Assembly: GCF_000284455.1 (NCBI RefSeq) | Contig: NC_017039.1 | Coordinates: 1,890,001-1,922,000, forward strand | Source of the DNA: Synechocystis sp. PCC 6803 substr. PCC-P | GTDB taxonomy: Bacteria > Cyanobacteriota > Cyanobacteriia > Cyanobacteriales > Microcystaceae | DNA: 32,000 bases | Direction: 5' to 3' | The notes under the pieces: model-generated | Database searches by the model: none | What the model was told of the DNA's origin: nothing | What the model saw: the letters and a program-made list of their open reading frames with translations, nothing else | Part shown: one piece after another, positions 1 to 32,000 of the stretch | Numbering within the stretch: the first letter of the stretch is position 1 | How the letters are laid out: every line of letters starts with the position of its first letter | Made by a program: the position numbers and the translations under genes

Positions 1-1159
<1,159 letters not shown>

Positions 1160-1240
1160 CTACAAAGTGCGCTTAAATCCCCGCCCATTTTACCGGAGAT
1201 ACCAGCCAATAACTAAACCTAACCTCCAATTGAGTACTGC

Positions 1241-1486
1241 CTAACTTGCTAGCAAGATTGGTTGATCGTGTAAAGCCATTAATTTTTCTCTGGGAACCGC
1301 CAACATGGCATAAGCCTGACCATCTCCGTCGGCAAACTCGACTTCAAAAGCTTCCCCTCCCCCCAGGATCTCAATAATTGTCCCAACTTGTCCCTGACGC
1401 AATAGAATTGGCTGGCTTGTCAGAAAAAGCTTGGCAGTAATATCTTCTTTTAACGCCACAAGACTATGTAGTTGAAGGTTGTCCAT
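1241..1486 (-). CDS. small DUF4926-like protein (81 aa from the internal ATG; the track ORF extends to 1528)
   Basis: The track ORF is 1241..1528. I prefer the start MDNLQLHS at 1486 because AAGGAA lies just upstream and this start avoids overlap with the upstream gene. The core VALKEDI...LRQGQVGTIIEILGGGEAFEVEFADGDGQAYAMLAVPREKL resembles the DUF4926 pattern as I remember it. Confidence 0.6.
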   Translation of the reverse strand: MDNLQLHSLVALKEDITAKLFLTSQPILLRQGQVGTIIEILGGGEAFEVEFADGDGQAYAMLAVPREKLMALHDQPILLAS

Positions 1487-1505
1487 AAGTGTAATTTCCT
1501 TGATG

Positions 1506-1853
1506 CTAATTGCGAATGGGATAAACATTGGTTAGTCGAGGATAGGTCTCCCCGGGGCGGATTATCCAAGCACTAAGTACTTTCGCTGTTCCAGTGGTAG
1601 TGGTCATGGGAAAAACAGCCACATAACGTTCTCCGTACTGGTCAGAATCTGTCAATTCAAAATTTTGATAATGAGCGGCTACTTTTCTGAGCCTAGTAAT
1701 AAGAAAGTCTTGGTTATCTATTGTTATACCCAATTTAGCTCGAAAAAGTCTAGCTTTATGTTTGCCATTAGGATGGTTTAGGTTAAGGGAATAGGTCTGT
1801 AGTTTATCAGTTATTTGCTTCACATCAGCTTGGTTTCCGTAGGGCAATTTCAT
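1506..1853 (-). CDS. DUF6883-like protein, 115 aa
   Basis: Track ORF. The motifs KLQTYSLNLNHPNGKHKARLFRAKLGIT ... YGERYVAVFPM ... SAWIIRPGETYPRLTNVYP resemble the DUF6883 family as I remember it. It lies 19 nt upstream of the DUF4926-like gene on the same strand. Confidence 0.6.
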   Translation of the reverse strand: MKLPYGNQADVKQITDKLQTYSLNLNHPNGKHKARLFRAKLGITIDNQDFLITRLRKVAAHYQNFELTDSDQYGERYVAVFPMTTTTGTAKVLSAWIIRPGETYPRLTNVYPIRN

Positions 1854-1945
1854 AACTTAGATTAAAAATATCCCAGAACTTAATTCAGGATAGATGTTAC
1901 AGCATCGATTAGTATGATCATAGGTTTTTCCTCAGGGGTTTTGCC

Positions 1946-4453
1946 ATGACCGATCGCCTTTCCTATTTGCTTTCCTGGCTCCGACAACGGACGGAATTAG
2001 GCCAACTTGCCCCGGAGATTCTGGAGGCGATCGCCAGCCAATTAATTGAATTTTCCCTGGCTAAGGGTGAAAGTCTGCCCAAAGATAGGGACAAGGGAAC
2101 GGACTTGTACATTCTTGGTCAAGGACAGTTGGAATCTGATGCCCGGAAATTTTGTTTATTGCCAGGGGCAATTATTAATCTAGAGGCATTCATAATTGAT
2201 AGTCCCCTAGAACAGGATTTAGTCGCCCTTACTGACTGCCAATTGTGGTATTTACCAGGGCAAAAAATGCGGCAATTGCTGCAAGATTATCCCCAGATAA
2301 CTCAGGCTTTTTCCCAACAATTGGTGCAGGAACTCAGGGAACTGAATGCCCAATTATTTTTTGAACAGGAAAAACAGAAGATTTTACGCCCCTACCTCGT
2401 CCCTGCCGCTAAGCGAGCCATTATGGGTAAAAGTCGCTATGCCCAAAAGCTCCGGGAGCAAATTAAAGCAGTATCAACAGATCAAAAGCCAGTATTATTG
2501 TTCGGAGAGCCGGGACTGGAAAAGGATAACACCGCCGCCCTGATTCATTTTGGCTCAGCCCAAGCCCAACGGTCGGTGATGGTGAAGGTCAACTGTGCTC
2601 TGCTATCCGCCAGTGGTCAAGAACTCTTTGGCACCAATCAAGGTAAACCCGGAATTTTAGATGCCTTGGGTCAAGGAACCTTACTGTTGAACAATATTCA
2701 GGAATTGAAACCCCAACTTTTACCGGCGATCGCCAACTTAATTTGTGAAGGTATTTACCAACCGGTGGCCACAGCAGGGGGAGCAGAACCAACTTTTCGC
2801 CATAGTCAAGCCAAGGTAATTGCCATTGCTGAAAACATCATTCCCAAGCTTACTTCCCTATTTACTAACACCATTAAAATTCCCCCTTTGCGGGTAAGAA
2901 AAGCGGATATTGAGGATTACGTTGACTATTATTTAAGTTTAATTTGTCGCTCCAAGGGCATCGAAGTTCCTAACCTAGCACCGGAGGCCCTGCGTCGCTT
3001 ACAAGCCTACGATTTTCCTAATAATATTCGGGAATTAAACAATCTAGTGGAACGGGCGGTAACCCAATTACAGGGCGAAAAAGTAATTACCGAGGAAATT
3101 ATTTGGCCTTCCCAAGGTAAGAAACAATTATTTCGTCTGAATTTACTCAACCGTTACCCGCAATTACGGCAATTTTTACGCAGTGCCTGGTGGCCCGATC
3201 GCCTCAATTATGGCTTCACTGTGTTCGCTTTCCCAGTCATTGTGGCTATTCTTTTTCTAGGGCCCCAAACTAGGGACCAAAATTTTGCATTGAATTTATT
3301 TTGGGCATGGTGGTGGCCCCTAGTGCTATTGGGATTTATTTTTGTTGGTAGACTTTGGTGTGCGGTTTGTCCCTTTATGATTTACGGAGAAATTACCCAA
3401 AAATTATCTCTCTGGCTCTGGCCGAGGAAACTGAAAAAATGGCCGAGGCAGGCAGCGGAAAATTGGGGTGGTTGGTTTCTCTTTGCCCTTTTTGCCCTAA
3501 TTTTACTCTGGGAAGAACTGTGGAATTTGGAAAATACTGCTTATCTTTCTGCTTGGTTATTACTGTTAATTACCGGGGGAGCTATGGTTTGCTCCGTGAT
3601 TTTTGAGCAAAGATTTTGGTGTCGTTACCTCTGTCCCATTGGCGGCATGAACGGCATGTTTGCTAAATTAGCTATCACAGAATTGCGGGCCCAACAGGGA
3701 ACTTGTTCGGCAGAATGTACTACTTACCAGTGCTACAAGGGAGGCCCCGCTAAGGGGGAAGGTCAAGCCACTGAAGGCTGTCCCCTGGGTACCCATCCGG
3801 CCCAACTAACCGACAATCGGGATTGTGTACTATGTATGACCTGTTTAAAAGCCTGTCCCCATCGTTCGGTGGAATTTAATCTGCGTCCCCCGGCGATCGC
3901 CATTGTTACTACCCATACCGTGCGCCCTTACGAAGTAGCCTTATTGTTGTTACTCCTGAATAGCGTTTTATTGAGGAGATTACCAGAATTTATCCAGGTA
4001 TGGCATTTATCGCCAGTGGGTACATTTATTGACCATGGTTTTCTGTCCCTCGGTTTACTATTTTTACCAGCTTTATTGCCACTAATCGCCTACTTTTTGA
4101 TTCCCGCTCCTAAAGTTGGGCAAAAAATTCCCTTCATTAACCTAGCCTACGGTCTATTGCCTCTCACTTTAGCGGCCAACTTAGCCCATTATCTCAACTT
4201 GGGTTTGGGGGAAGCGGGGCAGGTGTTGACCCTAGTGCCAAAAACTTTCCACTGGTCTTTACCCTTTGATTTACCGATGTTGGTGGCGGATCCAGCGGCG
4301 ATCGCCTTTTTGCAAGGTATGCTGCTTTTGGCCGGGGTACTTTGGTCGATTTTTCTCAGTCAACAGTTAGGTAAACAATCCTTTTTCAATCTTCTGCCTC
4401 ACCACAGCACCGTTGTTGGTTTAATGCTGATCTTTTGGAGTGTGATTGTTTAA
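1946..4453 (+). CDS. multidomain protein: cNMP-binding-like N-terminus, degenerate sigma-54-type AAA+ domain, C-terminal multi-pass membrane 4Fe-4S (NapH/NosR-like) domain
   Basis: 835-aa track ORF. The AAA+ region spans about aa 160-380: LLFGEPGLEKD, GTLLLNNIQEL, IPPLRVRKADIEDYV, FPNNIRELNNLVERA. Hydrophobic helices start around aa 420. The Cys motifs are LWCAVCPF, FWCRYLCPIGG, CSAECTTYQC...GCP and CVLCMTCLKACP. Confidence 0.85.
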   Translation: MTDRLSYLLSWLRQRTELGQLAPEILEAIASQLIEFSLAKGESLPKDRDKGTDLYILGQGQLESDARKFCLLPGAIINLEAFIIDSPLEQDLVALTDCQLWYLPGQKMRQLLQDYPQITQAFSQQLVQELRELNAQLFFEQEKQKILRPYLVPAAKRAIMGKSRYAQKLREQIKAVSTDQKPVLLFGEPGLEKDNTAALIHFGSAQAQRSVMVKVNCALLSASGQELFGTNQGKPGILDALGQGTLLLNNIQELKPQLLPAIANLICEGIYQPVATAGGAEPTFRHSQAKVIAIAENIIPKLTSLFTNTIKIPPLRVRKADIEDYVDYYLSLICRSKGIEVPNLAPEALRRLQAYDFPNNIRELNNLVERAVTQLQGEKVITEEIIWPSQGKKQLFRLNLLNRYPQLRQFLRSAWWPDRLNYGFTVFAFPVIVAILFLGPQTRDQNFALNLFWAWWWPLVLLGFIFVGRLWCAVCPFMIYGEITQKLSLWLWPRKLKKWPRQAAENWGGWFLFALFALILLWEELWNLENTAYLSAWLLLLITGGAMVCSVIFEQRFWCRYLCPIGGMNGMFAKLAITELRAQQGTCSAECTTYQCYKGGPAKGEGQATEGCPLGTHPAQLTDNRDCVLCMTCLKACPHRSVEFNLRPPAIAIVTTHTVRPYEVALLLLLLNSVLLRRLPEFIQVWHLSPVGTFIDHGFLSLGLLFLPALLPLIAYFLIPAPKVGQKIPFINLAYGLLPLTLAANLAHYLNLGLGEAGQVLTLVPKTFHWSLPFDLPMLVADPAAIAFLQGMLLLAGVLWSIFLSQQLGKQSFFNLLPHHSTVVGLMLIFWSVIV

Positions 4454-4547
4454 CTTCTTCCATACTTCTCATAAGGCGATCGGAAGGGAGTAATACCATC
4501 TAATATTGCCTTCCCTCCCGATGTTGGTTTGATTCAATTAGGATCAA

Positions 4548-5627
4548 TTAAGGTTTCTTTTGATATCCACCATTGGATGGGGATTGGTAATAGACCCCTG
4601 AACCTTGATTAGGAACAAAATGGCAAGCCCAGTAGGACTTAAAAAAAGCTTGCCAAATTGGCTCGTCAGAATATCGATAATATTCCCCTAAAATGGGCTT
4701 GATGGCTTCAGTCGCCCGGCGTAACTTGTAGTGGGGCATATTCGAGAAAATATGGTGGGCGACGTGGGTGCCAATGTCATGGTGAATGGGGTTAATGAAG
4801 CCGTAATCCCGATCAATGGTGGAGAGGGCACCTTTGAGAAAATACCAGTCATCACCACGATACCAAGGGATATTGTCTTCAGTGTGATGTAAAAATGTGA
4901 CCAAATCTAACCACACCACAAACACGAGGTAGGGGGCAACATAAAATTTCAGCAAAAATAGCCAGCCAAATTGCCAAGTTAAAAAGCCAAGGAAGCCGAC
5001 AAAGGCTGCAAGGGCAAAGGTGCTGGTGAGAACAGCTGCTTTTTCTCCGGGACGGAATAGGGGACTGCCGGGCATGAAATGGGAGCCTTGCCGGTTTGGC
5101 GATCGCCGAAATAGATAAATGGGGTAGGCGATCAGAGGCAAGTAAAAACGTAGAAGTTTTTCATACCAGGCCATTTGGTTATATTTTTGCTCCGACACTG
5201 GATACCAACTTTCGTCGGTGTCGATATTGCCCGTGTTGGCATGGTGAGTACGATGACTAATACGCCAGCCATGGTAAGGCACCAAAATTGGCGTGTGGCT
5301 GAGATGACCAATCCAATTATTAAGGGTTTTGGATTTGGAAAAGGAGCCATGGCCACAATCATGGCCCACCACAAACAGGGACCAGAATAGGGTTCCCTGA
5401 ATTAACCAAAAAATCGGATAGAAGAACCAGGAATCAAGGTAGGCCGCTAGAGCATAAAACCCGGCAATTAAACCAACATCCAAAAAAAAGTAGCCCAAGG
5501 ACCGGACTACCGATGGCTCAAAACAATCCGCTGGAATAGCGTTTCTGAGCTCTTGGAGGGTAAATGGTAATTCTTCAGTTTTGGGGTAAGGAAGCTTTGT
5601 TTGAGGCGATGAAATTTCTAGACGCAC
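4548..5627 (-). CDS. desB: omega-3 (delta-15) acyl-lipid fatty acid desaturase
   Basis: 359-aa ORF with a GTG start. It carries the three membrane-desaturase His boxes HDCGH, HRTHH and HVAHH. The N-terminus MRLEISSPQTKLPYPKTEELPFTLQELRNAIP matches my memory of Synechocystis DesB. Confidence 0.9.
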   Translation of the reverse strand: MRLEISSPQTKLPYPKTEELPFTLQELRNAIPADCFEPSVVRSLGYFFLDVGLIAGFYALAAYLDSWFFYPIFWLIQGTLFWSLFVVGHDCGHGSFSKSKTLNNWIGHLSHTPILVPYHGWRISHRTHHANTGNIDTDESWYPVSEQKYNQMAWYEKLLRFYLPLIAYPIYLFRRSPNRQGSHFMPGSPLFRPGEKAAVLTSTFALAAFVGFLGFLTWQFGWLFLLKFYVAPYLVFVVWLDLVTFLHHTEDNIPWYRGDDWYFLKGALSTIDRDYGFINPIHHDIGTHVAHHIFSNMPHYKLRRATEAIKPILGEYYRYSDEPIWQAFFKSYWACHFVPNQGSGVYYQSPSNGGYQKKP

Positions 5628-5896
5628 GTATTTATCTTAGGGGCTATGACGGCAAAACAATCCTATGATTCTATCCTAAATCTTCAAAGAAGGCTGCCGT
5701 TGGAAGATGAAAATTCGGCAGTAAGACCAATTTTGACTAAGACAGAAAACACACTAAGGAGAATACTTGATTCAAATTTGTGTAGAGAAAGGACGATAAA
5801 AAGTTCAAATGTTTATAAATACGCAACTCTGATCAACTTTATGGACTAAAACGTCAAAACTTTAAGACTGCAATGGAATGGGGGCTAGTTTAACTT

Positions 5897-6541
5897 CTAC
5901 GGCGCCAACCTCTGTCTGTGCCATTGACCATCAAGCAAATTAAATTGCAAACGGTCATGGAGACGACTAGGGCGGCCTTGCCAAAATTCGATGCGATGGG
6001 GAATCACTCGAAATCCTCCCCAGTGGGGGGGGCGGGGAATGGATTGGTTTTCGTATTGTTTTTCCCAACGGGCTAGATTGTCTTCTAACTCCTGGCGATC
6101 GCCAACAATCCGACTTTGGGGAGAAGCCCAGGCCCCCAATTGAGAACCCCGGGGACGGGACTGAAAATAGGCATCGGATTCTGCCGGATCAATTTTTTCC
6201 ACTTGACCATCCACCCGTACCTGTCTTTCTAGGGCCGCCCACCAAAACACTAATCCTGCCCAAGGATGGGCCGTTAACTGTTGCCCCTTGGCACTGTCAT
6301 AGTTAGTGTAAAAAACGAAGCCCCGCTCATCCAAACCCTTGAGCAGCACCATACGCCCCACCGGATGGCCTTCCTCGGACAGAGTGCTTAAAGTCATAGC
6401 ATTGGGTTCTGGCAACTCAGCGGCGATCGCCTGTTGGAGCCATATGTGAAATTGGGCAAAGGGATGGTCTGCCACCTCAGCCTCGATTAAACCCCCCTGG
6501 GTATAGTTCAAGCGTAAATCCGCGAGGGAAACCCCATCCAT
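5897..6541 (-). CDS. pdxH: pyridoxamine 5-phosphate oxidase (track ORF extends to 6589; internal ATG at 6541 preferred)
   Basis: The translation contains LADLRLNYTQGGL, AMTLSTLSEEGHPVGRMVLLKG, FVFYTNYDSAKG, IEFWQGRPSRLHDR and a C-terminal RLAP, all typical of PdxH. The 16 extra N-terminal codons of the long ORF have no PdxH counterpart. Confidence 0.88.
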   Translation of the reverse strand: MDGVSLADLRLNYTQGGLIEAEVADHPFAQFHIWLQQAIAAELPEPNAMTLSTLSEEGHPVGRMVLLKGLDERGFVFYTNYDSAKGQQLTAHPWAGLVFWWAALERQVRVDGQVEKIDPAESDAYFQSRPRGSQLGAWASPQSRIVGDRQELEDNLARWEKQYENQSIPRPPHWGGFRVIPHRIEFWQGRPSRLHDRLQFNLLDGQWHRQRLAP

Positions 6542-6597
6542 AAAGCCTGCGTCCTCCAACTGGTGATCTTCACAGCGGGCAGTTAACATAAGGAATT

Positions 6598-7440
6598 ATG
6601 ACACCATCTGCGGCGAGTCATGCCATTGATACCCTGATCGAAATGGCCCACCAAGGGGAGATTAACCCCTGGGACGTGTCGGTGATCGATGTAATTGATC
6701 GCTTTTTGCAGGATCTGGGCATTCTCAACAGCCTCGACCTGAATTTTCAACAGCAAAATTTACCCCGTTCTGGCCAGGCTTTTCTTTGGGCCTCCATGTT
6801 GGTGCGCTACAAAGCTGACAGTCTCCACAATTTGGAGCAGGAACCAGAAGAAGTTTTACCTGAAGCTGAGCTAGAAGAATGGCCCGATGGTCTAATTGCC
6901 CGGTTACCAAGGGATTTAGAAAATCGTCTGCGTCGCCGCACTGCTGTCCCGCCCCTACAACGTCGTCGGGTTACCCTGGCGGAATTAATTGATCAGATCG
7001 AGGCGATCGCCGTTGAAATCGAAAAAAGCGAACAAAAACCCAAGCGGGTGAAACGGGCCCGTCCCCAATCCCGGCGGGAAGCACTACAAATCATTACCGA
7101 ATTAGCCCACCAGGAAAATTTAACTGAGTTAGCCAGCCAATTGGAACAATTTTTACAAACCCGTCTGCCGGAAATTTTGCCTGATTTACCCCATCGTTCC
7201 TGGGTAGATTTGGATACATTACTCCACTGTTGGCATCATCATTTAGATCCAGATAAATTGCCGGATAAAAAAGATAAAGTTGGCGTATTTTGGGCATTAC
7301 TATTATTAAGTTCCCAGTCGAAAGTATCTTTGGCTCAGGAAGAGTTTTACCAAGATTTACAAGTTCAAATTATTGATGACTCTGAAAAAAATATACAGTT
7401 AACCTTAGATCCAGAAACAGAAGTGTTAAACTCAGCCTAG
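6598..7440 (+). CDS. scpA: segregation and condensation protein A (kleisin)
   Basis: 280-aa ORF. The N-terminus has GEINPWDVSVIDVIDRFL. The C-terminus has FWALLLLSSQSKVSLAQEEFYQDLQVQI, which is the ScpA winged-helix pattern. Confidence 0.75.
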   Translation: MTPSAASHAIDTLIEMAHQGEINPWDVSVIDVIDRFLQDLGILNSLDLNFQQQNLPRSGQAFLWASMLVRYKADSLHNLEQEPEEVLPEAELEEWPDGLIARLPRDLENRLRRRTAVPPLQRRRVTLAELIDQIEAIAVEIEKSEQKPKRVKRARPQSRREALQIITELAHQENLTELASQLEQFLQTRLPEILPDLPHRSWVDLDTLLHCWHHHLDPDKLPDKKDKVGVFWALLLLSSQSKVSLAQEEFYQDLQVQIIDDSEKNIQLTLDPETEVLNSA

Positions 7441-7464
7441 TATGCAAGCAATTACTCTTAAATG

Positions 7465-8268
7465 CTAAATATTTCTTAGTTGCAAATCTAAAGACTCATA
7501 TGAGGAGTTAGATGTCAATCTAGTTGCATATAGATTCATTAAATCTTGGATGGAAATCAATTTAACTTCTATAGAATTAATTGCTTGAATTTTTCGAGAG
7601 TGTTGACGACTAATTATCCAAACTTGCTTATGATCTTCATGAAATTCTTCAACTATTCTATCTGAAAACTCTATTCTGCCTTGCTTCAATTGACTACAGT
7701 AATTAATGATTTGTTGACTTTTAAGAGTTTCAATGTCTCCCTTTGCCAAGGTACAGTCATAAATGACTGAAAGATTAGTAGTCCGAAAAAATCCATCCGC
7801 CTTACCAGCTTGTTTTTCTCCAAGGAAACTTTTGATAGTTACAATTCCTAGTGACTTTAATAATAAAAAGGTATATTTTTCAAACTCTTGCCAGTTATTA
7901 GTAGTAGCTAATATCGGAAAAAAGTTAGGGCAGATATCTGAATTATTTTCCCACGAAAGGTCTTTGGATTCTACTTCTATAGAGCTTGATTGAGACAAGT
8001 TATCAGCAGAAACATGCATTTGTCCAGAAGCGATACTTATAAGTTGATGTAATACACGCTCAAACTCCAACATCTCATCTTCAAAAATTCTTATTTTTGA
8101 TCCCACAAACTTGTCTCCAACCTTCTTGCGTTGATCGATAACAATATATTTTGAGCCATTTTTGGCTACCTTTAACTCAAAAAAATAATTATGGGAACCT
8201 GAGAAATAGCGAGCTTTATGCAATAATTCTCTTTCTTCTCTTGTGTACCATTGCTCTGAATTATCCAT
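7465..8268 (-). CDS. hypothetical 267-aa protein: PUR-like (DUF3276-like) N-terminal domain plus PD-(D/E)xK / FokI-cleavage-domain-like C-terminal domain (tentative)
   Basis: Track ORF in a low-GC stretch. N-terminal aa 20-78 read YFSGSHNYFFELKVAKNGSKYIVIDQRKK...SKIRIFEDEMLEFERVLHQL. The C-terminus reads WQEFEKYTFLLLKSLG...GKADGFF...SVIYDCTLAKGD...KQVWIISR. Both domain calls are made by eye only. Confidence 0.6.
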   Translation of the reverse strand: MDNSEQWYTREERELLHKARYFSGSHNYFFELKVAKNGSKYIVIDQRKKVGDKFVGSKIRIFEDEMLEFERVLHQLISIASGQMHVSADNLSQSSSIEVESKDLSWENNSDICPNFFPILATTNNWQEFEKYTFLLLKSLGIVTIKSFLGEKQAGKADGFFRTTNLSVIYDCTLAKGDIETLKSQQIINYCSQLKQGRIEFSDRIVEEFHEDHKQVWIISRQHSRKIQAINSIEVKLISIQDLMNLYATRLTSNSSYESLDLQLRNI

Positions 8269-8509
8269 TTTCGTAATTATTAGGAATGATTTGATTTTCT
8301 GAATAACTATAAACCGGAATTTGAATAAAATGATCCGGCTCCTGATTGTCTAGAACAGTCTGTTGTAAACACTCTACCGTTGCTGGCGAAAAAAACTGCT
8401 CTCCAGTTTCTTCATTAACCCGTGCTGGGACGTTTTCAATAATAATTAACCGACCATTTAAACTAAGGGTGTAATTTACCCTTTTTTCAACCAGAGTTTT
8501 GTTGTCCAT
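8261..8509 (-). CDS. 82-aa YgiT/MqsA-N-terminal-like protein lacking the zinc-binding cysteines (tentative)
   Basis: Track ORF. VEKRVNYTLSLNGRLIIIENVPARVNEETGEQFFSPATVECLQQ follows the YgiT-type zinc-ribbon pattern, but the Cys pairs are replaced. Its stop overlaps the start of the 267-aa gene by 8 nt (ATGGATAA on the minus strand). Confidence 0.5.
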   Translation of the reverse strand: MDNKTLVEKRVNYTLSLNGRLIIIENVPARVNEETGEQFFSPATVECLQQTVLDNQEPDHFIQIPVYSYSENQIIPNNYENG

Positions 8510-8727
8510 TATTGGTTTCTCTCCTTCGAGTGATCAGCAAGGTCATTACTGGATTGTTGAGGTGGGTATCTAAACCAAATTACACGGCGATCGCCATTGG
8601 GGAGGAGAGGCCTGGGTCCGCCCATGGTTAGGGGATGGGACCGATCAGATTCTCTGGCCAGGGCAACCCTTTGCTACAGTTGAATTGGTTACAAATAGTT
8701 AAAGTTCCGTCCCGCCGTTAAAAGTCT

Positions 8728-10176
8728 ATGTTTGATGCCTTAGCCGATCGCCTTGAAGATGCCTGGAAGAAGCTCCGGGGTCAGGACAAAATTAGTGAAA
8801 GCAATATTAAAGAGGCGCTTCAGGAAGTCAGGAGAGCCCTGTTGGCGGCGGACGTGAATCTCCAGGTGGTCAAGGGTTTCATCAAAGACGTAGAGCAAAA
8901 AGCCCTCGGTGCGGATGTGATCAGTGGGGTTAACCCAGGGCAACAGTTCATCAAAATTGTTTACGACGAACTGGTAAACCTGATGGGGGAAAGCAACGTG
9001 CCCCTAGCTCAAGCAGAGCAAGCTCCCACCGTCATTCTTATGGCCGGCTTGCAGGGGACCGGGAAAACCACCGCCACGGCCAAATTAGCCCTCTATCTCC
9101 GCAAACAAAAACGCAGTGCCCTGATGGTGGCCACGGACGTTTATCGCCCCGCCGCCATTGACCAACTAAAAACTCTGGGGCAACAGATTGATGTGCCTGT
9201 ATTTGACCTGGGCAGTGATGCCAACCCGGTGGAAATTGCCCGCCAAGGGGTGGAAAAAGCCAAGGAATTGGGAGTCGATACGGTCTTAATCGATACCGCC
9301 GGTCGTTTGCAGATTGATCCCCAAATGATGGCGGAGTTGGCCGAAATTAAACAGGTTGTTAAACCTGACGATACTCTACTGGTAGTAGATGCCATGACGG
9401 GGCAAGAGGCGGCCAATTTAACCCATACTTTCCACGAGCAAATTGGTATTACCGGAGCAATTCTTACCAAGTTAGATGGGGATACTAGGGGCGGTGCAGC
9501 CCTATCGGTGCGGCAAATTTCCGGCCAGCCGATCAAATTTGTCGGGGTGGGGGAAAAAGTGGAGGCCCTGCAACCTTTCTATCCCGATCGCCTAGCCAGT
9601 CGGATTTTAAACATGGGGGATGTGCTGACCCTGGTGGAAAAAGCCCAAGAGGCGATCGATGTCGGGGACGTGGAGAAGTTACAGAACAAGATTCTCGAAG
9701 CCACCTTCGATTTTGATGACTTCATTAAGCAAATGCGCTTTATGAAGAATATGGGTTCCCTAGGGGGTCTGCTGAAAATGATTCCCGGCATGAATAAGCT
9801 CAGCAGTGGCGACATCGAAAAAGGGGAAAAGGAACTCAAGCGCACCGAAGCCATGATTAGTTCCATGACCACGGAGGAAAGGAAGAATCCCGATTTATTA
9901 GCTAAATCCCCCAGTCGGCGTCGTCGCATAGCCCAAGGATCGGGTCATAGTGAAACCGATGTGTCTAAGCTAATCACCAATTTCACCAAGATGCGGACCA
10001 TGATGCAGCAAATGGGCATGGGAGGAATGCCTGGAGGTATGCCAGGGATGGGAGCAATGCCAGGCATGGGGGGAGGTATGTTTGGCGGTCAACCAGGCCC
10101 AGGTTTTCGAGGTTACAGAGGTGGTGGCGGTAAGCCGAAAAAGAAAAAGAAGAAAAAAGGTTTTGGCCAGCTTTAA
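8728..10176 (+). CDS. ffh: signal recognition particle protein Ffh (SRP54)
   Basis: 482-aa ORF with GLQGTGKTTT, DTAGR and TKLDGD GTPase motifs. It has a Met-rich M domain and a Gly/Met-rich tail ending KPKKKKKKKGFGQL. Confidence 0.97.
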   Translation: MFDALADRLEDAWKKLRGQDKISESNIKEALQEVRRALLAADVNLQVVKGFIKDVEQKALGADVISGVNPGQQFIKIVYDELVNLMGESNVPLAQAEQAPTVILMAGLQGTGKTTATAKLALYLRKQKRSALMVATDVYRPAAIDQLKTLGQQIDVPVFDLGSDANPVEIARQGVEKAKELGVDTVLIDTAGRLQIDPQMMAELAEIKQVVKPDDTLLVVDAMTGQEAANLTHTFHEQIGITGAILTKLDGDTRGGAALSVRQISGQPIKFVGVGEKVEALQPFYPDRLASRILNMGDVLTLVEKAQEAIDVGDVEKLQNKILEATFDFDDFIKQMRFMKNMGSLGGLLKMIPGMNKLSSGDIEKGEKELKRTEAMISSMTTEERKNPDLLAKSPSRRRRIAQGSGHSETDVSKLITNFTKMRTMMQQMGMGGMPGGMPGMGAMPGMGGGMFGGQPGPGFRGYRGGGGKPKKKKKKKGFGQL

Positions 10177-10386
10177 TGTGTTATTTGCCTAGTCTTATTC
10201 TGCTCCCTAAATTGACTACTTCATGGACAATGGGGAGCAAATTTTATCTTAACTTCTCTGTAAAATTAGGAGAGGTTAATAAGATTTGCTGAGCTTATCT
10301 GCAAATATTTTGTATTGTCTGAATCCGTTGTCAAAATCTTGATAAAAATGATTGATTTTAACTATTTTAGGCAAAATTTAGATTTA

Positions 10387-10410
10387 TAGTAGTTTCAAAT
10401 AAAGCTGAGA
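10387..10410. repeat. terminal inverted repeat of the IS element (the end downstream of the transposase gene)
   Basis: See the mobile_element entry; pairs with 11309-11332. Confidence 0.8.
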
Positions 10411-10412
10411 CG

Positions 10413-10907
10413 CTAAACGCCACAGTAAGAACGGATAATTTCATCAAGAGACGTGTCAATAGGAGCGTACATTCTAGCTCGTTTCAAGGCACTAAAGTCA
10501 TGCTCAATATCATTTAAATCAGGAGAATATTTCGGCAAAAAAAGAACTTCATGACCTGCTTCTTTAGCCAATTCTTTAATGGCAGTTTTACGATGAATAG
10601 GAGCATTATCCATTATTAATATTGATGGAATGTCGAGGGAGGGTAGCAAATATAATTTTAACCATCCTTCAAAGCCTTCTGCATTCAAACTCCCGGTAAA
10701 AACCATCGGCGCAATCAAATCTTTTTTTCCTTTTCTTCTCCCTGCTACTAGATTTTCTCTGACTCCCCTTTTTCCTTGTCTATCTCCATAAACTTTTTTT
10801 CCTTTTTTTGACCAGGCATAAATACAAGCCTGGATTGCTTCGAATCCAGATTCATCTATGTAAACTATAGCTTGACTACCATAGAGCTTAATTAGTTCTC
10901 TTAACAT
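10413..10907 (-). CDS. IS630-family transposase, C-terminal DDE catalytic part (orfB; its frame is open upstream to the A9 run)
   Basis: The track ORF contains VYIDESGF, LIMDNAPIH and SPDLNDIEHDF. By my count 35 residues separate the second D from the E. It lies in the -1 frame relative to orfA. Confidence 0.85.
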   Translation of the reverse strand: MLRELIKLYGSQAIVYIDESGFEAIQACIYAWSKKGKKVYGDRQGKRGVRENLVAGRRKGKKDLIAPMVFTGSLNAEGFEGWLKLYLLPSLDIPSILIMDNAPIHRKTAIKELAKEAGHEVLFLPKYSPDLNDIEHDFSALKRARMYAPIDTSLDEIIRSYCGV

Positions 10908-11260
10908 TCTATAGTACTTAACTCGTTCCTCCCGGTTTCTTTCTCGATAACGTAGTTCTTTTTTTTTCTGTTTATTTTCATTTTCTTTAATGCGTAATAT
11001 ACGGCACTCGGCCTCACTCCAAATTTCTTGGCTCTGTCTATCAATCTTGCATCGGGATTTTCTTCTACGTCTTTTTTTAGAGCTTCCCAGTCTAATTTCC
11101 TATGGCGACGCTCTACTTTTGTTGGGCTTAAATCTACTCTATTTAACCATCTGTATATCGAGGCTTTTCCTATTTTATATATCTTGGAAGCCTCAGTTAT
11201 TTTTCCTCCAGCTTCTATATAAGCTACTACCCTTTGCCTTAAATCTAAACTGTAAGCCAT
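10901..11260 (-). CDS. IS630-family transposase, N-terminal HTH part (orfA, 119 aa)
   Basis: The track ORF begins MAYSLDLRQRVVAYIEAGGKITEASKIYKIGKASIYRWL, a helix-turn-helix. It ends shortly after the A9 run. Confidence 0.85.
   Translation of the reverse strand: MAYSLDLRQRVVAYIEAGGKITEASKIYKIGKASIYRWLNRVDLSPTKVERRHRKLDWEALKKDVEENPDARLIDRAKKFGVRPSAVYYALKKMKINRKKKNYVIEKETGRNELSTIEC
10958..10964 (-). other. candidate -1 frameshift / slippage site A-AAA-AAG inside an A9 run (run = 10959-10967)
   Basis: On the minus strand orfA reads AGA AAA AAA AAG AAC. Slipping back one base gives ...KKK ELRYRERNREERVKYYR MLRELI..., which joins orfA to orfB as a 282-aa protein (101 + 17 + 164 aa by my count). 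Confidence 0.55.
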
Positions 11261-11308
11261 TGTTTAAACCTGTTCATTTTGTACACTCCATAATTTTACA
11301 TTAAATTC

Positions 11309-11332
11309 TCTCATCGTTAATTGAAATGACTA
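11309..11332. repeat. terminal inverted repeat of the IS element (the end upstream of the transposase gene)
   Basis: See the mobile_element entry; pairs with 10387-10410. Confidence 0.8.
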
Positions 11333-11464
11333 TAAAAATCAAACTTGCAGAGCTTTATAAACGAGTTGATTTTTCCAAATAACCAAGGCAACAATGCTCC
11401 CCAACAGTGCAACATCAAGCCATGGGAAGCAATGCCCAAATGCCATTAGTTAGCCGGGGAAACC

Positions 11465-12952
11465 TTAAGCTTGGGCCAGGAGTTTACCAATTAATTGATT
11501 AGTCAACTTTGGATCTGCCTTGCCGCCAGTACGTTTCATGACTTGACCGACAAAGAAACCCTGCATATTGCCCTTACCACTGCGGAATTTTTCCAACTCC
11601 TTGGGATGGTCAGCAATGACAGCTTGGATGATGGCAGTCAACTCGTCGGGGTCAGAAATTTGCACCAAGCCCCTAGCTTCAATAATTTTCTGGGGAGAGC
11701 CACCTTTTTCCAGCAACTCCGGCAGAATATCTTTGGCAATTTTGCCGCTAATGGTGCCTTTGGTAATTAGATCAATTAACTCCGCCAGGGCCGACGGTTT
11801 CAGGGCCAGCCCGCTGATGGTCAAACGGTTGTTGTTGAGGTAGGCGGCAATGTCCTGGGTAACCCAATTGGCCACTGCTTTCGGGTCAGCTCCGGCATTC
11901 ACCGCTTCCTCAAAATAGAGCGCCACATCCCGGTCTTCGGTCAATACCCGGGCATCATAGGCAGATAAACCCAGTTTCTGTTCATAGCGGGCCCGTTTGG
12001 CACTGGGGAGTTCCGGCAAGGTTGCAAACCAAGTTTGTTTCTGTTGCTCGGACACTTCTAAGGGGGGCAAGTCCGGTTCAGGAAAATAGCGATAATCGCT
12101 GGAGCCTTCCTTTTTTCGCATGCTGATGGTGCGCTGACTGCCTTCCTCCCAGAGGCGGGTTTCTTGGTAAATCTCCTCCCCGTCGGCGATGGCCTTAATT
12201 TGCCTTTCAATCTCATACTCGATCGCCTTTTGGATGGCGCTAAAGGAGTTCATGTTTTTGATCTCCACCTTGGTGCCAAATTCCTTTTGCCCCACCGGAC
12301 GCACAGAAATATTTACATCACAACGGAGGGAACCTTCTTGCATATTGCCGTCGCTAATGCCTAGGTAACGCACCAGTTGGCGTAAAGACTGGGCATACTC
12401 CGCCGCTTCCTGCCCCGTGCGTAAATCCGGCTCCGAAACAATTTCTAGTAAAGGTACCCCAGTGCGATTGAAATCCACCAGGGAATGGGTTGACCCCGCC
12501 AGGCGATCGCTCCCCGCATGGACTAATTTGCCCGCATCTTCCTCCATATGTAAACGAGTGATGCCAATGGTTTTGCGGGTAATCTCTTTAGTTTTTTTAT
12601 CCACCAACTCAATTTCCAAGGAGCCATGCTCCACAATGGGCAAATCAAACTGGGAAATTTGATAGTTCTTAGGTAAATCCGGATAAAAATACTGCTTGCG
12701 GTCAAACTTACTGTAGGGGGCAATCTGGCCATTGATGGCTAAGCCAAGTTTAACCGCCGCCGCCAACACTTCTTCATTGAGCACTGGCAGAACCCCCGGA
12801 TAACCCAAACACACCGGACAGACATTGGTGTTGGGGGGACTGTCAAAATCAGTGGAGCAATTACAAAAAATCTTACTAGCTGTGTTGAGCTGACAGTGGG
12901 TTTCTAGCCCAATAATCGCTTCGTAATCGGTTTTAACAGCAGTGGCAGTCAT
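11465..12952 (-). CDS. gatB: Asp-tRNA(Asn)/Glu-tRNA(Gln) amidotransferase subunit B (track ORF extends to 13024)
   Basis: From the ATG at 12952 the protein reads MTATAVKTDYEAIIGLETHCQLNT, the canonical GatB N-terminus. Further matches are CPVCLGYPGVLPVLN, RKQYFYPDLPK, EEDAGK and a YqeY-like C-terminus. Confidence 0.95.
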   Translation of the reverse strand: MTATAVKTDYEAIIGLETHCQLNTASKIFCNCSTDFDSPPNTNVCPVCLGYPGVLPVLNEEVLAAAVKLGLAINGQIAPYSKFDRKQYFYPDLPKNYQISQFDLPIVEHGSLEIELVDKKTKEITRKTIGITRLHMEEDAGKLVHAGSDRLAGSTHSLVDFNRTGVPLLEIVSEPDLRTGQEAAEYAQSLRQLVRYLGISDGNMQEGSLRCDVNISVRPVGQKEFGTKVEIKNMNSFSAIQKAIEYEIERQIKAIADGEEIYQETRLWEEGSQRTISMRKKEGSSDYRYFPEPDLPPLEVSEQQKQTWFATLPELPSAKRARYEQKLGLSAYDARVLTEDRDVALYFEEAVNAGADPKAVANWVTQDIAAYLNNNRLTISGLALKPSALAELIDLITKGTISGKIAKDILPELLEKGGSPQKIIEARGLVQISDPDELTAIIQAVIADHPKELEKFRSGKGNMQGFFVGQVMKRTGGKADPKLTNQLIGKLLAQA

Positions 12953-13052
12953 GAATTTCCGGCAGATTGGCTTCCTCCCATTCTGCCATACTCCCGCCGT
13001 CCAACGGGCACTTTTCTCCCTCACTAACCCCCAGCGGCGATCGGATCAAAGC

Positions 13053-15005
13053 CTAGGATTTTTGCTGTTTTTCCGGCTTGGGACGGGGGAATTGGGAAGG
13101 AGAGGGGAAGTTTTCCACTGGCATATTTTTGATGGCCTGACTCATAAAAGAGCGCCAAATGGGAGCGGCATAACCCCCTCCTGAAATCCCCTTACCCAGA
13201 GAACGGTTAGCATCATCTCCAATCCAGACGGCGGTGGCCAATTGGGGCACATAACCCACAAACCAAACGTTGCGCTCATTGTCTGTGGTGCCAGTTTTGC
13301 CAGCAGTGGGACGCCCTAGGTAGGCCGATTTACCTGTCCCTCCCTGGACAACGGAAGTGAGCACTGAAGAAGTACTAGCCGCAGCCCAGGGATCTAACAC
13401 TTGTTGGGGCTTGGGAGTATTGTCTAGCAGGACATCTCCCCGCACATTGGTAACCCGCAAAATTGCGGTGGGCTCAGAATACCAGCCATTGCTAGCTAGG
13501 GTGGCATAACCTACGGCCATATCCAATGGAGTCACATCCACCGACCCCAGGGGCAAGGAAAGAACAGATTGCAATGGTGTTTTAATGCCCATCTGCTTAG
13601 CATCCTCAATCACCTTATTAAGGCCAACACGACTACCAATCAACACCGCTGGAATATTGGCAGAACTGGCCACTGCCTGGCGAATGGACATAGAGCCGGA
13701 AAAACCGCCGCCATAGTTTTTGGGAGAATAGAAACCTGCTCCGTCTCTCAAACTGATGGGACGGTCTTCAATGGAGGAATCGGGGGTGTATTTTCCACTG
13801 GCAAAGGCACTGTAATAAACAAAGGGTTTAAAGGCCGAACCCGGCTGACGACGGGAAATGGTGACCCGATTAAGTTGGCTTTTGTTGTAGTCCACTCCCC
13901 CGGCCATGGCTTTGATGAAATGGGTTTCCGGCTCCACCGCCACTAGGGCAATCTGTAAATCCTTTGCCCTTCCCATGCGTCCCCGCAAACCGCTATAGGC
14001 GGACTTGACAGTTTTTTCCGCCAGCTTTTGGGTGTCGTAGTCAACGGTACTTTGTACTCTCAAACCGCCCTGGGCCAAGGCTTCTTTCCCGAATCTAGTT
14101 TCCAGTTCAGCAATAACTGCATCGGTAACGTAGGGCAATTTGCTGTTTTGCCAAGCAGTGGGTTGACCCAACTTGTTCTGGAGGGGTTCTTTTTTTGCTG
14201 CCTCGGCCTCGGCAGGGGTAATCCAACCAATACTGACCATGCGGTCTAGTACGACTTCCTGGCGTTCCTTAGCCGCAGTAAAGTTGTTGAAAGGGCTATA
14301 GGCCTCCGGGGCTTGGATCATGCCAGCCAACATAGCCGATTCGGCCAAATCTAGATCAGCAGCGGATTTTTTAAAGTAGCTCTCAGCCGCCGTTTGGATA
14401 CCGTAGTTATTATGGCCCCAGTAGATATAGTTGAGGTACATGTCCAAAATTTGGTCTTTGTCGAATACCTGTTCGACTCTAATCGCCAAAACCGCTTCGG
14501 CCAATTTGCGGGTAAAAACTCTTTTTTGGCTCAGATAAATATTTTTTACCAACTGCATGCTAAGGGTAGAAGCCCCTTCGCTTACTCCACCACTTTTAAA
14601 GTTGACTAACAGGGCCCGCCCAATGCTGTTGGGGTTGATGCCTTGGTGTTTATAAAAATTGCTGTCTTCGATCGCCAGTACGGCACGTTTTAGGTTGGGA
14701 GAAATTTCCGCCAGGGGCACAATTTTGCGATGTTCTTCCCCGTGGAGGCTGAGCAATTCCCGTCCTTTGGCATCGTAGATATAACTGGTTTGGGCGGGCA
14801 CGTAGGAAGTTAGACCCCGCACATCGGGTAGATTACGAAAACTAAAGGCCAAGCCAGCCACCCCTCCTGCCACCACAGCGGTAGAAACTAGACCCACCCC
14901 CAGAAAAGTGGTGCCGGTGGTGCACAATACCCGCTGGAAAAAATTAGGCTGGGCTTTGGCTTTGACCTTGGTGGAAGACGGTTTTAGGGTGCTAGTGGAT
15001 GACAC
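13053..15005 (-). CDS. class A (bifunctional transglycosylase/transpeptidase) penicillin-binding protein
   Basis: 650-aa ORF with a GTG start and an N-terminal TM helix. The GT51 motifs are AIEDSNFYKHQGIN and GASTLSMQLVKN. The transpeptidase motifs are SAFK and KTGTT. Confidence 0.93.
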   Translation of the reverse strand: MSSTSTLKPSSTKVKAKAQPNFFQRVLCTTGTTFLGVGLVSTAVVAGGVAGLAFSFRNLPDVRGLTSYVPAQTSYIYDAKGRELLSLHGEEHRKIVPLAEISPNLKRAVLAIEDSNFYKHQGINPNSIGRALLVNFKSGGVSEGASTLSMQLVKNIYLSQKRVFTRKLAEAVLAIRVEQVFDKDQILDMYLNYIYWGHNNYGIQTAAESYFKKSAADLDLAESAMLAGMIQAPEAYSPFNNFTAAKERQEVVLDRMVSIGWITPAEAEAAKKEPLQNKLGQPTAWQNSKLPYVTDAVIAELETRFGKEALAQGGLRVQSTVDYDTQKLAEKTVKSAYSGLRGRMGRAKDLQIALVAVEPETHFIKAMAGGVDYNKSQLNRVTISRRQPGSAFKPFVYYSAFASGKYTPDSSIEDRPISLRDGAGFYSPKNYGGGFSGSMSIRQAVASSANIPAVLIGSRVGLNKVIEDAKQMGIKTPLQSVLSLPLGSVDVTPLDMAVGYATLASNGWYSEPTAILRVTNVRGDVLLDNTPKPQQVLDPWAAASTSSVLTSVVQGGTGKSAYLGRPTAGKTGTTDNERNVWFVGYVPQLATAVWIGDDANRSLGKGISGGGYAAPIWRSFMSQAIKNMPVENFPSPSQFPRPKPEKQQKS

Positions 15006-15197
15006 GGTGTAAGAACTTCCTCACGCCAGGAAATGGAATTTGTAACCTTGCAGACTCAGATGATTAAAATTAGCTACTCCCCAGGAACAATTTTCCCCGG
15101 AATTAATCTTAGTTTAGCTTACCGACATTCGCCCAGAAGTCAACTGAACTAGGCTAACCCAGTCCCAAGCTCGCTTAGAGGGGATTTTTTGCCAAAA

Positions 15198-16772
15198 TCA
15201 ACTTGAATGGGACAAATTAGCGGGCCAGTTAGCGACATTGGGACCAAGCCACTGGCGACAGGCCGGAATTAAATACTCTGCTAAATGTTGGGCGTCTACC
15301 CCCAGAATTGTTCTTTGTTGAGACGCTAAAATACCGGCTTGGGCATGCCACCAGGCTGCTGTTGCCACCCTTTGGGCAAGGTCAAATTTTTCTGGCTGGG
15401 CCAAGATACCCCCCATTAATCCCGTGAGGACATCCCCACTGCCTCCTCGGGCTAGGGCTGGAGTACTATCTTTGATTGCCCAGGTGGGGCCCGTTGGACT
15501 AGCAATGACCGTTTTAGCCCCTTTGAGCAGCACTGTGGCCTGACACATGGCCGCCGCTGTTTGCACTGCAGTGAGGCGATCGCCTTGGTCAATGTCGGGA
15601 AAAAGTCTTTTAAATTCACCTCCATGGGGAGTTAACACGGTGGGGGCTGTCCGTACTGCCAATAGGGGTAGTAATTGTTGCTGAGCCAATTGGTTGAGAC
15701 CATCGGCATCCAAAATCAGGGGACAATTAACCGACAAAACTTCTTCCACCAGGGGGCCCACGTCCGAGCCTAACCCTGGTCCAAGGGCCACAGCACTGTA
15801 ACGGGATAGGTCCAAATTGCCCAAACCGGCGATCGCCCCGGAGGGAGTTTCCAAAAGACCTTTCACCAAAACTTCGGGACATTGACTGTGGAGCAAGGCC
15901 TTAATCCCCATGGGCACCGCCACTGTCACCATCCCCACCCCACTGGCCCTGGCCCCCAGAGTGGTTAGCAACGCTCCCCCGGCATACTGTTGAGAACCGC
16001 AGATCAGTAATAGGTGGCCCTGTTGATACTTGTGGGTCACTAACGGGCGACTGAGGGGCAATGTTTGTTGAGCTTGGTCAGCTCCAAGGACTTGCACTGG
16101 CCAAACTTCTCCTAAAACATTGGCGATCGCCTGGGGGGGTAAGCCGATGCCCAATAACTCCGTCTGACCTAGGTGGGCCAAAGCCCTGTCCTGAAAGTAA
16201 GCTCGTTTCCAAAGACCAAGACAAAAACTCCGGTCTGCCTCCACTGCTACACCTAAAATTTCCCCCGTATCTGTCTCAATACCTGAAGGTAGATCGATAC
16301 TGACCACGGGGATAGGTAGATTGTTGATAGTTGTGATTAGGTCGGCGATTGCTCCGGTGATAAGTCTAGTTAAACCAACGCCGAACAAGGCATCAATAAT
16401 CAGATCGCAATGGGCCAAAGCCTGGACCCCATCCACCCAAGGGATGCCCAAACTTTTGCCGTAGTCAACGTGGTTTTGGGTCAGGGGTTTTAACTTGTCC
16501 AAGGGCTGTAAAACCTGAACCTGGTAGCCCTGGAGCTTTAGTTCCCTCGCCACCACTAAACCATCGCCACCGTTATGGCCCGGGCCCACCACCACCCCGA
16601 TGCGGGGATATGTGCTGAGGGGATAGAGCGTTAGCAATCTCTGGGCGGTCTGTAGAGCCGCTTTTTCCATCAAGGCCGCCACTGGCATACCCTGGGTGAA
16701 TAGCCAATTTTCAATCTCCTGCATTTGGGCCGCACTGACCACTGCCCGGAACCATGGAGACGTCACTGCCAT
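15198..16772 (-). CDS. nnr: bifunctional NAD(P)H-hydrate repair enzyme (epimerase / ADP-dependent dehydratase)
   Basis: 524-aa ORF. The YjeF_N motif is GPGHNGGDGLVVAR. The C-terminal carbohydrate-kinase motif is GGSGDVLTGLMGG. Confidence 0.88.
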   Translation of the reverse strand: MAVTSPWFRAVVSAAQMQEIENWLFTQGMPVAALMEKAALQTAQRLLTLYPLSTYPRIGVVVGPGHNGGDGLVVARELKLQGYQVQVLQPLDKLKPLTQNHVDYGKSLGIPWVDGVQALAHCDLIIDALFGVGLTRLITGAIADLITTINNLPIPVVSIDLPSGIETDTGEILGVAVEADRSFCLGLWKRAYFQDRALAHLGQTELLGIGLPPQAIANVLGEVWPVQVLGADQAQQTLPLSRPLVTHKYQQGHLLLICGSQQYAGGALLTTLGARASGVGMVTVAVPMGIKALLHSQCPEVLVKGLLETPSGAIAGLGNLDLSRYSAVALGPGLGSDVGPLVEEVLSVNCPLILDADGLNQLAQQQLLPLLAVRTAPTVLTPHGGEFKRLFPDIDQGDRLTAVQTAAAMCQATVLLKGAKTVIASPTGPTWAIKDSTPALARGGSGDVLTGLMGGILAQPEKFDLAQRVATAAWWHAQAGILASQQRTILGVDAQHLAEYLIPACRQWLGPNVANWPANLSHSS

Positions 16773-16791
16773 AATCTTTTTCCTTCAACTC

Positions 16792-17649
16792 TTAGGCCAA
16801 TGCTGGATCAACCAACGGCGAATAGTGTTGGAGTTGCCATTGATCCAAATACTCATACCAGGACTGCAATCCTTTCCCCGTGCGGGCAGACACTGCAAAA
16901 ATTTGGGCTTGGGGGGCCACTTGCCGTAGGTTTTGCCAAGCCAGCTCTGCATCAAAATCCACTGCGGCGGCAATGTCCTGTTTGGTGACTAAAATAACCT
17001 GGGCTGATTTGAAGGTGGCGGGATATTTAAGGGGTTTATCCTCCCCTTCTGTGACGGAAAATAATACGACCCGTAAATCTTCCCCTAGATCATAGGTGGT
17101 GGGGCAAACCAAATTACCAACATTTTCAATGATCAATTGATCGATATTGTCTAAATCTAACTTTTGGGCCGCCTTGGCCACCATTTCCGCTTCCAGATGG
17201 CAAATATTTCCTGTGGTGACCTGAATGGCGATCGCCCCGGCACTGCGGAGACGTTGGGCATCGTTATCGGTGGCTAAATCCCCCACAATGACGGCGGTGG
17301 GATGGTCTTTTTGTCGATCGCCGACCATTTTTTCGATCAGAGCAGTTTTACCGGCTCCGGGAGAAGAGAGGAAATTCATCACCAGTAAGCCCTTAGCCTG
17401 GAAATAGCCCCGATTCCTTTCCGCTAGGCGGTCATTCTTGCTGAGAATGCCTTGGCCAATGGCAATGGACTGGCGATCGGGTTCAATGGTCACAGTCTGC
17501 TGACTTGGACTTTTGCTGTAGTTGCCATGGTGGTGATGATGTTCTTGCTGGTCATGGTCATCATGGCTGTGGGCAAAATTTCCATCGCCATGGTGATGGT
17601 GGCTATGGGCAACGGTTCCCACCGCACTACAACCGCAGTTTTGGCACAT
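16792..17649 (-). CDS. hypB: hydrogenase nickel-incorporation GTPase HypB
   Basis: 285-aa ORF. It has N-terminal MCQNCGCS, the His-rich tract [28 protein letters not shown], the P-loop GSPGAGKT and the ENVGNLVCP motif. GGGGGAAGG lies just upstream of the ATG. Confidence 0.95.
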
Positions 17650-17831
17650 AATAACCTTCCCCCTCGGGCGGAAATATTAATGTTATGACCCCATGGTAAG
17701 AGAGGATGCTTGAAAGAGGTTCTACTTTAATTGCCATTTGGCACAGTAATCTGGAATTGATGGTGGAGACCCAGGTTTGTCTTTTCTGGCTCCATTGATT
17801 AAATATCCAATTTCCCAGCCCCATTTTTGTA

Positions 17832-18179
17832 ATGACAGCTCCCCTAACCCTCAACTTACTCCAAGGTTCTGTTCGTTTTCCCTTTAGTGCCGAAGCGGCG
17901 ATCACCCTCCAGGGGGAGATCAACCAATTGGTCAATCAATTAAAGGCCATTGGTGCTCAGGTTAACCAGGGAGGCCGACCGGAGAAGCAACAGAATTTGG
18001 AATATTGCCACAGTGGAGAAGTCTTTTTAGAAGTATTTTGCAACCCAAATATTTACCCCAGCCCCTTTGCGGCTAAGGTATTGCTCACACTACGGGATGA
18101 CCGGATTCGTTTGACCACGGAAGCGGAATTGCCCAGACTCATTGAAGATTTGGCTGAATATCTAGCCCAGCATGGTTAG
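17832..18179 (+). CDS. hypothetical protein, 115 aa
   Basis: Track ORF with host-like composition, ending 38 nt before the LD-carboxypeptidase gene on the same strand. I recognise no domain. Confidence 0.55.
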   Translation: MTAPLTLNLLQGSVRFPFSAEAAITLQGEINQLVNQLKAIGAQVNQGGRPEKQQNLEYCHSGEVFLEVFCNPNIYPSPFAAKVLLTLRDDRIRLTTEAELPRLIEDLAEYLAQHG

Positions 18180-18217
18180 ATCCAGCCCTGGTAAACCTTG
18201 TAAACAGTGCCCAACCA

Positions 18218-19123
18218 ATGTCTTCCCTGCCCAAAAATTTTCTTCAACCTCTCCCTCTCCAACCAGGCGATCGCCTCACTGTGGTGTCCCCCAGCGGTAG
18301 TCTGCGGGAATTGGCGGACTTGCAAAAAGGGGTGGATATTTGGCGATCGTGGGGCTACGAGGTAATTTTCAGCCAAGGTTACCACAATCGCTTCGGCTAC
18401 CTAGCGGGAACAGATCAACAACGTAGGCAAGATTTACTCCACGCTTGGTTAGACCCCCAGTGTAAAGGAATTTTATGTAGTCGGGGGGGCTACGGCTCCG
18501 CCCGGTTGCTGGAAGATTGGCAATGGCCGGCAATTAGCCAACCAAAATGGGTGTTGGGTTTTTCCGATGTCACAGGGATTTTATGGAGTTTGCTCAAATC
18601 AGGTATTATCAGCCTCCACGGCCCTGTGTTGACTACCCTCAGCGATGAGCCGGATTGGGCCCTGGAACGGTTGCGTGGGCATCTTCAGGGTCTTCCCCTT
18701 GCACCATTGACCGGGAACAGTTGGCAGAAAGGAATGGCCCGAGGGCGTTTAGTGGCAGGTAATTTAACCGTTGCTACCCATTTTTTAGGAACAGAATGGC
18801 AACCAGATTTTGAAAACGTAATTTTGGCGATCGAAGATGTGACCGAATCCCCCTATCGCATTGACCGCATGGTGACCCAATGGCGAGCCTCCGGCAATTT
18901 ATCCCAGGTAGCTGGCATTGCCCTGGGGCGGTTCAGTGAATGTGAAGCTCCCGCCGGATTCCCCAGTTGGACAGTGGAAGAAGTCCTTGGCGATCGCCTG
19001 GGGGATTTGGGCATACCAGTGGTGGCGGATTTACCGTTTGGTCATGGCGGCGTCAATGCCATTTTGCCCGTGGGTAGCAAAGCGGAATTGGATGGGGACG
19101 CTGGCACCCTCAGCTTTTTGTAA
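18218..19123 (+). CDS. LD-carboxypeptidase (peptidase S66, LdcA/MccF-like)
   Basis: 301-aa ORF. GFSDVTG is the nucleophile-Ser motif. AIEDVTESPYRIDRM and the C-terminal LPFGHG are typical of S66 muropeptide carboxypeptidases. Confidence 0.85.
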   Translation: MSSLPKNFLQPLPLQPGDRLTVVSPSGSLRELADLQKGVDIWRSWGYEVIFSQGYHNRFGYLAGTDQQRRQDLLHAWLDPQCKGILCSRGGYGSARLLEDWQWPAISQPKWVLGFSDVTGILWSLLKSGIISLHGPVLTTLSDEPDWALERLRGHLQGLPLAPLTGNSWQKGMARGRLVAGNLTVATHFLGTEWQPDFENVILAIEDVTESPYRIDRMVTQWRASGNLSQVAGIALGRFSECEAPAGFPSWTVEEVLGDRLGDLGIPVVADLPFGHGGVNAILPVGSKAELDGDAGTLSFL

Positions 19124-19399
19124 AGTTTTATCATCTTTTGCCTCCGGAGATATTCATTGTCATAGCTCCGGTATTAATGCTCCAGATTGGTCTGGGCAAT
19201 AGCTTTGTGGCGATTATGGCCGGGGGAAAAATTCATAAAACTTATTAAAATTATTTGTTAATGAGTTTATAGCTTAACTACAAAAAGTTAATAGCTTGCT
19301 GGCATAAATAATCAATTTTTCTTGAAAAATATTTAGAAAAAATCTTTATACAGCAAAGGTTATGGACTCCACTCTCTATCTTAAGACATAGACAATTTT

Positions 19400-19425
19400 A
19401 TTCTTAATAAACAATTAAGAATTGT
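19400..19425. promoter_or_regulatory. nested perfect palindromes in the AT-rich region upstream of the pentapeptide-repeat gene
   Basis: ATTCTTAAT-AAACA-ATTAAGAAT spans 19400-19422 and overlaps ACAATT-AAG-AATTGT at 19411-19425. It could be an operator or a hairpin; function is unknown. Confidence 0.25.
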
Positions 19426-19466
19426 GTCAGCCCGGCAAAAAAGTGTGTCCAAATAGTTTGTTTTAG

Positions 19467-19480
19467 GTAAAATCCATTAC
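19467..19480. promoter_or_regulatory. GTA-N8-TAC (NtcA-consensus-like) site
   Basis: GTAAAATCCATTAC is an exact match to GTAN8TAC. An A/T-rich hexamer, AAATAT, lies 22 nt downstream. About 8 chance matches are expected in 32 kb, so this is weak evidence alone. Confidence 0.2.
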
Positions 19481-19616
19481 AGACGGAAGGATTTTTCTGG
19501 GCAAATATCTATTCAACGTCACTGCTGTGCTTTCATTGATCAAAATTGCCGCCGCCCAAACCCAGTGGCCAAAGAGAGACAACAGTAAATATTCTCGACA
19601 TGGAGTTTCCTTGTCT

Positions 19617-20522
19617 ATGAACATCAATCCTCTCCTGCGGGCCTACGAACACGGTGTGCGCCGCTTTCCTCGGGAAAATTTACAAAATGCTGACCTATCG
19701 GGATTCACTCTGATTTCTGTCGATTTTGAGCGCACGAACCTGATTGGTAGTAATTTGCAGCGCACCTTTTTGACCAAAGCCCGCCTGGGGCACTGCCAAA
19801 TGAACTGGGCAGATTTGACCTATGCCAAACTCAACCAAGCAGATTTAAGCCATGCCGATCTGACCAAAGCCAGTCTCTACGGGGCTTTTGCAGTTAAAAC
19901 TAATTTCAAAGGAGCTAAGCTGAGCGGGGCAACCCTAGCCCATGCCAATCTCCGGGGAGCTAATCTGGAGCAGACTAATCTGACCGGAGCTAATCTGTTT
20001 GCTGCCAATTTACGGGAAGCCAATTTCCAGAAAGCCGATTTTTCCTGGGCTAATTTACAGGAAGCTTGCCTTAGTCTGGCTAATTTGCGCGATGCTAGGT
20101 TGTGGGCAACGGATTTGCGCCGGGCTTTTATGAAGGAAATGGATTTAAGTGCTCTCAGTCTCCACGGTTTAGCCATGGATGGGGCGAAATTAACCGGCAG
20201 TTGCCTGCGGGACACAAACCTTAGTCACTCCAGTTTGCGGGGCGCTAACCTCCGGGGGGCAGATTTAACCGGAGCAAATCTCACTGGAGTGGACCTGACC
20301 GGGGCTGATCTGATGGGGGCCAACCTAACCCAGGTAGTTTGGCACGATGCCGTGGTGGAAGGCGTTAATTGGGAAGAGGCGATCGCCGACCAGTCCATGT
20401 TTCGCGAAGGGATATTAGGACTGGGAAACCATCACAATCATCGCAGTCATAACGTCCACCAGGGGCGCCAGGGACTAAATATTAGTTGCTTTGGGGGCCT
20501 GCAGGCCGCCTATGTCATTTAG
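19617..20522 (+). CDS. pentapeptide-repeat protein (track ORF starts at GTG 19527; ATG 19617 preferred)
   Basis: Tandem A(D/N)LXX pentapeptides run through most of the protein, for example ANLRGANLEQTNLTGANLFAANLREANFQKADFSWANL. GGAG lies about 12 nt upstream of ATG 19617. The C-terminal tail is His-rich. Confidence 0.88.
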   Translation: MNINPLLRAYEHGVRRFPRENLQNADLSGFTLISVDFERTNLIGSNLQRTFLTKARLGHCQMNWADLTYAKLNQADLSHADLTKASLYGAFAVKTNFKGAKLSGATLAHANLRGANLEQTNLTGANLFAANLREANFQKADFSWANLQEACLSLANLRDARLWATDLRRAFMKEMDLSALSLHGLAMDGAKLTGSCLRDTNLSHSSLRGANLRGADLTGANLTGVDLTGADLMGANLTQVVWHDAVVEGVNWEEAIADQSMFREGILGLGNHHNHRSHNVHQGRQGLNISCFGGLQAAYVI

Positions 20523-20549
20523 CTGAAATGCACTGCAATAATTAAACAG

Positions 20550-20571
20550 TTGATTGATAATAGTCAATCAA
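20550..20571 (-). terminator. AT-rich hairpin, possible terminator for the minus-strand small gene
   Basis: A perfect 8-bp stem (TTGATTGA / TCAATCAA) encloses a 6-nt loop. On the minus strand it is followed by CTGTTTAATTATTG. The stem is weak, with only 2 GC pairs. Confidence 0.3.
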
Positions 20572-20597
20572 AAGTACCACCGGCGGAAGAATCACCC

Positions 20598-20813
20598 CTA
20601 AAAGATTAATGCTTCCAGGAGAGCGGCACAGCCGAAGGATGCCAGGGCAACTTTAATCAGACGCAGTCCCTGCTGATTCAACCAATCCCGTTGGCGACGG
20701 AAAAACATGTAGGCATTCATGGCCCCCATCAAAAAGAACAGCAGAGAGAGCCAGTTGGTTTCTTTGGTAGCTGTGTCTGCGGAGGACATCGCCCAGGTCT
20801 GTGAGGATTGCAT
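20598..20813 (-). CDS. small two-helix membrane protein, hypothetical (71 aa from ATG 20813; the track ORF starts at TTG 20846)
   Basis: Two hydrophobic segments are present: NWLSLLFFLMGAMNAYMFF and LIKVALASFGCAALLEALIF. It sits 77-110 nt downstream of the TRAP binding-protein gene on the same strand. Confidence 0.4.
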   Translation of the reverse strand: MQSSQTWAMSSADTATKETNWLSLLFFLMGAMNAYMFFRRQRDWLNQQGLRLIKVALASFGCAALLEALIF

Positions 20814-20923
20814 GTTTGATTTCTCTAGGTAAACCAACTTTGACAACTACACCTTAACAAAAGCCAAGGCAATTGTAAACCTTTGTTAAGTATTGTTGAC
20901 TGGGGTGAAATTTTCTGCATTTC

Positions 20924-21742
20924 TTAGAAGGGCAGGCCCCAGGCTTGCCATTGTTGCCGGAGCCAACCAGAAGCCCGCAATTGCAGTAGGGTTTGGTTAA
21001 CTTCCCGTTGGAGAGCCTGATGTTGCAATCCTTTGGCCATGGCGATCGCTAAGGGGTTAACTGTTAATTGCAAAGGTAAATGATAGTAATCGGATTGGGA
21101 TTGGGCCCAGCCGCTCAGCACGGAATTGTCCCCAGCAAAGGCCATGGCTTGGCCCTGTTCTAGAATTTGATAGGCTTGGTCGTAGGAATCTACCCCCACA
21201 AGGGTAGCTTGGGGAAATGCTTGTTTGATAACGGGAATGGTGCCGCTGTTATTAAGCACCGCAATGGTGTGAGCCTGGTTGCGGTCTATGTTTTTCAGGG
21301 AGCTGTTTTTGCTAATTAAACCAACTCCGTCCATATAGTAGGGCGGGGAAAAATCCACCAGGCGATCGCGAGCAGGATTTTGGCCCATTTGGGCAATGAT
21401 TAAATCCACGTCACCATTGAGTAATAGGGGAAGCCGGTCCTGATTCTGTACCGGAACCAACTCCACCGCCGTTTCATCCCCCAGCAAAGCCAAAGCTAAA
21501 CGACGGGCCAAAGCAATTTCTAAACCAGTTAATTCCCCCTGTCCATCCCGAAAACCCAAAGGTCGTAAGTTATCCTTCACTCCCACCCTTAATTTACCCC
21601 GTTGCCGAATGGCTTCTAGGCTGACTTCTCGGCTAGTCATAGCTATCCCGTTGGTTTCCAAGACCATGGTTTGGGCCGTCGCACTGACAGTTAAACCCGG
21701 AATTAAAAATAGTAAACAGCTAGCGACAATTAGGCTACGCAT
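20924..21742 (-). CDS. gtrC: periplasmic solute-binding protein, family 3 (polar amino acid type), last gene of the TRAP operon (track ORF extends to 21814)
   Basis: From ATG 21742 the protein starts with a signal peptide, MRSLIVASCLLFLIPGLTVSATAQ. It continues KLRVGVKDNLRPLGFRD..G.L.G.EIALAR and DLIIAQMGQNPARDRLVDFSPPYY (SBP_bac_3 pattern). The gene symbol comes from my memory of the Synechocystis Gtr system. Confidence 0.8.
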   Translation of the reverse strand: MRSLIVASCLLFLIPGLTVSATAQTMVLETNGIAMTSREVSLEAIRQRGKLRVGVKDNLRPLGFRDGQGELTGLEIALARRLALALLGDETAVELVPVQNQDRLPLLLNGDVDLIIAQMGQNPARDRLVDFSPPYYMDGVGLISKNSSLKNIDRNQAHTIAVLNNSGTIPVIKQAFPQATLVGVDSYDQAYQILEQGQAMAFAGDNSVLSGWAQSQSDYYHLPLQLTVNPLAIAMAKGLQHQALQREVNQTLLQLRASGWLRQQWQAWGLPF

Positions 21743-21803
21743 GGAAAGAGTAGTATAAGTAAAAAAGCAGAAAAATTTCCCCATAGGTAGAAAATTAATT
21801 ACT

Positions 21804-23141
21804 TTATTGAACACTTAAAGAAGGTAACCAATTAATCAGAGCAGGGAAAATAATAATTAACAACAACACTAAAACTTGCAAGCCAATGAAGGGCACAGCT
21901 CCCCGATAAATTTGTCCAGTGGTCAAGCTAGCTGGTGCCACTCCCCGTAAGTAAAAGAGGGCAAAACCAAAGGGCGGTGTGAGGAAGGAGGTTTGTAAAT
22001 TGGCTCCCACAATGACACCGTACCAAATTAAATCAAGGTTTAGTGCCTCTGCCACAGGCTTAAACAGAGGCAGAACAATAAAGGCAATTTCAAAAAAGTC
22101 AATGAAAAATCCCAGGATGAAAATGGTGATCATACTAATGGCTAAAAAGCCAATTTGGCCACCGGGTAAATTAGCCAAAAGATCAAACATAAATCGATCG
22201 CCTTCCAGCCCCCGGAACACTAAGCTAAACGCAGTTGACCCCAATAGGATTAGCATCACCATGCTGGTAATGCGTAGGGTGGCGTCACAGACTTCCCAGA
22301 GGGCTTTCCAGTTCAGACGTTGATTAAAATGGGCCAAGGCGATCGCCCCGATGGAACCCACGGCCCCTGCTTCGGTGGGACTAGCAATGCCGAAGAAAAT
22401 ACTCCCCAGCACCAACAGAATTAAAACTAACGGGGGCAACATCACCTGCACTATACGTCTGCGTAATTCCTGGCCGCCAATGTTCCTAACTTCGGCCGGT
22501 AAAGCCGGGGCTAAGTCCGGTTTTAACCAGGCAATTATCAAGACATAAAGGGCAAAACTGCCGGCCATCATTAGTCCTGGAAGGAGGGAGCCGATAAATA
22601 AGTCCCCCACGGAAACTCCCAATTGATCAGCTAAAACGATCAAAACTACGCTAGGAGGAATGATTTGTCCCAGGGTGCCAGAGGCGACAATGACACCGGA
22701 TGCTAACTCTTTGCTGTAGCCATAGCGCAACATAATGGGTAGGGAAATTAAACCCATGGCCACAACGGTGGCCGCCACAACTCCGGTGGTTGCCGCCAGC
22801 ATAGTACCCACTAGGATCACCGCCAGGGCTAGTCCTCCCCGCAAATGCCCCAGGATAATACCCATGGTTTCTAATAGTTGCTCAGCAATGCCAGACCGCT
22901 CCAGCATGGATCCCAAAAAGATGAAAAAGGGAATAGCCAGCAGAGTACCATTGGCCATAATGCCAAAAATCCTTTGGGGCATGGCGGACAAGAATATGGG
23001 GTCAAAGGAACCTAAAGCCGCGCCGATGATGGCAAATAAAATCGCCACTCCCCCCAGGGAAAAGGCAACGGGATAGCCACAGCCCAGGAAGACCAATGCC
23101 CCCACAAACATCATTGGCCCTAACCAATCGTAGTCCACCAT
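21804..23141 (-). CDS. gtrB: TRAP transporter large permease (DctM family)
   Basis: 445-aa polytopic ORF with a DctM-like N-terminus, MMFVGALVFLGCGYPVAFSLGG. Its start overlaps the stop of the DctQ-like gene (ATGA at 23141). Confidence 0.9.
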   Translation of the reverse strand: MVDYDWLGPMMFVGALVFLGCGYPVAFSLGGVAILFAIIGAALGSFDPIFLSAMPQRIFGIMANGTLLAIPFFIFLGSMLERSGIAEQLLETMGIILGHLRGGLALAVILVGTMLAATTGVVAATVVAMGLISLPIMLRYGYSKELASGVIVASGTLGQIIPPSVVLIVLADQLGVSVGDLFIGSLLPGLMMAGSFALYVLIIAWLKPDLAPALPAEVRNIGGQELRRRIVQVMLPPLVLILLVLGSIFFGIASPTEAGAVGSIGAIALAHFNQRLNWKALWEVCDATLRITSMVMLILLGSTAFSLVFRGLEGDRFMFDLLANLPGGQIGFLAISMITIFILGFFIDFFEIAFIVLPLFKPVAEALNLDLIWYGVIVGANLQTSFLTPPFGFALFYLRGVAPASLTTGQIYRGAVPFIGLQVLVLLLIIIFPALINWLPSLSVQ

Positions 23142-23680
23142 TAACCCCTAGCCTCCGTATCAACATGACCAAGGGCGATCGCCAGATTTTTAATTACTTC
23201 CGCAATGCCTTGGAAAATAAGTAGGACAAAACCGACAATAATCATGGTTTTAATGGGATAACGGGGTAATCCTCCCGGATCCGGCGAAGTTTCCCAAATG
23301 TGCCAGGAATTGATCACCGATTCCCAAGAATAAAAAATCACTAGCCCACAAAACGGGAATAAAAATAAACAGGTACCCAATAAATTCACCCAAGCCCGCT
23401 GGCGATCGCCAAGGGATTTGTAAAAAATATCCACCCGCACATGGTCATTGGTTTGCAGGGTGTAGGCAGCACCGAGAAGAAAAACTAGATCAAACAAATA
23501 CCATTGGGCTTCTAGCAAACCATTGGAGGCCAAGTTCTGGCCTACTAAGCGGCCGAGGTAGCGCCCCACCACATTCCAGCCGCCAGTTAGTACCATTGCC
23601 AATACTAACCATGCGGTAAATTTCCCAATCCAAGCGGTGAATTGATCGATAAGCTGGGCAATTTTGAGTAATTTGTCCAC
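23141..23680 (-). CDS. gtrA: TRAP transporter small permease (DctQ family)
   Basis: 179-aa ORF with four hydrophobic helices, located immediately upstream of the DctM gene and coupled to it. Confidence 0.85.
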   Translation of the reverse strand: MDKLLKIAQLIDQFTAWIGKFTAWLVLAMVLTGGWNVVGRYLGRLVGQNLASNGLLEAQWYLFDLVFLLGAAYTLQTNDHVRVDIFYKSLGDRQRAWVNLLGTCLFLFPFCGLVIFYSWESVINSWHIWETSPDPGGLPRYPIKTMIIVGFVLLIFQGIAEVIKNLAIALGHVDTEARG

Positions 23681-23780
23681 TAATTACTGGCCTCCCTCAG
23701 CCAAAGAACTTCCCATAAAAATAGAGCAAATTCTAGATGTTCAGACTACAACCTAGACCAGCAAGTTTCGCCATTAAACA

Positions 23781-23813
23781 AATAAAAAATCCTCACCATT
23801 TTACTAGCGAGGA
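23781..23813 (-). terminator. rho-independent terminator downstream of rpsJ
   Basis: The minus-strand RNA is UCCUCGCUA-GUAAAA-UGGUGAGGA, a 9-bp stem with two G-U pairs, followed by UUUUUUAUU. It lies 33 nt after the rpsJ stop. Confidence 0.55.
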
Positions 23814-23845
23814 CAATTTGACTCTAAAAATAAGAATGTCAAATT

Positions 23846-24163
23846 CTATAGCTTGACTTCGATATCAACCCCGGCAGGGAGATCCAACTTCATCAGAGCG
23901 TCAATGGTCTTGGAAGAAGGCTGATAAATGTCGATAATGCGGCGGTGGGTGCGGGTTTCAAAATGTTCCCGGGAATCCTTATCCACGTGGGGAGAGCGCA
24001 ACACACAATAAATTTTCCGTTTGGTGGGCAAAGGAATCGGCCCCACAGCGGCGGCATTAGTACGATTAGCGGTATCAACAATTTTGTCGCAGGATGTATC
24101 GAGGAGGCGACGGTCAAAGGCTTTGAGGCGGATACGGATTTTTTGTTGTTGCAATGTTGCCAT
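23846..24163 (-). CDS. rpsJ: 30S ribosomal protein S10
   Basis: 105-aa ORF reading [11 protein letters not shown]...LLD...IPLPT...[23 protein letters not shown]. Confidence 0.97.
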
Positions 24164-24301
24164 GGAAATTTAACTCAGAATTAGCGGACTGTTTAATTGT
24201 CAAGGTTCAGAAAGTTGAATAGTCAGTGGGGCTGGCCCAGTCAGAAAAAACTTACCGTAACCAACCCAACACCAACTACATCATGAATGTTGTTCTAAGG
24301 A

Positions 24302-25501
24302 CTACTTCAAAATCTTAGAAACAACACCGGCGCCGATGGTACGACCACCTTCGCGGATAGCAAAACGCATCCCCTGTTCAATGGCGATCGGGTTAATGAG
24401 CTCAACGGTCATTTTGATACGATCCCCAGGCATAACCATTTCCACAGCACTGCCGTCGTCAGCGGTGTAGCTTTTGATGGTACCGGTTACGTCAGTGGTC
24501 CGTACATAGAACTGAGGGCGGTAGTTGGCAAAGAAAGGAGTGTGGCGGCCACCTTCTTCTTTCTTGAGCACGTAAACTTCCCCTTCAAATTCGGTGTGGG
24601 GAGTGATGGAACCGGGTTTAGCCAAAACCATACCCCGTTCGATGTCCTCTTTTTGAATCCCCCGGAGGAGCAGACCCACGTTGTCCCCAGCCATTCCCTC
24701 TTCAAGGGTTTTTTGGAACATTTCCACACCGGTAACAGTGGCTTTACGGGTATCTTTAATGCCGACGATGGAAATTTCTTCGCCAACTTTAACTTTTCCG
24801 CGCTCAATCCGACCGGTGGCAACGGTACCACGACCAGTGATGGAGAATACGTCTTCCACCGCCATCAAGAAGGGCTTATCAACTTCCCGCTCAGGGGTGT
24901 CGATGTAGTCGTCAACGGCTTTCATGAGTTCAAGAATCGCATCTTTGTATTCTTTTTCTCCTTCGATCGCCTTGAGGGCAGAGCCAGCAACGATGGGAAT
25001 GTCATCACCGGGGAAATCGTAGTCGCTGAGCAATTCACGAACTTCCAGTTCCACCAATTCCAGCAGTTCTTCGTCGTCCACCATGTCTTTCTTATTCAAA
25101 AAGACCACCAGTTTGGGAACCCCTACTTGCTTAGCCAAAAGAATGTGTTCCCGGGTTTGGGGCATGGGGCCATCAGCGGCGGAAACCACCAGAATCGCAC
25201 CGTCCATCTGGGCAGCACCGGTGATCATGTTTTTCACATAGTCAGCGTGACCAGGACAGTCTACGTGGGCATAGTGACGGCTATCGGTTTCATACTCAAC
25301 GTGGGCAGTATTGATGGTAATGCCCCGGGCTTTTTCCTCAGGAGCCGCGTCAATATCTTCATATTTCCGGGCTTTGGCACCACCCAATTCCGCCAAGGTC
25401 ATGGTGATCGCCGCCGTTAGGGTGGTTTTACCGTGGTCAACGTGACCAATGGTGCCAATGTTTACGTGGTCTTTCGTCCGTTCAAATTTTGCGCGTGCCA
25501 T
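24302..25501 (-). CDS. tuf: translation elongation factor Tu
   Basis: 399-aa ORF with [41 protein letters not shown] and NKKD. Confidence 0.99.
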
Positions 25502-25560
25502 GAATAAATAAGTCCTTTGATTGTTTCTACACAGATTGCAGTCCTAGGAGAACTGCCGGC

Positions 25561-27636
25561 TTAGGCATAGCCTCTGCTTTTGGCGACGATCGCCTCGGCA
25601 ACATTACGGGGTACTTCTGCATAATGGCTAAATTCCATCGAAAAAATACCCCGGCCTTGGGTTTTTGACCGGATATCGGTCGCATAGCCAAACATTTCCG
25701 CCAATGGAACACTAGCGGCCACTTTGGCTATGCCCTGCTCCGTTTCCTGGCCCTCAATATGGCCCCGACGGGCATTGAGGTCACCGATCACGTTGCCCAT
25801 GAAGTCATCAGGAACTTCAATTTCGACTTTCATGACCGGCTCTAGGAGCACAGGGTCAGCTTGGCCCACAGCCTCCCGGATTGCCATGGAACCAGCAATC
25901 TTGAAGGCCATTTCCGATGAGTCCACATCATGGAAAGACCCATCTACCAAGGTGGCTTTGAGGTCAATGACCGGGTAGCCCGCCAATACCCCCGAAGCAC
26001 AGGCTTCTTTCATCCCCTGTTCCGACGGGGCAATGTATTCCTTGGGAATAACGCCACCGACGATTTTAGAGACAAATTCAAAGCCCGTCCCTGGCTCGGT
26101 AGGCTCCACCTCAATGACCACATGGCCATATTGGCCCTTGCCCCCACTCTGGCGAATAAATTTACCTTCTGCCTGTACTGCCTTACGGATGGTTTCCCGA
26201 TAGGCTACTTGGGGAGCACCCACATTGGCCTCCACCTTAAATTCCCGTAGCATGCGGTCCACCAGAATTTCTAAATGCAATTCTCCCATGCCAGCAATTA
26301 CCGTTTGGTTGGTCTCGGGATCGACACTGACGCGAAAAGTGGGATCTTCCTCGGATAAAGATTGTAAAGCTTTGGAAAGCTTATCCATATCCTGTTTAGT
26401 TTTTGGTTCCACCGCTACGGAAATAACTGGCTGGGGGACAAACAAGGATTCTAAAATAATCGGCTCTTGGTCATCACAAAGGGTATCCCCAGTGAGGGTA
26501 TCCTTGAGCCCCAACACTGCGCCCAAATCTCCGGCATTTAACTGGTCCACCTCAATGCGGTCATCGGCTTTGAGGATGATTAATCGGGAAATGCGTTCCT
26601 TCTTCTCTTTGGTGGAATTCAATACATAACTGCCCTTTTCCAACACGCCGGAATAAACCCGCACGAAGGTGAGCCGGCCAAACGGGTCCGCCATTACTTT
26701 GAAGGCCAAAGCTGACAGGGGAGCTTTATCTTCCGCCGGTCTGGTGGCTACTTCGCCATCGGGTAGATGTCCCTCGATCGCCGGCACTTCTAGGGGGGAG
26801 GGGAGGTAATCCACCACCGCATCGAGTAAAAGTTGAACTCCCTTATTTTTAAATGCGGAGCCACAAAGCACTGGCACCATGGTCCCAGCAATGGTTCCCC
26901 GGCGCAGGCCGGCTACTAACTCATCGGCGGTTAACTCTTCCCCTTCCAAGTATTTCTCCATCAGAGCATCATCTGCTTCCGCCACCGATTCCACTAGGCG
27001 CAGGCGATATTCTTCCGTTTTATCCTTCACTGAATCGGGAATGGGAACTTCCTGGATATCTGTGCCCAGATCGTTTTTGTATAAATAGGCCTTCATGCGC
27101 ACCAAATCCACAATGCCTTCAAACTCCGCTTCACTACCGATGGGAATTTGAACGGGCACCGCATTGGCCCGTAGGCGATCGCCAATCTGTTGACAGACCC
27201 GGAAAAAATTAGCCCCGGTGCGGTCCATCTTATTGACGAAGGCAATGCGGGGCACTTGGTATCGTTCCGCTTGACGCCACACTGTTTCTGATTGGGGTTG
27301 CACTCCACCCACGGAACAAAATACAGCAATTACTCCGTCCAACACTCGCATGGAGCGCTCCACCTCAATGGTGAAATCCACGTGCCCCGGAGTGTCAATG
27401 ATGTTGATATGATGCCCCAACCAATCGGTACTAATAGCGGCGGCGGTGATGGTGATGCCCCTTTCCCTTTCCTGGGCCATCCAGTCCGTTACTGCCGTAC
27501 CTTCATGAACCTCACCGATTTTATGAACCACGCCAGAGTAGAACAGAATCCGTTCCGTCGTGGTGGTCTTACCCGCATCAATGTGGGCGGCGATACCAAT
27601 GTTACGTATTCGTTCTAGGGGCACTGTGCGAGCCAT
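25561..27636 (-). CDS. fusA: translation elongation factor G
   Basis: 691-aa ORF with [32 protein letters not shown] and NKMDR. Confidence 0.99.
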
Positions 27637-27842
27637 AAAGTTTACTCCTAACCGGGGGTTCGACCAAAAACAAGCTCTCTCTTTCCCAAGGGAAAACGGG
27701 AGGCCATTAACAATTCTATACGTTTTCCCCGACCTTTCTAGATCTGCAACTAAATCTAGGGGGAATTTTCCTGAAAACTAACCCAGGGAGGCGTGGGGGC
27801 AACTCAACCCCAAACCTGTATCAATGTTGCCTTGCCTATTGC

Positions 27843-28313
27843 CTAGTAGCGGTAATGGGCAAAGGCCTTGTTGGCTTCGGCCATGCGGTGGGTTTCTTCC
27901 CGCTTTTTGATGGCGGCACCGGTTTCATTGGCGGCATCCATAATTTCGTTAGCCAATTTGCTTTCCATGGTGCGACCACCCCGAGCACGGGAAAAATGCA
28001 CCAACCAACGTAAAGCTAGGGCAGTTCCCCGGGCAGGACGAACTTCCATGGGTACTTGGTAGGTGGCACCACCAACCCGGCGGGCTTTAACTTCCACCAG
28101 GGGAGTCAAGTTTTTGATTGCCTTTTCAAACACTTCCAAGGGATCTTCGCCAGTTTTCTCACCAACGGAGGCCAAGGCATTGTAAACAATGCTAGAAGCT
28201 AAGGATTTTTTGCCGGAGCGCATTACCCTACGGATGGTCATACTCAGCAGAGTGCTGTTGTAAACGGGATCCGGGGGCACAGGGCGCTTTTTGACATTGC
28301 CACGACGAGACAT
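27843..28313 (-). CDS. rpsG: 30S ribosomal protein S7
   Basis: 156-aa ORF with MSRRG...KR...PDP.Y and [18 protein letters not shown]. Confidence 0.98.
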
Positions 28314-28463
28314 AACTTTTTACTCTTTTTGCTCTGGATAACGATTAAAAGTTGTGATTACTGCCAAACGTTTCGGGCTGGGTTGCCGAAAGTAAGGGGA
28401 GTGGTAAAGCCAGCTACACCTTCACTGGACAGGGGCGGCTAGGCTAATGGAAAGTTGGGAAAG

Positions 28464-28844
28464 TTATTTCTTCGCTTTTTCCCGTTTGGTGCCGTATTTG
28501 GAGCGACCCTGTTTGCGGTCTTTAACTCCGGTGGCGTCCAACGTGCCCCGCACAATATGGTAGCGAACCCCAGGCAAATCTTTTACCCGACCGCCCCGGA
28601 TTAGTACTACGGAGTGTTCTTGCAGGTTGTGGCCAATGCCAGGGATATAGGCAGTTACTTCAAACCCGGAGGTGAGGCGTACCCGGGCCACTTTCCGGAG
28701 GGCGGAGTTGGGCTTTTTGGGGGTGGTGGTGTAAACCCTAGTGCAGACTCCCCGCCGTTGGGGACATTGCTTGAGGGCAGGGGATTTAGTTTTCTTCTGT
28801 ACCTTCGAGCGTTCGCTACGAATTAGCTGCTGGATAGTTGGCAT
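28464..28844 (-). CDS. rpsL: 30S ribosomal protein S12
   Basis: 126-aa ORF with [28 protein letters not shown] and [16 protein letters not shown]. Confidence 0.98.
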
Positions 28845-28909
28845 GTGTTAAATATAGTGGGAATTAGGATCGTTCTCCTAATAGATAAGAAAATCATCGA
28901 CAAATTTTC

Positions 28910-28939
28910 ATCATACCGCTGCCTATTTAGCGCTGTCAA
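28910..28939 (-). promoter_or_regulatory. candidate sigma-70-type promoter for rpsL and the str operon
   Basis: The minus strand reads TTGACA (28939-28934), an 18-nt spacer, then TATGAT (28915-28910). This lies about 65 nt upstream of the rpsL ATG. The -35 box ends one nucleotide downstream of the stop codon of the upstream DUF2064-like gene. Confidence 0.45.
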
Positions 28940-28940
28940 C

Positions 28941-29576
28941 CTAAGTTTTATCTGCTGCGATGAAGGTGACGGGTAGGTATTGCAAGTCCGTGGGATGGTC
29001 TATGTCCGGTAGGGTTGGTAAGTCGTAAGGGCGATCGCCATTTTGGACAATTTTTGCCAAGGTCTGTTGGTAAACGACTCCAGTGCCCCAGTCAATTTGC
29101 TCGAAATAGGCTGGGTTGAAGTTGGTCAAGCCCATTAGATAATAACCGCCATCCAGGGCCGGCCCCAGCACTACCGGGTAATTATCCAAGGCAGTGAAGG
29201 CGGTTTGGAGTAGTTCTTGAGTAATACCAGGGCAATCAATGCCGATAATCACAACTTTGTTGCCTCCCTGCCCAAAGGCCCACTGGCAAGACTGTTGCAG
29301 GCGATCGCCTAAATCTCCAGTTCCTTGGGGTTGATAACAAAAATTAGTTCCTAGCCACTGTTCCATCTGCTGTCTAGTTCCGCCAGTGTAAAAAACAGTT
29401 ATTTGACAAGGGGCATCGGTTTGGCAGCGAAAATTATGGGCGGTTTGAACGGTATGTTCCGTCAGTTGTTGCTGTAGCTTGGCCGCTCCCCTAGAGCCAA
29501 GGGCAGGGATCAGGCGAGTTTTGGTTTTTCCGGGTTCTGGCCAACGGGTGAAAATAATTAAATGCTGTTCAGCCAT
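28941..29576 (-). CDS. DUF2064 / TIGR04282-like nucleotidyltransferase-fold protein
   Basis: 211-aa ORF. The N-terminus LIIFTRWPEPGKTKTRLIPALG and the later VIIGIDCP and DGGYYL motifs match the family pattern as I remember it. Confidence 0.75.
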   Translation of the reverse strand: MAEQHLIIFTRWPEPGKTKTRLIPALGSRGAAKLQQQLTEHTVQTAHNFRCQTDAPCQITVFYTGGTRQQMEQWLGTNFCYQPQGTGDLGDRLQQSCQWAFGQGGNKVVIIGIDCPGITQELLQTAFTALDNYPVVLGPALDGGYYLMGLTNFNPAYFEQIDWGTGVVYQQTLAKIVQNGDRPYDLPTLPDIDHPTDLQYLPVTFIAADKT

Positions 29577-29687
29577 GGAAAGTGGGGGGGCGGAGATAAA
29601 TAACTCCAGTCAACTCCGGCCATTCTGTTAATCTTGAGAACGGCTAATTTATCATAATTTTTCCAGCAGTTGTAGAGGTTACAGTCC

Positions 29688-30947
29688 ATGAAAGTGGCAG
29701 TTATTGGTAGCGGTGGACGGGAACATACTTTGGCTTGGTCGTTAGTTCGATCGCCGGAGGTGAGCCATTGCTATTGCTTGCCGGGAAATGGCGGTACTGC
29801 TGGGTTACCGAAAACAGAAAATGTGGCGATCGCCGTGGATCAACTGGGGGAAATTTGTGAATTTTGCCAAACGGAAAAGATTAATTTAGTAGTGGTGGGG
29901 CCGGAATTGCCCCTTACCCTGGGGTTGACCGATCAATTACAAGCACTGGGTATAAAAGTTTTTGGCCCCACCAAAGCCGGGGCAGAATTGGAAGCGAGTA
30001 AATCTTGGACTAAACAGTTATTAATCGAAGCGGGAGTGCCCACAGCTTTTGGGGAAACTTTCACTGAGCCAGCTCCAGCCCAGGCCTATGCCACGAAAAT
30101 GGGAGCTCCCATTGTGGTGAAAGCCGACGGTTTAGCCGCTGGTAAAGGGGTGATTGTGGCCCAAACTTCAGCCGAAGCAACCACGGCGATCGCCGAATTA
30201 TTTGACCAGGGCTTTGAAAAAATTGTGGTGGAGGAATTTTTACCGGGGGAAGAGGTGTCCGTGCTGGCCCTCTGTGACGGCAAAACAGTTATTCCCCTGC
30301 TACCAGCCCAGGACCACAAACGCATTGGGGAAGGAGACCAAGGGCTCAATACTGGTGGCATGGGAGCCTACTGCCCTGCTCCCATCGCCCCGCCAGCGGT
30401 CATAGACCAGGTGCAAAAACAAATCCTACAGCCCACTGCTAACGCTTTAGCTAAACGGGGCATTGATTACCGGGGAGTATTATATGCCGGCTTAATGGTC
30501 AGCCCCACCGGGGAAATTAAAGTGTTGGAATATAACTGTCGTTTTGGTGATCCTGAAACCCAAGCGGTGTTGCCCCTCCTGGCCACTCCTCTAGAAAAGG
30601 TATTGATGGCCTGTGTGGAACAAAACCTAGAGCAATTGGGACCTCTGCAATGGCATTCCGGTAATGCTGTTTGTGTGGTGGTGGCCGCTGGTGGTTATCC
30701 CGGCAGTTACCGCAAAGGAGATGAAATCAATGGTTTGGCTGAAGCCGAAGCTCAAGATGTTAAGGTATTCCATGCTGGCACAGAATTAAAGGAAGGCAAA
30801 GTTTTGACCAATGGAGGCCGGGTATTGGGAGTCACCGCCCTAGGAAAAGACTTATCCACGGCGATCGCCACTGCCTATCGGGGAGTAGAACAAATTGACT
30901 TTGATGGTATGTATTACCGACGGGACATCGGCCACAAAGCACTTTGA
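29688..30947 (+). CDS. purD: phosphoribosylamine-glycine ligase (GAR synthetase)
   Basis: 419-aa ORF with MKVAVIGSGGREHTLAWSL, VVKADGLAAGKGV, EYNCRFGDPETQ and GGRVLGV. Confidence 0.97.
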   Translation: MKVAVIGSGGREHTLAWSLVRSPEVSHCYCLPGNGGTAGLPKTENVAIAVDQLGEICEFCQTEKINLVVVGPELPLTLGLTDQLQALGIKVFGPTKAGAELEASKSWTKQLLIEAGVPTAFGETFTEPAPAQAYATKMGAPIVVKADGLAAGKGVIVAQTSAEATTAIAELFDQGFEKIVVEEFLPGEEVSVLALCDGKTVIPLLPAQDHKRIGEGDQGLNTGGMGAYCPAPIAPPAVIDQVQKQILQPTANALAKRGIDYRGVLYAGLMVSPTGEIKVLEYNCRFGDPETQAVLPLLATPLEKVLMACVEQNLEQLGPLQWHSGNAVCVVVAAGGYPGSYRKGDEINGLAEAEAQDVKVFHAGTELKEGKVLTNGGRVLGVTALGKDLSTAIATAYRGVEQIDFDGMYYRRDIGHKAL

Positions 30948-31151
30948 CAAGGAGTTGGGAACGGAAATTCTTCGGGGAGAATGGATTGGGGTAAAACAAA
31001 TTTCCCCTGGGGCCGGAGAGGAAAAGACCAGTGGCCTTGGCAATGGCAAAAGTAAACCAATGGTGTCCTAAAGAGATCAACCGGGAATGTTAATATACGT
31101 TGCAGTTTGCCTTGAACTACCTTCCTACATTTGCCCTTCCCCAATTTGACT

Positions 31152-31766
31152 ATGCTTCAACGTCTTGTGCACATATTGGCTTTAACTGTCTGCGGCCTTG
31201 CCGTGGTCTCCAGTTTGACTCCGTCAGTCCGGGGACAGGGGGTCACGGAGGTGGAGGAAGTGATTATCGAGGGTAGTGGTCCCGAAAATTCTAGGGAGTT
31301 TCGTCCCCTCAACCAAGAAGGTAGTATCTTGAGCGTGGGCGCCGGCCGTCGCTTAATGAATGAAGCTAATGAGGCTATTAATCTTAACCAGTACACAGTG
31401 GCTCTGGAAAAACTACAGGAAGCCCGCAAGATTTTTAACCAATTGTCCAACTTTCATCTGCAATTAGCTAATAGTTTCTCGGGCATTAACACGGTTATTT
31501 TTGAAGAACAAAGAATTGCCGCTCTGGAAACTGGTCAACTGCGGGATGAAGCTACCTACCGTTTAGCTCTAGTACATCGAGCCAACAACGAACCAGCTTT
31601 GGCGGTGCCCCTGTTGCTACAAATTATCCGTTCCCAGAATCCCACCACGGACTTGGGCAGAAAATCCTACCAACAGCTTTATGAATTGGGTTTTGTAGCT
31701 TCTCCGTTTGAGGGACCCACCCCCACTGGCACCAATGCGGCCCCTACTGCCCCGGTGGTTAATTAG
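31152..31766 (+). CDS. secreted/periplasmic hypothetical protein (track ORF starts at TTG 31131)
   Basis: From ATG 31152 the protein starts with a signal-peptide-like segment, MLQRLVHILALTVCGLAVVSS. A helical repeat-like body follows, then a Pro/Thr-rich tail. Confidence 0.55.
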   Translation: MLQRLVHILALTVCGLAVVSSLTPSVRGQGVTEVEEVIIEGSGPENSREFRPLNQEGSILSVGAGRRLMNEANEAINLNQYTVALEKLQEARKIFNQLSNFHLQLANSFSGINTVIFEEQRIAALETGQLRDEATYRLALVHRANNEPALAVPLLLQIIRSQNPTTDLGRKSYQQLYELGFVASPFEGPTPTGTNAAPTAPVVN

Positions 31767-31818
31767 CCCCAGTTGTGGTCAGCAACATCTTGACTGGACG
31801 GTGGAATGCTTACTTGGA

Positions 31819-32000
31819 TTAGGTTTGGCTAGAATATTTTTGCTCGATCGCCGTCACCAGTTGAATACAATCCAATTCTTCCGGTTTGACTTGTTCCGTA
31901 AACCAGGCGGCCAAAATTTCCTTGGCGATCGCCGGGGAAGTGGCCCGTAAACTCATTACCAGCACATTGACATCGTTCCACCAACGGGTTCCCTTGGCAG
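31819..32000 (-). CDS. C-terminal 59 codons of an unidentified protein (N-terminus beyond the window end)
   Basis: The minus-strand frame is open from the window edge to TAA at 31821-31819. My translation is ...GTRWWNDVNVLVMSLRATSPAIAKEILAAWFTEQVKPEELDCIQLVTAIEQKYSSQT. Composition is host-like and the frame contains HIP1 sites. I assign no function. Confidence 0.45.
   Translation of the reverse strand, partial: AKGTRWWNDVNVLVMSLRATSPAIAKEILAAWFTEQVKPEELDCIQLVTAIEQKYSSQT

Follow-up and report, generated by a model that had tools for sequence, protein, structure and literature searches.

The slr1529 gene of Synechocystis PCC 6803 appears to encode a membrane-bound iron-sulfur oxidoreductase rather than a transcription factor. 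The AAA+ domain of the protein would serve as a non-hydrolysing scaffold or regulator, and the likeliest substrate would be Cu(II). This reading, taken as a whole, is given a probability of about 0.5. The protein has a four-part layout: a cNMP-binding-like domain and a dead AAA+ domain are followed, with no DNA-binding domain, by a ~420-aa NapH-like membrane domain.

The gene and its annotation

The gene is one ORF on the + strand of the window, the 32,000-nucleotide stretch of DNA that was analysed. It runs from an ATG at 1946 to 4453 (835 aa plus stop), and its start Met is the one at which the homologue consensus starts. A first-pass annotation, made from the sequence alone, had given the same single ORF with correct coordinates, and the Walker A, Walker B and Cys motifs that it quoted translate exactly at nt 2504-2527, 2675-2695, 3359-3373 and 3620-3637. 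The exact protein was located on the chromosome with desB, pdxH, scpA and ffh as neighbours. Publicly it is named "nitrogen assimilation regulatory protein" or "sigma 54-interacting transcriptional regulator". A literature search found no functional study of slr1529 or its family. The earlier statement that the function is undefined thus holds as far as searched, the only mentions being in transcriptome tables and one knockout-metabolomics screen. In that screen the slr1529 knockout was fully segregated and grew normally in BG11, and its central-carbon metabolite profiles were altered with no growth defect (PMC5318462). Any role would therefore be conditional or redundant.

Table 1. Features of slr1529 (nucleotide positions in the window; aa, residues of the protein)
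Feature	Position	Strand	Basis
Whole gene slr1529	1946..4453	+	ORF analysis; 835 aa plus stop
cNMP-binding-like (CAP/PKA-type) beta-barrel, aa 37-115	2054..2290	+	Pfam PF00027
Degenerate phosphate-binding cassette PGAIINLEAFIIDSPLEQDLVAL	2162..2230	+	alignment to PKA-R and SthK; translation checked
Long helix from sensor-like domain to AAA+, aa 125-158	2318..2419	+	AF2 model (single helix); ..EQERQxILRPYLVP.. conserved in homologue alignment
AAA+ alpha/beta subdomain, bEBP type, aa 159-300	2420..2845	+	Pfam Sigma54_activat and Sigma54_activ_2
Walker A remnant GEPGLEKD	2504..2527	+	alignment, conservation; translation checked
Deleted L1 loop site FGTNQGKPG	2627..2653	+	HMMER alignments; 8-residue gap vs NifA, ZraR
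Walker B remnant GTLLLNN	2675..2695	+	alignment, conservation; translation checked
Arginine-finger helix site, reads ENIIPKLTSLFTNT	2831..2872	+	alignments to bEBPs
Sensor-II-type motif PPLRVRK, retained	2882..2902	+	alignment to bEBPs (PPLRER)
AAA+ lid subdomain, aa 316-384	2891..3097	+	Pfam AAA_lid_14, E 1.3e-14
Juxtamembrane segment IIWPSQ..FRLNLLN.YP.LR.FLRS.WWPDR	3098..3202	+	conservation; joins lid to TM1
NapH-like four-helix membrane core TM1-TM4, aa 420-577	3203..3676	+	hydropathy, AF2 helices, NCBIfam NapH/MauN
First membrane-interface Cys motif CAVCP (CxxCP)	3359..3373	+	invariant in all clades
Second membrane-interface Cys motif CRYLCP (CxxxCP)	3620..3637	+	ends Pfam Fer4_5 match (aa 536-575)
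Ferredoxin-like domain, eight Cys, cytoplasm-facing	3677..3895	+	Fer4-family matches; translation checked
C-terminal bundle, ~five/six further TM helices, aa 651-835	3896..4450	+	hydropathy, AF2

The N-terminal cNMP-like domain

Residues 37-115 match the Pfam cNMP_binding family with an E of 1.3e-9 (38 bits, cut-off 27.5 bits) and show weak similarity to PKA-R, SthK and HCN-type domains in the PDB. As the first-pass annotation had suspected for this segment, the phosphate-binding cassette is lost. In the alignment to PKA-R and SthK, INLE...PLEQ stands for FGE...PR[ST]A, and the Gly-Glu and Arg-Ser/Thr contacts to cNMP are missing. Such a domain has a precedent in the KCNH channel CNBHD, a cyclic-nucleotide-binding domain with a degenerate cassette. 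Both retain the fold match to cNMP_binding without the phosphate-binding residues, but the partner domains differ.

The canonical cassette FGEMALLTGEPRSASV is kept at the same position only in the non-cyanobacterial fused relatives, so its loss is specific to the cyanobacterial and algal clade. In the Chlamydomonadales orthologues the entire domain is absent. For these two reasons a cyclic nucleotide is unlikely to be the ligand in this clade.

The AAA+ domain

The central domain is of the bEBP type. Sigma54_activat matches aa 159-276 (E 1.5e-11), the sequence matches in the PDB are VpsR, NifA, ZraR, PspF and NtrX, and Foldseek gives NtrX, NtrC1, PspF and FlrC with E about 1e-11. With the bEBPs (NtrC, NtrC1, PspF, NifA, ZraR) the slr1529 protein shares the alpha/beta and lid fold, the order of N-terminal sensor, helical linker and AAA+, the Walker A Lys and the PPLRxR sensor-II motif, of which R316 and R318 are invariant among the homologues.

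The catalytic elements, in contrast, are lost. First, GEPGLEKD falls on GESGTGKE of Walker A in the HMMER alignments to NifA, ZraR and VpsR. In the window protein and 120 cyanobacterial homologues the Lys is always kept (K193, 121/121), and the Gly preceding it is replaced by Glu (E192, 108/121). Second, the Walker B Asp-Glu is changed to Asn-Asn, with LLLNN aligned on LFLDE and NN present in 120 of the same 121 proteins. Third, the GAFTGA contact to sigma-54 is missing, an 8-residue gap lying at its position in these alignments. Fourth, the arginine-finger helix, FRxDLYYRL in bEBPs, is deleted; the site is shorter and has no Arg, in the algae as well. The first three losses had been described in the first-pass annotation, and its alignment of them was right: the motifs are not intact in the homologues either. 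The fourth is an addition to its list. Judged by these alignments, the domain is without every catalytic and sigma-54-contact element. Because the degenerate motifs are near-invariant in the 120 cyanobacterial homologues, selection evidently maintains them. Many surface residues beyond the catalytic motifs are also invariant.

The membrane iron-sulfur module

As claimed earlier, the protein has no C-terminal DNA-binding domain: neither Pfam nor NCBIfam gave a match to HTH_8, another HTH or any DNA-binding domain in the window protein. Beyond the AAA+ lid the sequence consists entirely of membrane and Fe-S domain. It begins with the juxtamembrane segment, which sits where bEBPs have the HTH, has 51% of its columns at least 95% conserved and is kept in algae. 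A NapH-type membrane Fe-S C-terminus, also proposed before, is borne out by hydropathy, the Fer4_5 match and an NCBIfam NapH/MauN match over aa 461-645 (E 5e-14). Positive-inside counts assign the CAVCP loop, with 7 Lys/Arg, to the cytoplasm. Together with hydropathy they put the ferredoxin domain and the two Cys-Pro motifs on the AAA+ side of the membrane.

The ferredoxin-like domain, with the Cys layout Cx3Cx4C...CP plus CxxCxxCxxxCP, contains CSAEC..C...CP and CVLCMTCLKACP within nt 3677-3895. Two [4Fe-4S] sites are predicted from these motifs. No other part of the protein is so conserved: 82% of its columns reach at least 95% conservation. The 12 motif Cys and the four Pro after them are found in 121/121 (window protein and 120 cyanobacterial homologues), and all 12 Cys are also invariant in algae, non-cyanobacterial fusions and stand-alone relatives, which settles the earlier question of their conservation. 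The AF2 domain model is poor over the Fe-S region (pLDDT < 50 at aa 583-629). Over the C-terminal bundle, aa 651-835, pLDDT is mostly > 90, and this bundle has no Pfam match and no PDB fold match.

Among cyanobacteria the mean identity rises from 39% in the cNMP-like domain, the least conserved part, through 53% (AAA+ alpha/beta subdomain), 63% (lid), 75% (juxtamembrane segment) and 80% (TM1-4) to 88% in the ferredoxin domain. This gradient suggests that the Fe-S and membrane core is the selected function.

Phylogenetic distribution

The full-length ORF has at least 576 matching stretches in a collection with one genome per species, and cyanobacterial proteins of different orders are 55-65% identical. 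No neighbour gene is common to 80 cyanobacterial loci. Green algae, Klebsormidium, Symbiodinium and Chromera carry orthologues in the nucleus, as genes with introns; the 120 best matches of an algal query include no land plant. Nuclear genes of this kind make a role bound to sigma-54 transcription in bacteria less likely, and the algal hosts, being eukaryotes, are not known to have sigma-54.

The four-part fusion is also present in Desulfobacterales, Thermodesulfobacteriota, Acidobacteria and Firmicutes (Desulforamulus), where GAFTGA and the catalytic Walker B Glu are already missing. These lineages possess sigma-54. Thus, by this comparison, the degeneration of the AAA+ domain is older than the cyanobacteria, and the absence of sigma-54 is not its cause. 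The first-pass annotation had stressed "a lineage without sigma-54". A survey of 29 cyanobacteria reported neither sigma-54 nor its activators in any of them (PMC3162934), but the emphasis is misleading given the same fusion in other phyla.

Stand-alone relatives and the copper context

Outside the fusion, the membrane module is most closely related to stand-alone membrane Fe-S proteins of ~430-550 aa that have no AAA+ or cNMP domain. BLASTP gives 33% identity over 275 aa (E 1e-44), from the juxtamembrane segment, where the match starts, through the ferredoxin domain. By phmmer the match covers ~400 of 441 residues at about 30-33% identity and reaches into the C-terminal helices. The atypical C..C....CYKGG...GCP motif is common to both families. 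No study of any stand-alone member was found in the literature.

In 33 of 48 informative stand-alone loci the gene directly upstream encodes a YtkA-like, exported, Met-rich protein, and Cupredoxin_1, PCYCGC, DsbD_TM and P-type ATPase genes lie nearby. The YtkA/CtaK domain has a role in CuA assembly and copper import (PMC13344008). This two-gene unit is not shared by the fused genes, which had the YtkA-like neighbour in 0/17 loci of the same scan. In two stand-alone loci an RsbW/SpoIIAB-type HATPase_c_2 gene is directly downstream, overlapping at the stop codon in one and 17 nt apart in the other, and one locus is set among two-component systems. Such RsbW-like kinase and two-component neighbours suit a sensor as well as an enzyme.

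Proposed function and its alternatives

The working part of the proposed oxidoreductase would be the C-terminal module. It has four NapH-type TM helices with CxxCP and CxxxCP at the cytoplasmic face; a domain that faces the cytoplasm and has two motifs of the [4Fe-4S] type comes next, and then the further helical bundle. Two clusters would carry electrons from a soluble donor, cytoplasmic or stromal, to the membrane-interface Cys-Pro sites, and the substrate would be reduced there; a plastid or thylakoid location is presumed. The likeliest substrate class would be a metal ion, Cu(II) being reduced to Cu(I). A quinone or a thiol is possible instead. The N-terminal half descends from a cNMP-regulated enhancer-binding-protein AAA+ ATPase. 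Its arginine fingers and sigma-54 contact loop are gone, as is the cNMP site in this clade, and by its motifs it no longer hydrolyses ATP. It would now most probably be an oligomerisation or regulatory scaffold that fixes the membrane modules in a defined assembly without hydrolysis. The motif and domain analysis in this respect supports the first-pass proposal of a non-hydrolysing AAA+ scaffold on a NapH-type redox module in place of a sigma-54 activator.

Copper is proposed because of the gene neighbours of the sister family and the analogy to CcoG. CcoG/FixG/RdxA (and E. coli YccM) belong to cbb3 oxidase assembly, and CcoG is of the Pfam Fer4_5 class and presumably of the same superfamily as the slr1529 membrane module. 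CcoG is described as a membrane protein that reduces Cu(II) and carries two Cu sites besides two [4Fe-4S] clusters, its physiological donor being unknown (PMC7558416). Like the stand-alone sister family it has a copper-type gene context, and slr1529 is possibly a cupric reductase of this type. The differences are that slr1529 has no ccoGHIS context, that its ferredoxin domain is followed only by TM helices with nothing like the periplasmic Ig-like domain of CcoG, and that CcoG has no N-terminal AAA+ fusion. No CcoG or other copper-related model was among the NCBIfam matches at E <= 1. Also against copper, the link comes from a sister family only about 30% identical, the 17 fused loci scanned have no YtkA-like neighbour, the 80 cyanobacterial loci have no neighbour in common, and Symbiodinium and Chromera, which are not known to rely on plastocyanin, keep the gene. 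Treatment with 3 uM Cu lowered slr1529 mRNA to 0.29 (PMC4182526), which is weak evidence for a copper link, since the drop belongs to a general stress response.

A membrane-embedded sensor, the "reverse" direction raised in the first-pass annotation, is rather unlikely. Here the Fe-S/Cys module would respond to a metal, or to how reduced a membrane or cytoplasmic pool is. The dead AAA+ domain would then change its conformation or oligomeric state and signal by binding a partner protein (sequestration or scaffolding). The strong conservation of the segment joining lid to TM1, the many invariant AAA+ surface residues and the kinase and two-component neighbours of stand-alone genes point this way. 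NosR and NirI, too, were historically viewed as regulators. In NosR the cytoplasmic Fe-S motifs are arranged in the same way, and its model gives a marginal HMM match over the CxxxCP and the ferredoxin start (E 0.0018, 17 bits, cut-off 1000), but the slr1529 protein lacks the periplasmic FMN-binding domain of NosR/NirI and has a different genomic context. Against a sensor, the order of sensor, AAA+ and C-terminal effector mirrors the bEBPs, whose C-terminal part is the output; the N-terminal cNMP sensor is intact in the ancestral relatives, so the membrane module is the more natural output. In addition, the HATPase_c_2 association is limited to two loci, the 80 cyanobacterial loci have no conserved partner gene, and the highest conservation falls on the ferredoxin domain, as is typical of a catalytic electron-transfer core.

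Quinone-linked electron transfer of the NapH type is distinctly improbable. The protein would be a quinol dehydrogenase or, reversed, a ferredoxin-to-plastoquinone reductase. In oxygenic phototrophs it would link the plastoquinone pool of thylakoid or plasma membranes with low-potential stromal or cytoplasmic donors. NapH/MauN proteins do have the same layout: two Cys-x(2-3)-Cys-Pro motifs lie on the cytoplasmic side of four TM helices, and a poly-Cys domain is C-terminal to them. Among curated models the quinol dehydrogenase NapH equivalog matches best (TIGR02163, E 1.3e-14, model positions 71-254 of 255), but its 54 bits are far under the 213-bit cut-off. Unlike NapH, slr1529 has CxxCP and not CxxxCP as its first motif, an atypical first cluster motif (Cx3Cx4C...CP), about 185 extra C-terminal TM residues and the fusion to AAA+ and cNMP-like domains. 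Presence in both cyanobacteria and algae among oxygenic phototrophs, and a knockout that shifts central-carbon metabolites at normal growth, would suit this role. On the other hand, no nap operon or NapG-like partner is found at slr1529 or the 80 cyanobacterial loci, the sister-family neighbours are copper-type and not respiratory, and land plants, which have cyclic electron flow, are missing from the 120 best algal-query matches.

A membrane-tethered, sigma-54-independent regulator acting on sigma-70-type RNA polymerase is already disfavoured and highly improbable. It is suggested by the source names (sigma 54-interacting regulator, NtrX, NifA, TyrR), the changed metabolite profiles of the knockout and the best PDB sequence match, the atypical bEBP VpsR of Vibrio cholerae (7v2b, E 2.8e-18), which is an example of a bEBP-type AAA+ domain working independently of sigma-54. 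TyrR, HupR and Rhodobacter NtrC are further relatives of this kind, and all retain a C-terminal DNA-binding HTH and act on promoters. The slr1529 protein, by contrast, has no HTH and is a predicted integral membrane protein with Fe-S motifs. The lost arginine fingers, Walker B acidic pair and L1 loop, the nuclear algal orthologues, the survey of 29 cyanobacteria and the strongest selection on the Fe-S domain also speak against it. A functionless, decaying relic of a horizontally acquired bEBP gene, which the degenerate AAA+ motifs and cassette might suggest, is rejected by the near-invariance of those same motifs, the number of full-length ORFs, the identity between cyanobacterial orders and the retention in eukaryotic algae.

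Significance

The non-cyanobacterial fusions, the nuclear orthologues of algae and the copper-gene context of the stand-alone sister family extend the picture beyond the first-pass annotation. Judged by its sequence, a gene publicly labelled as a sigma-54 regulator encodes instead an iron-sulfur membrane protein whose AAA+ domain is catalytically dead.

Domain architecture and surroundings of slr1529

The gene slr1529 of Synechocystis sp. PCC 6803 is annotated as 'nitrogen assimilation regulatory protein', and the exact protein is encoded on the 3.57-Mb chromosome. Translation of the window showed that all motifs and coordinates quoted in the first-pass annotation are right. Pfam assigned a cyclic-nucleotide-binding profile, a sigma-54-activator profile and an AAA+ lid to the N-terminal half (table below), and the NCBIfam search gave partial matches to many sigma-54 activators, every one far under its cut-off. 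Neither Pfam nor NCBIfam gave, at E <= 1, any helix-turn-helix (HTH), including the Fis-type HTH_8, or other DNA-binding domain. The C-terminal residues form transmembrane (TM) and Fe-S segments at the place where bacterial enhancer-binding proteins (bEBPs) carry the HTH, and NapH/MauN is the closest curated match, in line with the NapH/NosR/MauN type named in the first-pass annotation.

Features of slr1529 and its surroundings (nt, window coordinates; aa, slr1529 residues)
Feature	Position	Strand	Basis or detail
slr1529 ORF, 835 aa	nt 1946..4453	+	single ORF
cNMP_binding, PF00027	aa 37-115		Pfam, 38.3 bits against a 27.5-bit cut-off
Sigma54_activat, PF00158	aa 159-276		Pfam, E 1.5e-11
AAA_lid_14, PF25601	aa 316-384		Pfam, E 1.3e-14
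TM1-TM4	aa 420-552		hydropathy and AF2
CAVCP motif	after TM2		
CRYLCP motif	after TM4		
NapH/MauN match	aa 461-645		NCBIfam
Fer4_5	aa 536-575		Pfam
Ferredoxin-like segment	aa 578-650		Cx3Cx4C...CP and CxxCxxCxxxCP
Five or six more helices	ferredoxin segment to C-terminus		hydropathy and AF2
Promoter-like site inside slr1529	nt 2522..2494	-	consensus scan; one such site found
DUF4926 protein, 95 aa	nt 1241..1528	-	23-nt overlap with DUF6883 ORF
DUF6883 protein, 115 aa	nt 1506..1853	-	divergent from slr1529, just upstream
DUF6883/DUF4926 pair	nt 1241..1853	-	
Lowest-GC stretch	nt 7001-8000		GC 0.358
ORF, 267 aa	nt 7465..8268	-	within 7001..8600
ORF, 82 aa	nt 8261..8509	-	within 7001..8600; 8-nt overlap with 267-aa ORF
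Second-lowest-GC stretch	nt 10001-11000		GC 0.374

One flank of slr1529 carries the DUF6883/DUF4926 pair, whose arrangement is like that of a toxin-antitoxin pair, and CTP synthase. The other carries a fatty-acid desaturase (desB), pyridoxamine-phosphate oxidase and ScpA, with the signal-recognition-particle gene ffh just past ScpA. The low-GC stretch at 7001..8600, with its two overlapping ORFs, may be a mobile or defence-type insertion. The Rfam search of the window found no RNA family, and a promoter and terminator scan around slr1529 gave fewer matches than shuffled sequence.

The membrane iron-sulfur module

By charge counts, the Cys-Pro motifs and the ferredoxin segment face the cytoplasm, as does the AAA+ domain. 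Conservation was counted in 121 sequences, the window protein and 120 cyanobacterial homologues. All 12 cysteines, and the prolines that follow them, are present in 121/121; the cysteine motifs, whose conservation the first-pass annotation had made a point to check, are kept in algae as well. Mean identity among cyanobacteria is highest in the ferredoxin segment (88%), followed by TM1-4 (80%), the juxtamembrane linker between lid and TM1 (75%), the lid (63%), the AAA+ alpha/beta part (53%) and the C-terminal helices (48%), with the cNMP-like domain least conserved at 39%. Judged by these alignments, the membrane Fe-S module is the conserved core of the protein.

The AF2 model of the membrane domain alone (pLDDT 85.8, pTM 0.87) is confident except near the cluster sites. 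A fold search with this model against the PDB gave nothing better than E about 1, and a PDB sequence search with the module returned generic ferredoxin matches only. No Pfam domain was found past aa 640, where the modelled C-terminus consists of transmembrane helices.

NapH/MauN is the nearest curated family, with scores far from its cut-offs (TIGR02163, 54.3 bits against 213; the NapH model NF007013, 38.8 against 234). The NapH layout of four TM helices, two Cys-Pro motifs and two putative cytoplasmic 4Fe-4S motifs is present in slr1529; however, the first motif is CxxCP rather than CxxxCP, the first cluster motif is Cx3Cx4C...CP, and the nap/mau operon with its NapG-type partner is absent, the neighbours being DUF6883, DUF4926 and desB. 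NosR gave a marginal match only. No CcoG/FixG family model was among the NCBIfam matches at E <= 1, the ccoGHIS context is absent both at slr1529 and in the cyanobacterial loci, and TM helices stand in place of the periplasmic Ig-like C-terminal domain of CcoG/FixG, which was not found. Since the curated families score poorly and the PDB holds no matching fold, the module belongs to the NapH-type superfamily and lies outside all of its named families.

A pseudo-ATPase AAA+ domain

The AAA+ motifs were read from HMMER alignments to VpsR, NifA and ZraR and from a MAFFT alignment with canonical activators. The Walker A motif GESGTGKE is GEPGLEKD in slr1529, with the lysine retained and the preceding glycine changed to glutamate; K193 is found in 121/121 sequences and E192 in 108/121. 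The acidic DE pair of Walker B is NN (LLLNN), in 120/121. The L1 loop, which bears GAFTGA, has been lost, so that 8 residues are missing relative to NifA and ZraR, and the GAFTGA loop is absent from all 120 cyanobacterial homologues, the algal proteins and 63 longer relatives scanned. The arginine-finger helix (FRxDLYYRL) is shorter and has no arginine, likewise in algae, and the sensor-II motif PPLRxR is kept. The degeneracy of Walker A, Walker B and GAFTGA reported from the first reading is thus borne out by the alignments and retained almost throughout the 121 sequences. Because K193, E192 and NN are near-invariant, the degenerate state is under selection.

The AF2 model of the full-length protein (pLDDT 77.5) matched only bEBP AAA+ domains in Foldseek (NtrX, NtrC1 and PspF, E about 1e-11). 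Thus slr1529 has the Sigma54_activat profile and fold of a bEBP but not the GAFTGA loop, the intact Walker A and B (GxxGxGK, hhhhDE), the arginine fingers or the C-terminal HTH. Sigma-54 and its activators were reported absent in all 29 cyanobacteria surveyed (PMC3162934).

A c-di-GMP site of the FleQ/VpsR type was also considered. The residues after Walker A read KDNxAALIH, those of FleQ being KExxARxxH, and the Arg/Asn pair seems absent. In three proteins of 1115-1121 aa from Trichocoleus desertorum and relatives (P0007, P0008 and P0009) the pseudo-AAA+ module is tandemly duplicated; its first copy retains the P-loop glycine (GEAGVGK), reads D-H at Walker B and lacks the L1 loop.

The N-terminal domain passes the profile test for cyclic-nucleotide-binding (CAP/PKA) domains. 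Alignment to PKA-R and SthK showed that the phosphate-binding cassette FGE...PR[ST]A is replaced by INLE...PLEQ, the cyanobacterial consensus at this position being INLQALLLNQPVQQT. The non-cyanobacterial relatives that share the four-part architecture retain the canonical cassette FGEMALLTGEPRSASV. The first-pass view of a cNMP/CAP-like domain with no recognizable cassette therefore stands for slr1529, with the correction that the cyclic-nucleotide site has been lost in this clade and is intact in the non-cyanobacterial relatives.

Distribution and history in bacteria

A scan of a collection with one genome for each bacterial and archaeal species gave at least 576 stretches that code for a relative. 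The best 80 of these are 55-64% identical over the full length; 79 lie on cyanobacterial contigs from many orders and one on a contig labelled Sphingobacterium. The latter (CALRTB020000016.1), from a metagenome-assembled genome labelled Sphingobacterium thalpophilum, encodes a full-length, cyanobacterial-type orthologue (57% identical) and is probably a binning error. The search for conserved neighbours yielded none: clustering of ORFs at 80 cyanobacterial loci gave a best cluster present in 8/80, which offers no operon-based clue to the role of the gene.

With the membrane domain as query, an exhaustive HMMER search gave 276 cluster representatives at E <= 1e-30. A second tier of relatives, 30-36% identical, keeps the four-part architecture, some with extra GAF or FAD domains. 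Their hosts are Desulfobacterales, Thermodesulfobacteriota, Desulfobacula, Acidobacteria and Desulforamulus, lineages that possess sigma-54. Their loop still has the L1 length but carries a degenerate GAFTGA (GAFSFA, GALPFA). At Walker B they have DN, EN, KN or QN, and GEPGTEKx is a frequent form of Walker A. Because the catalytic glutamate and the sigma-54 contact are lost also in these lineages, which have sigma-54, both losses came before the cyanobacteria. The degeneracy first seen in slr1529 is real, but the first-pass emphasis on a lineage without sigma-54 misleads, as the degeneracy predates cyanobacteria and is found in Desulfobacterales, Acidobacteria and Desulforamulus. By alignment, the cyanobacterial clade is degenerate beyond its second-tier relatives.

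In two of the fused relatives, P0201 and P0213, extra GAF domains separate the cNMP domain from the AAA+ domain. P0303 carries an extra N-terminal FAD-dependent oxidoreductase (DAO) domain, which hints at a built-in electron donor. The neighbourhoods of three non-cyanobacterial fused genes showed no recurring gene; at one of the non-cyanobacterial loci (L087) the fused gene overlaps a 131-aa ORF (8609..9004), and a molybdopterin oxidoreductase (9183..11987) is next.

Orthologues in algal nuclear genomes

Algal orthologues were collected by cluster look-ups and by a search seeded with the Edaphochlamys protein. They occur in Volvocales and relatives (Volvox, Gonium, Tetrabaena, Chlamydomonas incerta, Edaphochlamys, Haematococcus), in other green algae (Chlorella, Micractinium, Coccomyxa, Trebouxia, Apatococcus, Elliptochloris, Myrmecia, Picocystis, Ostreococcus tauri), in the streptophyte alga Klebsormidium nitens, and in Symbiodinium natans and Chromera velia. 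Against the Edaphochlamys protein, cyanobacterial sequences show 42-50% identity, covering 69-99% of its length; across TM1-4 and the ferredoxin part, the algal sequences share about 60-68% identity with the window protein. The Volvox gene spans 7.8 kb for 864 residues and the Klebsormidium gene 8.6 kb for 815 residues, both on large scaffolds amid typical eukaryotic genes; these spans and neighbours show that the two genes are nuclear and contain introns.

The algal proteins carry the derived features of the clade. They have FGEPGLEK[DS] as Walker A, LLxN as Walker B, the L1 deletion and no arginine-finger helix, and they keep PPLRxR, the juxtamembrane motif and all 12 cysteines. In Chlamydomonadales the N-terminal domain is entirely lost. 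No land plant was found among the 120 best matches of the Edaphochlamys query, in which Klebsormidium outscores most cyanobacteria, suggesting loss of the gene in embryophytes. Plastid targeting is a prediction from ancestry; on inspection for transit peptides, a signal-peptide-like start was seen in Chromera only, and the gene models differ at their N-termini.

Several algae have pairs of paralogues: P0435/P0438 in C. incerta, with consecutive locus tags HXX76_000595 and HXX76_000596; P0127/P0431 in Edaphochlamys, both on one contig; and P0455/P0462 in Klebsormidium.

Stand-alone relatives and copper context

The exhaustive search also found stand-alone relatives of about 430-550 aa, without AAA+ or cNMP domains, whose match to the module begins at the juxtamembrane segment. 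One shows 33% identity across 275 aa (E 1e-44) and has the unusual C..C....CYKGG...GCP motif in common with the module. A metagenome scan with the stand-alone alignment gave 80 loci, of which 75 had an assignable target ORF (58 stand-alone and 17 fused). A YtkA-like gene lies immediately upstream in 33/48 stand-alone loci that have an upstream ORF, and no YtkA-like gene is present at any of the 17 fused loci. These calls rest on two cluster representatives that match PF13115 (E 3e-8 and 6e-8), the rest having been found by jackhmmer seeded with one of them; the representatives inspected start with a signal-like N-terminus, contain Met-rich repeats and end in a C-terminal anchor. Cupredoxin_1, PCYCGC, DsbD_TM and SHOCT proteins recur as neighbours too, along with a P-type ATPase and OmpR/histidine-kinase pairs.

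Like the module, CcoG is a member of the Fer4_5 superfamily. CcoG reduces Cu(II) and has two copper sites as well as two [4Fe-4S] clusters (PMC7558416). The YtkA domain also occurs in CtaK, which is implicated in CuA assembly, and in YcnJ, a copper importer (PMC13344008).

Experimental record

The literature search found no functional study of slr1529 or its family. Large-scale data showed that slr1529 mRNA goes down under iron limitation along with an antisense RNA, slr1529-as1, the two being co-regulated with r = 0.92 in the iron-limitation transcriptome (PMC3516471). The minus-strand promoter-like site inside the gene is by itself no evidence, because the number of such sites is under the shuffle expectation. 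After 3 uM copper the mRNA fell to 0.29 as part of a general stress response (PMC4182526). A fully segregated knockout grew like the wild type in BG11, but its metabolite shifts at 72 h ranked with the largest in the mutant set (PMC5318462).

Function and significance

The first-pass observation stands, and its interpretation holds with the two corrections given above, on sigma-54 and on the cNMP site. The most economical reading is that slr1529 would be a membrane iron-sulfur reductase. The C-terminal module would be its catalytic core. The N-terminal half, derived from a bEBP, would act as a non-hydrolysing scaffold or regulator whose ancestral form was gated by a cyclic nucleotide. The gene context of the sister family and the analogy with CcoG favour reduction of Cu(II) or another metal, inferred across about 30% identity.

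Two alternatives are live. One is a quinone-linked, NapH-type electron-transfer role. The other, a membrane redox sensor that signals via the AAA+ domain, draws on two stand-alone loci, L089 and L093, in which an RsbW/SpoIIAB-type HATPase_c_2 gene (1749..2360 and 2537..3097, respectively) comes straight after the module, overlapping its stop codon in one locus and starting 17 nt after it in the other. This neighbour may link the module to partner-switching signalling and keeps a sensor role in play. A sigma-54-dependent or other DNA-binding regulator is effectively excluded, as the L1 loop with GAFTGA, the Walker B acidic pair, the arginine fingers and the HTH are all missing (in agreement with the first-pass annotation), and so is a decaying relic, given the near-invariance of the degenerate motifs across the 121 sequences.

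The family shows an ATPase turned step by step into a pseudo-enzyme. The catalytic glutamate and GAFTGA are already gone in the bacterial fusions; the cyanobacterial and algal clade also lacks the L1 loop, the arginine-finger helix and the cNMP site; and in Chlamydomonadales the entire sensor domain is gone.

slr1529 is a new combination of known modules, extending from cyanobacteria to algal nuclear genomes and widely mis-annotated. In thousands of genomes the gene is labelled 'sigma 54-interacting transcriptional regulator', NtrX, NifA or TyrR, with none of the features that the role of a sigma-54 regulator needs, and transcriptome papers class slr1529 under nitrogen metabolism by name alone. 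The protein spans cyanobacteria and the primary green and secondary plastid lineages with 60-70% identity in the Fe-S domain, and a protein so conserved likely has a basic function in oxygenic phototrophs. Since knockouts are viable, slr1529 is a tractable target.

A wider and more doubtful proposal, to which we give about three chances in ten, is that the family could be an unrecognised conserved part of cyanobacterial and algal-plastid photosynthetic membranes. It would be a stromal-side Fe-S reductase with its activity set by a ring or dimer of the dead bEBP AAA+ domain, and it could deliver copper or another metal in reduced form to thylakoid transporters and cuproproteins, or electrons to the plastoquinone pool. 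We know of no bEBP-derived domain described earlier in eukaryotes; if true, this would be the first, and a transcription-activator ATPase would have been turned into a structural regulator of a membrane enzyme. If slr1529 is a cupric reductase, it would fill the reduction step that precedes the passage of Cu(I) to chaperones and P-type ATPases and on to plastocyanin and cytochrome oxidase.

What the first reader, a model, noticed from the sequence alone, without database searches (positions are those of the whole stretch)
7441..8520. Low-GC two-gene cassette between scpA and ffh: a Cys-less YgiT/MqsA-like protein coupled to a PUR-like plus nuclease-like protein
Seen directly: hand counts of 60-nt lines in this stretch give about 27-33% G+C, against about 53% in the scpA core. 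I found no HIP1 octamer between 7010 and 8587. Two minus-strand ORFs of 82 aa and 267 aa overlap by 8 nt (ATGGATAA), which implies translational coupling. They sit between two core housekeeping genes.

By eye, the 82-aa protein follows the YgiT-type zinc-ribbon / MqsA N-domain pattern (IIIENVPARVNEETGEQFFSPATVECLQQ), but both Cys pairs are lost. The N-terminus of the 267-aa protein (YFFELKVAKNGSKYIVIDQRKK...IRIFEDEMLEFERVLHQL, nt 8035-8247) looks like a PUR/DUF3276 repeat that binds single-stranded nucleic acid.

Its C-terminus (nt 7468-7911) has the layout of a PD-(D/E)xK or FokI-cleavage-type domain. That layout is a helix with E129 (WQEFEKYTFLLLKSLG), then D158 (KADGFF), then D171 (VIYDCTLAK) with a Lys at +5 rather than +2, then a hydrophobic strand KQVWIISR.

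Inference: this may be a horizontally acquired toxin-antitoxin or defence-type module whose effector tethers a nuclease fold to an ssDNA/RNA-binding domain. I do not know of a described system with this architecture.

Caveats: the GC drop already begins inside the 3' end of scpA (from about 7250), whose C-terminus still looks like genuine ScpA. The catalytic Lys position is non-canonical, so the domain could be inactive.
Basis: partly seen in the sequence, partly recalled or inferred. Interest (0 to 1): 0.75.

Follow-up and report, generated by a model that had tools for sequence, protein, structure and literature searches.

The report
Orphan antitoxin beside a PUR-nuclease gene
The two overlapping genes are not one module: the small one is the surviving antitoxin of a toxin-antitoxin pair whose toxin was deleted, and the large one (sll1439) is a stand-alone, uncharacterised enzyme that joins a single-strand nucleic-acid-binding PUR repeat to a restriction-endonuclease-type domain, built on the same plan as single-protein anti-phage nucleases.

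Summary
The sequence observation holds: Synechocystis PCC 6803, two minus-strand ORFs (82 aa; 267 aa = sll1439), an 8-nt overlap, about 33-35% GC.

- The small protein passes the YgiT-finger model and lacks the cysteines.
- sll1439 has an N-terminal PUR repeat and a C-terminal PD-(D/E)xK nuclease fold. Its best structural matches are R.BspD6I and McrC.

The "coupled cassette / toxin-antitoxin" reading fails.
- Relatives of the small gene sit just downstream of a DUF4258 (RelE/ParE-superfamily) toxin gene in 63 of 75 assessable loci. None of 80 sits next to an sll1439 relative.
- None of 64 sll1439-family loci carries the small gene.
- Three Synechocystis genomes show the history at this same ffh-scpA site. 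S. salina has the toxin and the small gene. PCC 6803 has an in-frame 285-nt toxin deletion. PCC 6714 also lost most of the small gene, yet keeps sll1439 intact (dN/dS 0.12).
- The 8-nt overlap comes from a secondary micro-deletion.

The sll1439 nuclease domain is rare (220 cluster representatives). It has no Pfam or PADLOC model and is fused to interchangeable reader domains: PUR, cold-shock, MrcB_N and an unknown domain. Its catalytic Lys has moved from DxK to K183, with perfect covariation (276 sequences).

The most likely function is a Shedu-like single-protein sensor-nuclease. That function is inferred, not shown.

The parts
8261..8509 (-). 82-aa Cys-less YgiT/MqsA-N-like protein. It is the orphan antitoxin-type gene of a decayed DUF4258-YgiT pair. 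Its last ~10 codons (QIIPNNYENG) are read from what was the sll1439 leader.
   Evidence: ORF. TIGR03831 hit above cutoff. More than 1000 homologues at 68-85% identity. An upstream DUF4258 gene is present in relatives. The tail/junction is shown.
8487..8546 (-). 19-codon remnant (MTLLITRRRETNNGQQNSG) of the DUF4258 toxin gene. The first ~6 and last ~13 codons were joined by an in-frame 285-nt deletion. The remnant still overlaps the start of the small gene.
   Evidence: tblastn with the S. salina toxin (residues 100-114) and blastn breakpoints. Alignment A3. Coordinates. The S. salina toxin is PF14076 at E 4e-25.
7465..8268 (-). sll1439, 267 aa. A solitary PUR-repeat plus PD-(D/E)xK nuclease fusion protein.
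   Evidence: ORF. Identity to sll1439. AF2 model with pLDDT 81.9. dN/dS of 0.12 against PCC 6714.
8029..8235 (-). PUR repeat (residues ~12-80, four beta strands then a helix).
   Evidence: Profile against PDB gives 3nm7/3n8b at E 2e-6. Foldseek gives 3nm7_C at E 3e-5, TM 0.86. Pfam PurA E 0.006 and DUF3276 E 0.12, both sub-threshold. Secondary structure. Homologues with two tandem copies.
7936..8028 (-). Variable, low-confidence linker (residues 81-111).
   Evidence: pLDDT below 50 for residues 84-103. Length-variable and unconserved in alignment A1.
7468..7935 (-). PD-(D/E)xK nuclease-like domain (residues 112-267). Conserved E130, D158, D171 (T173 in place of the canonical Lys), K183, Q186, N189, Y190, K214 and W217.
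   Evidence: Domain model with pLDDT 89.9. Foldseek gives 2p14 at E 1e-4, McrC at 7e-4 and Nt.BspD6I at TMq 0.60. Conservation and the K173/K183 covariation. 220 cluster representatives.
7387..8293 (-). Segment present in PCC 6803 and PCC 6714 but absent from S. salina at the same ffh-scpA site. It carries sll1439, the new 3' tail of the small gene and the last ~17 codons of scpA.
   Evidence: blastn breakpoints. The ScpA C-terminal tails differ after ...QVQIID.

Best explanation
Two unrelated elements lie side by side in one variable slot between ffh and scpA.

(A) Relic of a toxin-antitoxin pair.
- The 82-aa gene is the antitoxin-type half of a DUF4258 (RelE/ParE-superfamily toxin) / Cys-less YgiT-like pair.
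- In the common ancestor of PCC 6803 and PCC 6714 the toxin lost 95 codons through an in-frame deletion. This left a 19-codon stub and an orphan small gene.
- A later ~60-nt deletion in the 6803 line removed the small gene's own stop codon and the spacer. The ORF now runs into the sll1439 leader and ends 8 nt inside sll1439.

(B) sll1439, an independent single-gene unit.
- It consists of one PUR repeat, a floppy linker and a PD-(D/E)xK nuclease domain.
- The metal-binding triad is E130/D158/D171. The catalytic lysine has relocated from the DxK position (T173) to K183 on the following helix.

Inferred mechanism for (B).
- The PUR repeat pairs with that of a second subunit, as single-repeat Pur-alpha does in Borrelia. 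This would form a binding surface for single-stranded DNA or RNA and bring two nuclease domains together.
- Binding of single-stranded nucleic acid (phage or plasmid replication intermediates, DNA ends, transcripts) would target or license cleavage.
- This is the logic of Shedu-type and type-IV-restriction-type single-protein immune nucleases, carried out here with a different nuclease family.

Status of each step. The domain identities, the independence of the two genes and the order of deletions are shown. Dimerisation, substrate, nuclease activity and a defence role are inferred.
For: (A) Relic of a toxin-antitoxin pair:
- A DUF4258 gene lies directly upstream and overlaps the small gene in PCC 7335, in metagenome loci and in S. 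salina. The same holds in 50 full plus 13 partial of 75 assessable metagenome loci.
- S. salina has ffh | DUF4258 | small gene | scpA at the same site.
- The window keeps only toxin codons ~1-6 and 100-114. PCC 6714 shares the identical deletion.
- PCC 6714 retains the native 3' end of the small gene and a spacer before sll1439, which shows how the 6803 overlap arose.
- DUF4258 is listed as a RelE/ParE-superfamily toxin, and DUF4258-MqsA fusions are known (PMC11980606).

(B) sll1439 as an independent PUR-nuclease:
- PUR repeat. Homologues with two tandem PUR repeats.
- Nuclease fold. A weak recurrent Mrr_cat hit.
- In 276 sequences E130 is present in 273, and D158, D171 and Q186 in all 276. 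K183 is present in 272. The only 4 sequences with K at position 173 (canonical DxK) are exactly the 4 that lack K183, and they come from at least 3 lineages.
- Migration of catalytic residues is known in this superfamily (PMC3424549).
- The same nuclease domain is fused to 1-4 cold-shock domains, to MrcB_N, to a possibly PUA-like domain and to an unknown ~110-aa domain.
- The genes are solitary, with no conserved neighbour.
- sll1439 is under purifying selection (dN/dS 0.12).
- Shedu uses the same sensor classes, namely sPC4/Whirly, PUA and CSD.
Against: - No experiment bears on sll1439, and no paper in the library mentions it.
- The canonical DxK lysine is absent, so activity rests on the K183 inference.
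- There is no sequence-level link to FokI, BspD6I or any PDB nuclease. The fold assignment rests on AF2 models and Foldseek E-values of 1e-4 to 1e-3.
- Most neighbourhoods are housekeeping genes, not defence islands. Only two of seven PUR-type contexts look defence- or mobile-element-rich.
- The CSD-type relatives are syntenic within Nostoc, Microcoleus and Gilliamella, which would also fit a housekeeping role.
- The small gene is still intact and in an operon-like position, so co-transcription and some acquired interplay in PCC 6803 cannot be excluded.
Confidence: 0.62

Rival explanations
1. The two genes form one horizontally acquired toxin-antitoxin or defence module, in which the YgiT-like protein controls the nuclease Sll1439 and the two are translationally coupled.
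For: The genes share a strand, an 8-nt overlap and low G+C. YgiT/MqsA-type proteins are antitoxins. Sll1439 has a nuclease fold.
Against: There is no co-occurrence in either direction (0 of 64 and 0 of 80). The cognate partner of the small gene is DUF4258. PCC 6714 keeps an intact sll1439 under purifying selection although its small gene is reduced to 28 codons. The overlap was produced by a secondary deletion.
Confidence: 0.06
2. Sll1439 and its relatives are housekeeping nucleases that act on single-stranded DNA or RNA in repair, recombination or RNA turnover, not in conflict with foreign DNA.
For: The gene sits between core genes. It has been inherited vertically since the 6803/6714 split, with a dS like that of ffh (0.42 against 0.49) and dN/dS of 0.12. 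CSD-type relatives are syntenic within genera. No copies were found in the plasmid or phage collections.
Against: The family is very rare and patchy: 220 cluster representatives out of 1.84 billion. It is scattered over Cyanobacteria, Chloroflexota, Bacteroidota, Cloacimonadota and Proteobacteria at 40-60% identity, and absent from S. salina. Truncated copies are frequent (L001, L010, L012, L043, L062, L064). The reader domains are swapped and include MrcB_N, a hallmark of modification-dependent restriction. G+C is low.
Confidence: 0.2
3. The nuclease-like domain is catalytically dead, and Sll1439 is a nucleic-acid-binding regulator like Borrelia Bpur.
For: The canonical DxK lysine is replaced by Thr in 267 of 276 sequences. 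Bacterial single-repeat PUR proteins act as DNA/RNA-binding regulators (PMC3764826, listed).
Against: The three acidic residues are invariant, and a lysine is always present at either position 173 or position 183 and never at both or neither. That pattern is expected for an active site and not for a degenerate one.
Confidence: 0.08
4. sll1439 is a selfish, homing-type endonuclease gene that inserted itself between ffh and scpA.
For: It is a solitary low-G+C gene in an otherwise conserved intergenic slot. The insertion replaced the last ~17 codons of scpA. Relatives also sit alone between unrelated genes.
Against: There is no intron, intein or repeat boundary. Only one copy is present. The gene has been inherited stably with a host-like dS. 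The variable reader domains fit sensing better than site-specific homing.
Confidence: 0.05

Closest known systems
Shedu (SduA), especially type 1A (sPC4/Whirly-fold N-terminal sensor plus C-terminal PD-(D/E)xK nuclease)
   Same: Both are single-gene systems with an N-terminal single-strand-binding beta-beta-beta-beta-alpha module that is expected to dimerise, a linker, and a C-terminal PD-(D/E)xK nuclease. In both, the family swaps the N-terminal module among Whirly/PUR-type, PUA-type and CSD domains.
   Different: The nuclease domain is not DUF4263. There is no Pfam PF14082 hit and no PADLOC hit, and no Shedu structure appears among the top 50 Foldseek matches. The catalytic Lys is relocated to K183. 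Anti-phage activity has not been tested.
FokI / R.BspD6I-type cleavage domains and McrC (type IIS and type IV restriction nucleases)
   Same: These are the best structural matches to the C-terminal domain (2p14 E 1e-4; Nt.BspD6I TMq 0.60, rmsd 3.6; McrC E 7e-4). The order of elements is the same: helix with Glu, strand with Asp, strand with Asp. From general knowledge, this class of cleavage domain needs dimerisation.
   Different: No sequence similarity is detectable. The motif is DxT instead of DxK. There is no methyltransferase, AAA+ partner or dsDNA-recognition domain.
Borrelia burgdorferi Pur-alpha / Bpur and the PUR (PF04845, DUF3276) family
   Same: sll1439 has a single PUR repeat of the same topology (Foldseek TM 0.86; profile E 2e-6). 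Homologues carry two repeats, like a complete PUR domain.
   Different: Bpur is a stand-alone binding protein. Here the repeat is fused to a nuclease domain. The Pfam scores are below the gathering thresholds.
DUF4258 / MqsA(YgiT)-type type II toxin-antitoxin pairs (RelE/ParE superfamily)
   Same: The 82-aa protein matches the YgiT-finger model. Its relatives are encoded overlapping a DUF4258 toxin gene.
   Different: It has no zinc-binding cysteines and no HTH domain. In the window the toxin is deleted, so the pair is no longer a toxin-antitoxin system.

Membership tests
YgiT-type zinc finger / MqsA N-terminal domain (TIGR03831) | Match to the family HMM above the curated cutoff | tested here: met
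   26.7 bits against a cutoff of 20.2, E 4.8e-6, residues 4-42.
YgiT-type zinc finger / MqsA N-terminal domain (TIGR03831) | Two Cys pairs (CxxC ... CxxC) that bind zinc | tested here: not met
   There is one Cys (C47), which does not lie in a CxxC pair. The whole cyanobacterial subfamily lacks the cysteine pairs.
MqsA-type antitoxin of a type II TA pair | Adjacent cognate toxin gene (MqsR or DUF4258) | tested here: not met
   Only a 19-codon DUF4258 stub remains in the window. The feature is met in relatives: 63 of 75 assessable loci.
MqsA-type antitoxin of a type II TA pair | C-terminal HTH DNA-binding domain | tested here: not met
   The protein is 82 aa with no Pfam HTH hit.
Two-gene TA/defence cassette (small gene + sll1439) | Conserved co-occurrence of the two genes | tested here: not met
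   0 of 64 sll1439-family loci and 0 of 80 small-gene loci carry the partner. PCC 6714 has sll1439 without a functional small gene.
PUR repeat (PF04845 PurA / PF11680 DUF3276) | Beta-beta-beta-beta-alpha repeat that superposes on solved PUR repeats | tested here: met
   AF2 strands 14-23, 26-34, 40-50 and 53-62, then helix 63-80. Foldseek match to 3nm7_C with TM 0.86, E 3e-5. Family profile against PDB gives E 1.7e-6.
PUR repeat (PF04845 PurA / PF11680 DUF3276) | Pfam gathering threshold | tested here: not met
   PurA scores 16.4 bits against 25. DUF3276 scores 12.9 against 23.1. One homologue (P0005) carries a precomputed PF11680 hit.
PUR repeat (PF04845 PurA / PF11680 DUF3276) | Binding of single-stranded DNA/RNA; dimerisation of single repeats | not testable with these tools
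   Inferred from Borrelia Pur-alpha and from the two-repeat homologues.
PD-(D/E)xK nuclease superfamily | Restriction-endonuclease-like alpha-beta-beta-beta-alpha-beta core | tested here: met
   Domain model with pLDDT 89.9. Most of the top-50 Foldseek matches, and all of the top 13, are PD-(D/E)xK nucleases. There is a weak recurrent Mrr_cat hit.
PD-(D/E)xK nuclease superfamily | Catalytic E ... D ... (D/E)xK residues | tested here: inconclusive
   E130, D158 and D171 are invariant. The xK position is Thr. A lysine is present at either 173 or 183 in all 276 sequences and never at both. This is consistent with residue migration (PMC3424549).
PD-(D/E)xK nuclease superfamily | Metal-dependent phosphodiester cleavage | not testable with these tools
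   This needs a biochemical assay.
Shedu (SduA, DUF4263 / PF14082) | DUF4263 nuclease domain | tested here: not met
   No PF14082 hit at E up to 1 for sll1439 or up to 10 for 23 family members. No PADLOC hit. No Shedu structure in the Foldseek top 50.
Shedu (SduA, DUF4263 / PF14082) | Single-gene system with variable N-terminal sensor domains | tested here: met
   The genes are solitary. PUR, CSD, MrcB_N, PUA-like and unknown N-terminal domains occur on one nuclease domain.
FokI cleavage domain | Sequence or profile similarity to the FokI catalytic domain | tested here: not met
   BLASTP E 4.4. hhalign probability 0.1%. No PDB sequence hit with the domain profile.

The most novel reading that the evidence does not exclude
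sll1439 would be the founding, genetically tractable member of an undescribed family of single-protein immune nucleases. The family has its own PD-(D/E)xK branch with a relocated catalytic lysine, carries interchangeable readers (PUR, cold-shock, MrcB_N, PUA-like and an unknown domain), and has no entry in Pfam or PADLOC. In this reading a bacterial PUR repeat senses single-stranded phage or plasmid nucleic acid and licenses cleavage. That would be a family parallel to Shedu that arrived at the same design independently.
Probability: 0.35. Interest if true: 0.65.

Novelty: new variant of a known kind. Interest (0 to 1): 0.5.

Why it matters
The finding corrects a tempting misreading. Overlapping, low-G+C, same-strand genes can be an accident of deletions, not a module. 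The three Synechocystis genomes give an unusually clean step-by-step record of how a toxin-antitoxin pair decays: first the toxin, then the antitoxin.

The finding also gives a first, testable annotation for sll1439, a 'hypothetical protein' of a model cyanobacterium. The gene defines a rare nuclease domain family with no Pfam or PADLOC model. The family follows the sensor-plus-nuclease design of Shedu and type IV restriction enzymes, but uses PUR and cold-shock readers. If it proves active, it would add a defence or nucleic-acid-surveillance protein to cyanobacteria. It would also give a clear example of catalytic-lysine migration supported by natural covariation.

Tried and rejected
Searches that found nothing:
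- A DUF4258 gene or pseudogene elsewhere in the window: tblastn found only the 15-codon C-terminal stub.
- Sequence-level links of the nuclease domain to known structures or families: BLASTP and hhalign against FokI, and the domain profile against all PDB sequences, gave nothing significant. Pfam on 23 members gave only a sub-threshold Mrr_cat hit. PADLOC gave nothing.
- Copies of sll1439 in the plasmid and phage collections: none.
- A conserved neighbour across 64 family loci: only within-genus synteny with housekeeping genes.
- A match for the commonest N-terminal partner domain (alignment A5): no significant PDB hit and no Pfam hit.
- Literature on sll1439: no paper in the library mentions it.

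Checks that were uninformative:
- The promoter/terminator scan of 7300-8800 gave no more sites than shuffled sequence.
- The viral structure library gave only high-rmsd two-domain matches, one of them annotated as a restriction endonuclease.

Ideas considered and rejected:
- The HIP1-free stretch is evidence of foreign origin. The gap is not unusual.
- The G+C drop inside scpA marks the edge of the island. The drop is native to scpA.
Full report
**Observation**

The window is Synechocystis sp. PCC 6803. The 267-aa ORF at 7465-8268(-) is identical to sll1439. The 82-aa ORF at 8261-8509(-) overlaps it by 8 nt. G+C is 0.30-0.35 across about 7200-8400, against about 0.5 on both sides. sll1439 is 0.327, the small gene 0.353 and the whole window 0.481. 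The nearest HIP1 octamers are at 7003 and 8587, with none between. With 31 sites in 32 kb, that gap is unremarkable. ScpA and Ffh flank the pair.

Four details need correcting:
- Residue 129 is Phe. The invariant helix glutamate is E130.
- K176 is not conserved.
- The G+C decline in the last third of scpA also occurs in S. salina, which lacks sll1439.
- The lack of cysteine pairs is a trait of the whole subfamily.

**The small gene**

The small protein passes NCBIfam TIGR03831 (YgiT finger) at 26.7 bits, against a cutoff of 20.2. It has more than 1000 relatives, mostly 77-aa cyanobacterial proteins at 68-85% identity with an invariant NVPARVNEETGEQFFS core.

Its relatives have a different neighbour from the one in the window. 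In Synechococcus PCC 7335, in several metagenome contigs and in Synechocystis salina, the gene directly upstream is a 110-114-aa DUF4258 protein whose end overlaps the small gene's start. The S. salina protein matches PF14076 at E 4e-25. In 80 metagenome loci, 50 have a full DUF4258 gene in that position and 13 a partial one. Twelve have none detectable and 5 are too short upstream to judge. None has an sll1439 relative. DUF4258 is classed with the RelE/ParE BECR-fold toxins, and DUF4258-MqsA fusions are known (PMC11980606).

**History of the locus**

The same ffh-scpA slot in three Synechocystis genomes gives the order of events.
- S. salina has ffh | DUF4258 | small gene | scpA, with no sll1439.
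- PCC 6803 and PCC 6714 share one identical deletion that removes toxin codons ~7-101. It is 285 nt, in frame, with 4-nt microhomology at the breakpoints. It leaves a 19-codon stub, MTLLITRRRETNNGQQNSG, at window 8487-8546(-).
- PCC 6714 then lost codons ~29-75 of the small gene. It kept the small gene's native end (GTAGCCTGA) and a ~50-nt spacer ahead of the sll1439 ATG.
- PCC 6803 instead lost the last five native codons and that spacer. The small ORF now reads into the sll1439 leader, gains the tail QIIPNNYENG and stops 8 nt inside sll1439.

The overlap is therefore a by-product of a micro-deletion, not an ancestral coupling device.

The segment 7387-8293 is absent from S. salina. It includes the last ~17 codons of scpA, whose tail differs among the three genomes.

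sll1439 is intact in PCC 6714 (90% identity). Its dN/dS is 0.12 and its dS is 0.42, close to the 0.49 of ffh. It is therefore maintained without the small protein. Across the other direction of the test, none of 64 sll1439-family loci from reference genomes contains the small gene. Together these results refute the two-gene module.

**sll1439: the N-terminal domain**

- A profile of 31 homologues hits only Borrelia Pur-alpha in the PDB (3nm7 and 3n8b, E 2e-6).
- The AF2 model (pLDDT 81.9) shows four strands and a helix at residues 14-80.
- Foldseek superposes this region on 3nm7 with TM 0.86.
- Pfam PurA and DUF3276 hits are sub-threshold.
- Longer homologues (341-418 aa) carry two tandem copies, which is what a complete PUR domain needs.

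**sll1439: the C-terminal domain**

Modelled alone, the domain reaches pLDDT 89.9 and pTM 0.86. Its best PDB matches are the R.BspD6I small subunit (E 1e-4), McrC (7e-4) and the Nt.BspD6I cleavage domain (TMq 0.60, rmsd 3.6). After these come DdmD, R2 endonucleases, Hjc, HindIII and Can2, all PD-(D/E)xK enzymes. No sequence-level link to any solved structure or to FokI was found. Pfam gives only a weak, recurrent Mrr_cat signal, and PADLOC gives nothing.

An exhaustive phmmer search of 1.84 billion cluster representatives finds only 220 relatives of this domain.

**Active site**

In 276 sequences, D158, D171 and Q186 are invariant and E130 is present in 273. Position 173, the canonical Lys of DxK, is Thr in 267 and Ser in 5. 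K183 is present in 272. The four sequences with Lys at 173 are exactly the four without K183. They belong to at least three lineages that are only 35-42% identical to each other. If the four K173 sequences were placed at random among the 276, the chance that they would be exactly the four lacking K183 is about 4e-9. That figure is not corrected for phylogeny. Relocation of catalytic residues is documented in this superfamily (PMC3424549). I read this pattern as an active site with a migrated lysine, not a dead domain. The geometry could not be measured because model coordinates are not exposed.

**Modularity of the family**

The same nuclease domain carries several different N-terminal modules:
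- one or two PUR repeats;
- one to four cold-shock domains (PF00313, up to E 2e-27);
- an MrcB_N domain (PF12102, E 1e-8);
- a possibly PUA-like domain (weak DCD hit);
- most often, an unknown ~110-aa domain.

The genes are solitary, and no neighbour is conserved beyond a genus. Two of seven PUR-type contexts are rich in toxin-antitoxin or defence-like genes. The rest are ordinary. Several copies are truncated. No copies occur in the plasmid or phage collections.

**Comparison with known systems**

The design is a reader domain, a linker and a PD-(D/E)xK nuclease in one solitary gene, with readers exchanged among Whirly/PUR-type, PUA-type and CSD domains. That is the design described for Shedu (bioRxiv 10.1101/2023.08.10.552793) and, for the MrcB_N variants, for type IV restriction enzymes. 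Membership in Shedu fails on the defining DUF4263 domain. sll1439 therefore works like Shedu on paper but belongs to a separate nuclease family.

**Verdict**

What remains is a neat record of toxin-antitoxin decay, plus an uncharacterised reader-nuclease family with a migrated lysine, represented in a model organism. The defence function is inferred, with a probability of about 0.35-0.5. A housekeeping single-strand nuclease role is the main rival.

Noticed in passing
window 10413-11260 (-): An IS630-family transposase is split into two ORFs: 119 aa (HTH_Tnp_IS630, E 1e-58) and 164 aa (DDE_3, E 9e-32). They overlap by 7 nt, in a low-G+C stretch just downstream of ffh. At the corresponding side of ffh, S. 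salina and PCC 6714 have a fatty-acid desaturase gene instead.
   Followed up: partly
loci L020-L022, L034 and proteins P0267, P0281, P0296, P0297 (N-terminal ~110 aa): The commonest N-terminal partner of the sll1439-type nuclease domain is an uncharacterised domain (consensus MxxxYxMVTxWxxHWD ... TIFIK ... AWxGxV ... YFxV ... GWY). It has no significant Pfam or PDB sequence match. All four sequences that keep the canonical DxK lysine carry this domain.
   Followed up: partly
window 8261-8509 vs L071 6001-6234: Synonymous divergence of the small gene between PCC 6803 and S. salina is far lower than that of the adjacent ffh (dS 0.09 against 0.63). dN/dS is 0.59 on only 13 substitutions. This suggests recent horizontal exchange of the toxin-antitoxin module, or constraint at the nucleotide level.
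   Followed up: no
L001, L010, L012, L043, L062, L064; P0075: Several members of the sll1439 / nuclease-domain family are interrupted by stops or internal deletions, for example in Crocosphaera, Anaerolineales, Gilliamella and a Cloacimonetes MAG.
   Followed up: no
L068 4553-5011; metagenome loci L084-L149: Other genomes also show decayed or missing DUF4258 toxins next to an intact small gene (13 partial and 12 undetected among 75 loci). Orphaning of this antitoxin is therefore recurrent.
   Followed up: partly
window 7387-7440 (3' end of scpA): The last ~15-17 residues of ScpA differ among PCC 6803, PCC 6714 and S. salina. One edge of the sll1439-bearing indel therefore lies inside the scpA coding region.
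   Followed up: partly
window 8276-8303 (-): A sigma-70-like match (TTCAGA-16-AATAAT) lies inside the 3' end of the small gene and ends 8 nt before the sll1439 ATG. It would give a nearly leaderless transcript. The scan as a whole found no more sites than shuffled sequence.
   Followed up: no
L159 3419-5696 and L075 1-6267: Two PUR-type homologues sit next to defence- or mobile-element-like genes. L159 has an AAA_15/AAA_21 ATPase with a 220-aa partner and an integrase fragment. L075 has PemK and BrnT toxin genes and a DndB-like fragment.
   Followed up: no
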